NCBI GenBank assembly: GCA_964609095.1
Contig: CAZSQN010000001.1
Location: 278,117 to 342,116 of the forward strand
Direction: 5' to 3'
Length of the DNA: 64,000 nt
Source of the DNA: an uncultured Gammaproteobacteria bacterium
GTDB lineage: Bacteria; Patescibacteriota; Patescibacteriia; CAZSQN01
Shown: positions 1 to 64,000 of the stretch, one piece after another
How the letters are laid out: each line of letters starts with the position of its first letter
Numbering within the stretch: the stretch's first letter is position 1
The notes under the pieces: generated by a model
The model's database searches: none
Seen by the model: the letters and a program-made list of their open reading frames with translations, nothing else
What the model was told of the DNA's origin: nothing
Translations under genes and position numbers: made by a program

Positions 1-488
1 CCGTAGGGGTTTTCGCAAACAGAGGAAAGAGGGGAAAAGGAAATCTGCGCGATAGGCATCATATAATAAAGTTTAACAGGCAGACGGCCGATGTTGTGAA
101 GCTCCAAAGTCATATTCAGGCGATTTCCCGGGTCCAGGTATCCGGCTGTGGCGTGGATGATTATTCCCAGCCGCCCCAGCGAACTTTTTCCCTCCAGCCG
201 TCCGACAACATCATTGCTAACGCCGATTTCCTCAAAAGTAACGCCCAAGGCGAATTCTCCCGGGTGCAGAATAAAAGGATGGGTTTCGTCTATATCCACC
301 CGGCGCATAAGGGAGTCAATGGGCTCTTTCACGTCTATGCAGGCATGATTGGTGTGGTCAAAGACCAAAAAACCTTTTCCCAAGTGCAGGTCTATGGATG
401 CCGGCTGGATTGAGTTAGGCAGGAGCGGATTAACGGAAATACGCCCGGAAGCCAGATATTTTTTTATGTCGGCGTCGGAGAAAATCAT
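1..488 (-). CDS. dcd: dCTP deaminase, partial: start codon at 488, 3' end runs off the window edge
   Basis: Manual translation of the minus strand from the ATG at 488 gives MIFSDADIKKYLASGRISVNPLLPNSIQPASIDLHLGKGFLVFDHT...HPGEFALGVTFEEIGVSNDVVGRLEGKSSLGRLGIIIHATAGYLDPG, a typical Dcd/dUTPase-fold sequence. It is absent from the ORF track because no stop codon lies inside the window. Confidence 0.8.
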   Translation of the reverse strand, partial: MIFSDADIKKYLASGRISVNPLLPNSIQPASIDLHLGKGFLVFDHTNHACIDVKEPIDSLMRRVDIDETHPFILHPGEFALGVTFEEIGVSNDVVGRLEGKSSLGRLGIIIHATAGYLDPGNRLNMTLELHNIGRLPVKLYYMMPIAQISFSPLSSVCENPY

Positions 489-540
489 ACTTTTTAGCGT
501 ATAGGGTTTAGGGTTTAGTTTTTCTCATTAACTTTAACAA

Positions 541-577
541 AAAACATCCCGATGCGCAATCGGGATGTTTTTTTGTT
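541..577 (-). terminator. Rho-independent terminator (bidirectional hairpin) after rplA
   Basis: The sequence is aaaaacatcccgatgcgcaatcgggatgttttttt: a GC stem, a 6-nt loop, and T-runs on both strands, located just downstream of the rplA stop at 582. Confidence 0.7.
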
Positions 578-581
578 TATG

Positions 582-1265
582 TTAGTTTGTTTGGATTCGT
601 ACCGCCGGGCTCATGGATGATGCAAGCGCGGCATTTTTGATGTAGACGCCTTTGGCCGTCGGAGGTTTTGCCCGTTTAATCGCGTCTAAAACCGTATTCA
701 GGTTTTGAAGCAGGTTCTCTGAAGGATTGGAAAGCTTGCCAATGGCGACATGGATATTTGCTCCGTCGTCGTTTTTTAAAGTAATCTTGCCCTTTTTAAG
801 CTCCTCCACCATTTTTTTGACATTCGCGCCAACGGTATCTGTTTTGGGGTTTGGCATCAAACCCTTGGGGCCGAGGATTTTGGCCACTTTAGCCAGTTTG
901 GGCATCATATCAGGCGTGGCCACCGCGACGTCAAAATTTATTTTTTCCGTTTTGGCGATTTCCGCAATAAGTTCTTCGCCGCCCGCTATCTCCGCGCCGG
1001 CTTCCTTGGCGTCTTTTTCCTTGTCCGCTCCGACAAAAGCGGCAATTCGTTTTGATTTTCCAGCGGCATGAGGCATGGTTATTGTCACGCGCACAAGCTG
1101 TTCGCCTTTGGTCGGGTCAATGCCCAACTTCAGATGCAAATCCACGCTTGGGTCAAATTTTACCGTCTTTGTTTTTTTAACTAAATCAATCGCTTCTTCA
1201 AGCGAATATAATTTTTTTGGATCCACAAGTTTTTTCATTTCAAGATATTTTTTTCCGTGCGCCAT
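582..1265 (-). CDS. rplA: 50S ribosomal protein L1
   Basis: The 227-aa translation (MAHGKKYLEMKK...) has typical L1 sequence and sits in the conserved secE-nusG-rplK-rplA gene order. Confidence 0.95.
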   Translation of the reverse strand: MAHGKKYLEMKKLVDPKKLYSLEEAIDLVKKTKTVKFDPSVDLHLKLGIDPTKGEQLVRVTITMPHAAGKSKRIAAFVGADKEKDAKEAGAEIAGGEELIAEIAKTEKINFDVAVATPDMMPKLAKVAKILGPKGLMPNPKTDTVGANVKKMVEELKKGKITLKNDDGANIHVAIGKLSNPSENLLQNLNTVLDAIKRAKPPTAKGVYIKNAALASSMSPAVRIQTN

Positions 1266-1390
1266 ACAATTTAAACTAAAAATTAAAATCTAAAAATTAA
1301 GAATTTTGGAGTTCGCTTTCGCTCACGATTATATAAAATAAATCGCGAAGCGATACTTTAATTTTACATTTTTCATTTTTAATTTTGAAC

Positions 1391-1819
1391 TTAACCCTCA
1401 ACTACTTCCAGCCCCATCTGCCGCGCGGTGCCTTCAATGGTCCGCATAGCCGCGGAAACATCGGTCGTGTTTAGGTCGGGCATCTTTTTGAGGGCGATTT
1501 CACGCACTAAACTGCGTTTTATTTTGCCGACTTTTTCCTGCAGGGGCTTGCCCGAGCCCTTTTCCAGCTTGGCGGCTTTTTTGAGCAATTCCGAAGCCGG
1601 TGGGGTCTTCATGACAAAAGTAAACGTGCGGTCTTCGTAAACAGTGATGACCACCGGAATAATATCGCCTCCGAGTTCTTTGGTCGCGGCGTTGAATTTG
1701 TTGACGAAATCAGAAATGTTCAAACCGTGCTGTCCCAAAGCCGGGCCAACCGGCGGCGCCGGAGTGGCCTTGCCGGCCGGAATTTGGAGTTTAATCTGCG
1801 TTTTGATTTTCTTAGCCAT
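1391..1819 (-). CDS. rplK: 50S ribosomal protein L11
   Basis: Translation [35 protein letters not shown]... is typical L11. The start was moved to the internal ATG at 1819; the longer ORF extension upstream has no homology. Confidence 0.93.
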
Positions 1820-1907
1820 ACATTTGAGCTGTAAAGCCGTAATCGCTTGCGCTAGCTTTAAAGCTTTAAGGCTTTTTACGGCTAACGAAGTGATTGTGGC
1901 CGAAAGT

Positions 1908-2453
1908 TTATAATTTTTTAATCTGCAGGAAATCAAGTTCAACGGGGGTTTCTCTGCCGAACATGGATACCAGCACTTTAACCTTCCCGCGCTCTTCGTC
2001 AATTTCCGAAACTTTGCCCTCAAAATCCTTAAACGGCCCGTCAACAATTTTTACAGGATCATTGGCGCTTATGTCAATCTTATATTGCGGCTCGGCCACG
2101 CCCATTCTTTTTTGCAGATTCTTAACTTCCTCGTCGGAAAGCGGAGTAGGGATGGTGCCGGTGCCGATAAAACCGGTGACATTCGGGGTGTTTCGCACCA
2201 CATACCAGGAGTCGTCGGTGACGATCATCTCCACCAAGACATAACCCGGAAAGATTTTTTCTTCAATCGTGCGGCGTTTGCCGTTTTTAATCTTAATCTT
2301 CCTTTCCGTCGGAATCATGATATTAAAAATCTTATCCTCCATGCCCATGGATTCAATGCGCGTTTTAAGGTTGCTGGCCACGTTTTCTTCGTAGCCGGAA
2401 TAAGTATGGATGGTGTACCAGCGACGGCCCCGTTTGTCTATTTGTTTAGGCAT
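1908..2453 (-). CDS. nusG: Transcription termination/antitermination factor NusG
   Basis: The 181-aa protein has an NGN domain followed by a KOW domain, and lies in the conserved position between secE and rplK. Confidence 0.9.
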
Positions 2454-2523
2454 ACTTTTTGATAGGGTAAAGGGTTTAGCGTTTAGGGTTTAGGAATTAA
2501 CCAGATTTTATTTAATTAAACGC

Positions 2524-2712
2524 TCAACGCGTTATGAGTTTTTCCACGCCCAGCGCGAGTAGGTAATCCAAAACGCCAAAAAATATCGCCACTCCCAAAC
2601 TGATGCCGATAACAAGCAGGGTATGATTGGCTGCTTCGCGCCGCGTGGGCCAAGTGACTTTTTTAAGCTCCGTTTTTGATTCTTTAAAGTAATTAACCAA
2701 TTTATTAAACAT
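2524..2712 (-). CDS. secE: Preprotein translocase subunit SecE
   Basis: A short protein with a single C-terminal TM helix (TLLVIGISLGVAIFFGVLDYLLAL), immediately upstream of nusG. The start was set to the internal Met (MFNKLVNYFKESK). Confidence 0.8.
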   Translation of the reverse strand: MFNKLVNYFKESKTELKKVTWPTRREAANHTLLVIGISLGVAIFFGVLDYLLALGVEKLITR

Positions 2713-2915
2713 ATAACTTGAAGCATGAAGCATGTTGTTTGAAGCCGTAAAAATGTTTCAGGCCTCGTGTTTCACGTTTCATGAGGTCTTGGTTTTTAAA
2801 AGACCCCGGGCGGGGTCAAATATTCATTTATATTAAAACTATACACCCATGTTGACCGCCTGTCAAGGGCATTGTAAGATAGCCGCAGTTCCTATAAAAA
2901 ATAAAGGAGATACAG

Positions 2916-3407
2916 ATGAAGTATGTGTTGGGTATGGCGGCCGTTATTTTATTTTCTTTTTCTCTGTCGCTGGCTGATGAACCGCCGGTAAGCAGATATG
3001 CCGGGGTGTGCGCCAGACGCTGCCGGAGCAGAACGAATTCCATAATTGACGCCACGGTTGTCCATACGGTTTTAAGGAAACGTACGCGCGAAAAAGTATA
3101 CCTTTTAAGCACGGGTAATTCTGAAGTAAACGCGCCGGCAGTTGTCTGCGGGTGCGAATCGCGCTTAGTGCGGCATCGCACTCGCGCCGACCGCGAGAAT
3201 ACTGCCCTTCTTGCGCGCGAATGCAACGATCTTTGCCGCGCCGGTACGCGCCTTTACCCCGACGTTTTAATTGTCAGTCCTGACGGCAGCGAGCACAGAG
3301 AAAGTGTCGGAATTCTGCAGTACGAATCGCCGATCGCCTGTTTGTGTACCGGCATTCCGGTGGATGTCCTACCGCCGGTTCCGCCCAGGCGGCATCCGGA
3401 GAGATAA
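2916..3407 (+). CDS. Secreted Cys-rich repeat protein (two internal repeats), hypothetical
   Basis: It has a strong SD (aaaggagatacagATG), a signal peptide, and a C-x3-C...DGSE-H...SP-x2-C-x-C repeat unit. It lies in a local GC-rich islet. Confidence 0.6.
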   Translation: MKYVLGMAAVILFSFSLSLADEPPVSRYAGVCARRCRSRTNSIIDATVVHTVLRKRTREKVYLLSTGNSEVNAPAVVCGCESRLVRHRTRADRENTALLARECNDLCRAGTRLYPDVLIVSPDGSEHRESVGILQYESPIACLCTGIPVDVLPPVPPRRHPER

Positions 3408-3408
3408 G

Positions 3409-3624
3409 ATGCGTTTTCTCGCCGCCATTGGGTTTGTTTTGATTTTTTGCGGTTGCGGAGCCGCGGTTACGCGTCAAGAGTACCGTTCCTGGAGAAGCGT
3501 TTGCGCCGCCGAGTGCCGCGACAGCCCGCGCGATGTGTGCATTTTGGAGCAGGACGGAAGCGAGTCCCATACCAGAATCGCCATCATTACTATTTCTCCT
3601 CCTTATGTTTGCAGATGCGAATGA
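3409..3624 (+). CDS. Cys-rich lipoprotein, paralogue of the C-terminal repeat of the upstream gene
   Basis: The ATG lies 2 nt after the upstream stop. It has a lipobox-like LIFCGC motif, and DVCILEQDGSESHTRIAIITISPPYVCRC aligns with DVLIVSPDGSEHRESVGILQYESPIACLC of the upstream protein. Confidence 0.55.
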   Translation: MRFLAAIGFVLIFCGCGAAVTRQEYRSWRSVCAAECRDSPRDVCILEQDGSESHTRIAIITISPPYVCRCE

Positions 3625-3628
3625 AATT

Positions 3629-3656
3629 GACCCCGACGAAGTAGTCGGGGTTTTTC
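3629..3656 (+). terminator. Rho-independent terminator
   Basis: The sequence is gaccccgacgaagtagtcggggttttt: a GC hairpin followed by a T-run. Confidence 0.7.
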
Positions 3657-3730
3657 TTTCCACAGTATTAATTTGCCAGCAAGCACATATTGTATTAAAA
3701 TTTTAACGCCATAAGCAAACGGAGAAAAAC

Positions 3731-4525
3731 ATGAAACAATATTTGGACACCTTGCGGCTCATTTTGGAGCAGGGAAACAAGCGCGGCGACCGCACCGGCG
3801 TCGGCACTATTAGTTATTTTGGTCCACAGATGCGGTTTGACCTTTCGGAAGGATTCCCAATTATTACGACCAAGAAAGTCGCGATGCGCCTTGTGATTGA
3901 GGAGCTCCTCTGGATGCTCCGCGGTGAAACCAATGTGAAACCGCTTCAAGAAAAAAATGTCCATATTTGGGATGAGTGGGCAGACGAAAATGGGGAGCTT
4001 GGTCCTGTTTACGGAGCCCAGTGGCGAAGTTGGCCATGCATTGATGGACGCAAGATTGATCAAATCTCCGATGTTGTCAGCCGCATCAAAAGCAAACCCA
4101 CTGACAGACGGCTGATTGTTTGCGCTTGGAATGTGGAGCACATTCCGCAAATGAAGCTTCCGCCTTGCCATGCGTTCTTCCAGTTTTACGTTGCCGATGG
4201 CAAGCTCTCCTTAAAGCTCTACCAGCGGAGCGCGGATATGTTCCTTGGTGTGCCCTTTAACATTTCTTCTTACGCGCTTCTTACCATGATGGTGGCGCAG
4301 GTTACGGGACTCGCGCCTGGCGAATTCGTGCACACTTTCGGCGATGCGCATGTTTACCTGAATCATTTGGAGCAGGTTAATCTTCAGCTCTCGCGCGAGC
4401 CGCGGTCTTTGCCGCAGATGAAAATCAATCCGGAGGTAAAAGATATTTTCGGATTTAAGACCGAGGACTTTGAGCTTACGGGCTACGACCCGTATCCCGC
4501 AATCAAAGCGGAGGTGGCGGTATGA
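3731..4525 (+). CDS. thyA: Thymidylate synthase
   Basis: The 264-aa protein has canonical ThyA motifs, including the catalytic Cys region ([12 protein letters not shown]). Confidence 0.95.
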
Positions 4526-5007
4526 TTTACATTATCGCGGCAATGGGCAGAAACCGCGTGATTGGCAAGGACGGCAAATTGCCTTGGCGCCTGCCGGCTG
4601 ACCTCAAGCATTTTAAGGAAATGACGACCAACAATACGGTGGTCATGGGACGGAGGACTTATGAGTCCATTGGCAGACGATTGCCCGATAGGAGAAATAT
4701 TGTCATCAGCACGCGAAAAGATTTAATCGCGCCGGGCTGTTTGGTTGTACCGAGTTTTGAAGCCGCGCTTGCTAACATCTTTCCGGCAGAGATTGCTTTT
4801 TGCATCGGAGGCAGCCGCGTTTACCAAGACGCTCTGCCTTTGGCCGAGAAGATGTACCTTACGGAAATTGACGCGGAATTTGACGGCGATGTTTTTTTCC
4901 CGGAGTTTAATTACGATGAGTGGAAGGAAGTAAGCCGGGAGCCACACGAGCCGGACGAGAAAAATCCTCACGCGTATGATTTTGTTGTTTACGAAAGGAG
5001 AGAGTGA
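4522..5007 (+). CDS. folA: Dihydrofolate reductase
   Basis: The start overlaps the thyA stop in an ATGA overlap. The N-terminus [32 protein letters not shown] is typical DHFR. Confidence 0.93.
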
Positions 5008-5174
5008 TGTCAATTTGCGATAGGACTTTCGGCATCAGCGTTGTTTGCAAGCATTGCGGCGGAAGAATGATTGTTCATAAATGCTTTAGGCACAATCCGA
5101 AAATTCCCGCAAAATGCCCTCATTGCGGCAAGAGGAATTGGGTCAAGCTCAAGAAAAAGCAAAACCGAGCTTAA
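5007..5174 (+). CDS. Small zinc-ribbon protein (55 aa, two CxxC pairs)
   Basis: Its ATG overlaps the folA stop (TGATG). Translation is [55 protein letters not shown], and a terminator follows. It is below the 60-aa cut-off of the ORF track. Confidence 0.5.
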   Translation: MSICDRTFGISVVCKHCGGRMIVHKCFRHNPKIPAKCPHCGKRNWVKLKKKQNRA

Positions 5175-5185
5175 TCGCTCGGCCT

Positions 5186-5225
5186 GCCCCGCATAGAGCC
5201 ATGCTCTTGTGCGGGGCTCTTTTTA
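5186..5225 (+). terminator. Rho-independent terminator
   Basis: The sequence is gccccgca...tgcggggc followed by ctcttttt. Confidence 0.7.
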
Positions 5226-5284
5226 TGAAGTGTTGTTATATATCCCGCTAACATTGCATACCATGGATAATGGGATAGGGCCGC

Positions 5285-5340
5285 TTGACATTGAGTAGAG
5301 ATTATGTTAATCTTTTTCTGCCCTTTTAAAACCGAAAGGA
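5285..5340 (+). promoter_or_regulatory. Sigma70-like promoter (TTGACA-17-TAATCT) plus conserved 5'UTR/SD module, copy 1
   Basis: -35 TTGACA is at 5285-5290 and -10 TAATCT at 5308-5313. It is followed by tttttctgcccttttaaaaccgaaaggaag, which is about 90% identical to the module at 5950-6008. Confidence 0.6.
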
Positions 5341-5348
5341 AGTGTGCG

Positions 5349-5687
5349 ATGCTCAAGTCCACTAAGGCTTTGGTAAAGGCACTGGTGCGGTGGTTGCTTA
5401 TTGTGATTTGCGGCACTGTTTTGGTGGTTGTCGGCGGCGGTTACCTTTTTACTCCGCGCATTGACGCACATCTGCCGTTGCGTACGGCAGAAACCTTTGG
5501 CTATACCGACCCGGGATTTGTTGCGGGAGGAAGTTTCGGGTCTGCGTATTCCGGCTGTGGCGCTGGTGAGGCCGCCTTTGACATGAGGGCAACTAATCCG
5601 GCAGGCAGGCGTGTTACTGTTCTTGCTTGTTGCCGTTCCGGCGGATGGCTGGTCGGACAGGCATCTTGCGAAATCAGAGGTAAGTAA
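5349..5687 (+). CDS. Small membrane-anchored protein, hypothetical (112 aa)
   Basis: The SD aaaggaag precedes the ATG at 5349. The N-terminal TM helix is LLIVICGTVLVVVGGGYLF. The longer ORF-track start is just a translation of the leader. Confidence 0.55.
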   Translation: MLKSTKALVKALVRWLLIVICGTVLVVVGGGYLFTPRIDAHLPLRTAETFGYTDPGFVAGGSFGSAYSGCGAGEAAFDMRATNPAGRRVTVLACCRSGGWLVGQASCEIRGK

Positions 5688-5694
5688 TTTTTAA

Positions 5695-5727
5695 AACCGA
5701 GTCTCTAAAGGCTCGGTTCTTTTTTTA
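5695..5727 (+). terminator. Rho-independent terminator, copy 1 of a duplicated terminator
   Basis: The sequence is aaccgagtctctaaaggctcggttcttttttt. The same hairpin recurs at 6546-6574. Confidence 0.75.
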
Positions 5728-5839
5728 CTTGGAGGTGAGGGGATTTGCACCCCCAGGATCATGAATGGTAAGTCAGATCCCGCACTACACCACCCCCAAG
5801 CTTGGATAGTGTAGCATAATTTTGCCCACATGCAATAAA

Positions 5840-5946
5840 TTGACAAAAATCAGTTGTTGTGTTATCTTCATAATAGATGGTAAGTCAGATCCGTACTACA
5901 TAGGATCCGCGCAAAACCGTTCTGAAAGGGGCGGTTTTGCTTTTGG
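5840..5946 (+). ncRNA. Candidate small RNA transcription unit (promoter to terminator)
   Basis: -35 TTGACA is at 5840-5845 with a -10 region at about 5863-5873. A roughly 65-nt body contains the motif ATGGTAAGTCAGATCC-N3-ACTACA, also present at 5764-5790. A terminator follows: gcaaaaccg...cggttttgc then ttttgg. Confidence 0.4.
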
Positions 5947-5949
5947 TCT

Positions 5950-6008
5950 ATGACAGATTGTAAAAATTTTGTTAATCTCTTTTTGCTCTTTAAAAACCGA
6001 AAGGAGAA
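5950..6008 (+). promoter_or_regulatory. Promoter (ATGACA-17-TAATCT) plus conserved 5'UTR/SD module, copy 2
   Basis: -10 TAATCT is at 5973-5978, followed by ctttttgctctttaaaaaccgaaaggagaaag. Confidence 0.6.
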
Positions 6009-6013
6009 AGCCG

Positions 6014-6250
6014 ATGATTGAGCAGATCGGAATTTTCAGCGCAAACGCGACTGAGACCGCTTGGGGAGGGTTTCAAGATATTGTCAACGATTTTTTGGCG
6101 AAGAAAAATAACGACGGCGAATATAAGCAAATCTCGCGCGTCTTCCAAAACGTTGATGACGACGGTTATGTCATCCTCACTATCTTTTACCAATGGGTGA
6201 AAGGGCCGCCGAATCTGGGCCCGTTCCGCACCGCGCCGGGAGGGGAGTAG
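6014..6250 (+). CDS. Small hypothetical protein (78 aa)
   Basis: The SD aaaggagaaag precedes the ATG at 6014, giving MIEQIGIFSANATETAWGGFQDIVNDFL... Confidence 0.55.
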   Translation: MIEQIGIFSANATETAWGGFQDIVNDFLAKKNNDGEYKQISRVFQNVDDDGYVILTIFYQWVKGPPNLGPFRTAPGGE

Positions 6251-6252
6251 AA

Positions 6253-6534
6253 ATGCTCAAAAAGTCGTTTCTGCTTTTTTTGCGGCTTGTTGCCGCGGCG
6301 ATTGTCCTTACCCCGGCAGTTTTTCTGCTCTTTTGCATGGGTCTTGTGGTATATGACCTTTTTGCATATGGCTGGCAGCTGCCGCCTTTCCAGTACGGCA
6401 GAACAGAAGTTGTCTGTTATGGCGCAGGCGCAATACTTTGGATAGGAGCCGGCACCATCTTGCTTGTAATGAGCCCTCTCATCCTCGGAAAACTTTTTCC
6501 TTCTCTTGAAGGCAAAAAAGAAGGGGACAAGTAA
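6253..6534 (+). CDS. Small membrane protein (93 aa, 2-3 TM)
   Basis: The SD ggagggga precedes the ATG at 6253, 2 nt after the upstream stop. Translation is MLKKSFLLFLRLVAAAIVLTPAVFLLFCMGLVVYDLF... Confidence 0.55.
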   Translation: MLKKSFLLFLRLVAAAIVLTPAVFLLFCMGLVVYDLFAYGWQLPPFQYGRTEVVCYGAGAILWIGAGTILLVMSPLILGKLFPSLEGKKEGDK

Positions 6535-6545
6535 AGTGTTCAAAA

Positions 6546-6574
6546 AACCGAGTCTTTAAAGGCTCGGTTCTTTA
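6546..6574 (+). terminator. Rho-independent terminator, copy 2
   Basis: The sequence is aaccgagtctttaaaggctcggttcttta. Confidence 0.7.
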
Positions 6575-6596
6575 TATATTTAAATTTTTTAAATAT

Positions 6597-8790
<2,194 letters not shown>

Positions 8791-8879
8791 TTATTAGATA
8801 AACATATTTTATCAAAGAATATTTATTTATACAACCGCTTGATGCCGCCAAGACAGGATTTTGTTATAATATACGGGGT

Positions 8880-9725
8880 ATGGTTAATTTGAACATTATT
8901 AACAATCAGGCGCCGCGGGGAGGATTTGTTGAATGGATTGTTTTGAACAAGCTTTTATTAAAGCGGATAGCCAAATATTGCCTTATAGTTTTTTCAATTG
9001 TTTTTTGGAGTTATGGAATTTACGGGCTTGTTGATTGGATTCTTTTGTCCGGGCCGAAAGAAAGAATGGCCATCGCGCGGCTTCATGTGGACCTTGTCAA
9101 CTACGGGGCGCGCGAAGCGGTGCGGCCGCTGGAGGTGCGGCGCGCGAGCGTGATTTCAAACGCGCGCGGCGACGCGCTGGCGCTGATTAAAAATCCCAAC
9201 AGCCGCTGGTACGCGACCTTTGATTACAGATTTTTGATTGAAGGCGAGAGAACGGTGGCCCGCAGGGGATTTATCCTGCCCGGCGAGGAAAAATATATTT
9301 TTGATTTGGGGCTGAATTTGACGGGCAGGCCGTCGCGGGCGGCTTTGGAAATTAAAAATATAATCTGGCGCCGCATAACCCGGAGGGAAATTCCCGATTA
9401 TGACGCTTTTTTAAGCTCGCGCCTTTCTTTTGAAACAGACAAAATTTCTTACGCGCCCGCTCTGCAGGTGGCCGGAAGGACGGTAAGTCGGGCCAGTTTT
9501 GAAGTTAGTAACAATTCCGCTTTTGGCTATTTTGAGGTCCCTTTTCAGATTTTTTTGTATCGCGGCAATGTGCTTGCCGGCGTCAATCAAGCGGTCTTAA
9601 ATAATTTTGCTTCGGGCGAGACAAGGCAGGTTGACGCGACCTGGTTTGAAACCATCTCCGGAATTACAAAAGTTGAGGTCAGGCCGGATTTGAATATAAT
9701 GGACGATTCGGTTTATAAAAAATAA
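8880..9725 (+). CDS. Hypothetical membrane-anchored protein
   Basis: The 281-aa protein has an N-terminal TM helix (YCLIVFSIVFWSYGIYGLVDWILL). No recognisable family. Confidence 0.5.
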   Translation: MVNLNIINNQAPRGGFVEWIVLNKLLLKRIAKYCLIVFSIVFWSYGIYGLVDWILLSGPKERMAIARLHVDLVNYGAREAVRPLEVRRASVISNARGDALALIKNPNSRWYATFDYRFLIEGERTVARRGFILPGEEKYIFDLGLNLTGRPSRAALEIKNIIWRRITRREIPDYDAFLSSRLSFETDKISYAPALQVAGRTVSRASFEVSNNSAFGYFEVPFQIFLYRGNVLAGVNQAVLNNFASGETRQVDATWFETISGITKVEVRPDLNIMDDSVYKK

Positions 9726-9736
9726 TCTCTGTTTTT

Positions 9737-11026
9737 GTGGCGGCGGAAAAACACATTATCAAAAATTTTAAATCGCTGGCAAAAAGCGCTTTGCGCCGCG
9801 ACGCTCTGTCCATACTTGAGGCCGGAATTAGGGCGGCCAACCCGAGAAATGGAATTGCCCGCTTGGTAAAGAAGCGCGGCGATTTTATCTTTTTTGGAAA
9901 TAAAAAAATAAATCGGAAAAATTACGACCATATTTACGTGATAGGCATTGGCAAGGCCTCGGCAGCGGCCGCTTCTGAACTTGAACGATTGCTTGGCGAA
10001 GATATCGCCGGAGGCGTTGTCTTGGACGTTAAAAAGGTAAAATTGCGGCGCGTCAAAAGTATAGCCGGCACGCATCCTCTGCCGTCGCTTGTAAATATGA
10101 GAGCGACCGGCGAGATTATGGCTTTGCTTAAAAATATAGATTCGCGCGATTTGGTTATAGCCATAATTTCCGGAGGCGGCTCCGCGCTCCTATGCTGGCC
10201 TTATGACATAAAATGCAATGAGCTCTCGGCCATAAGCAAAGTATTAATGAAGAAAGGCGCGACAATCCGCGAGATAAACACCGTCAGGAAGCACCTTTCG
10301 GAAATTCAGGGAGGACAGTTTGCGCGCCTTGCGTATCCGGCAACGGTTGTAGGCCTTATTTTTTCTGACATTCCCGGAAACGATCTGGGCCTTGTCGCTT
10401 CCGGACCCACGGTAAGAGACGCCACGACCGTCACGGATGCCGCACATGTGTTGGCAAAGTATAATGTTCTAAAATCTTGTTCCATAAAAGGATGCGACCT
10501 TAAAGAAACGCCCAAGGACCCTCTTTATTTCAAGAAGGTGACAAATATGCTCGCGGGCAGCAATCTGGATTCGGTCAAAGCCATGGCGGAAGAAGCAAAG
10601 AAGCGCGGCTGGCGGGTGCGCGTTCTTTCCGTAAAAATGTTCGGCGAAGCCGCTAAGGCGGGCAAGATGCTTGCCGACGCGCCAAAGGAAGGCGAGGCCG
10701 TTATAGCGGCCGGGGAAACGACCGTGACGGTTAAAGGAAAAGGCAAAGGCGGGCGCAATCAGGAGCTGGCGCTTTCTTCGCTTCTTCATTTGAGAAAAGG
10801 CGGTTTGGTTATCTCTCTTGCTTCTGACGGCATAGACAATAGCGAAGCGGCCGGCGGAATTGCCGACGAATTGACGCTTAAATCGGCGGCCAAAGCGGGA
10901 ATCAATCCGAAAAGATATTTAACTGACAACGATTCAAATTCTTTTTTTAAGAAATTGCGCCAGGCGATTATAACGGGCCCCACGGGCGCCAATGTTTCCG
11001 ACATTATCGTGTCTTTGCGAAGATGA
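9737..11026 (+). CDS. Glycerate kinase (MOFRL family, GckA/TtuD-like)
   Basis: The 429-aa protein has DUF4147-like and MOFRL-like regions (IISGGGSALL, GKGGRNQELALS). The start is a GTG. Confidence 0.7.
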   Translation: MAAEKHIIKNFKSLAKSALRRDALSILEAGIRAANPRNGIARLVKKRGDFIFFGNKKINRKNYDHIYVIGIGKASAAAASELERLLGEDIAGGVVLDVKKVKLRRVKSIAGTHPLPSLVNMRATGEIMALLKNIDSRDLVIAIISGGGSALLCWPYDIKCNELSAISKVLMKKGATIREINTVRKHLSEIQGGQFARLAYPATVVGLIFSDIPGNDLGLVASGPTVRDATTVTDAAHVLAKYNVLKSCSIKGCDLKETPKDPLYFKKVTNMLAGSNLDSVKAMAEEAKKRGWRVRVLSVKMFGEAAKAGKMLADAPKEGEAVIAAGETTVTVKGKGKGGRNQELALSSLLHLRKGGLVISLASDGIDNSEAAGGIADELTLKSAAKAGINPKRYLTDNDSNSFFKKLRQAIITGPTGANVSDIIVSLRR

Positions 11027-11085
11027 GTTTGCGCCGGCATTGCGTAATGGACGTTTGGTTTTGAAAGCGGTAAGATTCCGCTCGT

Positions 11086-12204
11086 ATGTTGCGGAGATCA
11101 ATTTTTGAGTCCTTGCGCCATTTTGATTGGGCGCTTCTTTTTCCGGTGGGGATATTGGTTGCTTTTGGCCTTGCCGGCGTCGGCTCCGTCGGCCTCTCAA
11201 GAGAGTCGGCTGATTTTATTTTTTTAAAAAAGCAGATAATTTTTCTGGCTTTGGGGATTTTCGTCATGGCGTTTTTCGCGTCTCCGAGCCCGACGCGGTG
11301 GAGATTTGCCGCCAAAACAATCTACGCGATAATTTTAACCCTGCTTGTTTTAGTTTTATTTTTCGGCGCGACCGTGCGGGGAACAAGGGGATGGTTTGAT
11401 ATTTTCGGCTTCCGCCTTCAGCCGGTGGAAGCGGCCAAAGTCGCGCTGATTATTGTCTTGGCCAAATTTGTTGCCGAACATCTGCATCTCGCCAGACAAT
11501 GGCCGCTTTTAATCCGCTCCGGCGCCCTGCTTTTACCGCCTCTCGCGCTGGTTCTCCTTCAGCCGGATGTCGGCTCCGCGACGATTTTAATTGTCGTCTG
11601 GTTTTCCATTGTTTTGGCCGCGGGCGTCCGAAGGCGCCATTTATTCGCGCTCTTCGGAGGGGCCGCGGTTGTGGCGACAATAAGCTGGTTTTTTGTTCTG
11701 GCGCCGTATCAGAAAGAAAGAGTTTTGACGCTGTTAAATCCCGACCGCGATCCGCTGGGCAGCGGCTACAATGTGGCGCAATCGCTTATTGCCGTCGGTT
11801 CAGGCCGGTTTTTCGGCCGCGGCCTGGGATTTGGCGCGCAAAGCCAGCTTAAATTTCTTCCGGAGGCGCAGACCGATTTTATTTTCGCCGTGCTGTCCGA
11901 AGAGCTTGGCTTTGCCGCGGTCGCCATAATGCTTTTGGCTTTTGCCGCGTTTTTTTATCGCGCCATCAAGCTGGCGCGGCGCGCGAGCGATCCGTATGAA
12001 CAGCTTGTCGTTTTTGGCGCCGCGGCCATGATTTTTTATGAAATGTTCGTCAATATCGGCATGAACCTCGGGATTATGCCGGTTACCGGCATCACGCTTC
12101 CTTTTGTAAGCTACGGGGGGAGTTCCTTGCTTTCGCATTTCGCGATTTTGGGGCTGATATTAGGCATAGCCAGCCGTTCGGCCAAATCAGCGGAGATTGA
12201 TTAG
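11086..12204 (+). CDS. ftsW: SEDS-family peptidoglycan glycosyltransferase (FtsW/RodA)
   Basis: It has about 10 TM segments and conserved SEDS motifs (QPDVGSA, NPDRDPLGSGYNV.QS.IA.GSG...GRGLG, PEAQTDFIF, PFVSYGGSS). Confidence 0.85.
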   Translation: MLRRSIFESLRHFDWALLFPVGILVAFGLAGVGSVGLSRESADFIFLKKQIIFLALGIFVMAFFASPSPTRWRFAAKTIYAIILTLLVLVLFFGATVRGTRGWFDIFGFRLQPVEAAKVALIIVLAKFVAEHLHLARQWPLLIRSGALLLPPLALVLLQPDVGSATILIVVWFSIVLAAGVRRRHLFALFGGAAVVATISWFFVLAPYQKERVLTLLNPDRDPLGSGYNVAQSLIAVGSGRFFGRGLGFGAQSQLKFLPEAQTDFIFAVLSEELGFAAVAIMLLAFAAFFYRAIKLARRASDPYEQLVVFGAAAMIFYEMFVNIGMNLGIMPVTGITLPFVSYGGSSLLSHFAILGLILGIASRSAKSAEID

Positions 12205-12353
12205 ATTAGCTTGGCTTTTATTCTGCAGCAGTTGTTTATTTATGTTATAATAACCTTGTAAAATACTAAATAATAAAAACTATTGACTATGCGCGTCAAT
12301 TTTGTTAACCTCCATCCGGAGGAATTGCTCTTTAAAAAAGAAAGGAGCGGAAT

Positions 12354-12869
12354 ATGAGAAAGAGGTTATTCATCGCCTTAAGCGCGGTCGTATTGCTAAT
12401 TGCCGCAGCCGTTGGCGGCATTTACTGGAGCAAGAGAAATACATTTGCCGTTCCGGACGGTTGGAAGGAGTATAGGAATGAAAGATTGGGTATTTCTTTC
12501 GTTTATCCCGGTAACTGGGATACGTTGGATGTGGCTCAATATAATGAAATTTGGATAAATAATGGAGATATACCTGAACCGCCCCCACCAGATATGCTTT
12601 TTCTGCCAATGGTTGTTGCTGTAACAAAGGAATCTTCACAAAAGACGTTTGAAAGATTGTCTCAACAGGCAAATTCATCTTTTGTGGAAATTGCCGGTCG
12701 CCAGATTTCCAGATTGTCTTTTGTGTCAGGCCCAGATAAAGAAGCGCGCATCCTGTATATAATGTCTCGTTCTAATGATTATTTGCATATCGGGATTCCC
12801 GTAAATCGCGAAAATACTCCGGAAATACAACAAATTTTGGAAAGCTTAGTGCAAAGGAGTAGCAGATGA
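12354..12869 (+). CDS. Hypothetical secreted/membrane-anchored protein
   Basis: It has an SD (aaaggagcggaatATG) and an N-terminal TM/signal sequence. The stop overlaps the next gene. Confidence 0.5.
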   Translation: MRKRLFIALSAVVLLIAAAVGGIYWSKRNTFAVPDGWKEYRNERLGISFVYPGNWDTLDVAQYNEIWINNGDIPEPPPPDMLFLPMVVAVTKESSQKTFERLSQQANSSFVEIAGRQISRLSFVSGPDKEARILYIMSRSNDYLHIGIPVNRENTPEIQQILESLVQRSSR

Positions 12870-14863
12870 AAAAAAGTGCAGTTTGTTTTGGGCTTTTAGC
12901 TTTTTATCCGTCAACTGTTGAAGCGCAAGGTTTTTTGTACCTTCCATTAGAAGAGAACAATCCTGTAATTACTTGTGATTTTTGTTGTTATACGAATCCA
13001 GAAACTGGCGAGTGCCATGGCGCGATTGATTATGACACAACAGATGATTCAACATTCGTATTTGCTGCGGCTAATGGCGTTGTCATTGATAGGGTAGCAA
13101 ATGAAGAAAGACGATGTCCACAAGCGTCTTACGGCAATTATATAGTTATCCAGCACCCCAACGGCTACACAACCCGCTACGCCCACCTATACAAAAACAC
13201 CGTTCAGGTAAATGTGGGGCAAATAGTGTCAGCCGGCGCTCTACTGGCCACGGCTGATAATACTGGATGCACCAGCGGCTCCCATCTTCACTTTGAAGTC
13301 CGCGATCCTTTGGGAAACAGAGTTGACCCATACGGACAAAATCCAAATTATCCCAATTGCGGAGAAGGCGCTCTTTGGGCGACTTGTCCGCCAACGCCTT
13401 ATAACAATGATGACAATGACGGTGACGGATACGATGAAGCTCAGGGCGATTGCGATGATAACAACGCGTCTATAAATCCCGGCGCAAACGAGGTCTGCAA
13501 TTACATTGATGATAATTGTAACGGTCAAACCGACGAAGGTTTCCCCGACCTCTATGGCTCGTGTACTGCCGGAGAAGGAGAATGCGCCAATACCGGCGTT
13601 TTTGTTTGTGCCAATGATTTCACAGATACGGCCTGTTCCACGGCTCCAGGACTGCCACGCACCGAGATATGCGATGGCTTGGACAATAATTGCAACGGTC
13701 AAGTTGATGAGGGGTTTGGTCCCGAAATCTGTGGGAATGGTTTAGATGACGATTGCGACGGAGAAACAGACGAAGTCACAACTTCGCCAAATCGATTAAC
13801 TAACGCTCCAAGCTGGTCAGAGTGGCCATCAATTGCCGCTAATCCTAATGGTTTTGGTCTTTTATGGCTTGATTGGAGAGACGGTTCCGCTGAAGTTTAT
13901 TTTATCCTTTTGGATCAATCGGGCATACCTGTTATTAACGAAACACAAATCTCTTCATCCCCATACGACCTCGTATTCCCGTTGATTAGTTGGAACGGAA
14001 CAGAGTTTGGCGCTTTTTGGAGAGGAAAAAGGGACGGACGACACAATACAGAACTCGCTTATACGCGGATAAGCGCGACCGGCGCCGAAATCGGTTCTGA
14101 AATGTTTTTAACCAATGCCGCAGAATGTTCTGACATGTTGAGCGTTGATTGGGATGGAAACGGATATGACTTGGTCTGGCTTGACTGCCGGAGCGGTGAG
14201 CCGGAAATATTTTTCGCGCGCATAAACGAAGACGGTTCAAAACTTCTGGATGACCGCGCTCTTATTAGCACGACGAATATCAGAAATCCGGACATTGCCT
14301 GGAACGGCGAAAATTTCGGCATTGCTTATGAATGCCATCCGGGAGAAGATCAGGAAATCTGTTTTATTTCCGTTAATGAGAATGGAGAAATTATTTTTGG
14401 CCCGTATCGGCTAACCAATGCGGTTAGGGAATCGGCATATCCGCAGATTGCCTGGACTGGCGGTCATTATGCCATTGTCTGGCATGACGGACGTCAGTCG
14501 CTGAACAATTATGATATATACGCGATTCTGCTAAATCCCGACGGATCAATAGCGGTGCCAGAGACACGGGTTTTCGACAGCCCCGTGCATTCATCTTATC
14601 CCTCAATCGCATGGTCAGAAGAACTTGGACTTTTGGGCATCGTTTGGCAAGAGGGAACTTCTAATAGCGATGAGGAGTTGTTTTTCCGCACCATTGACGA
14701 GTCGGGAACATTGGGTCCGGCGCGCCAGCTTACAGAAAATGATGCCTACGATCGCTATGCCGATATTGTCTGGGATGGCAGCGCCTTTCGTTTGGTCTGG
14801 TCGGAAGATGTGGGAGGACTGAATCTTGAACTGTTTACATCTTTGATTGCTTGCGAGGATTAG
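12866..14863 (+). CDS. Secreted multidomain protein: M23 metallopeptidase domain, then Cys-rich metal-binding repeats, then a 7-bladed beta-propeller-like repeat domain
   Basis: It has a signal peptide and the M23 motifs HGAID (HxxxD) and SHLHFE (HxH). The repeats CDDxDx3NPGAxExC-x5-CNGQTDEG recur four times. Seven further repeats have the pattern P-x-IAW-x-G-x-x-(F/Y)-G-(I/L)-x-W. Confidence 0.75.
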   Translation: MKKSAVCFGLLAFYPSTVEAQGFLYLPLEENNPVITCDFCCYTNPETGECHGAIDYDTTDDSTFVFAAANGVVIDRVANEERRCPQASYGNYIVIQHPNGYTTRYAHLYKNTVQVNVGQIVSAGALLATADNTGCTSGSHLHFEVRDPLGNRVDPYGQNPNYPNCGEGALWATCPPTPYNNDDNDGDGYDEAQGDCDDNNASINPGANEVCNYIDDNCNGQTDEGFPDLYGSCTAGEGECANTGVFVCANDFTDTACSTAPGLPRTEICDGLDNNCNGQVDEGFGPEICGNGLDDDCDGETDEVTTSPNRLTNAPSWSEWPSIAANPNGFGLLWLDWRDGSAEVYFILLDQSGIPVINETQISSSPYDLVFPLISWNGTEFGAFWRGKRDGRHNTELAYTRISATGAEIGSEMFLTNAAECSDMLSVDWDGNGYDLVWLDCRSGEPEIFFARINEDGSKLLDDRALISTTNIRNPDIAWNGENFGIAYECHPGEDQEICFISVNENGEIIFGPYRLTNAVRESAYPQIAWTGGHYAIVWHDGRQSLNNYDIYAILLNPDGSIAVPETRVFDSPVHSSYPSIAWSEELGLLGIVWQEGTSNSDEELFFRTIDESGTLGPARQLTENDAYDRYADIVWDGSAFRLVWSEDVGGLNLELFTSLIACED

Positions 14864-14883
14864 CCCTTACTGAGACAAGGTTT

Positions 14884-14916
14884 CCCCGATGATTTTTATC
14901 GGGGATTTTTTATTTT
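14884..14916 (+). terminator. Rho-independent terminator
   Basis: The sequence is ccccgatgatttttatcggggattttttatttt. Confidence 0.75.
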
Positions 14917-15040
14917 GTTGAAAGCCGCACGGCGGAATTGACTTTATAATGAAGTTTTGGTATGGTTTAATTAACTTTTCTTTAATGAAAAAAAGATGCG
15001 TAAAAAGCCATTAAACGGTTTAGGGAGGCGCGGCCTTCCC

Positions 15041-15352
15041 ATGGGCTCGGAACTTCTTGCCAACTGTCCGCTTTGCAACGCCAAATACAAACCAAGGGAA
15101 GCGCGGATTTTAGACGAAGAGATGGGCAAGCACCTTTTGCACTTGGAGTGCCGGGAATGCGGCAATGCGGTGCTGGCTCTTTTTCGCGTCAACGCGGAAG
15201 GATTGTGTTCGGTGGGCATGGTGACCGACCTTACGGCCGAAGACGCGCTTCGCTTTAAGGACGCGCCGGGCATCTCCGCCGACGATGTTATCGGGCTGCA
15301 CGAATTATTAAAAGAAGATAAATTTTTTATAGAAAGAATCAAAAACAGATAA
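15041..15352 (+). CDS. Small zinc-ribbon protein (CPLC...CREC), hypothetical
   Basis: The SD gggagg precedes the ATG at 15041, giving MGSELLANCPLCNAKYKPREARILDEEMGKHLLHLECRECGNAV... Confidence 0.5.
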   Translation: MGSELLANCPLCNAKYKPREARILDEEMGKHLLHLECRECGNAVLALFRVNAEGLCSVGMVTDLTAEDALRFKDAPGISADDVIGLHELLKEDKFFIERIKNR

Positions 15353-15358
15353 TATTTT

Positions 15359-16042
15359 ATGGAGACATTGTCATTGCAATTAAAAGAAAGAAAGTGCTCA
15401 GGCAAAGCGTGCAAGCGCCTTCGCAAAGAAGGGCTTATTCCGGCTGTTCTCTACGGACACGGCGTGCCGTCGCGCTCTGTTTCGGTTGAATACAATCCGT
15501 TTGTCAAAGTATATAAGAGTTCCGGAGAATCATCGCTTATTGATTTGTTTATAGACGGAAAAGAATCAGTCAAAGCGCTGGTTGCCGACACGGCCATTGA
15601 TCCGATGACCGATCGCCTGATTCATATTGATTTCAGGCAGGTGCTGATGACGGAGAAGATTAAGACCAAAATACAGGTGGCGCTTAAAGGAGAATCGCGC
15701 GCGGTTAAAGAGCTCGGCGGCATTTTGGTTAAGAGCTTGCCCGAAATAGAAGTTGAATGTCTGCCGCAATACCTGGTTCATGAAATCAGCGTGGATATTT
15801 CGCCGCTCAAAGAATTTGGCGAAACCATCAGGGTGGAGGACATACTCGTTCCGGAAGGCATGAAATTTTTGGAAAATCCGCGCGAAGTTATCGCCTCTGT
15901 GGCTCCGCCGCGAAGCGAAGAGGAGCTAAAGTCGCTGGAAGAGAAGGTTGAAGAAAAGGTGGAAGCGGTTGAGGTCGTCAAAGCGAAGAAGGAAGCCGAA
16001 GAAGGCGAAGAGGGCGCCAAAGAGGAGGAAGCGAAAAAATAA
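15359..16042 (+). CDS. rplY: 50S ribosomal protein L25/general stress protein Ctc
   Basis: It has the bL25 fold sequence (RKEGLIPAVLYGHG...) and an acidic/Lys-rich C-terminal tail. Confidence 0.85.
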   Translation: METLSLQLKERKCSGKACKRLRKEGLIPAVLYGHGVPSRSVSVEYNPFVKVYKSSGESSLIDLFIDGKESVKALVADTAIDPMTDRLIHIDFRQVLMTEKIKTKIQVALKGESRAVKELGGILVKSLPEIEVECLPQYLVHEISVDISPLKEFGETIRVEDILVPEGMKFLENPREVIASVAPPRSEEELKSLEEKVEEKVEAVEVVKAKKEAEEGEEGAKEEEAKK

Positions 16043-16044
16043 TA

Positions 16045-17163
16045 ATGTTCGGCCGCCGCCATCAATTTAGAGAAAAAATTAAATTCGCGCGCCGCCCGCT
16101 ACGCGAGGGCAGAGAAGGCGCGCGAATTTCTTTTCCGGTTGTTGTTTTTATCGCCTCGCTGATTATTTCTCCTTTGATTTTTTTTACCGCCGTGGCCGGC
16201 GAAAGGTTCGCTTCAAAAATGGCCTCTGTTTTTTCGTCGCTTAAAACAAAGACGGAGAATGGCGCGGATAAGCCGGAGGCGCCTCCGTGCCTATACCGCC
16301 ATCCGCTTGATAATTCCTGCCTTGAGGAAAGGTGGGGCAATAAAAAAATTATTGCCGTTTCCATAGACAATCATATCGAATCCCGACCACCCTCGGGGCT
16401 TTCGTCCAGCCGGCTGGTGATTGAAGCTCCCGTGGAAGGAGGCATTACGAGGTTTCTTGCTTTTTTCGGCGAGGGCGATGAAGCGCCGGAGGTCGGGCCG
16501 GTTCGTTCCGCCAGGCCATATTTTATTGACTGGGCCGAAGAATATCAGGCAACGCTCGCGCATATAGGCGGCTCTCCCGAAGCGCTGGAGAGGATAAAAA
16601 AAGAAAATATCAAAACAATTGACGGCATAACTTTCGGCTCGCCGTTTCGGCGCGTTCCCTCGCGGGAAGCGCCGCATTCAACTTATTCTTCCGCGCAAAA
16701 ATTGTTTGAAGCGGCTTCGCGCGGAAGCGAGCCGGCTAATCCGCCGGTTCTCTCCGAGGCGCCGGATTCAAATTCGGGGGCAAAACGGATGCGCATTGCC
16801 GCGGCCTCATCCGCCTATGAGATTGAATGGAAATATCTAAATGATGAAGAGCGTTATGTCCGGTTTCAGGGAGGCGTGAAGACGGTTGACAAAGACGGTT
16901 CGGAAATTGCGGCCAAAAATGTTTTAGCGCTGAGAATGCCGATTGAAGTGATTGATGACGAGGGCAGAAGAAAAATCGGAACAATCGGAGAAGGCGAGGC
17001 CGCGATTTTTACGGGCGGGAAAATTGTTTTTGGCAAATGGATTAGAAAATCAATCGGAGACCGCACGAGCTTTGTTGACGGCGGCGGAAAGGAAATATCT
17101 TTGGCGCCGGGGACCACCTGGATTGAAATAATTTCTAAAGGGGCGGTAATGGAGTATAATTAA
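16045..17163 (+). CDS. DUF3048-family (YerB-like) protein
   Basis: It has an N-terminal TM segment and the DUF3048 signature (AVSIDNH..SRPPSGL...IEAPVEGGITRF.AFF......GPVRSARPYFIDWA). Confidence 0.6.
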   Translation: MFGRRHQFREKIKFARRPLREGREGARISFPVVVFIASLIISPLIFFTAVAGERFASKMASVFSSLKTKTENGADKPEAPPCLYRHPLDNSCLEERWGNKKIIAVSIDNHIESRPPSGLSSSRLVIEAPVEGGITRFLAFFGEGDEAPEVGPVRSARPYFIDWAEEYQATLAHIGGSPEALERIKKENIKTIDGITFGSPFRRVPSREAPHSTYSSAQKLFEAASRGSEPANPPVLSEAPDSNSGAKRMRIAAASSAYEIEWKYLNDEERYVRFQGGVKTVDKDGSEIAAKNVLALRMPIEVIDDEGRRKIGTIGEGEAAIFTGGKIVFGKWIRKSIGDRTSFVDGGGKEISLAPGTTWIEIISKGAVMEYN

Positions 17164-17168
17164 AAAAT

Positions 17169-17579
17169 ATGCACAGGTCTCAAAAAGGTTTTACCCTGAT
17201 AGAACTTTTGGTGGTCATCGGCATTATCGGACTGCTGGCATCGGCGGCGACTTATTCCATTGGTTATATACGGAGCCGCCTGCGAGACACTACTCGTGTT
17301 GCCAACGTGCGGGAGCTGCAAAAAGCTTTGTCGCTTTATCAAAACGCCAGGGCGCAATATCCCATCACTTCCGGCGAATGCGTTACCGGAAGCGATGTTA
17401 TGTCTTTGGCTTTGATTGCGGAAAAATTGGTTACGCGGCCGCCAAAAGACCCGCTTTACGTTACGGAACCGAACTGTTTTTATTACAAATCTGATGACGG
17501 CGGCGCTTATAGCTTGCGTTACACTCTTGAAATCAATTCCCAAGTCGGCGAGGCCGGAGAGCATACGGTGGCGCCGTAA
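17169..17579 (+). CDS. Type IV pilin-like (pseudopilin) protein
   Basis: It has the prepilin N-terminal cleavage/methylation motif QKGFTLIELLVVIGIIGLLA. Confidence 0.85.
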   Translation: MHRSQKGFTLIELLVVIGIIGLLASAATYSIGYIRSRLRDTTRVANVRELQKALSLYQNARAQYPITSGECVTGSDVMSLALIAEKLVTRPPKDPLYVTEPNCFYYKSDDGGAYSLRYTLEINSQVGEAGEHTVAP

Positions 17580-17594
17580 GGCCGACGGAAGAAT

Positions 17595-17798
17595 ATGCGG
17601 ATAAAAGAAGAATGGATTTATTTTTTGATTGACCGCGGATTTTCAGCAGCCGGCGCGAGAGCCGCGCTAGAAGGTTTGCGGGAAGCAAAACAGGATTTTA
17701 AAGACGAAGAATTTGAAAAGTGGCTAAAGACATTAAAGACGGAGGATGTGCCAAAGATATTAGCTGATTATTATTTTGGCCGCGATTCTAAAAAATAA
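17595..17798 (+). CDS. Small hypothetical protein (67 aa)
   Basis: A complete ORF between the pilin and GGDEF genes. No confident family assignment. Confidence 0.35.
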   Translation: MRIKEEWIYFLIDRGFSAAGARAALEGLREAKQDFKDEEFEKWLKTLKTEDVPKILADYYFGRDSKK

Positions 17799-18879
17799 AA
17801 TTGATATGAAATCAAAAAAGAGAGAACTCGACGGGAGGGAAGCAATGGAAACGGAAAAACCGGAAAGCGCGCTGGAAGAAAGATTGCGCGCTCTTCTTGT
17901 TGCGTTTGAAGCGGAAAAATCCCGGACGACCGCGCTTAGCGCGGAAAATGACGGATTAAAGCAGGAAAATTGGGAGCTTAAAATTGATCCGCGTACGGGG
18001 CTTGAACGCGAAAGGCGGTATTACGAGTCGTTAAATAAAAAAATTGAGGAAATAATAAGCGATCCGGAACTGGCAGATACGTTGGAGCAGGATTCTTTAG
18101 ACGCGCGGGATTTGGAAAAGCTTGGCGCGGTGGCGCTTTCCGTGACCGCGGCCGATCTTGGGTATCTTTCCAAATACAATGAAGATCCGGAGATCGCGGA
18201 GCATTACGGGGAGCATGGCGGCGGCGATAAGATTTTACAGGAAACGGGACGGATTATTCAGAGTTCTGATCCGAAAAAGCGCGCCATTAAACCGGAATTG
18301 GACCCGCAAACGAGCGGCTACAGAGTCGGCGGAGACGAATTTGCCATGATTCACGAGCTTGCAAAAGACAAGGCAAAAGAGGTGGCGCGCGAATTTACGC
18401 TCAAGCAGGCAGGGATAGAAATTAAAGGCGCGGACCTGTCTCCGGCAATAAATTGCGGCACCGCCGGCTTTCGGGACGGTGTTGAGGCGTTTGTCGCGGC
18501 TTTCTCCAAAGAGGAAAGGCAAGAATTAACCGCTGAAGAAAAAGCAAAAAAAATTCAGCATTTGCTTACAAGCATCGCTGACCGGCGGTCTAAAGTGGCC
18601 AAGGGCATGGAACGGCTTGCCGCGATGACCATGCTGCTAGCCAAAGAGCCGGAAAAATTCAGGCGCAACCACAAATGGATGCAAAAAGGGGCTTTTGGCA
18701 TGGTTGAAGGGGATTTTGTCGGACTGATAAAACTGGTTGGCGCGCCCGAGAAGATGGAGAAAGCCGTCCGCGATTTAGTTAAAGAAAAACTTGAGGTTCA
18801 AAACAGGCGCGAGGATGACCAAAGATTAAAAGAGCGGGCGATTATTGTTGAAATTTCAGACCGCGAATTTTTGTCTTAG
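17776..18879 (+). CDS. GGDEF-domain protein (putative diguanylate cyclase) with N-terminal coiled coil
   Basis: It has the GGDEF domain hallmarks DPRTGLERERRYY, DL..L.KYND..GH..GD.IL and an exact RVGGDEFAMI motif. The start codon is uncertain; an alternative ATG lies at 17806. Confidence 0.7.
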   Translation: MAAILKNKIDMKSKKRELDGREAMETEKPESALEERLRALLVAFEAEKSRTTALSAENDGLKQENWELKIDPRTGLERERRYYESLNKKIEEIISDPELADTLEQDSLDARDLEKLGAVALSVTAADLGYLSKYNEDPEIAEHYGEHGGGDKILQETGRIIQSSDPKKRAIKPELDPQTSGYRVGGDEFAMIHELAKDKAKEVAREFTLKQAGIEIKGADLSPAINCGTAGFRDGVEAFVAAFSKEERQELTAEEKAKKIQHLLTSIADRRSKVAKGMERLAAMTMLLAKEPEKFRRNHKWMQKGAFGMVEGDFVGLIKLVGAPEKMEKAVRDLVKEKLEVQNRREDDQRLKERAIIVEISDREFLS

Positions 18880-26561: not shown

Positions 26562-27386
26562 ATGAAGGATAAAATGAACATTCTTTTGTCTATTGTTGCG
26601 CAGATGCAGCGAATTTTTGGCGAGACATATTTTCTTCAATCACAAGGACGATTACGGTATGAAGAGATGGCGGACACGACGAACTCCTTTAGGTGCTGGT
26701 TTTGGGGCCGTGACAGAGAAAGCGATTTAGAATACTTGCTTTGTTGCCCCACGCCATCTTGGCGTGAACATCATCTCCGCCTTTTGAGATTTTCTCCAAT
26801 TCGCGGCTGGATTTGCGAAATTGGTCCCGGCGTCAGCGAGAATGGGTCAATCTCTGTCCTTGAACAATCTACGCCGCAAGTTTGCGCTCGTGTTCCGGTG
26901 GTAGTAAAAAGCAATGATCAAAATGAGCCGATAATCAGGATTGACGGAGAATGCGATAAGGAAGCCAAGTTTGGCGGTATAAGGGTAGTATCGTTCCACG
27001 AACGTTTTCGCGTGGAGTTTGAATTTGTGAATGGCACTTTGTTGGTTCGGAGAATCTCCGTAAGGCATTTCGGCGATAATCTTGCGAGAATAGAAGTTCC
27101 TTCAGGACTGCCAATTGGGACAATTGAGCCCGAGATGCTTTCTCCTGAAGGGCGAAATGCTTTTCTTGCGGAAGTGCGGACGTGGAGTGCCGAGTATTTC
27201 GCGGCTTGCGAAGCATGGGTTAAGACGGTGGAAAGTTATAATCTTCCTCCGCCGGTCGTGGCTTTGGAAAGTGGCAGCTATCAAATCTGGGGACGAGATA
27301 TTCCCGCCAAACTTTTTGATTTTGCCAAGCTTCTTGAAGAAGCCAATTCTCGTTTGGAGTCGCTCCGCGGTTCGTTGCCGGAGTAA
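26562..27386 (+). CDS. Hypothetical protein
   Basis: The SD aaaggagaagg precedes the ATG at 26562. A 274-aa protein with no recognisable family. Confidence 0.5.
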   Translation: MKDKMNILLSIVAQMQRIFGETYFLQSQGRLRYEEMADTTNSFRCWFWGRDRESDLEYLLCCPTPSWREHHLRLLRFSPIRGWICEIGPGVSENGSISVLEQSTPQVCARVPVVVKSNDQNEPIIRIDGECDKEAKFGGIRVVSFHERFRVEFEFVNGTLLVRRISVRHFGDNLARIEVPSGLPIGTIEPEMLSPEGRNAFLAEVRTWSAEYFAACEAWVKTVESYNLPPPVVALESGSYQIWGRDIPAKLFDFAKLLEEANSRLESLRGSLPE

Positions 27387-27553
27387 AGTGTCAAATGAGT
27401 CGGTCTAAAAAGCCGGCTCTTTTTGTATGTTTTTCTCCAACCGAATGGCTTGACATCTTCCATATTTTCGTAGTAACATTTTCTGTTGTTCTTTTCAGCC
27501 CAAGGCTGATCCGCCGCAGGCGGAAACAGCCGAATAAAAAGAAAGGAAAAGCA

Positions 27554-29365
27554 ATGAGCCAAGAACCGCTCGTAACCTATGCGGACAAGCCGTTTGATTT
27601 TGCCGAAGTGCGCAAGTTCGCCAGGAATTTTCGCGCGCTGCTTAGGCCTTATCGGCCGATGCTTCGGCCGGCAATGTTCTGGGTGTTCGTGGTGCAGATG
27701 TCGGCAATTTTGGAACCGGCATTTATCACCTGGGGCATTGATTCTTTTGTTCGGCACGGCAGGGCCGTCAAGCCCTGGATCGCGCCCTATGCCGGAGTCA
27801 TGCTTCTCGCGGTGCTTTTAATCGGACTCACGGTTGTTGCCAAAAACCGTTCCATCCGCAAGGTCATCTTCAAAATTGAAGAGGGAATTTATCTTGATTG
27901 CGTCAAAAAACTTCTTCATTTGCCGCTGGCCTTCCATCTGCGCGAAAATACCGGTTCGCTTATAGGCAAGGTGATTAAAGGCGTCAATCGGCTTACGGAA
28001 ATGGTGGCCATTGTCTATTGGGAGGTTTTGCCCCTGCTCGTCCAGACCATCGTGACAGTGGCGGTTGTTTTTTATCTCTCGCCCGGAGTGGCCGCGGTCA
28101 TTCTTGTCGCGGTAATTTGCTTTTTGTATCTTACGGTGAGCTTGAAACGGCGTTTTGCCGCGCTGCGCAAGCAGAGGCACGAGTACGACGCGGAAGCTGA
28201 CGAGCTTGCCGGACAGGCCATAACTAATGTGATGACGGTGCAGAGTTTTAGCCAGGAAGAGCGGGAATACGAAATGGTTAAAAAGTTGCGCGGATTGATT
28301 GTGAAACACGCGGACACGGAATTCACTCAATATGAATACGGCTACTTGCGGCAGAACGCCATCGTGACGGTTGGCCGCGTGCTTGTTTTCGCCATTGCGG
28401 CTTATGCCGTTATTGGCGGAGGGCTTTCGGTCGGCATTTTTGTTTTCTCCGTCACTTTGGCCGAAAAGGTTTTTGCTTCCGCCTATCGTATCGGGAGCGT
28501 CTTAGATCGGCTTCAGGAAACGGCGGATAAGGTGCAGATTATGCATGATCTCCTGCATACGGCGGAAACAGTGAAAGACCCGGAAAATCCGCGGCCATGT
28601 CCCAAACTTTCCGGAGCCATTGAATTCCGCGATGTCACCTATCGCTATCAAAGCCAAGATGACAATTTGCGGGAAGCGGTCATTAACAATTTGTCTTTTA
28701 AGGCGGAAGCCGGCGAAACCATCGGCATTGTCGGAAGTTCCGGCGGAGGCAAATCAACCTTGGCTAAGCTGCTTTTGCGTTTTGACGATCCGGAGAGCGG
28801 GGCGATTCTGCTTGACGGCAAAGATATCAGAACCTTGCGCCGCGCTGATTTCCGGCGGCAGATTGGCTATGTGCCGCAGGAAGTGGAGATTAACGACGGC
28901 ACGATTTTAGACAATATCCGCTACGGGCGGCCAAACGCGGAACAGGCGGCCGTGATTGAAGCGGCAAAACTCGCCAATGCCCACGACTTCATTGTGGAAA
29001 AATGCGACCGCGGGTACGAAACGGTTGTGGGAAATCGCGGTTTGCGGCTTTCCGGAGGACAGCGCCAGAGAGTGGGACTCGCGCGCGCTTTGATTCTTAA
29101 TCCGCCGATTCTTATTTTGGACGAAGCCACGGCCTCGGTTGACCCCGAATCAGAGTTTAAGATTCGGCAGGCGCTTGCCGGACTGGAGGGAAGCCGGACG
29201 CTCCTCATCATCGCGCATCGGCTTTCCACTATTAAAAACGCTGACCGGATTCTGGTGATTGAAGACGGGCGCATTGTGGAGCAAGGCGCGTATTCGCAAT
29301 TGCTCGCCAAAGGCGGACGGTTTGCGGAGCTCGTGATGCACCAGCTGGACAGAGAGCCGAATTAG
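27554..29365 (+). CDS. ABC transporter, fused permease/ATP-binding exporter (MsbA-like)
   Basis: It has 6 TM helices, then Walker A (GSSGGGKST), the signature LSGGQRQRV, and Walker B (ILILDEAT). The SD aaaggaaaag precedes the ATG at 27554. Confidence 0.9.
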   Translation: MSQEPLVTYADKPFDFAEVRKFARNFRALLRPYRPMLRPAMFWVFVVQMSAILEPAFITWGIDSFVRHGRAVKPWIAPYAGVMLLAVLLIGLTVVAKNRSIRKVIFKIEEGIYLDCVKKLLHLPLAFHLRENTGSLIGKVIKGVNRLTEMVAIVYWEVLPLLVQTIVTVAVVFYLSPGVAAVILVAVICFLYLTVSLKRRFAALRKQRHEYDAEADELAGQAITNVMTVQSFSQEEREYEMVKKLRGLIVKHADTEFTQYEYGYLRQNAIVTVGRVLVFAIAAYAVIGGGLSVGIFVFSVTLAEKVFASAYRIGSVLDRLQETADKVQIMHDLLHTAETVKDPENPRPCPKLSGAIEFRDVTYRYQSQDDNLREAVINNLSFKAEAGETIGIVGSSGGGKSTLAKLLLRFDDPESGAILLDGKDIRTLRRADFRRQIGYVPQEVEINDGTILDNIRYGRPNAEQAAVIEAAKLANAHDFIVEKCDRGYETVVGNRGLRLSGGQRQRVGLARALILNPPILILDEATASVDPESEFKIRQALAGLEGSRTLLIIAHRLSTIKNADRILVIEDGRIVEQGAYSQLLAKGGRFAELVMHQLDREPN

Positions 29366-29424
29366 AACATTGAAAAACCCCGTTGGGAAACCAACGGGGA
29401 TTTTTGTTATAATAATATAATGCT

Positions 29425-29596
29425 TAACTCATTTAGTGTTATTACTATAATTGGCTCAACGTGGCCAAAAATTGGCGAAACCTTTGGCCTGTCATTCCCG
29501 TGTAAACGGGAATCCAGGCGCTCAAATTATTGGTTTAGTAATTGTGGATTCCCGCTTTCGCGGGAATGACAATCGGCGAAACCCTAAATGAGTTCG
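29425..29596. mobile_element. MITE-like palindromic element, family A, copy 3 (diverged)
   Basis: Outer 11-bp inverted repeats aactcatttag / ctaaatgagtt enclose gtcattcccgtgtaaacgggaatcc ... ggattcccgctttcgcgggaatgac. Confidence 0.65.
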
Positions 29597-29612
29597 CTAA
29601 TCTCGATGATTT

Positions 29613-30071
29613 ATGCTCAAGCTCCGATTTTTATTTTTTATAATAATGATTATTCTTGCCGCGATTATCGGCAAAAAATATAATGCTCCGGAAGTAAGAG
29701 ATAAAATAGGAGAAATTGTCCAAAAAATTAAGCAGGCGGCCGATGGGCAAAAACAGCTTTCTCCAGAAGAAAAACAATCGGCTTTAACCAAAGAGCTTGA
29801 AACAAATCTTAATCAGATTGAAGAGGCGTTAAAAGAAATCGCCAAAAGCCGCAACGGAGCGGGAAATGCCGCGAATAAAGAGTCAGAAGAATCAGCGGTT
29901 TCAAAGGGAGCAATGGCTAATTTGATTGCCGGCATTTTGGGAAAAAATGATGAAAATCCGGAAAAGGCGGCGGAGGCGGCCGTCTCCCGGGCGCAGGATA
30001 TCATTGACGAATTAAAAGGAGTTCAGATTCAGACCAGTCGCGCCGCTCATGAAGCATGCGGGGAAAAATAG
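29613..30071 (+). CDS. Hypothetical membrane-anchored protein
   Basis: It has an N-terminal TM helix followed by a charged helical region. Confidence 0.5.
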   Translation: MLKLRFLFFIIMIILAAIIGKKYNAPEVRDKIGEIVQKIKQAADGQKQLSPEEKQSALTKELETNLNQIEEALKEIAKSRNGAGNAANKESEESAVSKGAMANLIAGILGKNDENPEKAAEAAVSRAQDIIDELKGVQIQTSRAAHEACGEK

Positions 30072-30173
30072 TCCCGCACATAACTTTAAATATTTAACGC
30101 TATAAAAAATTATTTTATTCAAATATCCGTCTGAAATCAATAATAAATATTTAAATTAAAGTTATGTGCGGGA
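30072..30173. mobile_element. Palindromic element family B (CCCGCACATAAC ... GTTATGTGCGGG), copy 1
   Basis: About 25-bp inverted arms (tcccgcacataactttaaatattta / taaatatttaaattaaagttatgtgcggga) flank an AT-rich core. It abuts the -35 TTGACT of the rpsB promoter. Confidence 0.6.
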
Positions 30174-30359
30174 TTGACTTTTCTTATATATAATGTAAGA
30201 TATTGTTTATTAAAGGTTATCGCCCAAGCTATGCGGCCGGGCAAGAACCTTTTTAATTTTAATTAATTCACATCTTTCCGGACTGCTTTATTCCTCCCCG
30301 ATAGCCGTCGGGGCATAAAGCGGAATGAAGGGAAGAGAGGATAAAAGGAATATAATTAT

Positions 30360-31094
30360 ATGGCAAAACTTCCAACATTGGTTGAGATGCTCCAAAGCGG
30401 CATGCACTTTGGGCATCAGGCGAGCCGCTGGCACCCAAAGATGAAGCAATATATCTTTGGCGAGCGCGGCGGCATTCATATTATTAATCTTGAGGTAACG
30501 GTTAAAAAATTGTCCGATGCCTTGGATTATCTAAAGGAGATTGTTTCTAAAGGCGGGGTTGTTATGCTGGTGGGGACCAAAAGGCAGGCGCAAGATGTTT
30601 TCCGCCAGGTCGGCGAGGAGACCGGAATGCCTTATGTCAATCGCCGCTGGCTGGGCGGGACGCTCACGAATTTTGGAGAAATTTTGCGGCTGATTAAACA
30701 TTATAAAGACCTTAAAGCCAAGCGCGAAGCCGGCGAACTCGCAAAATATACGAAAAAGGAACAGCTTGAGTTTGGCAGGGAAATTGAGGACTTGGAGCGC
30801 AAAGTCGGAGGCATTGCCAATCTTGGTCGTTTGCCCGAAGCGGTTTTTATTTTGGATTTAAAGACGGAAAAAACGGCTTTTGATGAAGCCAGGCGGATGA
30901 AGGTGCCGATTGTTGCCGTCACCGATACCAATGTCAATCCTGATGATGTTGCTTATCCGATTCCGGCCAATGATGACGCCGTTAAAGGCATTGAGATGAT
31001 TATGCGCCTTGTCGGCGAAGCGATACGAGAGGGGAAAGAAATGGCGGCCAAGGGAGCAGAACCAAAGAAGCAAGCGGAGACGATTGCGGCCTAA
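30360..31094 (+). CDS. rpsB: 30S ribosomal protein S2
   Basis: MAKLPTLVEMLQSGMHFGHQASRWHPKMKQYIFGERGGIHIINL is canonical S2. Confidence 0.95.
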   Translation: MAKLPTLVEMLQSGMHFGHQASRWHPKMKQYIFGERGGIHIINLEVTVKKLSDALDYLKEIVSKGGVVMLVGTKRQAQDVFRQVGEETGMPYVNRRWLGGTLTNFGEILRLIKHYKDLKAKREAGELAKYTKKEQLEFGREIEDLERKVGGIANLGRLPEAVFILDLKTEKTAFDEARRMKVPIVAVTDTNVNPDDVAYPIPANDDAVKGIEMIMRLVGEAIREGKEMAAKGAEPKKQAETIAA

Positions 31095-31172
31095 AAAGCG
31101 TTTAGCGGTTAGCGTAAGCGCGTTTAGTTAATTTTCCTAAACCCTAAACGCTAAACCATTTATCCTAAAAAT

Positions 31173-31781
31173 ATGATTGACGCATCTACGATAATGAAGC
31201 TCCGCGAGCTTACCGGCGCCGGCATTGTTGAAGCCAAAAAGGCCTTGGAAGCGGCCGGAGGAGATATTAACAAAGCCATTGAGGCCTTGCGTAAAAAGGG
31301 CGTGGTTAAGGCGGCTGAAAAGGGAGTGCGCGAAACCCGCGAAGGCAGGGTTCATTCTTATATACACAGCAACGGCAAAGTCGGCGCGCTCCTGGAAGTG
31401 CTTTGCGAAACCGACTTTGTGGCGCGAAATGAAACATTTAAGGAACTCTGCCACGATCTGGCAATGCAAATAGCCGCGGCCAATCCGCTTTATGTTTCTT
31501 CCGCAGACGTTCCGCCGGAGGTTGTAGAAAAGGAAAAAGAGGTTTATTCATCCGGAGTTGAGCATTCCGGCAAGCCGGCGGAAATTGTAAATAAGATTGT
31601 TGAAGGAAAACTCGCAAAATATTTCAGCGATGTTTGTTTGCTTAATCAGACATTTATAAAAGACGAAGATATTACCGTGGAAGAGCGCATCAAGGCCGCG
31701 ATTGCCAAGCTTGGTGAAAACATCCGCGTGCGCAGGTTTGTGCGGTTTAGTTTGGACCAAGGTGAGCCCCAAGTCGCTTAA
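31173..31781 (+). CDS. tsf: Elongation factor Ts
   Basis: It has the N-terminal UBA-like sequence (MKLRELTGAGIVEAKKAL) and the EF-Ts core, in the rpsB-tsf order. Confidence 0.93.
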   Translation: MIDASTIMKLRELTGAGIVEAKKALEAAGGDINKAIEALRKKGVVKAAEKGVRETREGRVHSYIHSNGKVGALLEVLCETDFVARNETFKELCHDLAMQIAAANPLYVSSADVPPEVVEKEKEVYSSGVEHSGKPAEIVNKIVEGKLAKYFSDVCLLNQTFIKDEDITVEERIKAAIAKLGENIRVRRFVRFSLDQGEPQVA

Positions 31782-31794
31782 TTTGTCCACACGC

Positions 31795-31822
31795 AAAAAT
31801 CCCCGTAAAAGGGGATTTTTTG
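31795..31822 (+). terminator. Rho-independent terminator after tsf
   Basis: The sequence is aaaaatccccgtaaaaggggattttttgg. Confidence 0.75.
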
Positions 31823-31879
31823 GTATAATCAAATTGTTCATTTTTAAATCCGGTACGGAAGGAGCCGGAATATTTACTT

Positions 31880-32914
31880 ATGGCAAGGTCTAATAATAAA
31901 AAAATTCGCATTGCAATAAATGGTTTCGGCCGCATTGGCAGAAACACTCTTAAGGCCGGATGGGATAATCCAAATGTTGAGTTTGTGGCGGTTAATGATT
32001 TAACCGCGCCAAAGATTTTGGCCCACCTTCTAAAATACGATTCCGTATTCCGGACTTGGGGTCATGAGGTTAGTTCAGACGAAAAAAATGTGATAGTTGG
32101 CGGCAAAAAGATTCCTGTTGTGGCGGAAAAAGAACCGGCTAAATTGCCGTGGAAAGATTATAAAATTGACGTGGTTATAGAATCAACCGGCAGGTTTACC
32201 AGCCGCGAGCTTTCTACTCCGCATCTTGCGGCTGGCGCCAAGGCCGTGGTTATTTCCGCTCCGGCAAAAGAAGTGCCTACATATTTAATGGGAGTGAATC
32301 ATGAAAAAGTGAAAAAAGATGAAAGAATCGTTTGCAACGCTTCCTGCACTACCAATTCCATCGCGCCGGTTGTGGCTATAATGAATGAGGCCTTTGGCAT
32401 AGAAAAGGCAATGATGACGACCGTGCACTCGGTGACGGCGGAACAAAATTTGGTTGATGGCCTGCCTCCGGCGCTTCATCCGGATATGCGCCGCGCCCGT
32501 TCCGCTTTAATCAACATTGTCCCGACTTCAACCGGCGCGGCCAAAGCCACAACCGAAGCAATACCGGAATTAAAAGGGCTTTTTGACGGCATTGCCGTGC
32601 GCGTGCCCACGCTTGACGTGTCGCTTTCTGATTTTACGATGCTTTTGAAAAAGAATACGACAGTGGAAGAAATTAACGCGGCTTTTAAAAAAGCGGCTGT
32701 CTCCGCGCGCTGGAAAGGGATTCTTGGCGTGTCCGAAGTCCCGCTTGTTTCTTCTGATTTTATCGGCTCAACTTATTCCTCGGTTGTTGATTTGGAAATG
32801 ACTCGCGTGGTCGGCGGCAATTTGGTGAAAGTGATGGCGTGGTATGACAACGAGTACGGATACAGCGTGCATTTGGTGGAGATGGCGGTTAACGTGGGTA
32901 GGCGTATAACATGA
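31880..32914 (+). CDS. gap: Glyceraldehyde-3-phosphate dehydrogenase
   Basis: It has the NAD-binding motif INGFGRIGR and the catalytic motif ASCTTNS. Confidence 0.95.
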   Translation: MARSNNKKIRIAINGFGRIGRNTLKAGWDNPNVEFVAVNDLTAPKILAHLLKYDSVFRTWGHEVSSDEKNVIVGGKKIPVVAEKEPAKLPWKDYKIDVVIESTGRFTSRELSTPHLAAGAKAVVISAPAKEVPTYLMGVNHEKVKKDERIVCNASCTTNSIAPVVAIMNEAFGIEKAMMTTVHSVTAEQNLVDGLPPALHPDMRRARSALINIVPTSTGAAKATTEAIPELKGLFDGIAVRVPTLDVSLSDFTMLLKKNTTVEEINAAFKKAAVSARWKGILGVSEVPLVSSDFIGSTYSSVVDLEMTRVVGGNLVKVMAWYDNEYGYSVHLVEMAVNVGRRIT

Positions 32915-33016
32915 CGCAAATCCACGAATGAACTGCGAATGATGCAAATATGCGAATATTGTATTCGCGCATTCGCGGCATTCGCATTAAATTCGCATCA
33001 TTTGCGTTATATTTTT

Positions 33017-34327
33017 ATGGAAAAGAATATTGTCATCATCGGCGGGGGTTTTGGGGGACTGAGGGCAGCCTTGGATTTGGCGCGCAGCCGCGCCAAGAAG
33101 ATGGGCTACCGTCTGATAGTTTTGGACAAAAACGATTCACATATTTATACTCCTTTGCTTTATGAAGTCGCTTCCGGCTGCAATGACAAAGTGATTAGCG
33201 AGTACAACATGGCCAAAGGCGTTACCTCGCGCCTTTCTGATTACGCGCGCGCTTGCGGTTTTGAATTTTATAAAGGAGAGGCGGTTTCAATTGATTTTAA
33301 GAACCGCCGCGTTTTCTTAAAAGACGGAAGCTCTGTTGATTTTCAGGCGCTGGTTTTGGCAGTCGGTTCGGAAACTGATTTTTTCGGCATCCCGGGTTTG
33401 GCGGAATCAGCCCTGACCTTAAAGAACTTGGAAGACGGCTTCCGCATCAGAAAAAAGATAATGAACCTGACGGAGGAGAAAAGCAAAGGGCGCGAAGTTC
33501 AGATAAGGGTGATGATAGGCGGCGGCGGGGCTACCGGCGTGGAGTCGGCGGCCGAGCTGGCCGGCAGTTTTCATCATTTGGCGGTTGAGGGGAAAATAGG
33601 GGGCGGCGATTGGACAATTACATTGGTTGAAGCCGGGCCGCGCATACTTCCTATGCTGCCGCAAGAGATTTCAGAGCGCGCGCGGCGGCGGCTGGAACGG
33701 CTCGGCGTTAAGGTTTTGCGGGACGCATGCATTAAAAAAGTGAATGGAAACCGCGTTATTCTTGCTCCGCGTCCGCTTAAGGAAGGAGAATCGCCCGAAG
33801 AGCTTTTGTGCGATTTCAGGACGGAAACGGAAAAAGAATTTGAAGCGGACATTCTCATCTGGGCCGGAGGAGTCCGCGCCAATCCGGCGCTTGGGGAGTG
33901 GGGCCTGGAGGTGGACAAAAAGGGACGCGTGGCCACCTCTCCGACAATGGAGGTAAAAGGGAAAGAGCGCGAAAACGTTTATGCCGTAGGCGATTGCGTT
34001 TTTTTGCCCGACCCCGAGACGGGAGTTGCCGCGCCGGCGCTGGCGCAGGCGGCCATTGCCGAGGCGGCCGTCGCGGCAAAAAACATCATCTATGATTTGG
34101 AAGGGTTAAACACCAGAGTTTATTATAAGTTCAGAGCTTATCCGGTCGTTGTTCCTCTCGGAGGGAAAAATGCCGTTGCTTATTTTTGGCATTTGCATCT
34201 TTGGGGGCCGTTGGGGTGGGCGGTGAGGCAGGCCGCTGATTTTCGTTATTTTTTGTCGGTGCTTCCGTTTCGGAAAGCTCTGAAAATATGGTTCGCCGGC
34301 GCCCTTATTTATTCTCACAATGATTAA
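33017..34327 (+). CDS. ndh: Type II NADH dehydrogenase-like FAD-dependent oxidoreductase
   Basis: It has two Rossmann motifs (IVIIGGGFGGL and VMIGGGGATGVE) and a hydrophobic C-terminal tail. The longer ORF-track start merely translates the GCGAAT repeat tract. Confidence 0.75.
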   Translation: MEKNIVIIGGGFGGLRAALDLARSRAKKMGYRLIVLDKNDSHIYTPLLYEVASGCNDKVISEYNMAKGVTSRLSDYARACGFEFYKGEAVSIDFKNRRVFLKDGSSVDFQALVLAVGSETDFFGIPGLAESALTLKNLEDGFRIRKKIMNLTEEKSKGREVQIRVMIGGGGATGVESAAELAGSFHHLAVEGKIGGGDWTITLVEAGPRILPMLPQEISERARRRLERLGVKVLRDACIKKVNGNRVILAPRPLKEGESPEELLCDFRTETEKEFEADILIWAGGVRANPALGEWGLEVDKKGRVATSPTMEVKGKERENVYAVGDCVFLPDPETGVAAPALAQAAIAEAAVAAKNIIYDLEGLNTRVYYKFRAYPVVVPLGGKNAVAYFWHLHLWGPLGWAVRQAADFRYFLSVLPFRKALKIWFAGALIYSHND

Positions 34328-35540
34328 ATTCCCATTTTTAAAAAGAAAGATTTTTCATCTGCCCGGCCTTGACGATTTAAAAATAGAAAAAGGAACGCGG
34401 GTTCTTTTGCGCGTTGATTACAACGTGCCGATGGAATTGGGCAAAGTGGCGGACTCCTGGAGGATTGAACGCACCTTGCCGACGATAAATTTTCTTCTTG
34501 AACGCGGAGCCCGAGTTATTATTTTGTCTCACTTGGGACGGCCCGGCGGAATTTTTAAGCAAGAATTGTCGCTTGAGCCGATTGCGGCGCATTTAGGCGT
34601 TTTGTTAAAAAAGCATGTTGAATTTTATAATGCCTTGCCGCCAAACCAATCCTTAAAAAAATACGTACAGGGCATCAAGCCGGGCGAAGCGGGGATGCTG
34701 GAAAATCTGCGTTTTTCTCCGGGCGAGGATAAAGGCGACGCGGAGTTTGCCCGCGGTCTGGCGGAATTGGGAGATGTTTACGTCAATGACGCTTTTGCCG
34801 TCTGCCACAGGCCTTCCGCTTCCGTTGTCGGCTTGCCCAAAATTATGCCCCATGCCGCCGGTTTGCTTTTGGAACAGGAAGCGCGCAATCTTGGCCGTTT
34901 GTTAAATAAAACGGCTAAACCGTTTATCTTGATTATGGGCGGAGCCAAAATAACGGATAAAATCGGAATGATTAAAAATTTGATGCCGCGGGCGGATAGG
35001 GCGCTACTGGGCGGAGCGTTAGTGAATAATTTTTTGGCGGCTTTGGGATATGGTTTGGGCGGTTCGCTTTACGCGCCGAATGAAGTGGAATTGGCGCGCG
35101 GCCTGTTGCGCGAGAAAAAGATTGTCTTGCCGAGCGATGTGGTTATCGGCGTTAAGGGCGCGGAGAAATCAGCGAGAGTGGTAATGCTGGGCAAATCAGC
35201 GAAAAAGCTGGCGGGAAGCAACGAGTCCATTTTGGATATAGGGCCGGAAACTGTCGGCCTTTACGCGGCGCAAATAAAAAAGGCGGCCACAATCGTCTGG
35301 AACGGGCCGCTTGGATATTTTGAAGAGCCGCAGTTTTCGCATGGCACGCTTGCTCTGGCCCGCACTGTTGCCAGCCGAAGCAAAGGACCGGCGTTTGGCG
35401 TTGTCGGCGGCGGGGAAACGGTTTTGGCTTTGCGCCGCACAAAAATGGAAGATATGGTTGATTGGGTTTCCACCGGAGGCGGTGCGATGCTGGAGTTTTT
35501 GGAAGGTAAGACGCTTCCGGGGATAAAAGCGTTATTATGA
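34320..35540 (+). CDS. pgk: Phosphoglycerate kinase
   Basis: LRVDYNVP...RVIILSHLGRP is canonical PGK. Confidence 0.95.
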   Translation: MIKFPFLKRKIFHLPGLDDLKIEKGTRVLLRVDYNVPMELGKVADSWRIERTLPTINFLLERGARVIILSHLGRPGGIFKQELSLEPIAAHLGVLLKKHVEFYNALPPNQSLKKYVQGIKPGEAGMLENLRFSPGEDKGDAEFARGLAELGDVYVNDAFAVCHRPSASVVGLPKIMPHAAGLLLEQEARNLGRLLNKTAKPFILIMGGAKITDKIGMIKNLMPRADRALLGGALVNNFLAALGYGLGGSLYAPNEVELARGLLREKKIVLPSDVVIGVKGAEKSARVVMLGKSAKKLAGSNESILDIGPETVGLYAAQIKKAATIVWNGPLGYFEEPQFSHGTLALARTVASRSKGPAFGVVGGGETVLALRRTKMEDMVDWVSTGGGAMLEFLEGKTLPGIKALL

Positions 35541-35592
35541 AACATAAAGCGTGAAACATGAATCATTAAATGCTTCATGTTCTAGAAGGACT

Positions 35593-36420
35593 ATGAAAAA
35601 GATGCTTCCTTTTTTTCTCGTGTTAGTAGCTTTAGTGTCGTTTGGAGCCGGTTGTGAAACTCAGAAAATTACTGTGCCTAAAGACGAAATAAAAGAAACA
35701 GTAAAAACAGAAAAAACATTACCAACGATAGAAAACAAAGAAAAACAAAATATTAACGATGGGACATTTTTGGTAACTCGAGTAATAGATGGTGATACGA
35801 TAGAGATTGAGGGGGGACAAAAGATACGTTATATCGGTATTGATACGCCGGAAACAGTAGATCCAAGAAAACCAGTGCAATGTTTCGGCAAAGAAGCCAG
35901 TAATAGGAATAAACAGCTGGTTGAGGGTAAAAGAGTGCATCTGGAAAAAGATATTACCGAAACCGATAGATATGGACGTTTGTTGCGTTATGTTTATTTA
36001 GAAAATATTTTTATTAATCTGTTATTGGTTCAGGAAGGATTTGCGACTTCATATAGCTATCCGCCAGATATAAAATATCAAGATAAATTTATAGAAGCTG
36101 GACGAATTGCAAGAGATAAAAAAAATGGCCTTTGGGGAGCGTGTCCTGTTGTTCCACCTGCTCCTGCATCTGCAGAAACAACCGTGCCGCAACCTGTTCC
36201 AACTCCAATGCCAACAACATCGCCACAGCCGACCACTGCACCAACGTCAGCTTCTTGTAATATTAAAGGCAATATATCATCGGGCGGAAAAATATATCAT
36301 TTACCTGGTTGTAGTTCTTATAATCAAACTGTGATAAATGAAGTGCAAGGTGAACGTTGGTTTTGCACTGAAGAAGAAGCGGTAGCGGTGGGTTGGCGTA
36401 AAGCTAAAAACTGTCCTTAA
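35593..36420 (+). CDS. Thermonuclease (SNase-like) lipoprotein with Pro/Thr linker and C-terminal Cys-containing domain
   Basis: It has a lipobox (LVSFGAGC), the SNase motif VIDGDTIEI...RYIGIDTPE, and a YHLPGCSSY...ERWFCTEEEA tail. Confidence 0.8.
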   Translation: MKKMLPFFLVLVALVSFGAGCETQKITVPKDEIKETVKTEKTLPTIENKEKQNINDGTFLVTRVIDGDTIEIEGGQKIRYIGIDTPETVDPRKPVQCFGKEASNRNKQLVEGKRVHLEKDITETDRYGRLLRYVYLENIFINLLLVQEGFATSYSYPPDIKYQDKFIEAGRIARDKKNGLWGACPVVPPAPASAETTVPQPVPTPMPTTSPQPTTAPTSASCNIKGNISSGGKIYHLPGCSSYNQTVINEVQGERWFCTEEEAVAVGWRKAKNCP

Positions 36421-36443
36421 TTTGCATTTTAATTTATTTCTTT

Positions 36444-36680
36444 GTGTCCAAAAAATCAATCAAAATGGAAATTGTTCAAAAAACAACCGAGTTGGCCACG
36501 GCCGGATTCGGGTTTGTGGCCGCGTTGGCCTGGAATGACGCCATCCAGTCGCTTGTGGTTCAAATTTTTGGAGAGCAGAGCAGGATTTTGGCAAAATTTA
36601 TTTACGCGATTATTTTGACAGCGGCAGTTGTTTTAATTACTACTCAGCTTGGCCGCATGGCCGCGAGATTAAAAGAATAA
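36444..36680 (+). CDS. Small membrane protein, hypothetical
   Basis: A 78-aa protein with two hydrophobic helices. Confidence 0.45.
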
Positions 36681-36684
36681 AAAT

Positions 36685-37950
36685 ATGCCTAACAATAAAA
36701 TCAAAGAAGTCAGGGCGCGGGAGATTCTTGATTCGCGCGGCAATCCCACGATTGAAGTAAAAGTTGTTTTAAGTTCGGGTGTCATCGGCGTTGCGTCAGT
36801 GCCGTCAGGCGCCAGTACAGGCGCCCATGAGGCATTGGAGCTGCGCGATAATGATAAATCCAGATTTGAGGGAAAAGGGGTATTAAAAGCAGTGCGGAAT
36901 GTTAACACTGTTATTGCTAAAACATTAAAAGGGGTAGAAGCAACCCGTCAGGCGGACATTGACCATGTGATGCTGGAGCTTGACGGCACGGAAAACAAAT
37001 CAAAATTGGGAGCTAATGCCATTTTAGGCGTGTCGCTGGCCGTCGCGCGCGCTGGAGCAGAGGCAAATAATTTGCCTTTGTATAAATATCTGCGAAAGAG
37101 CTATAAGCTAAAAGCTAAAAGCTATAAGCTGCCGATTCCAATGATGAATATCCTAAACGGCGGACGGCACGCGGACTGGGCGCTGGATATTCAGGAGTGC
37201 ATGATTATGCCCCAGATGCCCAAATTCCGCGACCGGGTGCGGGCCGGAGCGGAAATTTTTCACGCGCTGGGAAAGGTTTTGCGTTCTTCCGGCTATAAAA
37301 CATTGGTTGGCGATGAAGGCGGATACGCGCCTGAATTGTCTAAAAATGAAGAATCCTTCCGCCTTATCGGGCAGGCCATCACGGAGGCGGGTTACAGGCC
37401 GAAAGCGGATGTGGCTTTGGGCATAGACGCGGCTGCTTCGGAATTTTATGAAGAATCTTCCGGCCTTTATCATATGAAGCGCGACGGGAAAAGTTTGCGC
37501 GCCCCGGAACTCCTGGAGGTCTACAAATTATGGATAGAAAAGTATCCGCTGGTCTTAATTGAAGACGGCTTTGCCGAGGATGATTGGAGCAACTGGGTTT
37601 ATTTAACCCGCGAACTTGGGAAAAAAGTTAATTTGGTCGGCGATGATTTGTTTGTTACTAACGTAAATCGGCTGAAAAAGGGGATTGAGATGAAAATAGG
37701 AAACGCGATTTTGATAAAAGTAAATCAGATCGGTTCGCTTACGGAAACAATAGACGCCATAACTTTGGCGCAAAAAAATGGATACAAAATCGCGGTCTCG
37801 CATCGTTCCGGCGAAACTTGCGATACTTTTATCGCGGATCTGGCCGTAGCCGTTGGCGCGGAATACATAAAAACCGGCTCGCTTTCGCGAAGCGAGCGGG
37901 TGGAGAAGTACAACCGGCTGATGGAGATAGAGGACGAGACGGGAAGATAA
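36685..37950 (+). CDS. eno: Enolase
   Basis: [12 protein letters not shown]...[15 protein letters not shown] is canonical enolase. It contains an in-frame tandem duplication [11 protein letters not shown] at about 37098-37131. Confidence 0.95.
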
Positions 37951-38115
37951 AAATAACATTCTAATATTCTGCAGAATGTTTGAATATCGGGAGATAGCAA
38001 AAACTTTTATATAAGAAGAAGACGGTTGCCTTGACTTGGCGGCTGTTTTTTGTTTAAGTACATTTACGTCCTTTGACAACAAGGCGCTGGATGCAAACAA
38101 GGAAAGGAGCAAAGC

Positions 38116-39048
38116 ATGAGGTACGTTATCTTGAGGTCTGGCGGAAGAGCTGTTCCGTCAATCACTGCCGATGAATTCAAGGCCTTATTGCCCGCAATTT
38201 GCGACAGGGAAACATCCCAGGATGCCGAGCATTGGACGCCGGAGAATCCCTTAGTCGGCCATTGCGCTGTTGTTTCGCTTGTGGCCCAGAATCTTTTCGG
38301 TGGAGAATTGCTCCGCGGATCGCTTCTGGAGGTGCCAGGTTTTGAGTATATGCGGTCTCACTACTGGAATCGGCTTGCTGACGGGACGGTTGAAGATTTC
38401 ACCAAGCCACAGTTTGGAGATAAGTATCCGGAAGGGCTAAAGTCAGAGCCAAAAGACCGTTCTTACGTTCTTTTTGATCCTAAAACCGGCGCGCCCAGAG
38501 AAATCATGAAGCGCTATAAGCTCCTTGCTTGGCGGCTGGCTAAAGCGCTAAGCGGCGGCAATCCGCTTTTTGAAGATGGTTATTACCGCCAATGTTTTGA
38601 CGCGGCTTTGGATTCACCTTGCCAAAAGATGAAGTTCGGGTGCGTGATTACCCATGGTGGCTATCACGTGATTTATAAAGGATGTAATGAAACCATTCCG
38701 GGACTCAAGACGCTTTGCGAGCCAAAGTGTATTCGGTTTGGTATTGCTTCCAGAACCGAGTCCATGCTTGGCGCTTGCGGCCATGCTGAAGAAAGAGGCA
38801 TCTGGACAATTGTGGGACAGGGAAGGCCGCTTGCCGGTTGCAAGCTCTATGTGGCGGGTTTTTACCCCAATGGGCTTCCTTGGATTAAAGAGCGTGCCGA
38901 GCATACTTGCCTCCGTTGCGCGGTGCAGATGAACTATGCCGGACTTGACGCGGTTGTCGTTCCTACGGTTATCGGTTGGGTAAGCATGACTACTGCAGTA
39001 GCGCTGGAAACGGCGCTCGCTTACGCCACCGGAGAGAAAAAGGTCTGA
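38116..39048 (+). CDS. Two-domain protein: uncharacterised N-terminal domain fused to a CMP/dCMP-deaminase-like zinc domain
   Basis: The C-terminal half has deaminase-fold motifs FGCVITHGGYHVIYKGCNE, CGHAEE (H-A-E) and HTCLRCA (CxxC). No family was recognised for residues 1-150. Confidence 0.55.
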   Translation: MRYVILRSGGRAVPSITADEFKALLPAICDRETSQDAEHWTPENPLVGHCAVVSLVAQNLFGGELLRGSLLEVPGFEYMRSHYWNRLADGTVEDFTKPQFGDKYPEGLKSEPKDRSYVLFDPKTGAPREIMKRYKLLAWRLAKALSGGNPLFEDGYYRQCFDAALDSPCQKMKFGCVITHGGYHVIYKGCNETIPGLKTLCEPKCIRFGIASRTESMLGACGHAEERGIWTIVGQGRPLAGCKLYVAGFYPNGLPWIKERAEHTCLRCAVQMNYAGLDAVVVPTVIGWVSMTTAVALETALAYATGEKKV

Positions 39049-39062
39049 GAAAGAGGAAAGAA

Positions 39063-39491
39063 ATGAAAAAGCAAATCATGAAAGGCGTCTTTGACGCATT
39101 GCTCACCGTTGGTGTCTTTTGGGCAAGCGGATTTCTCGGTAAAGCTTCGTACTCTATACTCGGGTCGCCTTTTGTTTATTGGCTGATTGTAATGGCCGGA
39201 GTGGGATTTTGGGGAGGAAATTTCCTACGAATCGGCATTAAGGCCATTAAAGATGCGAACTTTTTGCTGGCAGTAAGGGCAGTAGTTTTCGTGCTAAGCT
39301 TTTGCGTTTTGGTTAATCTTTTGACAGGTGTCTTGCGCCTTGATTATCCAACGAGTAATGTTCGGTGTTCCGACGCCGGTGTGCTTATCGGCTATTTCGG
39401 AATTCTCCTTGTATTGGGTTTCTCCCCATTGTTCTTTGCGAAGAAAAACTTAAAGACGGTTGCCCGTCTTGCCAAGCTCAATTCCAGATAA
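39063..39491 (+). CDS. Hypothetical integral membrane protein
   Basis: It has 4 predicted TM helices. The start was set to the ATG after the SD (gaaagaggaaagaaATG). Confidence 0.5.
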   Translation: MKKQIMKGVFDALLTVGVFWASGFLGKASYSILGSPFVYWLIVMAGVGFWGGNFLRIGIKAIKDANFLLAVRAVVFVLSFCVLVNLLTGVLRLDYPTSNVRCSDAGVLIGYFGILLVLGFSPLFFAKKNLKTVARLAKLNSR

Positions 39492-39601
39492 TTAATACGG
39501 TTTCGGCCGTATTTTTTTTTTATCACGGCTGGGAAAAATGCGGGATTTTATTGCCAGCCGGCGGAATTTTTGGCATACTGAAACGGTATAATATAAGGAG
39601 T

Positions 39602-41185
39602 ATGACTAATGAAAAACGGCCAAAACCGGTTGTTCTGATTATTTTAGACGGCTGGGGAGTGGCGCCGCCGCATGAAGGCAATGCCATTGCCCGAGCCAAG
39701 AAGCCGCGCATGGACGCGTTTGTCAGCGCTTATCCGGCTATGACATTGATTGCTTCTTCCAGAGAAGTCGGCTTGGATTGGGGCAAAATGGGCAACTCCG
39801 AGGTGGGGCACTTGAACATCGGCGCCGGCCGCGTCTATTATCAAACCTTGCCGCGCATCAATCGCGATATTGAAGTGGGAGAGTTTGCGCAAAATCAGGC
39901 TTTTCTCTCCGCGCTTGATCACGCGAAGAACAATAAATCCAAACTTCATCTGATCAGCTTGGTTTCCGCCGGAGGGGTGCATTCCTCCCTTGAGCATCTT
40001 TTTGAGCTGCTGCTGTTTTGCAAGAAAAATAAATTTTCCAATGTTTTTGTGCAGGCGATTTTAGACGGCCGCGATACTATCTACAATACGGGCATTGATT
40101 TTGTAATGGCGCTTGAGGCAAAAATGAAAGAGTTAAAAGTCGGCAAAATCGCCACTCTCTCCGGCCGCTATTACGCCATGGATCGCGATAATCGCTGGGA
40201 CAGGGTAAACGCGGTTTACGCGGCCATGGCCGACGGGGTCGGGGCAATCGCCGATTCGGCGGTCGCCGCGATTGAAGCGTCTTACGCTAATAAAGTTTAT
40301 GACGAGGAATTTGTTCCGACTGTCATCGCTCCTCGCGGCGTTCCGGCGGCAAAAGTTGAAGACGGGGACGCGGCGATTTTTGTAAACTTCCGTCCGGACA
40401 GGGCGCGGCAGCTCACGCGCGCTTTTGTGATGCCGAATTTTACGAGCTTTTCTCGCCGGCAAATTTCCAATTTGTATTTTGTCACCATGACTGAATATGA
40501 GCATGGTTTGCCCGTGACGGTCGCTTATCCGCCGGAAGTGATTGCCACCAACTTGGCGCAAGTGATTTCGGAAAACGGATTAAAACAGCTGCACATCGCG
40601 GAAACGGAAAAGTACGCCCATGTCACCTTTTTCTTAAACGGGACGATAGAAGAGCCGTATAAAAATGAAGATAGGGCGATTGTTCCTTCCCCGCGCGTTT
40701 CTTCCTACGACCAAAAACCGGAAATGAGCGCGCCCGAGATTGCCAAACGGGTGGTCAAAGAAATTAACGCCGATAAATATGATTTTATCGCGCTGAATTT
40801 TGCCAACGCCGATATGGTGGGGCACACCGGTTCCATAGAAGCCACGATTAAAGGTATTGAAGCAACTGACGCGGCTATCGGCGAGATAGTTGATGCCGCG
40901 CTGGCCCATGACGGCGTGGCGCTTATTACCGCCGACCATGGCAACGGCGAAGAGGTAACGAATCTGCAGACGGGCGAGATTGATAAAGAGCATTCCACAA
41001 ATCCCGTTCCGTTTATTATCATAGGCAGGCAGTGGGAAGGTCAGACCGGCGGCGCGGTTGAAGCGGTGGGCGGGGACTTGTCTTTGACTCCACCGGTAGG
41101 CATGCTGGCAGACGTGGCACCCACGGTTTTAAAAATTATGGGCCTGCCCCAGCCGGAAGAGATGACCGGCAGAGCGCTGATTTAA
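39602..41185 (+). CDS. gpmI: 2,3-bisphosphoglycerate-independent phosphoglycerate mutase
   Basis: VVLIILDGWG...; SEVGHLNIGAGR; and a C-terminal metal-binding region (ITADHGN) are canonical iPGM. The SD aaggag precedes the ATG at 39602. Confidence 0.9.
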   Translation: MTNEKRPKPVVLIILDGWGVAPPHEGNAIARAKKPRMDAFVSAYPAMTLIASSREVGLDWGKMGNSEVGHLNIGAGRVYYQTLPRINRDIEVGEFAQNQAFLSALDHAKNNKSKLHLISLVSAGGVHSSLEHLFELLLFCKKNKFSNVFVQAILDGRDTIYNTGIDFVMALEAKMKELKVGKIATLSGRYYAMDRDNRWDRVNAVYAAMADGVGAIADSAVAAIEASYANKVYDEEFVPTVIAPRGVPAAKVEDGDAAIFVNFRPDRARQLTRAFVMPNFTSFSRRQISNLYFVTMTEYEHGLPVTVAYPPEVIATNLAQVISENGLKQLHIAETEKYAHVTFFLNGTIEEPYKNEDRAIVPSPRVSSYDQKPEMSAPEIAKRVVKEINADKYDFIALNFANADMVGHTGSIEATIKGIEATDAAIGEIVDAALAHDGVALITADHGNGEEVTNLQTGEIDKEHSTNPVPFIIIGRQWEGQTGGAVEAVGGDLSLTPPVGMLADVAPTVLKIMGLPQPEEMTGRALI

Positions 41186-41206
41186 AAAAATTATTTGCAT
41201 TAATCT

Positions 41207-41224
41207 CTTAGTCGTGCGACTAAG
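41207..41224. promoter_or_regulatory. 18-bp perfect palindrome (cttagtcgtgcgactaag), likely ArsR-family operator
   Basis: It lies 40 bp upstream of the arsR-like gene. A partial inverted copy (gtcgcacgactaaga) sits at 41547-41562 after the gene. Confidence 0.5.
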
Positions 41225-41265
41225 CGACTATCTTTCAGCGATGGTTTGTATTAAGATAATTTTCT

Positions 41266-41526
41266 ATGCGTGAAACAACCAAATGTCTTAAAGCTCTTGC
41301 CAATGAACGGCGTCTTAAGATTTTGCGCGAGCTCGCCAAACACGAACCGCTAATCATTAACGAGATCGCAGATCGCATCGGCCTTTCTCTAAAAAGCACC
41401 TCCAAGCATATCCAAAAGCTTACCGGCTGCAATATGATTGAACGAGAGCAAAAATCGCTTCAAGTATATTGTTATCTAAATCGCAAGCATGCCATGTTGC
41501 GCTCTCTGCTTAATCATTTAAATTAA
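41266..41526 (+). CDS. ArsR/SmtB-family transcriptional regulator
   Basis: An 86-aa protein with a winged HTH (LKALANERRLKILRELAKHEPLIINEIADRIGLSLKSTSKHIQKL). Confidence 0.8.
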   Translation: MRETTKCLKALANERRLKILRELAKHEPLIINEIADRIGLSLKSTSKHIQKLTGCNMIEREQKSLQVYCYLNRKHAMLRSLLNHLN

Positions 41527-41574
41527 ATTTTTTTAATACTCTCCTGGTCGCACGACTAAGAGAGTATTAAAAAT

Positions 41575-41600
41575 AAAAAATCCCGCTTAAGGCGGGATTT
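41575..41600. terminator. Bidirectional rho-independent terminator
   Basis: The sequence aaaaaatcccgcttaaggcgggattt lies between convergent genes. Confidence 0.7.
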
Positions 41601-42060
41601 ATTCGTGAGAACAGGACCAGCCGCGGTAATCGCAAAGGTAAAATTCGCGGCAATCAGCCATATTTTTGTGGCAGCCGCGCCTGTCGGCTTGCGGGCAGTA
41701 GTAGGGGTGGCTTGGCGGGCAGGCGAAAAACATATTATTGCAGCAGTTGGCCATATCCTCCACGGAGAGGCAGCGATGGAGATTGCCGCCGCATTCAAAT
41801 ACCGGTTCGTCGCAATCCACCTCCGTGCTCCAGCAGCCGCCGTCCCCGCAATCCTGCGCGTAATCCTTCCGCAAACCTTCAATGGCGCAAATCGTTTCCT
41901 GGTATCTTGATGATTCAAAACCCGCCGGAGAAGGGCTGCTTCGTAGGCGCGTTTCTCCTTGATATTGTTCGTCCCAGCTGTGAAGATGATCCATATCGGC
42001 AGGAGTGCCAGCTGTGCACGATGCGAACAAAATAGAAAGAGCGATTCCCGCATATTTCAT
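41599..42060 (-). CDS. Secreted cysteine-rich protein (about 20 Cys), hypothetical
   Basis: It has a strong SD (aaggaggtcagATG) and a signal peptide MKYAGIALSILFASCTA. Confidence 0.55.
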   Translation of the reverse strand: MKYAGIALSILFASCTAGTPADMDHLHSWDEQYQGETRLRSSPSPAGFESSRYQETICAIEGLRKDYAQDCGDGGCWSTEVDCDEPVFECGGNLHRCLSVEDMANCCNNMFFACPPSHPYYCPQADRRGCHKNMADCREFYLCDYRGWSCSHE

Positions 42061-42180
42061 CTGACCTCCTTATAGGGGAGGCGGCAACTGTATCATTTTT
42101 TTTCAAAACTGTCTAGCCGTTAGCGCGTTTTTATTTTAAGTGGTAAAATTAAACTATAATTCATTTTTTAAATAGATTTT

Positions 42181-42570
42181 ATGAATAAGTTTTTTTTAGT
42201 TTTAGGCGCGTTAATTCTTTTTGGCGGCGGCTGCGCTCTTGCTCCGCAAGCTCGGCGCGAATCTCCGCCTGTTGCCGCAGAAAGCAAAACCGGAAATGAG
42301 GTTATGGTAGAGATGACGGCCAATGGCTTTAATCCGCCGGCGTTTGATATTCAAGTCGGCACGACTGTTAAGTTTGTAAATAAAGACACGGTTGCGCACT
42401 GGCCGGCTTCCGGAGTCCATCCGACCCACCAACTTTGCCCGGGCTTTGACGCGCTCAAACCTATTCCGCCGGGCGAATCATATTCATTTACATTTACGGT
42501 TGCCAAAACCTGCCCGATGCATGACCACTTGAATCCGGGCACGCGCGGCAGTATTACTATTGGAGAATAA
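42181..42570 (+). CDS. Cupredoxin-like lipoprotein (putative copper-binding)
   Basis: It has a lipobox (LILFGGGCA), a beta-sandwich cupredoxin pattern, and candidate copper ligands H...C-P-M-H-D-H near the C-terminus. Confidence 0.5.
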   Translation: MNKFFLVLGALILFGGGCALAPQARRESPPVAAESKTGNEVMVEMTANGFNPPAFDIQVGTTVKFVNKDTVAHWPASGVHPTHQLCPGFDALKPIPPGESYSFTFTVAKTCPMHDHLNPGTRGSITIGE

Positions 42571-42608
42571 AATTATGGCTGATGTGAAAAGCGTATAGAA
42601 AACCAAAC

Positions 42609-42827
42609 ATGAAGATTTTTGTTGCCGCAAAACCAAGCGCGAAAGAAGAAAAGGTGGAAGCGATTGACGAAAATCATTTTAGAATTGCGGTTAAAGAGCC
42701 GCCGTCGCAAGGAAAAGCCAATGAAGCCATTATCAAGGCGGTTGCTCGCCATTTTGGCATTTCCGCGCAAAGGGTCAGGATTGTAGCCGGAGCAAGTTCG
42801 CGAAATAAAATGCTGGAAATTGTATGA
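42609..42827 (+). CDS. YggU/DUF167-family protein
   Basis: The sequence resembles the DUF167 pattern (HFRIAVKEPPSQGKANEAIIKAVARHFGISAQRVRIVAGASSRNK). Confidence 0.75.
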   Translation: MKIFVAAKPSAKEEKVEAIDENHFRIAVKEPPSQGKANEAIIKAVARHFGISAQRVRIVAGASSRNKMLEIV

Positions 42828-42945
42828 CCCCGCACATAACAATTGTTTATTATCGGCACAATGCGGGAAAGTAAAAGGTTAAGATATTATAATGTGCCCA
42901 GCGCATAATTCGTTATGTGCTGGGTTAAGTAAATTATGTGCGGGG
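42828..42945. mobile_element. Palindromic element family B, copy 2
   Basis: ccccgcacataac ... cccagcgcataattcgttatgtgctggg ... attatgtgcggggtATG. The right end provides the SD-like gcgggg and the ATG of the downstream gene. Confidence 0.6.
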
Positions 42946-42946
42946 T

Positions 42947-43231
42947 ATGACGGGCAAAATTAGAATTTTAGTCGTTATTTTTGTTTTGGCGGCCGTTGCC
43001 GTATCAAGTTGGCTTTATTTTGGCGCGAAAAAGGTTGTGATAGAGAAAGAGGAGTGCAAGCCAACCGGATGTTCGCGGCAGGTTTGCAGCGACGAAGAAG
43101 TTATTACCACCTGCGAGTATAAAAGCGAGTATGCGTGTTATAAAACCGCTAAATGCGAGAGGCAATCAGACGGCAAATGCGGCTGGAGCGAAAGCGAAGA
43201 GTTGCGCGCTTGTTTAGGAAGCTCTGGATAA
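42947..43231 (+). CDS. Small secreted Cys-rich protein, hypothetical
   Basis: The ATG sits inside the family B element end (tgtgcggggtATGacg). It has a signal/TM sequence and 8 Cys residues. Confidence 0.5.
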   Translation: MTGKIRILVVIFVLAAVAVSSWLYFGAKKVVIEKEECKPTGCSRQVCSDEEVITTCEYKSEYACYKTAKCERQSDGKCGWSESEELRACLGSSG

Positions 43232-44407
43232 CCATTCATTCTTAAATTCCAAAAATTTTCCGCCGCGGATGGCCGTGCGGATTTTTTTTATTAAATTGAG
43301 CATGAAGGCGAGATTGTGAACCGTTGCCAGCCGGTAATAGGTAAGTTCTTTGGAGATAAAAAGGTGCCGCAGATAGGCGCGGGAGTAGCGCGAACAGGTT
43401 AAACAAGAACATTCGTTGTCAACGGGCGTTGTGTCCTCGGCATATTGAAGATTGCCAATATCAATCCTGAATTTATTTTTAGCTCCTGCGGCGCGGCAGT
43501 AGAGCGAGCCGTTTCGCGCAAGCCGAGTTGGCGCCACGCAGTCAAACATATCAATGCCTTGCTCTATCACGGTAAAAAAATCTTCAGGCGAGGCGCCTAC
43601 GCCCATGGTGTAGAGAGGTTTATTTTTGGGCAGAATCGGCTCAATCCATTCCAGCACTTCGCGCGTTTTTTTCATATTAAATCCGGTTGTTTCTCCGCCA
43701 ATGGCAATGCCGTCAAAGGGGAGCGAGGTGATGAATTTGGCAGATTCTTGCCGCAAATTTTTATAAATGCTTCCTTGGATAATACCAAAAAGAAATTGTT
43801 TGTGATTGGGAGCGCGAGTTCCGGCAAGATGAGCGTTTAAAGATTGCTGCGCCCATCTGTGTGTGCGTTCCATTGCCAGCCGCGCCTCTGCTTCGTTGGA
43901 AAAATCAGAGGTGCATTGGTCAAAAGCCATAATAATATCCGCGCCGAGCTGGTGCTGAATTTCTATTGCTCTTTCCGGATTAAAGCGGTGCGTAGAACCA
44001 TCTATATGCGAACGGAAGGTGACGCCTTCGTCATCAATTTGAGATAAGCCGTGGTCTGTTTTGGGATCCAAATCGTCGCTGGCTTCCGGCCTGGATTTCT
44101 GTCCCAAACTCCAGACCTGGAATCCGCCGGAGTCGGTCAAAATGGCGCGGTTCCAGTCCATAAATTTGTGCAGTCCGCCGAGCTTTTCAATTCTATCCGC
44201 GCCGGGACGCAAATGCAGGTGGTAGGTATTAGCCAAAATAATTTCCGCGTCTAATGCCTCTATATCGGCGGAGTCAAGTGATTTTATAGCGGCGGCGGTG
44301 CCCACCGGCATAAAAATAGGCGTTTTCACATCGCCATGGTCCGTGCGCAAAATACCCGTGCGGGCTAGAGTATTTTTATCTGTTGATGTTATTTCGAAGA
44401 ATTTCAT
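43214..44407 (-). CDS. tgt: Queuine tRNA-ribosyltransferase
   Basis: It has a TIM-barrel Tgt sequence and a C-terminal zinc site (CSCLTCSRYSRAYLRHL). The start was set to the internal Met (MKFFEITS). Confidence 0.9.
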   Translation of the reverse strand: MKFFEITSTDKNTLARTGILRTDHGDVKTPIFMPVGTAAAIKSLDSADIEALDAEIILANTYHLHLRPGADRIEKLGGLHKFMDWNRAILTDSGGFQVWSLGQKSRPEASDDLDPKTDHGLSQIDDEGVTFRSHIDGSTHRFNPERAIEIQHQLGADIIMAFDQCTSDFSNEAEARLAMERTHRWAQQSLNAHLAGTRAPNHKQFLFGIIQGSIYKNLRQESAKFITSLPFDGIAIGGETTGFNMKKTREVLEWIEPILPKNKPLYTMGVGASPEDFFTVIEQGIDMFDCVAPTRLARNGSLYCRAAGAKNKFRIDIGNLQYAEDTTPVDNECSCLTCSRYSRAYLRHLFISKELTYYRLATVHNLAFMLNLIKKIRTAIRGGKFLEFKNEWLSRAS

Positions 44408-44610
44408 AAAGTTGAATAGTATCATTAAAAAGCTATTAAAGCAAGCACGGAGTCCGCGGTTTCGTGGAATTTTATAATAAGGAAAGATCTGTGGATAAAG
44501 TCGGTCCTTTTATTAAAATAATCGTCTGACAAAGACATTTTTAGCTGATTATTTGCTATAAATTTTAGAAAATGATATATTTTAAAAAATAATAAATTAT
44601 TTTTTAATTT

Positions 44611-47600
44611 ATGCGAAAACCAAGTTTTTATTCATTAATTAAAAAGACGACATACGGTATTGCCGTGTTGTCGATTTTATTTTCAATTCTTTCTATCTTA
44701 TATTTTTTTCCGGATTCGGCTTGGGCACACCCCTATCTTGACGCGCTTAATTATATCACGGGAGGCCGTCCATCAGCAGTTTTTATTGACGATTTTGATA
44801 ATGACGGCAACAAGGATATGGCCGTAGCTAATAATATTACCAGTTGGAATCTTTGGATTCTTCGAAATAATGGTAACGGCACATTTAGTTCCCCGACTCC
44901 TTATGGGCTGGGTACGTGCGGCGGGCGAGATGTCAAAGGCGCGGATTTTAACAGTGACGGCAACAAGGATTTGGCAATAAGCTGCGGGTCAGCTGTCAGA
45001 GTCGTGTTGGGCAATGGCGACGGAACATTTGGTTCGCCGGCAACATATGATATCGGTCCGAGTTACACGCTTCTTGGTTTGGATATTTCGGATTTTAATA
45101 ATGACACTAAACTTGATTTAGTTGTGGCTGATTATGATGCCAACGGAGTTTCTGTTTTGTTGGGCAATGGTGACGGAATATTTGGTTCTCCCTCATTTTT
45201 AAGCATGGGCGGTCTTGTTTATGATGTTGTTTCCGCCGATTTTGACAATGACGGCAACACGGATTTGGCAAGTGCCAATTATAGCTCCACTGTTACGGTT
45301 CGTTTAGGAAGCGGCAATGGGACATTTTATCCGTTAACATCATATAGCCTGCCAATGGGCGCCGTTAGTATTACCACCAATGACTTTAACGGCGACGGCA
45401 ATAAGGATCTGGCGGTTGCTAACATGGAAACTGATAGCATCTACGTTCTTCTGGGAACGGGAACGGGAAGCTTTGGAAACGCAACCAATTATTCCGCTGG
45501 CGACGGAGCTTATTCTGTCTTTAGCGCGGACCTTGACGGCGACGGCAATAAGGATCTGGCGGTTGCTAATTCCAATGCCAACACCGCCTCCATTCTTTTA
45601 GGAGACGGCAATGGCAGTTTTTCTCTTGGCGCTAATTATGGCGGCTTTGGCCTAAGTCCGAATTCTATTTCTGGCGCTGATTTAGATAATGATTCCAAAA
45701 TTGATTTGGCGGTTGCCAACTGGGGAAGCGGTGATATTTCTGTTCTGATAAGCGCCATTCCTCCAAATACCGCCATTACCAGCGCCACAGTGTCTAATGG
45801 CGGCACTACTACCAGCAGTTCTATTACTTTTAATTTTTCTGGCGCTGCCGGTGAGGCGCCGGTTGACCACCTTGAATGCTCTTTGGATGGCGGGGTTTAT
45901 ACCGTTTGCATCAGCCCCCAAACTTATTCCAATCTGTCTACCGGTGTCCATTCTTTTGCCGTTCGCGCCGTTGATGCGGGCGGCCTATCTGATCCAACTC
46001 CATCCGTCTGGGGTTGGACCATAACCGGAAGCGCGGTTCCTATTGATTACGGCGCCAATACTTACAACACGCGGGAACGTCCAACCGCAGTTTTTCTTGG
46101 CGATTTTAATAATGATGGCGCCAAGGATATGGCCGTAACCTATGCTATTAGCAGCGGTCTGAATTTTTCGATTTTTCTAAATAATGGCGACGGAACATTT
46201 GGTTCAGCAAGTAATTATGAATTGTGCCCGGGGCGAGATGTCAAAGGCGCGGATTTTAACAGTGACGGCAACAAGGATTTGGCAATAAGCTGCGGGTCAG
46301 CTGTCAGAGTCGTGTTGGGCAATGGCGACGGAACATTTGGTTCGCCGGCAACATATGATATCGGTCCGAGTTACACGCTTCTTGGTTTGGATATTTCGGA
46401 TTTTAATAATGACACTAAACTTGATTTAGTTGTGGCTGATTATGATGCCAACGGAGTTTCTGTTTTGTTGGGCAATGGTGACGGAATATTTGGTTCTCCC
46501 TCATTTTTAAGCATGGGCGGTCTTGTTTATGATGTTGTTTCCGCCGATTTTGACAATGACGGCAACACGGATTTGGCAAGTGCCAATTATAGCTCCACTG
46601 TTACGGTTCGTTTAGGAAGCGGCAATGGGACATTTTATCCGTTAACATCATATAGCCTGCCAATGGGCGCCGTTAGTATTACCACCAATGACTTTAACGG
46701 CGACGGCAATAAGGATCTGGCGGTTGCTAACATGGAAACTGATAGCATCTACGTTCTTCTGGGAACGGGAACGGGAAGCTTTGGAAACGCAACCAATTAT
46801 TCCGCTGGCGACGGAGCTTATTCTGTCTTTAGCGCGGACCTTGACGGCGACGGCAATAAGGATCTGGCCGCCGCTAACTATTATTCCAATACCGCCTCTA
46901 TTTTTGTCGGAGCCGGCGATGGAACCTTTTCTCTGGATTCTACTTATGCTGTTGGCACAAACCCTGATTATATCAATGGCGCTGACTTGAACAATGATTC
47001 CATAATAGATTTGGTAACCGCTAATCGGGGAAGCAATAATGTCACTGTTCTTGCTGGCGTTGATACCGTTGCTCCTAACACCACTATCACATCCGCGCCT
47101 GCCAATCCATCCACCTCTTCTTCCGCCTCTTTCAGCTTCACTTCGACCGAAACCGGAACATTTGAATGTTCGCTTGATGGCGGGGCATGGGAGGCCTGTT
47201 CATCGCCAAAGTCGTACAGCGGATTGTTCGAGGCAAGCCATTCATTTGAAGTACGGGCAATCGACGGCGCGGGCAATACGGATCCGTCGCCAGCTTCCTA
47301 TTCATGGACGGTTGACCTGACAGCTCCAGATACGACAATTACTTCCAGTCCGTCAAATCCTACAAATTCAACCTCCGCCTCTTTCAGCTTCACTTCGACC
47401 GAAACCGGAACATTTGAATGTTCGCTTGATGGCGGGGCATGGGAGGCCTGCTCATCGCCAAAGTCATACGGCGGCCTTTCTGACGGCAGCCATGCTTTTT
47501 CTGTGCGGGCCACAGATGTTGCCGGCAATACAGACGCGACACCGGCGTCGTATTCCTGGACAGTTGACACCATCGCGCCTAACACGACCATAACTTCCAA

Positions 47601-48090
47601 CCCCGCAAATCCTTCCAATTCCTCTTCCGCTTCATTTGAGTTTACTTCAAACGAGAGCGGGTCAAGCTTTGATTGCTCTTTAGACGGCGGAGCTTGGTTG
47701 GCGTGTTCGTCTCCAAATGGCTACAGCGGACTTAGCGAGGGAAGCCACGCTTTTGAAGTCAGGGCAACAGATAATGCCGGCAATACTGATCCGTCCCCGG
47801 CTTCTTATGCCTGGACAATTGATCTTACGCCGCCTGACACCACCATCACCTCTAATCCCGGCCCCGTGACCCTCTTGAATAATCCGGCAACATTCCAGTT
47901 TACTTCAACGGAATCCGGCTCAACTTTTGAATGTTCGCTGGATAGTGGAGCGTGGAGCGTCTGCAGCTCGCCGAAAACTTATGTCGGCCTGGCGCTTGGC
48001 AACCATACTTTCCGCGTGCGCGCCATAGATCAGGCGGGAAATATTGACGGCTCGCCGGCAACGCATAGCTGGACAGTGATAAATCTTTAA
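44611..48090 (+). CDS. Large secreted FG-GAP-repeat (beta-propeller) protein with C-terminal Ig-like domain repeats, adhesin-like
   Basis: It has a signal peptide and many FG-GAP-like repeats (DFN.DGN.DLAVAN). Five repeats of about 82 aa follow (TTITS.P.NPS.SSSASF.FTSTE.G.FECSLDGGAW..CSSP..Y.GL..GSH.F.VRA.D.AGN.D). It contains a 638-bp internal near-perfect duplication. Confidence 0.8.
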   Translation: MRKPSFYSLIKKTTYGIAVLSILFSILSILYFFPDSAWAHPYLDALNYITGGRPSAVFIDDFDNDGNKDMAVANNITSWNLWILRNNGNGTFSSPTPYGLGTCGGRDVKGADFNSDGNKDLAISCGSAVRVVLGNGDGTFGSPATYDIGPSYTLLGLDISDFNNDTKLDLVVADYDANGVSVLLGNGDGIFGSPSFLSMGGLVYDVVSADFDNDGNTDLASANYSSTVTVRLGSGNGTFYPLTSYSLPMGAVSITTNDFNGDGNKDLAVANMETDSIYVLLGTGTGSFGNATNYSAGDGAYSVFSADLDGDGNKDLAVANSNANTASILLGDGNGSFSLGANYGGFGLSPNSISGADLDNDSKIDLAVANWGSGDISVLISAIPPNTAITSATVSNGGTTTSSSITFNFSGAAGEAPVDHLECSLDGGVYTVCISPQTYSNLSTGVHSFAVRAVDAGGLSDPTPSVWGWTITGSAVPIDYGANTYNTRERPTAVFLGDFNNDGAKDMAVTYAISSGLNFSIFLNNGDGTFGSASNYELCPGRDVKGADFNSDGNKDLAISCGSAVRVVLGNGDGTFGSPATYDIGPSYTLLGLDISDFNNDTKLDLVVADYDANGVSVLLGNGDGIFGSPSFLSMGGLVYDVVSADFDNDGNTDLASANYSSTVTVRLGSGNGTFYPLTSYSLPMGAVSITTNDFNGDGNKDLAVANMETDSIYVLLGTGTGSFGNATNYSAGDGAYSVFSADLDGDGNKDLAAANYYSNTASIFVGAGDGTFSLDSTYAVGTNPDYINGADLNNDSIIDLVTANRGSNNVTVLAGVDTVAPNTTITSAPANPSTSSSASFSFTSTETGTFECSLDGGAWEACSSPKSYSGLFEASHSFEVRAIDGAGNTDPSPASYSWTVDLTAPDTTITSSPSNPTNSTSASFSFTSTETGTFECSLDGGAWEACSSPKSYGGLSDGSHAFSVRATDVAGNTDATPASYSWTVDTIAPNTTITSNPANPSNSSSASFEFTSNESGSSFDCSLDGGAWLACSSPNGYSGLSEGSHAFEVRATDNAGNTDPSPASYAWTIDLTPPDTTITSNPGPVTLLNNPATFQFTSTESGSTFECSLDSGAWSVCSSPKTYVGLALGNHTFRVRAIDQAGNIDGSPATHSWTVINL
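44923..45560 (+). repeat. Intragenic duplication copy A (638 bp)
   Basis: Near-identical to 46231-46868, for example ggcgagatgtcaaaggcgcggattttaacagtgacggcaacaaggatttggcaataagctgcgggtc... through ...gaccttgacggcgacggcaataaggatctggc. Confidence 0.85.
46231..46868 (+). repeat. Intragenic duplication copy B (638 bp)
   Basis: Copy of 44923-45560, offset by 1308 bp within the same ORF. Confidence 0.85.
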
Positions 48091-48118
48091 AGAGGTATTT
48101 CATCAGGCAACAAAATCA

Positions 48119-48155
48119 ACAACCCCCCCTTTTTTTTGGAGGGGGTTTGTTTGTT
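48119..48155 (+). terminator. Rho-independent terminator
   Basis: The sequence is aacccccccttttttttggagggggtttgtttgtttt. Confidence 0.65.
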
Positions 48156-48196
48156 TTCTTTCCGTTGCCAACTGCCCTGGAATCAGGAATAATGAA

Positions 48197-48282
48197 AATA
48201 CGAATCGCCACGGATAGGTGCGAATCGCGCGAATTCGCGGATATGCATATTCGATGATTCGCATAAAATTCGTAAATTCGTA
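48197..48282. repeat. GCGAAT/ATTCGC palindrome-family tract (promoter region of mutM)
   Basis: The tract is acgaatcgcc...gtgcgaatcgcgcgaattcgcggatatgcatattcgatgattcgcataaaattcgtaaattcgta, with related tracts at 19772, 20307, 32915, 49797, 56637 and 63933. Confidence 0.7.
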
Positions 48283-48292
48283 TTATATTTTT

Positions 48293-49120
48293 ATGCCGGA
48301 GCTTCCCGAAGTAGAAACGATTAAAAGGCAGATGGAACGCGCCATTAAAGGGCGCACTGTTTTGGGTGTTGAAGTTATCAAATCTAAAAAGATAAACGTG
48401 CCGGCCAAAGAATTTATCAAGGCCGTAAAAGGCGCGAAAATAAAGAGCATTGGACGCCGCGCCAAAATGTTTATCATTGGTTTTAGCAGCGGCTGGACGG
48501 CTGTCATCCATTTAATAATGACCGGCCGGCTTTTACTTAAACCTCAATCCTCAAAGCCCACGCCGCATACTTTTGTTGTCTTCACGCTTGCCGGAGGCAA
48601 AAAACTTTTTTGGGACGATATCCGCAAGTTTGGATTTTTAAAAATGGTTAAGACAGAAAAATTGTCTGAATTTCTGGGAAGTTATGGTTTGGGCCCAGAG
48701 CCGCTCCAGAAAGATTTCAGCGCGGAGAAATTAAAACAATGCCTGCGCAAATACGGCCGCAAGAAGATTAAGCCGCTTCTAATGGAACAGCAATGCGTTG
48801 CCGGCATCGGAAACATTTACGCCGCTGAAATCCTGGCTTACGCCGGCGTGCACCCGCTACGTTTAGCAGGCGCGTTGTCCGAAAAAGAAGTTAAACGGAT
48901 GCACGAAGGCATGAAAAAGATTCTTTCCTCCGCCATTGCCAAGAGAGGCACCTCCGCCGACGCTTACGTGGACCTTTACGGGAAAACGGGTGAATTTGTT
49001 CCTGTGTTAAAAGTTTACGGACGCGAAGGGGAAAAGTGCGCTTATTGCCGCAAAGGCGTGATAAAAAAAATAGTTTTGGGAGGCAGAGGAACGTATTTTT
49101 GCCCGAAACACCAGAGTTAA
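48293..49120 (+). CDS. mutM: Formamidopyrimidine-DNA glycosylase
   Basis: It has the N-terminal MPELPEVETI and a C-terminal zinc finger CAYCRKG...GGRGTYFCPKHQ. Confidence 0.93.
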   Translation: MPELPEVETIKRQMERAIKGRTVLGVEVIKSKKINVPAKEFIKAVKGAKIKSIGRRAKMFIIGFSSGWTAVIHLIMTGRLLLKPQSSKPTPHTFVVFTLAGGKKLFWDDIRKFGFLKMVKTEKLSEFLGSYGLGPEPLQKDFSAEKLKQCLRKYGRKKIKPLLMEQQCVAGIGNIYAAEILAYAGVHPLRLAGALSEKEVKRMHEGMKKILSSAIAKRGTSADAYVDLYGKTGEFVPVLKVYGREGEKCAYCRKGVIKKIVLGGRGTYFCPKHQS

Positions 49121-49190
49121 TTTCAGATTTCAAATTGTAGATTTCAAATTTAAAAAGTAAATCTAAAATCTGAAATCATAAATCTGAAAT
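49121..49190. repeat. AT-rich imperfect palindrome built from TTTCAGATTT / AAATCTGAAA units
   Basis: tttcagatttcaaattgtagatttcaaattt ... aaatctaaaatctgaaatcataaatctgaaat. A related tract is at 22227-22305, and in-frame AAATCTG x4 repeats lie inside prmC (19382-19414; 19181-19210). Confidence 0.6.
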
Positions 49191-49191
49191 T

Positions 49192-49797
49192 ATGTTTGAT
49201 TCTCTCACCATAGATACATTGCGCGATTATTCATGGCTCGGTTATGCGATTCTGTTTATCGGCATGGTTTTTGAAGGCGAGTCGGTTTTGATGATTGTCG
49301 CCACTTCATCGCGATTGGGAATTATTTCACCGTTTTTTGTGTGGCTTTTCGCCGTCGCCGGCGTGATTGTCGGCGATATTTTCTGGTTTCTGCTTGGCGG
49401 AAAAGTCGGCGCGAAACTTCTCTCCCGTTACGGAAAAATCCTTTTTATCACGGAGGCGCGCGTGGCGGCGCTCTCCCGCTACCTGAATTCCTCGCAAAAG
49501 AAGGCGGGCGGCCTTATTTTTCTGGCAAAGTATCTATACGGCTTTACGCATTTGACCTTAATCACAATCGGCGCCTCGCGCTTGCGGTTTCGGACATTTA
49601 TTATTTACACCGTTCCGGCGGCAATACTGTGGGTTTCAATTTTTTTTGCCGCCGGATACGTTTATGCCGACGCGGTTAAGGATTTAGAAAATAATCTGCC
49701 GCGCGTTCTCGGAGGGCTCGCGCTTATTATCGTTATAGTGACTTTTGTATCAAAATTATTGGGAAGATATTTTGAGAAAAAGCATTTAAAAATATAA
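49192..49797 (+). CDS. DedA-family (VTT domain) membrane protein
   Basis: It has the DedA signature region FEGESVLMIVA...FVWLFAVAGVIVGDIFWFLLG and multiple TM helices. Confidence 0.8.
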   Translation: MFDSLTIDTLRDYSWLGYAILFIGMVFEGESVLMIVATSSRLGIISPFFVWLFAVAGVIVGDIFWFLLGGKVGAKLLSRYGKILFITEARVAALSRYLNSSQKKAGGLIFLAKYLYGFTHLTLITIGASRLRFRTFIIYTVPAAILWVSIFFAAGYVYADAVKDLENNLPRVLGGLALIIVIVTFVSKLLGRYFEKKHLKI

Positions 49798-49810
49798 TGC
49801 GAATCCGCCA

Positions 49811-51370
49811 ATGAAGGCGAATGCCGCGAATATGCGAATATCTTTAAAAAATTATCCGGGCGTAACTTTGATAGAGATGCTTACCGTCATCTCAATTATC
49901 GGCGTGCTTGCCACTATCGGCAACGCCTCTTATGAAGAGGTGCGCCGTTTGGGACGCGATGTCAGGAGGACCTCCGACATCAAGCAGATGCAGACCGCGC
50001 TGGAGCTTTATTTTGCGTCGCATAATTTTTATCCCTCCGACCAAAATCCGGGAGAGGGCGGAATAATTATCGGCGGGAGCGGCGCGATTGCCTTGGATGA
50101 CGCGAGCGGCTTTACCCGCAGCCCGCAAGGCGTTATTTATTCCCGCTTTTCTTTGGGAAATCCCGGTCCGCGTGGTATTCCATACGAATATCGGTCCTTG
50201 GATACAAATGGAAATGATTGCGACAAGAATTGCCCGTACTACGAAATACGTTTCGCGACCGAAGGCCGCATGGCCGGCCTTGATGAGGGGCTGCATATCT
50301 TAACGCCTTTGGGCATTCTTGGTCCAAAAGGCCCCTCCGAGCTTTCGCGGCCGGAAACGGGAGCAATTGTTAAAGAAGGCGCGATTCTTGTGGGAGTTGA
50401 AACATATAAAGCCGCGATTGGCTTGGTAAGAGAAGCAAGAATCGTTTTGGATAATCCTCAAGTTGAAGCGGCAAGTTCCGTTGCCTCTCCGGCATCCGCG
50501 GCCATTCCGCTTGCCTCCGCCGCTCTCTCCGGCGGACTGGCGTTGCAGCAATACTTGCTCGCTTTTATCACTCAGCCGCTGCTTTTATTGTTTCGTCGGA
50601 AGCGGAAAAATTGGGGCGTAGTTTATAATGCGCTGACCAAACTTCCGGTGGATTTGGCCATTGTGCGGCTTTATGACTTAAATAAAAATAAGATTGTCGG
50701 CAGCACGGTAAGCGATCGCGACGGGCGTTTTTCTTTTATTTCTCCCCCCGGCAGCTACAGAATAGAAACGGTTAAGCCGACTTTGTCGTTTCCGTCATCA
50801 ATACTTTCCGGCGCCAGAGCTGACGGCGGCTACGGCGATCTTTATTTTGGCGAAACATTGGAAGTTTCCGCCGAAGAGCCGCCGCATCCAAACGTGCCCA
50901 TGGATCCGAGAGAGAAGGATTTTTCCGCCGGGGCGGTGCGGGCGAGAAATATCATGGCCGGATTTCAGCATTTTTTCGCCTTAATCGGTCCGGGCATAGC
51001 GGCAGCCGCCTTTGCTTCGGTGCCAAGCGTATTTTCCGGGGCGGTGTTGTTTCTGCATATTCTTTTATATTTGTTTTTCCGAAGATTGCGGGAGGTTGGG
51101 AGAGCGCGAAGCTATGGAGCGGTCTATGAAGAAGAAACAAGACGCCCTATCTCCGGAGCTATTTTGCGCCTTTACGCGCTCCCGTACCACAAATTAGCGG
51201 AAACAAAAATTTCCGACTTTAACGGGCGTTACTTTTTTTTAGTCGGTCCGGGCGAATTTTACCTGACCGCGGAGCGCGGCGGCTATATGAAGACGGAAAC
51301 AGAACCGGTGAAAATAGAAACGCGGACCGCGACCATCAATGCCATGCTTCCTCTGCGCAGGGAAATGTGA
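49811..51370 (+). CDS. Large pseudopilin-like protein with prepilin-type N-terminal motif
   Basis: GVTLIEMLTVISIIGVLATIG has the prepilin cleavage/methylation pattern. The true start may be the ATG at 49832, because the first ATG lies inside the GCGAAT repeat tract. Internal TM segments and two beta-sandwich-like repeats follow. Confidence 0.65.
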   Translation: MKANAANMRISLKNYPGVTLIEMLTVISIIGVLATIGNASYEEVRRLGRDVRRTSDIKQMQTALELYFASHNFYPSDQNPGEGGIIIGGSGAIALDDASGFTRSPQGVIYSRFSLGNPGPRGIPYEYRSLDTNGNDCDKNCPYYEIRFATEGRMAGLDEGLHILTPLGILGPKGPSELSRPETGAIVKEGAILVGVETYKAAIGLVREARIVLDNPQVEAASSVASPASAAIPLASAALSGGLALQQYLLAFITQPLLLLFRRKRKNWGVVYNALTKLPVDLAIVRLYDLNKNKIVGSTVSDRDGRFSFISPPGSYRIETVKPTLSFPSSILSGARADGGYGDLYFGETLEVSAEEPPHPNVPMDPREKDFSAGAVRARNIMAGFQHFFALIGPGIAAAAFASVPSVFSGAVLFLHILLYLFFRRLREVGRARSYGAVYEEETRRPISGAILRLYALPYHKLAETKISDFNGRYFFLVGPGEFYLTAERGGYMKTETEPVKIETRTATINAMLPLRREM

Positions 51371-51385
51371 TAAAATCGGGGTATG

Positions 51386-51445
51386 CCCCGCACATAACGA
51401 ATTATGTGCTGGGGGTGCGTTGGATTAAATAAAATATGTGCGGGG
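51386..51445. mobile_element. Palindromic element family B, copy 3
   Basis: ccccgcacataacgaattatgtgctggggg ... atatgtgcggggtATG. The right end again supplies the SD-like motif and start codon, here for the PAP2 gene. Confidence 0.6.
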
Positions 51446-51446
51446 T

Positions 51447-51968
51447 ATGTTTGATTTTGAGCTGTTTCGGGCTATTAACGGCTTGGCCGGTAAAAACATA
51501 ATTTTGGACGCGTTAGGCGTTTTTTTTGCCGTTCATTTGCTTGCCGCTATGCTCGCTGTTGCGGCGGCTGTTTCTTTTTACAGAAAGAAAATATCAATAT
51601 TTTTATTCGCGCTTTCGTCCGGCGCTCTGGGATTTGGCGTATCCCAGCTCATAGGAATAATTAATTTTCGTCCAAGGCCTTTTATTCTTCTTGAAGGCGT
51701 AAGACAATTGGTTTCCAAATCGCCTTTAAGCAAGTCGTTCCCATCCGACCACGCCACCCTTGCTTTCGCGCTGGCCGCGTCTCTGTATTTTTCCGGAGAG
51801 AAAAAGTGGGGGACGGCAATGTTCGTTTTGGCCGCGGCCGTGGCGCTTGGACGGGTATTTACGGGGATACATTTTCCGTTGGACATCGCCGCCGGCGCCT
51901 TGCTTGGAATTTTATCCGCTTTTATGGTAAATAATACTTGGAAGAAAATATATGGAGCCAAAAAATAA
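51447..51968 (+). CDS. PAP2-family phosphatase (undecaprenyl-diphosphatase-like)
   Basis: It has the PAP2 motifs FRPRPF, PSDHAT and GRVFTGIHFPLD. The start is ATG 51447. Confidence 0.8.
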   Translation: MFDFELFRAINGLAGKNIILDALGVFFAVHLLAAMLAVAAAVSFYRKKISIFLFALSSGALGFGVSQLIGIINFRPRPFILLEGVRQLVSKSPLSKSFPSDHATLAFALAASLYFSGEKKWGTAMFVLAAAVALGRVFTGIHFPLDIAAGALLGILSAFMVNNTWKKIYGAKK

Positions 51969-52416
51969 ACAAATTGTCGTTGCCGTATCCGGCGGGTTTG
52001 ACCCCATCCACATCGGCCATGTGCGTATGTTTGACGAAGCCAAAAAATTGGGAGACAAATTGGTGGTGATTTTGAATAATGACAACTGGCTTTTAAAAAA
52101 GAAGGGCTATGTTTTTATGAAAGAAGAGGAGAGGAAAGAGGTTATAGAGGCCTTGCGTTCGGTGAACAGAGTGGTTTTGACCTCGCACGGAACGAATCCG
52201 GAAGACATGAGCGTCTGCGCGGAACTCGGCAAACTTAAGCCGGATATTTTTGCCAACGGCGGCGACAGGAAATTGGACAATATTCCCGAAGTCGCGGTTT
52301 GCGAGTCAATCGGCTGCAAAATGGTCTTTAATGTCGGGCACGGAGGCAAGGTGCAAAGCAGCTCCTGGCTCACGGCTGAATATTTGAAATCTCAAACCCT
52401 AAACCCTAAACGCTAA
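51952..52416 (+). CDS. Cytidylyltransferase-family nucleotidyltransferase (RfaE domain II / TagD-like)
   Basis: It has the HxGH motif (GGFDPIHIGHV) and is small (154 aa). Confidence 0.65.
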   Translation: MEPKNKQIVVAVSGGFDPIHIGHVRMFDEAKKLGDKLVVILNNDNWLLKKKGYVFMKEEERKEVIEALRSVNRVVLTSHGTNPEDMSVCAELGKLKPDIFANGGDRKLDNIPEVAVCESIGCKMVFNVGHGGKVQSSSWLTAEYLKSQTLNPKR

Positions 52417-52419
52417 ACC

Positions 52420-53436
52420 CTATTTTTCAAAAAGCCGTTTAGCTTCTTCCCAGAATTCGGCGTTGCCTTGCTTCTCTTTGAGCCAATACCACCATTCCAC
52501 GCCCCAGAGATAGATTTCCGATAAACCGGTGCGGCGGGCGAAGTCAATATTCCGTTTGAAACGCGCCAGATTCATTGATTGGTACTGCTCCTCCAAGGGC
52601 AGTTTATTGTTGGGAAGCCGTCCCCACGGTTCTGCCTGCAATTCGGTCACAATGACTTTTTGCGCATAGCGCGGAGAGACCGTTTCCGCTTTTTTTCGGT
52701 AATAAGCCGGCGGTATGGGGAAATAAAAATATCCGAAAATTTTATCCCAGGTGGCCCTGTACATGCTGATGCCCAGAATATCCGCTATTTCCGCGGCGCG
52801 TATCCAGCTGGAGAGCTCTCCGGAATCAGTGATGACAACAGGGCGGTTATCAAGTCCGTGGACGATATCAACTTCCTTTTTTAAGAGTTCCGCGCCGTGA
52901 GGCGGACAAACGCCGAATTTAAACAAGGCCTCGTTTTCCACCTGCCAGGCGTAAATCGCCGGAGATGAGCGAAAATGTTTGACGGTTGCCTGAAGCGACC
53001 CCAAGAGCTTAAGTTCCTGTTCGTCAGGGCTTATTTTTTTCGCCCATTCCGGAATATGGCACTCGGGCCAGCGGGGAAGCTTTCTGCCGACGGCCAAAAG
53101 TATCTTTGCCCCTCTTTTTTGCGCCTCGTCAAGCATCCAGTCATAATCGTCAAAACGATAATTTTTTGAAGTCGGTTCTATGTCGTTCCAGTACACGGGA
53201 ATCCTGAACAATCTGATTTTAAGGTCGTCAAGCGCGGCAATATAGGCCGTCTTCCAATCCAGCTCAAGCGCCTCTGCGTACGATTTGCTAAAGGTGGCGC
53301 CCCAAACGGGCTCCGGAGTTTTTTTAGGCCGATATTGCGCCTTCCAGGCGAATAAAACAAAAATTAAAAACGCAAGCAATATTCCGCAGATTATAAAGAC
53401 GATAAGCTGTCGTTTCTCCCGTTTTGATTTTGGCAT
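52420..53436 (-). CDS. Putative glycoside hydrolase (GH5-like TIM barrel), membrane-anchored
   Basis: It has an N-terminal TM helix, a candidate acid/base motif VENEA, and a candidate nucleophile in VTELQAEPWG. Confidence 0.5.
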   Translation of the reverse strand: MPKSKREKRQLIVFIICGILLAFLIFVLFAWKAQYRPKKTPEPVWGATFSKSYAEALELDWKTAYIAALDDLKIRLFRIPVYWNDIEPTSKNYRFDDYDWMLDEAQKRGAKILLAVGRKLPRWPECHIPEWAKKISPDEQELKLLGSLQATVKHFRSSPAIYAWQVENEALFKFGVCPPHGAELLKKEVDIVHGLDNRPVVITDSGELSSWIRAAEIADILGISMYRATWDKIFGYFYFPIPPAYYRKKAETVSPRYAQKVIVTELQAEPWGRLPNNKLPLEEQYQSMNLARFKRNIDFARRTGLSEIYLWGVEWWYWLKEKQGNAEFWEEAKRLFEK

Positions 53437-53471
53437 ATTTATATTTATATTGTACCATAAGAAAGATGCTT

Positions 53472-54503
53472 ATGAAGCGAATGATTTTAGCCGCCTTTGC
53501 GCTGATAGCGCTTTCCGGCACTGTGATTGCCGGCGGTTTTTTTAATGAATTTTATCTTAAAAAACCGGCTGCCGGCGCCAAAGAAAAGACCTTTGCCATT
53601 GCCAAAGATTCGGGCGTTAACCAAATCAGTCGAGATTTGAAAAATGCCGGTTTGATAGAAAATTCTTTTATTTTTGAAACCTATGTCTGGCTCGCGCAAA
53701 AAGAACGGCAATTCCGCGCCGGCGTTTTTCTTCTGAAAGAGGGGATGAACATGACCGGAGTCGCAAAAATTTTAACTTCCGGCGGCGGCAAAGAAGAAAA
53801 AATTATCACCATCATTCCCGGCTGGACGCTGCGCGATATTAAAAAATATCTTATTGAACAAGGCGTTAAAAATATGGAGGCGTTTGATTCTCTGGCCGGA
53901 CGGTCCGCGCAGCTTTATCCGTCCTCTGACTGGAGTGGAGATTTTGAGTTCCTGTCCGACAAGCCGAAAAATCTGGGGCTGGAAGGATATTTTTCCCCGG
54001 ATACTTACAGGATATTTGCCGACGCCGGCGCGGAGGATGTCATCCGCAAGGCATTGCGGAATTTCGGCCTTAAATTTGATGCCGAGCTTCGCGCGGAAGC
54101 GGAAAAGAAAAAGATGACGATTTTTGAAGTCGTCACGCTTGCTTCCATAGTGGAGCGCGAAGTCAGGAGTGAAGAAGATATGGCCAAGGTCGCTGACGTA
54201 TTTTTGCGCCGCCTGGCGCTCGGGATGCCGCTTCAGGCGGATTCCACCGTGAATTATGTGACCGAGCGCGATACCCCGGCCATATCATTAAAAGATCGGG
54301 AATTGGACTCGTTGTGGAACACTTATAAATATCGCGGCTTGCCAAAAGGGCCGATTGGGAACCCCGGGCTCGCTGCCATTAAAGCTGTTTTAGAGCCGGA
54401 GCCAAATCCTTACCTTTATTTTTTAACAACTGCCGATGGCGAGGTTATTTATTCCCGGGTTTTGGAAGAGCATAACGCGGCTAAGCGAAAATATCTAAAA
54501 TAA
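53472..54503 (+). CDS. mltG: Endolytic murein transglycosylase MltG (YceG-like)
   Basis: It has an N-terminal TM helix and the YceG-like domain (GLPKGPIGNPGLAAIKAVLEP). The start is uncertain; ATGs at 53466, 53472 and 53481 are all possible. Confidence 0.8.
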   Translation: MKRMILAAFALIALSGTVIAGGFFNEFYLKKPAAGAKEKTFAIAKDSGVNQISRDLKNAGLIENSFIFETYVWLAQKERQFRAGVFLLKEGMNMTGVAKILTSGGGKEEKIITIIPGWTLRDIKKYLIEQGVKNMEAFDSLAGRSAQLYPSSDWSGDFEFLSDKPKNLGLEGYFSPDTYRIFADAGAEDVIRKALRNFGLKFDAELRAEAEKKKMTIFEVVTLASIVEREVRSEEDMAKVADVFLRRLALGMPLQADSTVNYVTERDTPAISLKDRELDSLWNTYKYRGLPKGPIGNPGLAAIKAVLEPEPNPYLYFLTTADGEVIYSRVLEEHNAAKRKYLK

Positions 54504-54614
54504 GCCAAAATTCCGTTATTTAACGGCTCTTCGCGGCTTTGAACTTGACGAGAGCGCGATTTTGTGGTATTCTTCAATGAAGTTCTTTTCAGACATTAAA
54601 TGCGGAGGTTTGCC

Positions 54615-55283
54615 ATGGCAACCGAGCTTTGCGTTGATGTTCTCTCGACCGGCGGGAACGAGGATGCTCAAGAACCTCGCAATCCGCTTCTGCGGGAGAA
54701 GCGCCTGTTTGAGCAGGCGGTTTCAGATTACTGTGATTCTTTTTTCAGCAAATTTCCGGAGTTGAATCCGGCAAATCAAATCGGCGATTACGGCTATTGG
54801 TTGTCCCGAGCTTCGGAACAGGGTCTTTCCGCAAATAAGGAGAAGATTCTTTTTCACCTTTTGTTCAAGAGGTGGAAAAAGAGGAAGAACTTGGCGGTCG
54901 CGCTCTCTGACCCGGAGTCCTACGAGCATAAGGTGAGTTTTCTTCTTTACTTTTTGGTAAAGAAACTGCGGCCCATTTTTGCCGCCAAAGAACTTGATGC
55001 CGTTATCCGGGAAGAACTGGTGAGTTTGTTAACTGTGGATTGGACTTGGGAAACATTAGAGAAAGCGCATGGCCGAAGCAATGGCTTGGCGCTGTTTCTT
55101 CTTGACGCGCTCGGAGAATTTTACCATTTGGGAAGATATAACCCCTTTTCCGCCAGATGGCAAGAGAACAATGTCGGCCGGCATTTGGCCGAGGATGCTT
55201 TGCGCGAGCTTCGCCGCCGCCTTCAGAGGGGACGGATTGGCCAAGACGATCCTTGGTGGCCAAAAGAGGCCGCCGAAGATTAG
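54615..55283 (+). CDS. Hypothetical protein
   Basis: The SD ggagg precedes the ATG at 54615. A 222-aa protein with no recognisable family. A terminator follows. Confidence 0.5.
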   Translation: MATELCVDVLSTGGNEDAQEPRNPLLREKRLFEQAVSDYCDSFFSKFPELNPANQIGDYGYWLSRASEQGLSANKEKILFHLLFKRWKKRKNLAVALSDPESYEHKVSFLLYFLVKKLRPIFAAKELDAVIREELVSLLTVDWTWETLEKAHGRSNGLALFLLDALGEFYHLGRYNPFSARWQENNVGRHLAEDALRELRRRLQRGRIGQDDPWWPKEAAED

Positions 55284-55306
55284 ATGTACTTTTTTCAGGG
55301 TTTTTG

Positions 55307-55338
55307 CCCGGTGCCGAAGTTTGGCATCGGGCTTTTTT
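55307..55338 (+). terminator. Rho-independent terminator
   Basis: The sequence is gcccggtgccgaagtttggcatcgggcttttttg. Confidence 0.75.
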
Positions 55339-55482
55339 GCTGCCTCGATGGCAGCATCCCGATAACCTTGCGTAATAATAAAAAAAGAATCGGGATGATG
55401 TCTTGATAATGGGATTTGTTTGCTATATATTTTTATATTTGTTATATTGCTCATGATAATCTAATCCATAAAATTAAACATT

Positions 55483-56634
55483 ATGAAACGCTTTATTGCT
55501 TGTTTTTCCATAATTTCTTTAATGCTGGCACTTGCGCCCTCTGTCGGCGCAGAAGGCCGCGGCCGTTATTTGGTGCGTTCCGGAGACGCAGAACTGCGCG
55601 CGAGGCACGGCGTGTCTCATGAATTTGCGAACGGGTTCACAACCGACCTTACGGATACGGAAGCGGCAGAACTTCAGAGGTCGGGAGTGGCAGTTGAACA
55701 AATGGTGTTGCTGTCTATTTTGGAAAGAAATGATGCATCAGGCGCTAAAGGCAAGCCCGGTTCCGGTGTTCGGCTTACTCCTTCCGACCAGACGCCGTGG
55801 GGAATTGAAAAGGTCTATAATGACGCCGGCATTGCCGCCGCTTCCGGAGGGGCCGGAGTTCAAGTAGCTATTTTGGATACCGGCGTAAATAAAAATCATC
55901 CTGATTTGGCTCGGCGCGTAGCCGCTTGCGTTGATTTTACCCGCGGCGTGCGTGTGGGCTCTTGCGACGATAAAAACGGGCACGGCACGCATGTGGCCGG
56001 CACCATTGCCGCTGACGGCGGCGCTGACGGACGCGGCATTTATGGCGTGGCGCCCGAGGCAAACATTTTGGCTTACAAAGTTTGCGGCCCTGATGGTTCC
56101 TGTTGGTCTGATGATATTGCTTCCGCCATTCGCTATGCTGCCGATAACGGCGCGGAAATTATTTCCATGAGCTTGGGTTCTGATGCGGAAAGTTCGCTTA
56201 TCCGCGACGCTGTTTCTTACGCGGTTGGAACCGGAGTAATGGTTGTGGCGGCCGCCGGCAATGACGGACCTGCTTTGGGCAGTATTGACTGGCCCGGAGC
56301 TAATCAAGATGTTGTTGCCGTTGCGGCGATTGATTCCTCCGAGGCGGCGGCGGATTGGAGCTCGCGAGGGTTAAACGACGGAGATTATGTTGTTGAGGCG
56401 CAAGAGGTGGAATTGGCCGCGCCGGGCGTAAATGTAGAATCAACTTGGAGGGACGGGGGATACAGAACGATTTCAGGCACTTCCATGGCGACTCCGCATA
56501 TTTCCGGCTTGGCGGCAAAACTATGGCAGGGAAGTGGCGCTTCTACGCGCGCCTATCTCCAATCGCTCGCCCGCGACCTTGATGCCGTTGGCGATGACCC
56601 GGCAACCGGATTCGGACTGCCGTATGTGCATTAA
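55483..56634 (+). CDS. Secreted subtilisin-like serine protease (S8)
   Basis: It has a signal peptide and the catalytic triad motifs VAILDTGV (Asp), HGTHVAGTIAA (His) and GTSMATPHISG (Ser). Confidence 0.9.
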   Translation: MKRFIACFSIISLMLALAPSVGAEGRGRYLVRSGDAELRARHGVSHEFANGFTTDLTDTEAAELQRSGVAVEQMVLLSILERNDASGAKGKPGSGVRLTPSDQTPWGIEKVYNDAGIAAASGGAGVQVAILDTGVNKNHPDLARRVAACVDFTRGVRVGSCDDKNGHGTHVAGTIAADGGADGRGIYGVAPEANILAYKVCGPDGSCWSDDIASAIRYAADNGAEIISMSLGSDAESSLIRDAVSYAVGTGVMVVAAAGNDGPALGSIDWPGANQDVVAVAAIDSSEAAADWSSRGLNDGDYVVEAQEVELAAPGVNVESTWRDGGYRTISGTSMATPHISGLAAKLWQGSGASTRAYLQSLARDLDAVGDDPATGFGLPYVH

Positions 56635-56739
56635 ACAGAAATACGAATTATATCCGAATTACATACAAATGATACGAATATTAACCGCTCCCTTTGCTTG
56701 GGGAGCGGTTTTGATATAAGATGGGTTAGAAATTCTCAT

Positions 56740-58794
56740 TATCAATTTTTAATGAAAATTCAAAATAAAAATTTAAATTGGGAACGCGAATTAAATGCCG
56801 AACAGCTCCAAGCTGTCCGCAAGGGCGACGGGCCTTGTCTTGTGCTGGCCGGAGCCGGAAGCGGCAAGACGCGCGTGATCACTTATCGCGTGGCGCATTT
56901 GCTCCAAAACGGCGTCCATCCCTCTTCTATTTTGCTTCTTACTTTCACCAACAAAGCGGCAAACGAAATGATGGAGCGCGTCGCCAAGCTGATTGGCGCG
57001 GAGGGCAGCGGAATCTGGGGAGGAACTTTTCATTCCATTGCCAATCGCATCCTGCGCGCGTTTGCCCGGCTTTTGGGCTATAGCGAAAAATTCGTCATCC
57101 TGGACCAGGAGGACAGCCGCGATCTAATCAAGATTTGCGTTAGAAATTCAAATCTTGACGCGGGAGGAAAAATGGCTCCTTCCGCCGCCGTGCTCCAAAA
57201 TATCTTCAGTTTTTCAAGAAATTCCAAAATATCCATAGAGGAAACGGTTGAGGCAAAATATCCGAAATTTTTTGATTTTCTTCCGGAAATTGAAGATATT
57301 TCGCGCGCCTTTGCGCGGCGCAAACTGGAATCAAACTTGATGGATTTTGACGACCTGCTTTTGAAATTGTCGGAATTGCTCAAAGCCAATGCGGCGGTTC
57401 GCGAGCGGCTGGCGCGGCAATTTAAATATATTTTGGTTGACGAATACCAAGACACCAACCCGATTCAGGGCGATATTGTGGACGCGCTCGGCTCGGCGCA
57501 TAAAAATATTTTGGTGGTGGGGGACGACGCGCAGTCAATTTATTCTTTCCGCGCCGCTACGGTGAAAAATATTTTGGAATTTCCAAGCCGTTATCCCGGA
57601 GCAAAAATTTTTAAATTAGAAACCAATTATCGTTCAACCCCGGAAATATTGGATGTGGCCAATTCCATTATCATCAACAACGCCAATCAGTTTTCCAAAC
57701 GGCTTAGGCCGGCGCGGAGCTCGTTTGCCAAACCAACTCTCGTGCCCGCCGGAGATCAGCGAGAAGAAGCCGAATTTGCGGCAGAGCGCATTCTGGAACT
57801 GCTTAAGGAGGGAGTCGCGCCTCATGAAATCGCCGTGCTTTTCCGCGCCACGCACCATTCGCAAGCGCTGGAAATGGAACTGGTGAAACGCGGCATTCCA
57901 TACGAGTACAGGGGCGGACTTAAATTTTTTGAACGCGGGCACGTGAAAGATGTTTTGGCGTTTTTGCGCGTTTATTCCAATCCCAAGGATGAGGTTTCCT
58001 GGATGCGGGTATTGTCTTTGGCGCAAGGCATTGGAGCGGCCGGCGCGGAGCGCCTTACGGAGCGTTTGCGCGGAGCAAAAACCTTTTCCGAAGCGCTGGA
58101 GACGGATTTTGCCGATTTGCTCACGGCAAAATCCGTCCTTGGCTGGCGCGATATCATGTCAGTTTTTGATAAATTGAAAAGCGTCAAAGGATCTGAACCC
58201 AGCGTTTTAATCCGCGCCATTACCGCGTCCTGGTATAAGGATTATCTGGAAGCGGAATATCCAAATGCCGAAGAACGGCTGGATGATTTGGAGCAAATGG
58301 CGCTTTTTGCGGATAAAAGCGCGGAGCTCGCCGCCTTTCTCGGCGAAGCCGGACTGGCTGATGACTTCGGAGTTTTGCGCGGGCGCGCCGAAGCTGATTC
58401 CGGAGCCGAGCGCATTACGCTCTCCACCATTCATCAGGCCAAGGGTTTGGAGTGGGACACCGTATTTTTAATTCGCCTTTCCGACGGCGATTTTCCCAAC
58501 AGAAGGGCTTTGGCCGAAGAGGGCGGATTGGAAGAGGAAAGGCGTTTGTTTTATGTTTCCGCCACCCGCGCCAAACGTTTGCTTTATCTTTCGTATCCTT
58601 TTTCTTCCGGTTTTGGCGCGGCTTCTTTTGGCTCGTCTATGTTTTTGGATGAAATAGACCGCGATCTGCTCGCGCGGCGTGAAACATCTTTTGGCGGCGG
58701 AGAGGAAATCATAGAACTCGGCGGTGATGGCGAGTTTAAGGAAAGCGCAAAGAAAAAGCCGCGAAGCTATTTAAGGGATATAAATGATTTGTAA
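56740..58794 (+). CDS. ATP-dependent DNA helicase UvrD/PcrA family
   Basis: It has Walker A (AGAGSGKT), and the motifs YILVDEYQDTNPIQ, VVGDDAQSIYSFRAA and TIHQAKGLEWD. Confidence 0.9.
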   Translation, partial: YQFLMKIQNKNLNWERELNAEQLQAVRKGDGPCLVLAGAGSGKTRVITYRVAHLLQNGVHPSSILLLTFTNKAANEMMERVAKLIGAEGSGIWGGTFHSIANRILRAFARLLGYSEKFVILDQEDSRDLIKICVRNSNLDAGGKMAPSAAVLQNIFSFSRNSKISIEETVEAKYPKFFDFLPEIEDISRAFARRKLESNLMDFDDLLLKLSELLKANAAVRERLARQFKYILVDEYQDTNPIQGDIVDALGSAHKNILVVGDDAQSIYSFRAATVKNILEFPSRYPGAKIFKLETNYRSTPEILDVANSIIINNANQFSKRLRPARSSFAKPTLVPAGDQREEAEFAAERILELLKEGVAPHEIAVLFRATHHSQALEMELVKRGIPYEYRGGLKFFERGHVKDVLAFLRVYSNPKDEVSWMRVLSLAQGIGAAGAERLTERLRGAKTFSEALETDFADLLTAKSVLGWRDIMSVFDKLKSVKGSEPSVLIRAITASWYKDYLEAEYPNAEERLDDLEQMALFADKSAELAAFLGEAGLADDFGVLRGRAEADSGAERITLSTIHQAKGLEWDTVFLIRLSDGDFPNRRALAEEGGLEEERRLFYVSATRAKRLLYLSYPFSSGFGAASFGSSMFLDEIDRDLLARRETSFGGGEEIIELGGDGEFKESAKKKPRSYLRDINDL

Positions 58795-58862
58795 ACAATC
58801 GTTTGAAGAAGGCGGCTGTTGCCTGTACAATAGATTGTGAAGAAGTTATTTAATCAACAATT

Positions 58863-60188
58863 ATGCTTTTGCGTTACGATTATTCAAATATGTTTGCCGG
58901 CGGCGCTGTTTCGGAAGCGGAATTTTTAGCCGCTACTTCCGCGGTCGCGGATGTAAGAGACGGACTTTTTGCGCGGCGGAACGAAGTCGGTTTTTTGGAT
59001 TTGCCCGATTCACGGACTTTGGCTCTGATTGAAGGCGCGGCTAAAAGATTCCGCCAAAAATTTGATAATCTTTTAGTTATCGGAATCGGCGGCTCTGACT
59101 TGGGAACCCGCGTTATCTACGACGCGTTTACCCCCGCCTCGGCGCGAGAGAAGAAAAGAGCAAAAGGCGGGGCGATGAAGCTTTATTTTTTAGGCAATAC
59201 CGATCCGGAAGAGGCGGCGGACGTCTTGGAGCGCCTTAATCTGCGCCGGACGGCAATAAATGTTGTTTCCAAATCCGGAGAAACCGCCGAGATAATGGCT
59301 AATTTTTTGTTGGCGCGAAAGCAGCTTGAGAGAACTGTTGGAAAAACAAAAGCCGCGAACCACATCATCGCCACCACTGATCCCGCGTCCGGATTTTTGA
59401 GAAAACTGGCAAGGGAAGAGGAGTGGGCGACATTGCCCATACCATCTAATCTGGGCGGACGGTTTAGCGTGCTTTCCGCGGTCGGCCTTTTTCCGGCCGC
59501 CTGCGCCGGAATCAAAATATCTTCACTGGTTTCCGGCGCGCAAAAAGTGATAAATGACGAAAAAAACGCCAAAACTTTTACTTGCGCCGGCGCTTTCGCG
59601 GCCATGTCCCATCTTTTGTATAAGAAAGGAAAACATATTTCCGTGTTTATGCCCTACGCCAGTTCGCTCCTGCCGTTCGCGGTTTGGTTTCGCCAGCTTT
59701 GGGCGGAAAATCTGGGCAAGAGCGAAACTATTGGCCCGACGCCGATCGCGGCCTTGGGAGCCACCGACCAGCATTCCCAGCTTCAGCTTTATCAGGACGG
59801 GCCGAAAGATAAAATGATAACTTTTCTTGAAGTGGAAAGATTTAGAAAAAATCTGCAAGTCCCGACATATTTTAAAAACAGAACCGGCGGGCTTGCCGTG
59901 CAGGGGCATTCTTTTGAAGAGATAATTCATGCCGAGCGCGCTTCCACAGCCGAGGCGCTAAGAGCGGGCGGCAGGCCCAACGGGACATTGTTTGTGCCGA
60001 AAATTTCCGAAGAAACCTTGGGCGCGCTGTTTCAATTTTTTATGGCGAGCTCCGCTTATTTGGGAGGGCTGTTTAAAATAAACGCTTTTAACCAGCCGGG
60101 AGTGGAGGCAATGAAAAAGAATTTGATAGCCAGACTTTCCGGAGAAAGCCGCGAGGCCGCGCCAAGCAATAAATCAATTTCTTATTAA
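58863..60188 (+). CDS. pgi: Glucose-6-phosphate isomerase
   Basis: The SIS-domain motifs GIGGSDLGTRV and SKSGETAE are present. Confidence 0.85.
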   Translation: MLLRYDYSNMFAGGAVSEAEFLAATSAVADVRDGLFARRNEVGFLDLPDSRTLALIEGAAKRFRQKFDNLLVIGIGGSDLGTRVIYDAFTPASAREKKRAKGGAMKLYFLGNTDPEEAADVLERLNLRRTAINVVSKSGETAEIMANFLLARKQLERTVGKTKAANHIIATTDPASGFLRKLAREEEWATLPIPSNLGGRFSVLSAVGLFPAACAGIKISSLVSGAQKVINDEKNAKTFTCAGAFAAMSHLLYKKGKHISVFMPYASSLLPFAVWFRQLWAENLGKSETIGPTPIAALGATDQHSQLQLYQDGPKDKMITFLEVERFRKNLQVPTYFKNRTGGLAVQGHSFEEIIHAERASTAEALRAGGRPNGTLFVPKISEETLGALFQFFMASSAYLGGLFKINAFNQPGVEAMKKNLIARLSGESREAAPSNKSISY

Positions 60189-60192
60189 GGAT

Positions 60193-61455
60193 GTGAAAAC
60201 CGCGCGAGCAATTTTTATCACCGCGCTTATCGTTGCCGCCGGAGCGGCGCTGCTTTCATATTTAAATCTTGCCGGCAAATTGCCCGCGTCAATCAGTTTT
60301 TTAAAAAGCCGTCGCGACGAGGAATTGCAGCGCCGGCCATCAATCATAGCCCCGCTTCTTCCGTCCGAGCTTAAAGAAACAGAGCTTGAGGCGCCGTTCC
60401 CGCTGCGCACGGCCGAGCTGGGGGCCGTAAGAAAGCTTTCCATCCCCAATGGCTGGAAGGCAAACATTTTTACTTCCGAAGTTCCAAGAGCCAGATTTTT
60501 CGCTTTGCGCGAAGACGGCGTGCTTTTTTTATCTCTTTCCAAAGAGGGCAAAGTTGTCGCGCTTCCTGATAAAAATAAGGACGGCGTCGCCGACAGGGTT
60601 ATCACCGTTGCCGACGGGCTTGATTTTCCGCATGGCCTGGCTTTTCAAGGTCCCTGGCTTTATGTGGCTGAAACATCAAGAATTATGCGCTATCGCGACC
60701 TGAACGGCGATTATATGCCGGATCTAAAGCAGAGCGTTGTTCCCAATCTTCCCGAAGGCGGAAACCACATCTCGCGCACGATTGCTTTTGGGCCGGACGG
60801 GAAATTGTATGTTTCGGTCGGCTCTTCGTGCAATGTTTGCGTGGACGACCCGCGCCGCGCCGCCATTTTGCGTTTTGGCCCAAACGGCGAGAATGAAGAA
60901 ATTTTTGCCTCCGGTTTAAGAAACGCGGTGGGAATTGTTTTTCATCCCGAAACAGGCGAGCTCTACGTCACGGATAACGGCAGGGATTTTTTAGGCGATG
61001 ACGAACCGCCGGAAGAAGTGAATATAATCAAAGAAGGGAAAAAATACGGCTGGCCCGGATGTTTTGGAGACAGGCGGCCTGATCCGGATTTAAAGACATC
61101 ACAAGAGTATTGCGATATGACGGAGCGGCCGTATCTGGCGCTCGCGGCGCACAGCGCGCCTTTGGGCCTGCGCTTCTTGGAAGACGAACGGATTCCTTCC
61201 GAATACAGAGGGAGTTTGCTGGTTGCCTTTCACGGTTCTTGGAACCGCAGCGTACCTACCGGTTATAAGATATTGCGCGCGAGAAAAACTCCCACGGGGG
61301 AGCTGGTTACGGATGATTTCGCGACCGGCTGGATTAGCAACGGAGAAGTGTGGGGGCGTCCGGTTGATATTATTACCGGTTCTGACGGAGCCGTTTACGT
61401 TTCTGATGATTTAGCCGGAGCGGTGTATAGATTCACCCCGCCGGGTAAAGAATGA
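60193..61455 (+). CDS. PQQ-dependent sugar dehydrogenase-like beta-propeller (GSDH/YliI family)
   Basis: It has a signal/TM sequence and the motifs HGLAF..., GPDGKLYVSVGS, LRNAVGIVFHPETGELYVTDNGRD and GWPGCFG. Confidence 0.65.
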   Translation: MKTARAIFITALIVAAGAALLSYLNLAGKLPASISFLKSRRDEELQRRPSIIAPLLPSELKETELEAPFPLRTAELGAVRKLSIPNGWKANIFTSEVPRARFFALREDGVLFLSLSKEGKVVALPDKNKDGVADRVITVADGLDFPHGLAFQGPWLYVAETSRIMRYRDLNGDYMPDLKQSVVPNLPEGGNHISRTIAFGPDGKLYVSVGSSCNVCVDDPRRAAILRFGPNGENEEIFASGLRNAVGIVFHPETGELYVTDNGRDFLGDDEPPEEVNIIKEGKKYGWPGCFGDRRPDPDLKTSQEYCDMTERPYLALAAHSAPLGLRFLEDERIPSEYRGSLLVAFHGSWNRSVPTGYKILRARKTPTGELVTDDFATGWISNGEVWGRPVDIITGSDGAVYVSDDLAGAVYRFTPPGKE

Positions 61456-61473
61456 AGTTTGGGGCCCACATCA

Positions 61474-61503
61474 AAGCCGCCCTCTGCAAGGCGGCTTTTG
61501 GTT
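61474..61503. terminator. Bidirectional terminator between convergent genes
   Basis: The sequence is aagccgccctctgcaaggcggcttttgg. Confidence 0.65.
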
Positions 61504-61523
61504 TTGAAAAATCGTTCAGTTAT

Positions 61524-62192
61524 TTATTTCTCTTTTTTAACCGATACCGCAATAAAAAATGTGCCAAGATTAAGATTTTCCACTTCAACATTTCCAAAAA
61601 TTTCTTTCATTTTTTCCGGAATATTTTTAGAAGGATCCCAGGCGGCGAATTTTGAATAAATTATTTTAACTAAAGGATTAAGAAATTTTAGGAATCCCGT
61701 AAAAAGACGAGCGTCGCAAACAACCAATTTCCCTCCAAAGCGAAGAACATCGTGACATCTTTTAAGCGCTTTTTCCCAATCGGGAATCGCGCTAATTCCA
61801 AGAACGCTTACAACGCCATCAAAATTGTTTTCGGTTATTTTAAGTTGTGCCGCGTCGCCCTGAACTAATTTTATATTGCTCCAGCCATTTCGCTTAGATA
61901 ATTGTTTTGCGGCATCAAGCATCTCTTGGCTATAATCAAAACCTAGGATAAAACCATCTTTACCGATCGCTTCTATTATGTAAGGAAAATTTTTACCAGA
62001 ACCGCAGGCAACTTCCAGGGCCTCGCCGCCTCTTTTTAACCCCATCTTTTTAATTGCTCGGCTTCTTATGTTTTTTGCTCTTCCTAAAAATGTGACTATA
62101 TCTTGGGCGCTGTAAAGAGAGGGAAATCTTCCCCAAAAGGAATATACTTTTTTTACCTTCTTTAATTTGTCCGTTTGTAAATCTTTGGTCAT
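61524..62192 (-). CDS. Class I SAM-dependent methyltransferase
   Basis: It has motif I (LEVACGSGKN), an acidic motif II (ILGFDYSQEM) and the methyltransferase-11-like fold. Confidence 0.8.
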   Translation of the reverse strand: MTKDLQTDKLKKVKKVYSFWGRFPSLYSAQDIVTFLGRAKNIRSRAIKKMGLKRGGEALEVACGSGKNFPYIIEAIGKDGFILGFDYSQEMLDAAKQLSKRNGWSNIKLVQGDAAQLKITENNFDGVVSVLGISAIPDWEKALKRCHDVLRFGGKLVVCDARLFTGFLKFLNPLVKIIYSKFAAWDPSKNIPEKMKEIFGNVEVENLNLGTFFIAVSVKKEK

Positions 62193-62252
62193 TTTTTATA
62201 TGGATTGAATAGTTTATAAAAACTTTATTATAAGCGGCCCCGTAGCCAGATT

Positions 62253-62342
62253 GCGTATAACGTATGCGACTATACGAAGTTGGCGAAGCTAATTTGGGAA
62301 ACCGAAGTGCAACGAGGTTTCCGTATAGTCGCTGTTATACGC
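62253..62342. repeat. attC-like imperfect palindrome (about 90 bp) with internal hairpin
   Basis: Left arm gcgtataac-gtat-gcgactatacg pairs with right arm cgtatagtcgc-tgttatacgc. The central hairpin is gggaaaccgaagtgcaacgaggtttcc. The terminal GTATAAC/GTTATAC resemble the integron core sites RYYYAAC/GTTRRRY. Confidence 0.45.
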
Positions 62343-62413
62343 CCCGACGACTGAAAGGAGGAGAGCGCAGCGGGGCACGGAGCGTAGCGGAGTGAGTCGA
62401 GAAAATATTTCAT

Positions 62414-62950
62414 CTATTTAGGGGCTTTTTGTTCATTAAGTTTCTGAATACGTTTATTTAGTAAAGGGGTAAAATGATTTTTGTAGCGTTTCTGAAGATC
62501 TGATAATCGCCAATCTTTTCCAGTAATTTTTTTCCTGCATAGAGAAGAGCCACAATTACAATCCCATTTTGCCACATAATTTTCATCAGCTTCCCACAAA
62601 ATGTAATCAGCGGTGAGTTCTTCATTTGTATGTATATCTCTACGCGCAACAAGGGTGAAAGCATTTTTCATCCAGACATTGGGGTCACAAGAATGATTTA
62701 TGAAATAAGTAAGGTCATCGCCGCGCTCTTCAACGGTAAATAAATCCTCATCGAGTTGCATAACAACTTTTCCCTCTTGATTTTTAGCTTTCATCGCTTC
62801 TTCTTTTGAAACATAATCACCACCCCAAATGATCACCATTTCACCTGCTCTGATATTCGCTTTTGCAAACATTCCTCGACCCTGAAGCGGCGATGATCGT
62901 ATTTCAACTTTTGAACTCAACGATGATTTCTCGGGATATTTTACTTTCAT
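62414..62950 (-). CDS. SET-domain protein (putative protein-lysine methyltransferase)
   Basis: It has the SET motifs GRGMFA, NHSCDPN and ELTADY, and a post-SET Cys cluster CNCGSSLC. Confidence 0.8.
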   Translation of the reverse strand: MKVKYPEKSSLSSKVEIRSSPLQGRGMFAKANIRAGEMVIIWGGDYVSKEEAMKAKNQEGKVVMQLDEDLFTVEERGDDLTYFINHSCDPNVWMKNAFTLVARRDIHTNEELTADYILWEADENYVAKWDCNCGSSLCRKKITGKDWRLSDLQKRYKNHFTPLLNKRIQKLNEQKAPK

Positions 62951-63109
62951 ACTTAATTAATTGTGGCTCTCCGAAGTTTATAAAATTTGTTGCAAAAAGC
63001 CCCTCCTAAAATATTTTCTCGATTGCGTATAACTCGTTTATATATTGAGTGTTGGTTTAAAGTATACAATAATTTGTGTGTTATATCAACCTTGTGATAA
63101 GGTTACTAC

Positions 63110-63922
63110 ATGGCCAATCTATTGGATATAGTAAGACGAGAAATGAAATTGCGCAATTACAGCCCAAAAACAATTGAGGCATACACGCGCGTGATAAAAG
63201 ATGCCTATGTCTTTTTTGGACGGTCCTTGCGAGAGGTTTCGGCGGAGCAGATAAAAGAGTATTTGTACGTTAAGCAGAAACAAAAATTATCCAGCCAAAC
63301 TATTTCTCTCTACGGCAACGCATTGAATTATTTATACACGCAAATATATCGTCAGGATAATTTTCATAAATTTTCTCATCCCAAACGATCACAGCGCCTG
63401 CCTATAGTATTAAATAGAGATGAGATTCATCGCCTGATTGAGCTAACCGCAAACCCCAAACATCGGGCTATTCTTGCTCTAACCTACGCGGCCGGGTTGC
63501 GCGTGAGCGAGGTGGTCAAAATGCGCGTGCGCGACATAGATTTGGAAGCGCTCACGGTAACGGTTAGGCAAGGCAAGGGCAGCAAAGATCGGCTGACGGT
63601 ATTTTCTGAAAAGTTAAAGCCGGTTCTTACTGCTTTTATTGCCGGCCGATCAGGTGATGAACATCTGTTTATAAGCGAGCGAGGCGGCGGACTTACCGCG
63701 GCAACCGCTCAAAAAGTTTTTCACCAAGCCATGCGGCGCGCCGGTATCCAAAAAGACGCGACCTTTCATTCGCTGCGCCATAGTTTTGCCACGCATTTGC
63801 TGGAAAATGGCGTTGATGTGCGCTATGTTCAGGAACTTTTGGGACACCAAAACATCCGGACAACGCAAATATACACTCATGTCACCAATCCAATGCTAAA
63901 AAACATCAAAAGTCCGTTATAA
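63110..63922 (+). CDS. Tyrosine recombinase (XerC/XerD/IntI-related integrase)
   Basis: It has an N-terminal SAM-like domain. The catalytic residues are R (AGLRVSE), the HxxR motif (LRHSFATHLL) and Y (IYTHV). The sequence is strongly IntI-like around MRVRDIDLEALTVTVRQGKGSKDR, but it lacks the roughly 30-aa IntI-specific insertion. Confidence 0.85.
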   Translation: MANLLDIVRREMKLRNYSPKTIEAYTRVIKDAYVFFGRSLREVSAEQIKEYLYVKQKQKLSSQTISLYGNALNYLYTQIYRQDNFHKFSHPKRSQRLPIVLNRDEIHRLIELTANPKHRAILALTYAAGLRVSEVVKMRVRDIDLEALTVTVRQGKGSKDRLTVFSEKLKPVLTAFIAGRSGDEHLFISERGGGLTAATAQKVFHQAMRRAGIQKDATFHSLRHSFATHLLENGVDVRYVQELLGHQNIRTTQIYTHVTNPMLKNIKSPL

Positions 63923-63932
63923 TATAGATATA

Positions 63933-64000
63933 ATACGAATTTACGAATAAAATGCGAATCCACGAATATGCGAATTCGCGAATCCGCGCGATTCGCATAG
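63933..64000. repeat. GCGAAT/ATTCGC palindrome-family tract at the window end
   Basis: The tract is acgaatttacgaataaaatgcgaatccacgaatatgcgaattcgcgaatccgcgcgattcgcatag. Confidence 0.7.

Follow-up and report, generated by a model that had tools for sequence, protein, structure and literature searches.

The gap between folA and gyrB in the window examined here (the whole stretch of DNA that was analysed, 64,000 nucleotides) raises the question of what a twice-repeated promoter, leader and terminator hairpin are doing around small-protein genes, and what the RNA locus between the two copies has to do with them. The host is read as Candidatus Uhrbacteria, of the candidate phyla (CPR). We consider it probable, at roughly 60%, that this variable gap holds two interleaved and unrelated things, namely a duplicated regulatory frame and an independent two-RNA unit. 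The features to which the argument refers are the following, with positions counted in the window.

5004-5174, + strand: zinc-ribbon gene (55-56 aa, CxxC...CxxC), overlapping the folA stop, with weak Zn_ribbon Pfam matches
5161-5182, + strand: hairpin A0 (AAAACCGAGCTTAATCGCTCGG), of the module-terminator family by regular expression and alignment
5186-5224, + strand: hairpin B, a strong intrinsic terminator (GCCCCGCA...TGCGGGGC and a T run) that closes the folA/zinc-ribbon unit
5285-5290 (TTGACA) and, after 17 nt with TGT-TAATCT, 5308-5313 (-10), + strand: predicted promoter of module 1, from sequence and repeat
5314-5348, + strand: module 1 leader, with U-rich CCCUUUU, loop AAAACCG and SD AAAGGAAG; a weak SD-occluding hairpin is predicted
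5349-5687, + strand: ORF1, 112 aa, with an N-terminal membrane anchor (hydrophobic residues 6-36) and a Cys-containing C-terminal part
5693-5727, both strands: bidirectional terminator A1, ending ORF1 on the + strand and lying 12 nt past the tRNA-like RNA on the - strand
5730-5797, - strand: homologue of tmRNA consisting of the tRNA-like domain (TLD) only, 68 nt, by Rfam match, fold and homologues
5798-5846, - strand: inferred promoter-like region of the TLD RNA, with candidates TTGTCA-16-CAAAAT (5846 to 5819, 9/12) or TTGCAT-16-TACACT, by eye
5840-5868, + strand: predicted sRNA promoter, TTGACA-17-TATCTT with TG motif (10/12 consensus match)
5875-5946, + strand: predicted anti-TLD sRNA, about 70 nt, by fold, repeat and duplex, with 5' seed AUGGUAAGUCA, hairpin GAUCC/GGAUC and a 13-bp terminator at 5911-5940
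5950-5955 (ATGACA) and, after 17 nt with TGT-TAATCT, 5973-5978 (-10), + strand: predicted promoter of module 2, from sequence and repeat
5979-6013, + strand: module 2 leader, with CUCUUU, loop AAAAACCGA and SD AAGGAG
6014-6250, + strand: ORF2a, 78 aa, soluble (no hydrophobic segment), beta-alpha-beta-beta
6253-6534, + strand: ORF2b, 93 aa, membrane protein with 2-3 hydrophobic segments (about 4-41 and 53-85)
6544-6576, both strands: bidirectional terminator A2, common to module 2 and the convergent gyrB
6597-8627, - strand: gyrB, convergent to module 2

On aligning the two modules, the promoter and 5'UTR were found to form a direct repeat of 55 nt (5286-5340 and 5951-6005, 80% identical, with 89% identity from the -10 to the SD) and the terminators one of 38 nt (5693-5730 and 6544-6581, 89% identical), the copies lying 665 and 851 nt apart; no further copy of either block occurs elsewhere in the 64 kb. 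The 36-nt consensus running from the TG-extended -10 (TGTTAATCT) to the SD has 0 mismatches to both copies and no third match in the 64 kb at up to 3 mismatches, where shuffles expect 0.00, and the 24-nt hairpin AACCGAGTCTNTAAAGGCTCGGTT is restricted to 5695-5718 and 6546-6569. Both hairpins score as intrinsic terminators in a terminator scan (10-bp stem, T run) and, together with the hairpin at 5911-5940, they show the G+C-rich stem-loop followed by a T run that is expected of a Rho-independent terminator. At A1 and A2 a T run is present on the opposite strand also, the minus-strand reading of A1 being AACCGAGCC..CTCGGTTTT and that of A2 being followed by TTTTTTG. The predicted promoters were compared with the extended -10 pattern of sigma-70 (TTGACA, 17 nt, TGnTAnnnT); they have -35 elements that are perfect or match in 5 of 6 positions, a 17-nt spacer and the TG motif. 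Neither was listed by the consensus scan because TAATCT matches TATAAT in only 3 of 6 positions, which is below its threshold; what speaks for the call is the perfect -35, the 17-nt distance between the elements, the TG motif and the fact that other genomes conserve the site. As for all promoters reported here, it is a prediction at the level of the consensus. The motif is also kept in the related contigs L060, L061 and L062, and the counterpart of the module 1 promoter in L060 and L062 reads TTGACA-17-TAATGT. The preliminary description, in which the same module was said to appear twice with different cargo, is therefore accurate in all its sequence statements (repeats, TAATCT, leader and hairpin). 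Its cargo types, i.e. a membrane-anchored protein of 112 aa, a soluble one of 78 aa and a membrane protein of 93 aa, were recovered from the ORFs and their hydrophobicity, and the sRNA locus that it placed between the copies has a promoter-like site and a terminator of its own. The idea of a duplicated regulatory module also stands, as a frame reused around unrelated cargo, BLASTP between the cargo proteins having given no significant match (E 1.5 and 2.4).

The cargo is coding in the annotated frame and host-like by codon score (0.16 for ORF1, 0.29 for ORF2a and 0.26 for ORF2b, against 0.27 for folA), and no GC anomaly was found. ORF1 is an orphan, with no homologue other than itself in 5.8e9 proteins, and ORF2b is unrelated to every other cargo protein in the six contigs compared. 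ORF2a belongs to a family of 69-85 aa with the conserved motif ITRV..Q...ITIFYQWV..P.LGPFRT.P., and it is the gene that recurs as the core of the framed operon, with partner genes that differ every time. Pfam, PHROG and PADLOC gave no match to it, and fold comparison with the PDB gave nothing significant. The zinc-ribbon gene has a weak codon score (-0.06). Two contigs cover its position, and in both it precedes the framed operon, the homologue at this place in L060 being 53% identical; it is missing from L048, which is without modules too. Its stop codon falls inside the loop of A0, a layout repeated in L060. Hairpin B (-36.5 kcal/mol, z -4.9) is 92% identical over 37 nt to positions 522-558 of L011.

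As the preliminary description had proposed, the leader and terminator were searched for in other genomes, and they were found to frame small-gene operons with differing cargo in five further contigs of related bacteria (L011, L051, L060, L061 and L062), in 3 of which gyrB adjoins the operon. This gives 7 leader copies in 6 contigs, whose first genes encode ORF1, ORF2a, a 99-aa protein, a 75-aa membrane protein and one product that is cut off after MGRT. The order in L060 is thyA-folA-zinc ribbon-frame-gyrB, and L061 also ends at gyrB; in L048, whose GyrB is 89% identical, the folA-gyrB gap is occupied by an unrelated gene of 77 aa, while gyrB lies beside secE in L054 and L055, and L053 has other genes there. 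Between genomes the leader is 89-94% identical as opposed to 57-73% for the coding DNA of ORF2a; being better conserved than coding DNA, it is therefore a selected element. The junction of module 2 leader and ORF2a matches those of L011 (90% over 31 nt) and L062. In an all-against-all BLASTP only ORF2a and the zinc ribbon have relatives, and ORF1, ORF2b and the partners of 70, 71, 75, 99 and 103 aa are singletons; where a relative has a single frame, that frame holds ORF2a and changing partner genes. The comparison across genomes thus establishes, as far as sequences go, that the frame is conserved more than the coding DNA and that the genes inside it turn over.

We propose that a small-protein operon specific to this lineage has a regulatory frame of its own, that the two modules are this frame in duplicate, and that the frame consists of a TG-extended sigma-70-type promoter (TTGACA-17-TAATCT), a 5'UTR of about 30 nt, and a bidirectional terminator with the stem AAAACCGAG...CTCGG. 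Module 2 keeps the canonical leader-ORF2a junction, and module 1, nearest to the single copy in L060, would drive the orphan ORF1. In the 5'UTR the conserved loop AAAACCG separates the U-rich CYCUUUU from the SD (AAAGGAG), to which it may pair, and from the folding models we infer a U-rich hairpin that occludes the SD. This pairing is possible in all 7 leader copies, yet the predicted folds (-4.5 to -5.4 kcal/mol, z -0.3 to -0.6, with -5.4 for module 1) are no better than those of shuffled sequences. No compensatory change was found among the seven copies, the sole change in the stem being one G-to-A in L061 and L062 that turns a U.G into a U-A pair. The frame would put all cargo under common transcriptional and translational control, either by melting of the SD occlusion or by a protein on the AAAACCG loop, for which the adjacent zinc-ribbon protein is a candidate binder. 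Gene turnover would proceed by ordinary illegitimate or homologous recombination without a dedicated recombinase.

The second component is of a different kind. The 68-nt RNA on the minus strand has the features of the tmRNA tRNA-like domain: a 7-bp acceptor stem GGGGGUG/CACCUCC with G3:U70 and discriminator A, a D-loop analogue of 9-10 nt, a helix of 5-6 bp with a 15-nt loop, and the T arm GGGGG-UGCAAAU-CCCCU; neither a tag reading frame nor an encoded CCA is present. Its fold is at -30.4 kcal/mol (z -2.35). The Rfam tmRNA model (RF00023) aligns with its two ends only, at E 0.024 and 12.1 bits against a gathering score of 47, and TLD-only homologues do score as tmRNA in Rfam (E 9e-8 for the contig L020, E 6.5e-14 for phage DS6A). 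Both tmRNA termini and a short helix with no tag template are the architecture of DS6A, with which the RNA aligns along with L020 and L052. One stretch of 21 nt recurs unchanged in permuted tmRNAs, where it forms the T arm and acceptor. A full tmRNA is excluded, there being only 36 nt between the acceptor 5' strand and the T arm and no mRNA-like domain, resume codon, tag frame or pseudoknots. A two-piece permuted tmRNA is excluded by the order, which runs from 5' strand to 3' strand on one 68-nt stretch, unlike L012 and L016. ARAGORN at default gave 0 genes and no tmRNA, and when relaxed a 'tRNA-???' at 5730-5794 with a 2-nt anticodon; with no default gene and no match to the Rfam tRNA model, a canonical tRNA was also rejected. 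No full-length ssrA or smpB occurs within the 64-kb window.

The adjoining sRNA is complementary over its positions 5877-5900 to nucleotides 9-33 of the TLD RNA (25 nt), with a predicted duplex of -48.2 kcal/mol (z -7.7 against shuffles) that makes the TLD RNA its best target in the window. Its fold (z -3.45) leaves the 5' seed single-stranded, and with a predicted promoter, a terminator and extended complementarity beyond chance it has the marks of a trans-acting antisense sRNA. The candidate -35 of the TLD promoter overlaps that of the divergent sRNA promoter. A genome-wide scan gave one further TLD match, L052, which is Parcubacteria GW2011_GWA2_47_26; here the architecture is the same, the loop is different, and an adjoining sRNA is complementary to its own loop (-54.8 kcal/mol, z -8.5 against shuffles). 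Duplexes across the two genomes reach only -27.5 and -32.9 kcal/mol, and 3 of 3 substitutions within the duplexes are G.U-compatible. Promoter, hairpin and terminator of the sRNA align between the window and L052 (promoter TTGACG-17-TACTCT in the latter), although the genes are divergent in one and tandem in the other. The terminator of L052 is bidirectional and its + strand promoter is under the scan threshold, the strand of its sRNA having been assigned by alignment to the sRNA gene of the window. The TLD/sRNA pair is present in only two genomes, so that its covariation amounts to one evolutionary contrast, and it is conceivable that each sRNA arose rather recently as a local copy of the TLD beside it. 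No antisense partner was found near the TLD of L020 or, within 1.5 kb, near that of DS6A. What these alignments do establish is that the TLD RNA is homologous to the ends of tmRNA, that the two RNAs are complementary, and that this complementarity co-varies in a second CPR genome.

How the pair may work is a matter of conjecture that we put forward tentatively. The free 5' end of the sRNA would pair with the 15-nt loop of the TLD RNA and extend via the 5' strand of the helix and the D-loop analogue over the 25 nt. The TLD RNA would be matured like a tRNA by RNase P and CCA addition, charged by AlaRS via G3:U70 and bound by SmpB, and in this state it would rival full-length tmRNA or take its place. 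Pairing with the sRNA would inactivate it, as the face that binds SmpB would be unfolded and a substrate for RNase III would arise. Taken together, this would be an all-RNA switch on ribosome rescue, with an alanine-accepting mini-tmRNA that binds SmpB and blocks trans-translation or carries it out without a tag, and a co-evolving antisense RNA that neutralises this mini-tmRNA, a possibility worth stating even if we think it is less probable than its negation. Both partners of such a switch, whether toxin and antidote or a regulatory pair, would be RNAs, the antisense one being made from an overlapping divergent promoter, and the target would be tmRNA-SmpB; lying in a hyper-variable islet of small genes, the pair could be an addiction or anti-phage element in the chromosomes of ultra-small CPR bacteria.

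An unlikely account of the same RNAs holds that the tRNA-like element is no longer functional, being what is left of an ssrA after an internal deletion or of an integration event, and that the sRNA is its neutral partial duplicate. Fragments of tmRNA genes, which are common integration sites, are known (PMC4131195), prophage junctions lie at tmRNA ends in 31 viral contigs, and both the variability of the region and the unencoded CCA would suit it. However, two genomes with unrelated surroundings retain both gene ends, G3:U70 and the closed middle helix, and against L020 this helix is kept in 5 of 6 pairs by changes on both sides. Also against it stand a partner sRNA with its own promoter, hairpin and terminator aligned between genomes, a complementarity that survives different loops and a changed orientation, and the lack of an ssrA at the site in the closest relative that shares the synteny.

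For the frame, the preliminary description had offered a system of cassettes that swaps cargo ORFs, by which we understand site-specific recombination at a core TTTWAAAACCGA that lies in the leader and in the 5' foot of the hairpin and flanks the cargo as a direct repeat. The 8-mer AAAACCGA is indeed found 5 times on the + strand in 5161-6551 and only 2 times (minus strand) in the other 62 kb; the repeat that it forms on the two sides of the cargo spans 12 nt for ORF1 and 9 nt for ORF2a-2b, cargo differs between genomes, the window, L060 and L062 each have a further hairpin A ahead of the promoter, and L011 adjoins an IS30-like transposase. We nonetheless regard a dedicated system as distinctly unlikely. 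No integrase or recombinase occurs within 6 kb on either side, there is no attC-type core (GTTRRRY), each unit has its own promoter, and between the window and L011 it is the second gene that was replaced, by an exchange that began after ORF2a within the frame rather than at the shared motif. Moreover, the leader of L061 and L062 has AAAACCAA and ACAACCAA where the hairpin has AAAACCGAG, the chromosomal position is conserved, and viral contigs gave chance matches only. Across the nine contigs available for a comparison at strain level, every copy is 100% identical. An integron cassette array was rejected on like grounds, the neighbours being all housekeeping genes, the hairpin without the core, and promoters present.

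A neutral recent segmental duplication, in which promoter and terminator were copied locally in this genome only, is very improbable. The presence of only two copies in 64 kb, less than one kilobase apart, would be expected from it, and the preliminary description had named a restriction to these two copies, with paralogous cargo, as the outcome that would speak against a module; the leader and hairpin in five other contigs and the unrelated cargo are the opposite of this, and the module 1 leader is nearer to L060 (94%) than to module 2 (89%, the same as between module 2 and L060).

Just as improbable is the suggestion of a toxin/immunity or membrane-stress system, or of a type I toxin-antitoxin, with small hydrophobic toxins under the control of the sRNA. 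The small size and membrane character of ORF1 and ORF2b would fit, as would an sRNA gene between the units, but the best match of the sRNA on the module mRNAs is at -23.7 kcal/mol against -48 for the TLD RNA, which is background in a window whose tiles average -13.5 (sd 4.3); no antisense RNA complementary to a toxin-candidate mRNA was thus found. The RNA pair exists in L052 without such genes, and the framed operons of L060, L061 and L062 are without the pair. Proteins of 112 and 93 aa exceed the typical type I toxins, and PADLOC and PHROGs are blank for the cargo. Finally, it is hardly credible that the TLD RNA and sRNA are a tmRNA split in trans, assembled by pairing with the sRNA supplying the tag template: two-piece tmRNAs exist and share the acceptor and T arm, both sRNAs begin with AAUAG and have an open frame of 25-26 codons, and relaxed ARAGORN proposes GKSDPYYIGSAQNRSERGGFAFGL, but the putative tags are unconserved and lack the usual hydrophobic ...AA end, the frame crosses the 13-bp terminator to a stop past the predicted 3' end and overlaps the TLD-pairing segment, and pairing at the D-loop analogue would destroy the tRNA-like shape needed for SmpB.

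If the gap is read as a duplicated frame and an independent RNA pair, then in CPR bacteria a short set of promoter, leader and terminator can be steadier than the genes it expresses. The frame would mark fast-turning-over small proteins under common control, for which the 36-nt motif is a search handle. The RNA pair is the weightier of the two. Until now, homologues of tmRNA with only the TLD were oddities known from one phage and from jakobid mitochondria, with inhibition of tmRNA as the sole functional clue. A chromosomal gene of this kind, together with an antisense RNA that is dedicated to it and co-varies with it, implies a molecule that cells retain and control deliberately. Whether bacteria modulate or sabotage ribosome rescue by a decoy RNA thus becomes a testable question, and the pair could add an RNA-RNA control module or a toxin-antitoxin type.

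Among known systems, phage morons resemble the modules in having their own promoter, SD, small ORF(s) and intrinsic terminator and in sitting between housekeeping genes at a variable spot; here, however, no phage genes occur within 6 kb on either side, the cargo has no PHROG matches, and the frame is conserved across genomes, which is not defining for morons. The attC sites of integrons share the imperfect hairpins of one family flanking small genes of variable identity, but in the window there is no integrase and no R'/R'' core, the units have promoters, and the hairpins are ordinary terminators with T runs. FourU thermometers and other SD-occluding 5'UTR hairpins invite comparison in that CUUUU, a few nucleotides upstream, may pair with AAAGG of the SD in a predicted short, weak hairpin; its stability is no better than shuffled, and a pure thermometer would not need the conserved AAAACCG loop.

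For the RNA pair, the closest antisense-RNA controls are hok/sok-type type I toxin-antitoxins, CopA/CopT of plasmids and the RNA-RNA 'type VIII' pairs, e.g. SdsR/RyeA. By analogy, a single-stranded 5' seed of a hairpin-and-terminator RNA would meet a target loop, a duplex of 25-29 bp is possible, and the genes are adjacent, with overlapping promoters in the window. Any toxicity of the window pair is putative, and the pair differs from these systems in that the target is a tRNA-like RNA and not an mRNA and that the genes are separate diverged copies and not cis-overlapping. The two-piece tmRNAs of Alphaproteobacteria and others have an identical acceptor (GGGGGUG/CACCUCC) and T arm GGGGUGCAAAUCCCC, the permuted ones with this identity being from 31 viral contigs, but those genes begin with the 3' piece, followed by the 5' piece, and contain a tag frame, as opposed to the standard order, 36 nt between the ends and no tag here. 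The tmRNA of jakobid mitochondria is without a tag template. It is organellar and presumably the only rescue RNA there, and we know of no antisense partner for it; Burger et al. (2013, PMC3590771) describe it as reduced essentially to the tRNA-like part. The combination of a TLD-only tmRNA homologue with a dedicated antisense partner, for which we found no literature report, seems not to have been described before. The nearest known case is the homologue of mycobacteriophage DS6A (tmRNA Website tmID 11587), which is little more than a TLD according to Hudson, Lau & Williams (2014, PMC4131195). They cite Mao et al. (2009) for a similar molecule that strongly inhibits tmRNA, perhaps by titrating SmpB. 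The DS6A RNA (JN698994, 28478-28560) likewise has an acceptor stem carrying G3:U70, the D-loop analogue and the T arm, with a single short helix where helix 2 would be and no further parts, and Rfam aligns its two ends only, at 43.2 bits against 12.1 for the window. It differs in its T loop (UUCGAUU against UGCAAAU) and in belonging to a phage with no complementary RNA within 1.5 kb, as opposed to the TLD RNA of the window, which lies in a bacterial (CPR) chromosome beside an adjacent, co-varying antisense sRNA gene.

Between folA and gyrB lie two copies of a frame, each made of a promoter, a leader and a hairpin terminator (hairpin A; A1 in module 1, A2 in module 2), with an RNA locus between them:

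4522-5007: folA, upstream border of the region
5286-5340 and 5951-6005: direct repeat of 55 nt, 80% identity
ORF1 (module 1): 112 aa, one hydrophobic segment
5693-5730 and 6544-6581: direct repeat of 38 nt, 89% identity
5797-5730, minus strand: putative tmRNA tRNA-like domain (TLD) RNA, with 7-bp acceptor stem, G3:U70, discriminator A and T arm
5840-5868, plus strand: predicted sRNA promoter, TTGACA-17-TATCTT with TG motif
5911-5940, plus strand: sRNA terminator, 13 bp
ORF2a (module 2): 78 aa, soluble
ORF2b (module 2): 93 aa, 2-3 hydrophobic segments
6597-8627, minus strand: gyrB, convergent, downstream border of the region

The two repeats, together with the mutual unrelatedness of ORF1, ORF2a and ORF2b, bear out the preliminary description, which had reported two promoter, leader and terminator copies around unrelated cargo. 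A 36-nt consensus spanning the TG-extended -10 and the SD matches both copies without a mismatch; allowing up to 3 mismatches, the 64 kb has no third site (shuffle expectation 0). The 24-nt hairpin is likewise confined to its two copies within the 64 kb. Both module hairpins qualify as intrinsic terminators. Since T runs again follow when A1 and A2 are read on the minus strand, A1 would also serve the minus-strand RNA gene and A2 would serve gyrB. Codon usage is host-like for all three cargo ORFs in the annotated frame; small ORFs in the repeated ATGGTAAGTCAGATCC segment were rejected, having no SD and no conservation. It may be noted that 5 of the 7 copies of the 8-mer AAAACCGA in the 64 kb fall within this 1.4 kb. 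They lie on the plus strand at 5161, 5328, 5693, 5993 and 6544: each leader has one, and each of the three A hairpins has one at its foot. The other 62 kb holds just two copies, on the minus strand. The sRNA terminator begins with the variant AAAACCGT (5913). At 5161-5224 the stop codon of the zinc-ribbon gene sits in the loop of a hairpin of the module-terminator family, and a second strong hairpin (hairpin B) follows. Over 37 nt, hairpin B shares 92% identity with the sequence downstream of the operon in another contig (L011 501-560), where the flanking genes differ.

Contigs of ORF2a relatives yielded four more copies of the frame, and a fifth, cut at the contig end, was the single match of a metagenome scan with the leader. 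Contigs carrying the frame are arranged as follows:

L060: upstream thyA, folA, zinc ribbon with hairpin A, and TTGACA-17-TAATGT; leader as in the window; cargo in order 99 aa, ORF2a', 71 aa and a 103-aa CxxCxGxG protein; then hairpin A and gyrB
L061: contig starts at TAATCT; leader AAAACCAAAAGGAGG; 75-aa membrane protein and ORF2a; then hairpin A and gyrB
L062: hairpin A and promoter upstream; leader ACAACCAAAAGGAGG; two tandem ORF2a paralogues; then hairpin A
L011: cut at the leader, which is as in the window; ORF2a' and an unrelated 70-aa gene; downstream hairpin A, hairpin B and an IS30-like transposase

In the AT-rich spacers downstream of hairpin A, L061 (600-700) and L062 (620-680) contain perfect inverted repeats of 8-9 nt (TTTACACT...AGTGTAAA and CTTACAACA...TGTTGTAAG). 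In the viral contigs the leader gave five matches, all by chance and with no extended similarity, hairpin A gave two (a tRNA and an unrelated phage terminator) and hairpin B none.

From the -10 to the SD the leader is 89-94% identical among module 1, module 2 and L060, whereas ORF2a coding DNA reaches just 57-73% identity between genomes; the module 1 leader is closer to the single copy of L060 (94%) than to module 2 (89%). On all-against-all BLASTP only ORF2a and the zinc-ribbon protein recur among the frame-carrying contigs, the seven other cargo proteins being singletons. Because frame copies occur in other genomes, their cargo is largely singleton and the leader is conserved above the coding DNA, the similarity is neither confined to the two window copies nor accompanied by paralogous cargo, and the earlier reading of a reused module was right in substance. 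These comparisons point to the frame as a selected, lineage-wide regulatory element inside which the genes turn over. That the cargo is exchanged by a cassette system, as also proposed earlier, we regard as decidedly improbable, because no recombinase was found within ±6 kb of the region, the core differs in L061 and L062, and between the window and L011 the exchange took place inside the frame.

No homologue of ORF1 was found among 5.8e9 proteins. The ORF2a family is tiny: a word search turned up one homologue, and three others came from a full HMMER scan over 1.8e9 representatives; FG-GAP proteins matched by its profile were rejected as repeat artefacts. The family duplicates locally, two of its genes (80 and 69 aa, 41% identical) standing in tandem in one frame at L062 103-558. 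One partner gene in the framed operon of L060 (3788-4099) encodes a 103-aa protein of nearly nothing but CxxCxGxG repeats, which resemble the DnaJ zinc-finger motif. Pfam, PHROGs and PADLOC gave no match for the cargo, and no PDB structure matches the AlphaFold model of ORF2a (pLDDT 74, beta-alpha-beta-beta) significantly, the best being dodecin-like at E 0.17.

We read the frame as a common translational or transcriptional control. Its predicted promoter combines TGnTAATCT and a 17-nt spacer with a -35 that is perfect or nearly so. In the transcribed leader of about 30 nt, CYCUUUU may fold onto AAAGGAG across the loop AAAACCG; this hairpin is weak and statistically unremarkable, and no compensatory changes were seen. 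The loop sequence is conserved, and every hairpin A has AAAACCGA as its 5' foot. A factor recognising AAAACCG may take part in this control; one candidate is the zinc-ribbon protein, encoded ahead of the frame both in the window and in L060.

The window was assigned to Candidatus Uhrbacteria bacterium GCA_016181485.1 (contig JACOZF010000007.1). Upstream of the region it carries secE-nusG-L11-L1 and thyA. Over 5001-6700 nine contigs available for the species, from NCBI and Logan, show 100% identity, so that no strain variation was seen. The computed composition has no GC anomaly. A scan of GTDB representatives for syntenic genomes through the 281-aa gyrB neighbour found no relative, so the species is not among them. 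In the closest relative with a long contig (L048, GyrB 89%) thyA-folA is followed by a single unrelated 77-aa gene with different signals and then gyrB, and the zinc ribbon, the frame and the RNA genes are all absent from this site. Among more distant relatives, gyrB directly adjoins secE in L054 and L055, and other genes lie between the two in L053. The folA-gyrB site is thus variable between relatives. The entire secE-gyrB interval (2700-6600) differs between these relatives. Its content in the window lineage is a 163-aa gene, a 71-aa gene, thyA, folA and the small genes; as relatives with 76-77% GyrB identity have gyrB beside secE with nothing between, the thyA-folA pair itself seems to belong to an inserted block. 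Across all 64 kb ARAGORN (default) called no tRNA gene and Rfam (gathering threshold) no RNA family, and similar phage records matched merely in chance pieces of 19-25 nt.

The more remarkable element is the RNA locus, which would be a chromosomal TLD-only homologue of tmRNA with a dedicated predicted antisense RNA. The minus-strand RNA reads GGGGGUG-GUGUAGUGCG-GGAUC-UGACUUACCAUUCAU-GAUCC-U-GGGGG-UGCAAAU-CCCCU-CACCUCC-A. Between acceptor stem and T arm there is merely a linker and one short capped helix, with no room for a tag. The two ends of the Rfam tmRNA model align to it (E 0.024). Permuted tmRNAs in 31 viral contigs share its 21-mer GGTGCAAATCCCCTCACCTCC without a mismatch, as their T arm and 3' acceptor strand, and their 5' pieces likewise begin GGGGGTG. 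ARAGORN (default) called neither a tRNA nor a tmRNA here. The homology of the ends, the lack of room for a tag and the missing ARAGORN call together argue that the element is the tRNA-like domain of tmRNA standing alone. A tblastn search with E. coli SmpB found no smpB in the window, nor did Rfam (gathering threshold) find an ssrA there. A tRNA integration site with a displaced 5' fragment was considered and rejected.

On the plus strand, promoter and terminator delimit a predicted sRNA of about 70 nt, whose 5' part AUGGUAAGUCAGAUCC-GUACUACA complements TLD nucleotides 9-33 with only one bulge and one G.U pair as deviations (-48.2 kcal/mol, z -7.7 against shuffles). Its best target in the entire window is the TLD and the module mRNAs lie at background, which leaves the suggested toxin/immunity role of the modules and RNA locus without support. 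A two-piece tmRNA acting in trans with a tag encoded by the sRNA is unlikely, as the open frames of the sRNA are unconserved, cross the terminator and overlap the pairing segment.

A genome-wide scan with the pattern GGGGGTG-N20-50-T arm/acceptor gave a single match, in Parcubacteria group bacterium GW2011_GWA2_47_26 (L052 3956-4022), so that the pair is known from two genomes. The TLD there has the ends and linker (UAGUGC) of the window, and its 17-nt loop differs (GGAGCUUGUCAACUCUA). The same strand carries, some 65 nt farther downstream, an sRNA gene colinear with that of the window (TTGACG-17-TACTCT, AAUAG, seed, hairpin, terminator), its strand assigned by alignment because the terminator is bidirectional. 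The seed AGUUGACAAGCUCC... complements the loop and linker of its own TLD over 29 nt, with a single bulge and two changes compatible with G.U pairing (duplex z -8.5). Cognate duplexes come to -48.2 and -54.8 kcal/mol, cross-genome ones to only -27.5 and -32.9. Since each genome keeps its own complementarity, the gene order has changed from divergent in the window to tandem in L052, and L052 has no small-protein modules, the two RNAs appear to be an independent, co-evolving unit. As the pair was not found in L060-L062, the three other frame contigs extending past the frame, it was probably inserted between the two frame copies of the window. A promoter-like site inside the L052 seed region (4069-4096, minus strand, TTGTCA-16-CATAAT, 10/12) reads toward the TLD gene, which lies on the other strand, and could yield a cis-antisense TLD transcript.

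We propose that the TLD RNA would be cut by RNase P, receive CCA, be charged with alanine and bind SmpB, and would then compete with or substitute for full-length tmRNA. The free 5' end of the sRNA may attack the 15-17-nt TLD loop, the duplex then extending through the 5' strand of the stem and into the D-loop analogue; such pairing would destroy the tRNA-like fold and give RNase III a substrate. The two predicted -35 boxes of the window, overlapping back to back (5840-5846), would allow a switch.

In the viral contigs neither the TLD-specific pattern nor the sRNA/TLD core pattern had a match. The acceptor piece of the permuted tmRNAs (…GGACAGGGGTGCAAATCCCCTCACCTCCACCA) recurs in the 31 contigs L012-L042 and the sequences right after its CCA differ, as would be expected where prophages have integrated at the 3' end of tmRNA. 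The viral contig L020 (IMGVR_UViG_3300002460_000081; 10573-10753, minus strand) has a further TLD-only element (27.5 bits) with encoded CCA, 9 nt upstream of a tRNA-like gene with anticodon loop CUUGGGU and an insert of about 30 nt in the variable region; ARAGORN called neither of the two. Compared with the CPR elements, 5 of the 6 pairs in its middle helix are changed on both sides. The TLD-only kind is known but rare: mycobacteriophage DS6A is listed as 'TLD only' by Hudson, Lau & Williams (PMC4131195). No partner sRNA was found for the L020 and DS6A TLDs. Hudson and colleagues note that a similar molecule strongly inhibits tmRNA, perhaps through titration of SmpB (PMC4131195). The DS6A element, which we located at JN698994 28478-28560 (43.2 bits), has the same architecture as the TLD of the window.

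Follow-up and report, generated by a model that had tools for sequence, protein, structure and literature searches.

Integrons are defined by an integrase, IntI, that carries a special insertion, and by attC sites. Among the Xer systems, difSL adjoins xerS in streptococci, and pdif modules are bounded by oppositely oriented XerC/D sites. For the comparisons made in this work, the canonical attC site was defined by R'' = RYYYAAC, R' = GTTRRRY, extrahelical bases and a length of 57–141 nt. According to the integron paper Ghaly 2022 (PMC9668308, citing Messier and Roy 2001), the IntI insertion contacts the extrahelical bases in integron integrases; CPR are not mentioned in that paper. PMC3442271 describes how CTX-phi integrates into dif1 by way of an attP hairpin folded from single-stranded DNA, and PMC7399989 describes Acinetobacter pdif modules as genes flanked by XerC/XerD sites. 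Finally, Smyshlyaev et al. 2021 (PMC8138268) treated the 'Cand' subgroup of recombinases as Xer-related, presumed an Xer-like role for it, and proposed that, in taxa without Xer, simple recombinases specific to a class may make up for the missing Xer function.

Targeted literature searches found no description of CPR cassette arrays or of the system reported here, and CPR are absent as integron hosts from the integron surveys that these searches covered. The locus described below lies in the window, that is, the whole stretch of 64,000 nucleotides that was analysed, and is probably a small example of an integron-like platform for gene cassettes that occurs widely in Patescibacteria (CPR). The system is integron-like rather than a canonical integron; both its recombinase and its sites differ from the canonical ones.

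The locus and its recombinase

The initial annotation had read the locus as an integron-like arrangement whose tyrosine recombinase lacks the additional domain of IntI. Every feature that it named, including the three ORFs for the recombinase, the SET-domain protein and the SAM methyltransferase, was found where it had been placed (Table 1), and the reading itself is supported: the arrangement recurs in many CPR loci, where its cassette logic can be measured. The methyltransferase gene lies in an AT-rich island, the GC content dropping from ~0.52 to ~0.37 across 61400–63200. No RNA family matched the window at the Rfam gathering thresholds, and a tRNA-linked integration was dropped because the window contains no tRNA or tmRNA genes. 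A gene-strand switch near 8.7 kb was considered as a replication origin and rejected, as the ORFs there encode gyrB, a DUF4147/MOFRL protein and FtsW, with no dnaA or dnaN, and the GC skew is positive across the window. That the locus is more than a chance arrangement appears from comparisons across loci (a set of ~110 related ones), not from the window alone.

Table 1. Features of the cassette locus, in positions of the window
Feature	Position	Strand	Basis or remark
SAM methyltransferase class I (UbiE/COQ5-like), 222 aa	61524–62192	-	ORF list and protein profile search
Foldback-site left arm (R'' side), GATTGCGTATAAC, direct-repeat copy 1	62249–62261	+	putative crossover between AA and C, at the 3' end
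attC-like foldback site, the SET cassette's own	62250–62344	+	fold; covariance model R1; family covariation
R'' of foldback site	62253–62261	+	fold
Bulge GTAT	62262–62265	+	fold
L''	62266–62276	+	fold
Hairpin 1 (AAGTTGGC/GCTAATTT, G·T wobbles)	62277–62295	+	fold
Hairpin 2	62298–62321	+	fold
L'	62322–62332	+	fold
T	62333	+	fold
R'	62334–62342	+	fold
Spacer from R' to left inverted repeat	62343–62396	+	recurrent motif GAGCGCAGCGG / GGAGCGTAGCGGAG inside
Left inverted repeat of SET cassette, overlapping the 3' end of the SET ORF	62397–62431		repeat search
SET-domain protein, 178 aa, cassette cargo, transcribed away from the recombinase	62414–62950	-	Pfam PF00856
Right inverted repeat of SET cassette, abutting the primary-site left arm	62993–63022		repeat search and unit comparison
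Primary (attI/dif-like) site	63021–63051	+	same form upstream of the gene in 41/41 orthologous loci
Primary-site left arm GATTGCGTATAA(C), direct-repeat copy 2	63021–63033
Primary-site centre (C)TCGTT
Primary-site right arm TATATATTGAGTG	63039–63051
Promoter-like TTGATA-17-TATACT, directed across the primary site into the cassette	63061–63089	-	10/12 consensus positions
Second conserved motif (TTGTGTGTTATATCAAC), right-arm-like	63073–63091	+	recurs in upstream regions of orthologous loci inspected
Tyrosine recombinase, 270 aa, CPR 'Cand'/XerA-like group, without IntI additional domain	63110–63922	+	Pfam PF00589 and PF13495

The recombinase belongs to a family of 270-aa proteins conserved across Patescibacteria. 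Its conservation is housekeeping-like, with 60–77% identity over thousands of CPR proteins, and the catalytic R, K, H, R, H and Y are invariant or nearly so across 34 orthologues. Its closest solved relative is the integron integrase IntI4 (2a3v, 162.9 bits in two stretches), which scores above the structures of XerA, XerD and XerH. The alignment splits in two, and residues 205–245 of IntI4 have no counterpart in the recombinase, which bears out the claimed absence of the additional domain that IntI carries around patch III. Among protein models, the recombinase exceeds the cut-off of NF040815 (XerA; 238.5 versus 220 bits), named by NCBI 'site-specific tyrosine recombinase/integron integrase', and falls below those of the two integron-integrase models, TIGR02249 (213.1 versus 265 bits) and NF011946 / PRK15417 (143.9 versus 435 bits).

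A canonical integron, composed of an IntI integrase, attI and attC, would account for the best PDB match, for a gene that is divergent from its cassettes and for the AAC...GTT triplets at the ends of the sites. Such an identity is nevertheless highly improbable. It is effectively refuted by the missing IntI domain, and it also conflicts with the scores against both integrase models, with R'' and R' boxes that usually break RYYYAAC/GTTRRRY, and with a conserved right-arm-like L box and hairpin that are absent from canonical attC. On the other hand, since the recombinase has no IntI insertion, passes the XerA model and is conserved like a housekeeping protein, its main job could be of the Xer type.

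The primary site and the region upstream of the gene

The dif-like primary site is located 60–170 nt upstream of the recombinase gene in all 41 orthologous loci. Their consensus, AyTTCnnnTAA - CTCGTT - TTATrCGAAGT, fits the anatomy of a dif site (inverted arms of ~11 bp, a central region of 6–8 bp); the window's site carries a clade-specific right arm that it has in common with L036 and L116. A motif of the TTGyrTnTTATrCGAA type follows ~45 nt downstream of the primary site in the orthologous loci inspected, and its counterpart in the window, the second conserved motif, may be an accessory binding site or may overlap with the recombinase promoter. The promoter-like sequence in the same region is possibly an analogue of Pc, from which the cassette would be expressed, a suggestion to be read alongside the number of promoter-like matches in the region, which is no higher than expected by chance.

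The 13-bp direct repeats reported on either side of the SET gene are indeed exact copies of GATTGCGTATAAC, with no third copy in 64 kb. As stand-alone evidence this pair was rejected as too weak, given that 1.5 matches with at most two mismatches are expected by chance. A reading of the repeats as target duplications was also rejected: they appear to be the left arms, predicted to bind the recombinase, of the foldback site and of the primary (attI/dif-like) site. The arm family ..TAAC is present in all related sites. Four contigs begin exactly at (C)TAAC, and 10 of 41 begin no more than 125 nt from it. Logan contigs, for which we take the assembler k-mer to be k = 31, show assembly breaks at 62286–62289 and 62346–62357. 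The palindrome arms are shorter than this k, and neither a simple repeat nor population variation is established as the cause of the breaks.

The primary site could also be read as dif itself, with the recombinase acting as the chromosome-dimer resolvase of the cell and the cassettes as hitchhikers of the IMEX type that exploit the host Xer. This explanation overlaps in mechanism with an integron-like platform and differs from it on the purpose of the primary site; we regard it as rather unlikely. The locus does resemble the single-recombinase Xer/dif systems (archaeal XerA-dif, XerS-difSL, XerH-difH): its simple, Xer-size tyrosine recombinase passes the XerA model and is highly conserved across CPR, and its primary site is a dyad of two ~10–11-bp inverted arms with a 6–7-bp centre. 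The site is also adjacent to the gene, as in xerS/difSL. To this may be added that the 'Cand' group is Xer-related and a possible Xer substitute (Smyshlyaev et al. 2021, PMC8138268). However, the GC skew keeps the same sign across the locus (+0.064 upstream, +0.164 downstream) and the flanking genes stay on the + strand, so that by this local test the primary site is not at the terminus here; no systematic flip of the skew sign was seen at other loci either. Unlike a dif site, it comes with arrays of co-oriented secondary sites bearing accessory genes (in 26 of 29 loci). This cargo is made up of single genes, none with replication or transfer functions, and the protein scores higher against IntI4 than against the XerA, XerD and XerH structures.

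Foldback sites, cassettes and arrays

The attC-like palindrome at 62253–62342, described before as a 90-bp element with an internal hairpin, is present and can fold, pairing R'' GCGTATAAC with R' GTTATACGC and L'' GCGACTATACG with L' CGTATAGTCGC and leaving two internal hairpins (-28 kcal/mol, z = -2.4). What did not stand is its placement as a separate neighbour: it is the SET cassette's own site. The covariance model R1 gives it 86 bits on the + strand, as against 10.9 on the - strand, and has no other significant match in the window. Other palindrome families are present there, to which the covariance model gives no more than 12 bits.

Evidence for the fold comes from the family. Pairing in the 11-bp L''/L' helix reaches 98.7%, and 8 of its pairs show double (compensatory) changes; in hairpin 1 pairing reaches 92.7%, and a G·T there is invariant in 14/14 sequences. 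The foldback covariation was reached by none of 500 shuffles. When 693 kb were searched with R1 at E <= 0.01, 58 of the 61 matches were on the recombinase-sense strand, and all 58 lay upstream of the recombinase gene, with none downstream on that strand. By a hand tally, at least one foldback site is found in 26 of the 29 orthologous loci that have at least 0.6 kb of upstream sequence, and the + strand folds more stably than the - strand in 36 of 41 family sites. Inspection by eye shows conserved AAC and GTT and an asymmetric bulge (3–4 versus 1 nt); most R''/R' pairs violate RYYYAAC/GTTRRRY, and the sites range in length from ~89 to 204 nt. The spacer motif GAGCGCAGCGG / GGAGCGTAGCGGAG is also seen in the hairpin loops of many sites, and the window's spacer also follows the R' of a different cassette in L124. 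Some regex-positive sites have no L' partner, and L124 contains minimal sites of the form arm-nnn-T-R', with neither L boxes nor hairpins. These would be usable only as ordinary double-stranded sites, so that folding may not be obligatory.

The same architecture, consisting of a primary site, co-oriented foldbacks and units transcribed outward, is found beside orthologous recombinases in many CPR genomes. The layout is that of an integron, with co-oriented foldback-ended cassettes, a divergent integrase and a primary site, of which the window itself holds one cassette and the primary site; related arrays comprise up to eight or more cassettes (at least eight units in L042). In 34 of 46 units the longest ORF is directed away from the recombinase, in 8 it is directed towards it, and 4 contain no ORF; the units have a median size of ~0.9 kb and are mostly of single ORFs. 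Their cargo includes SET, methyltransferases, a deaminase, a protease, restriction-modification genes, AlaE and small unknown ORFs, and no replication or transfer genes were seen in it.

Neighbouring units are related by a simple rule. Of 35 informative pairs, 28 have an R' that complements the following site's arm more closely than the arm of its own site, and 4 contradict the rule; the match to the next arm is complete (9/9) in 23 of 43 pairs, as compared with 6.4% for random arms. In L042, a site was predicted from a pairing mismatch and then located by the model at 5108. In the window both boundary arms are identical, which makes the rule uninformative there. Pairing of R' with the next arm is the trace left by circular cassettes that were inserted through site-specific recombination.

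The SET gene (Pfam PF00856, E = 5e-16) provides the clearest case. The inverted repeats said to bracket it proved to consist of two perfect blocks, 62397–62410 / 63009–63022 (14 nt, 100%) and 62420–62431 / 62993–63004 (12 nt, 100%), separated by an indel, and such brackets occur in 25 of 40 cassette units and are thus a general cassette feature. At 84% DNA identity, the SET cassette in its entirety, arm and both inverted repeats included, is found again in L124, where it is at least fourth in position, and in another array in L125. The homology stops immediately after ..TATAA, and in L125 it ends at 62395. The same cassette is therefore found in other arrays and positions with its boundaries at the site, as expected of a mobile unit. 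The comparison across relatives that the initial annotation had called for agrees with this: relatives with a recombinase 70–71% identical hold different cargo at the SET position. SET homologues in L120 and L122 (81–83% identity) were rejected as cassettes, the homology being confined to the ORF and no sites being present.

Of the 'one or two cassettes' proposed before, only the SET cassette can be demonstrated. The methyltransferase gene has no distal site in 61456–61523 by either the covariance model or the regex, and no homologues of it were found in other arrays; it may be a terminal cassette. The string GAAGTTTGGGG at 61449–61462 is probably due to chance.

Two further explanations can be weighed against these data. 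Ordinary intergenic palindromes beside a housekeeping Xer gene, together with functionless repeats, would fit the other palindrome families of the window and the weakness of the 13-mer pair alone. Such a coincidence has a negligible probability and is refuted by the comparative data, namely the covariation, the fixed orientation, the primary site in 41/41 loci, the pairing rule and the recurrence of the SET cassette; in the window itself, R1 matches nothing else. A classical, purely double-stranded site-specific recombination, in which the palindromes are composite sites or cruciforms, is a more substantial rival that we still consider unlikely. It can point to the minimal palindromic arm-CTCTTG-arm' sites of L124, which have no L boxes yet obey the R'-to-next-arm rule, and double-stranded exchange would predict that rule equally well. 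But in the full-size sites the arms are 70–190 bp apart, which leaves no possible double-stranded core site. Moreover, L''/L' and hairpin 1 covary without sequence conservation, the invariant G·T of hairpin 1 would turn into a mismatch of A·C if the opposite strand folded, most sites are more stable as the + strand, and site orientation is fixed relative to the gene.

A model of cassette exchange and its meaning

In the integron-like platform that we propose, the 270-aa recombinase would act at the double-stranded primary site beside its gene. A cassette would be a DNA circle with its own site, made up of a left arm (..TAA), C-GT, L'', two hairpins, L', T and R'; in the circle, R' would complement exactly the left arm of the same cassette, and the stem would often be lengthened outward by the cassette-specific inverted repeat. 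At this site the recombinase-sense strand, from which the cassette ORFs are transcribed, is predicted to fold when single-stranded, and the fold would imitate the primary site: the arm/R' duplex would correspond to the left arm, and the L''/L' duplex, with hairpin 1 as its stacking partner, to the right-arm motif TATrCGAAGT, with a 3–4-nt bulge between the two duplexes. Strand exchange at or near AA^C, as suggested by junctions in L018 and L124, would then insert the circle at the primary site, or recombination of two sites would excise it. For the window, the SET unit 62262–63033 would be the cassette in first position, with the 13-bp repeat as the left arm at both of its boundaries, and the methyltransferase would be further AT-rich cargo whose distal site is missing. 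The predicted empty-site junction is ...GTAGCCAGATTGCGTATAAC joined to TCGTTTATATATTGAG, and the predicted circle or tandem junction is ...ATATTTTCTCGATTGCGTATAAC joined to GTATGCGACTATACG.

Much of this scheme is shared with integrons, including sedentary chromosomal ones such as the Vibrio superintegron. These have in common with the CPR system a recombinase gene divergent from the adjacent primary site, co-oriented and mostly single-ORF units of ~0.5–1 kb (median ~0.9 kb), many of them of unknown function, an imperfect palindrome with conserved ..AAC and GTT.. ends closing each unit, a folding strand that is the ORF template strand, unpaired or bulged bases on the 5' arm between two boxes, a putative AA^C crossover and composite array sites in which R' matches the next arm; to these may be added IntI4 as the best solved homologue. 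Unlike integrons, the CPR system has a recombinase without the IntI domain, below both integron-integrase cut-offs, a primary site that is a symmetric dif-like dyad, foldbacks that form a family of their own (L box TATrCGAAGT, invariant G·T in hairpin 1, hairpin 2 starting with GGG), stems often extended by the cassette-specific inverted repeats that bracket the ORF, and also a minimal double-stranded site type.

Like the IMEX such as CTX-phi (PMC3442271), the system would have an Xer-type enzyme recombine a folded hairpin that imitates a double-stranded site, with one strand-pair exchanged, and arrays of elements build up at one site. It differs from IMEX in its cargo of single genes, which have no phage or plasmid functions, in elements that measure ~0.5–2 kb and follow a modular cassette rule, and in a site family conserved throughout a phylum-level radiation. 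The pdif modules of Acinetobacter (PMC7399989) are likewise discrete gene modules bounded by Xer-type sites, to which the minimal sites of L124 are similar, whereas pdif are found on plasmids, are served by two recombinases and have no foldback sites.

A broader possibility, which we advance only tentatively and hold to be somewhat doubtful, is that most CPR/Patescibacteria have on their chromosome a platform for cassette capture, operated by a single, vertically inherited Xer-like recombinase that recombines folded single-stranded sites without the IntI insertion. It would be either a living intermediate between Xer/dif and integrons or an independent parallel, and might serve as a main route of accessory-gene flux in these reduced genomes, possibly including exchange with DPANN archaea.

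If the integron-like reading is true, cassette-type, structure-specific recombination is possible without the IntI domain, and the CPR system would offer a concrete model of the descent of integron integrases from Xer-type ancestors. It would also account for the frequent breaks of CPR assemblies just upstream of the recombinase gene. The SET gene, which occurs both as a plain gene with ORF-only homology and as a cassette with arms and inverted repeats, provides a handle on cassette genesis. For the tiny genomes of CPR, the locus would represent a hotspot of horizontal gene gain, through which restriction-modification systems, methyltransferases, SET proteins and many unknown genes may be acquired.

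Recombinase and primary site

All the elements claimed in the initial annotation, namely the open reading frames, direct repeats, inverted repeats and palindrome, were found in the sequence (see table). The 13-bp direct repeat occurs exactly twice in the whole 64 kb, and its second copy is the left arm of the primary site, the attI- or dif-like site by the recombinase gene; on folding, the imperfect palindrome forms two stacked stems with two internal hairpins. GC content falls from ~0.52 to ~0.37 over the methyltransferase and SET genes and the 5' part of the recombinase gene. Neither tRNA genes nor known RNA families (Rfam) were found in the window. Of its other repeats, the three intergenic palindromes are unrelated to the attC-like (foldback) sites described below (≤12 bits with the foldback model), and one repeat cluster lies directly 3' of the recombinase stop codon.

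Features of the locus and other repeats in the window
Feature	Position	Strand	Sequence	Basis
Tyrosine recombinase gene	63110-63922	+		ORF and domain search
SET-domain gene	62414-62950	-		ORF and domain search
Class I SAM methyltransferase gene	61524-62192	-		ORF and domain search
Palindrome stems	62253-62342		GCGTATAAC/GTTATACGC and GCGACTATACG/CGTATAGTCGC	Fold
Direct repeats, exact	62249-62261, 63021-63033		GATTGCGTATAAC	
Inverted repeat around SET, block 1	62397-62410 with 63009-63022			
Inverted repeat around SET, block 2	62420-62431 with 62993-63004			
Primary site	63021-63051		Right arm TATATATTGAGTG	
Spacer motif	62355-62390		GAGCG(T/C)AGCGG(A/G)G	
Palindromes, perfect 25-nt arms	8706-8772, 22381-22447, 29490-29571		TGTCATTCCCGCGAAAGCGGGAATC...GATTCCCGCTTTCGCGGGAATGACA	
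AT-rich inverted repeats and repeat clusters	1271-1394, 22220-22306, 49118-49192; also 48229-48262 and 63949-63999		ATTTCAGATTTCAAATT type; GCGAATTCGCG/ACGAAT	

The recombinase combines PF00589 with an N-terminal PF13495 domain. It passes the NCBIfam model for XerA (NF040815, 238.5 bits; cutoff 220) and fails the integron-integrase models (TIGR02249, 213 bits in two stretches; cutoff 265). Among solved structures the top match is the Vibrio integron integrase IntI4 (2a3v, 162.9 bits), followed by XerA (142 and 140 bits), XerD (108) and XerH (65); residues 205-245 of IntI4, the insertion, have no counterpart in the recombinase, so that the IntI-specific additional domain is indeed absent, as had been noted from the sequence. 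The family comprises thousands of proteins of ~270 residues, 60-77% identical, from Patescibacteria including Kuenenbacteria, Magasanikbacteria and Parcubacteria, with catalytic residues that are invariant or nearly so. Such proteins have been placed in the Xer-related 'Cand' subgroup, for which an Xer-like role is presumed (Smyshlyaev et al. 2021, PMC8138268).

Loci with orthologous recombinases (47-71% identity) were surveyed for the primary site, 20 of them from GTDB and the remaining 21 from JGI, NCBI and the window, and all 41 have it at 60-170 nt before the start codon. A left arm of variable sequence, which ends in TAA, is followed by CTCGTT and TTATrCGAAGT; the unusual right arm seen in the window is common to its closest relatives (L036 and L116). 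Since the arms are imperfect inverted copies of each other (consensus AyTTCGCATAA), the anatomy is dif-like, and the site might be taken for a classical dif at the terminus. Four contigs start exactly at (C)TAAC, and in 10 of the 41 loci the contig start lies within 125 nt of it. GC skew is positive on either side of the window's locus (+0.064 upstream, +0.164 downstream; -0.083 inside the array, whose genes are on the - strand) and the housekeeping genes on both sides are on the + strand, which puts the locus away from any skew-defined terminus in this genome and speaks, if only locally, against a classical dif role. A promoter-like sequence, TTGATA-17-TATACT, is directed into the cassette (- strand, 63089-63061), in a scan whose matches do not exceed chance expectation for the region.

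Foldback-site family

A regular expression modelled on the 5' half of the palindrome in the window, run on the ~110 comparison loci, gave 39 matches, 36 of them upstream of the gene and on the recombinase-sense strand (+ in the window); in most cases an exact 11-nt complement, whose sequence differs from site to site, lies 74-190 nt further downstream. Read 5' to 3' on this strand, the foldback site comprises the left arm (R''), which ends ..TAAC, an unpaired GT(n), the box L'' containing ..TAtnnG, hairpin 1 (AAGTTT..AAATTT), GGG with hairpin 2, the box L' followed by T, and finally R', which starts GTTA. In an alignment of 14 sequences, 98.7% of cells are paired in the 11-bp L''/L' helix, with double changes at 8 of the 11 pairs, and 92.7% in the 8-bp hairpin 1, where a G·T wobble is invariant (14/14); the figure for the R''/R' helix is 75.2%, and its conserved part is TAAC/GTTA only. 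The observed covariation was reached by none of 500 shuffles.

A covariance model built on this alignment gives the window's site 86 bits (+ strand) and 10.9 bits (- strand), with no other significant match in the window. A search of 100 loci with this model (693 kb, both strands) returned 61 matches at E ≤ 0.01: 58 on the recombinase-sense strand, every one of them upstream of the gene, and the remaining three in a single locus, L055. At least one foldback site, tallied by hand, occurs in 26 of the 29 orthologous loci having at least 0.6 kb upstream, and one locus, L042, holds seven regex or model sites, a model-only site and the primary site. In 36 of 41 sites the + strand gives the more stable foldback of the two.

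On the grounds of the covariation, a G·T specific to one strand and the constant orientation, we propose single-strand folding, in which the folded recombinase-sense strand would mimic the primary site. The left arm would be represented by the arm/R' duplex and the right-arm motif TATrCGAAGT by the L''/L' duplex stacked on hairpin 1, and a 3-4-nt bulge would lie between the two duplexes on the 5' strand. This folded-strand principle is the same as that of attC sites and of CTX-phi/XerCD.

Several features of individual sites were also recorded. L055 is the sole locus with foldback sites opposite in strand to the recombinase gene (3508-3605, 7486-7582 and 11506-11594, on both sides of the gene), which suggests a platform that is inverted or differently organised. 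The spacer motif recurs after R' and in hairpin 1 loops (L069, L026, L028 and L040 among others) and may be an accessory binding site. Independent Logan contigs (L001-L009), identical to the window and drawn from six samples of one study, all end at 62286-62289 or 62346-62357, within the foldback site from either side with a ~56-nt gap between; a coverage dip at the hairpin and population variants are candidate causes.

Cassette arrays

Successive sites delimit 46 units of median size ~0.9 kb. The longest ORF is directed away from the recombinase in 34 of them and toward it in 8, and 4 lack an ORF. Their cargo includes cytidine deaminase, methyltransferases, SET proteins, a trypsin-like protease, DUF711, AlaE, a BglII-type restriction-modification system with controller protein, and many small ORFs without Pfam match. 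In L117-L119 the complete restriction-modification system and its controller form one 2.4-kb unit upstream of the recombinase, bounded by a foldback site and the primary site, so that defence systems travel here as cassettes.

In a site, R' is the complement not of the adjoining arm but of the left arm one site nearer the recombinase. Among 35 informative pairs this next arm matched better in 28 and the own arm in 4, with 3 ties. All nine positions of R' were complementary to the next arm (9/9) in 23 of 43 pairs; random arms reach this in 6.4%. In L042 a mismatch led to the prediction of a hidden site between its methyltransferase and SET genes, and the model located one at 5108-5245 bearing the expected arm TCGTATAAC. 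Inserting circles that carry a self-complementary site yields this pattern, and integron arrays follow the same composite-site logic. The crossover is placed at or near AA^C by junctions in L018, where a 184-nt ORF-less insert shows xxxTAA|GGTCC, and in L124, where homology to the window stops at TATAA|. In integrons, IntI cuts the bottom strand at the same AAC triplet.

The L018 insert is a highly structured repeat (631-814, 1859-2042 and 2804-2987; 91-95% identical) that follows the ..TAA of three consecutive sites and has its own arm, TTTTGCATAAC, at the end; its behaviour is that of an empty cassette or of a hitchhiker on the sites, and similar units of 174-191 nt occur in L021 and L014. 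In L124 (ERZ1292621, Hainich groundwater, 3.1-kb contig) the cassettes are parted by minimal sites, arm TAAC-nnn-T-GTTAxxxGACC, that have neither L boxes nor hairpins and still keep the R'-to-next-arm rule. They are a second, double-stranded-type site class, and suggest that ordinary double-stranded recombination also occurs.

The SET cassette itself appears, from comparison of arrays, to be mobile. As the proposed check of relatives revealed, a different cargo, either a restriction-modification system or an ORF of 150 aa, takes its place in loci whose recombinases are 70-71% identical. Copies of the whole cassette with 84% DNA identity, spanning the arm and the two inverted repeats, are present in two other arrays: L124, a four-cassette array where SET is at least fourth from the recombinase side, and L125, which contains three foldback sites and lacks a recombinase within 6.5 kb. 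SET homologues at 81-83% protein identity also occur in L120 and L122, where the shared stretch is confined to the ORF and there are no sites; SET is therefore both an ordinary gene and a cassette. In L125 (GCA_053531415.1, 6511-8631) the cassette sits in a CALIN-like cluster (attC sites without integrase) near a gene with an S-layer C-terminal domain, and the sister assembly L122 (GCA_053531455.1) has SecY, EMC3 and Yip1-type genes, so that some hosts may be archaeal (DPANN), a hint of cross-domain cassette exchange. In both L042 (4196-5718) and the window (61524-62950) a SET cassette adjoins a SAM-methyltransferase cassette, a putative one in the window, with methyltransferases of different families (Methyltransf_33 versus UbiE-like) and SET proteins only 31% identical; the adjacency could be coincidence or functional pairing.

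Inverted repeats are common to the left and right ORF flanks above the 95th percentile of controls (flanks paired across different units) in 25 of 40 units, with a mean score of 15.7 against 8.3. In many units the left repeat adjoins R' and the right repeat the arm; in the window, a 54-nt spacer with the GAGCG(T/C)AGCGG motif parts R' from the left repeat. In a circular cassette, such repeats would lengthen the arm/R' stem outward.

Relation to integrons and Xer/dif

The system works like an integron, outside the canonical family. It differs from canonical integrons in the missing additional domain and in scores below both integron-integrase model cutoffs, and it agrees with Xer/dif in protein model and site anatomy but not in location at the terminus. 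The literature searched, Smyshlyaev 2021 and Ghaly 2022 among it, contained no account linking cassette arrays in CPR to this recombinase. The finding is relevant to the origin of integron integrases from Xer-type enzymes as well as to gene flux in CPR genomes.
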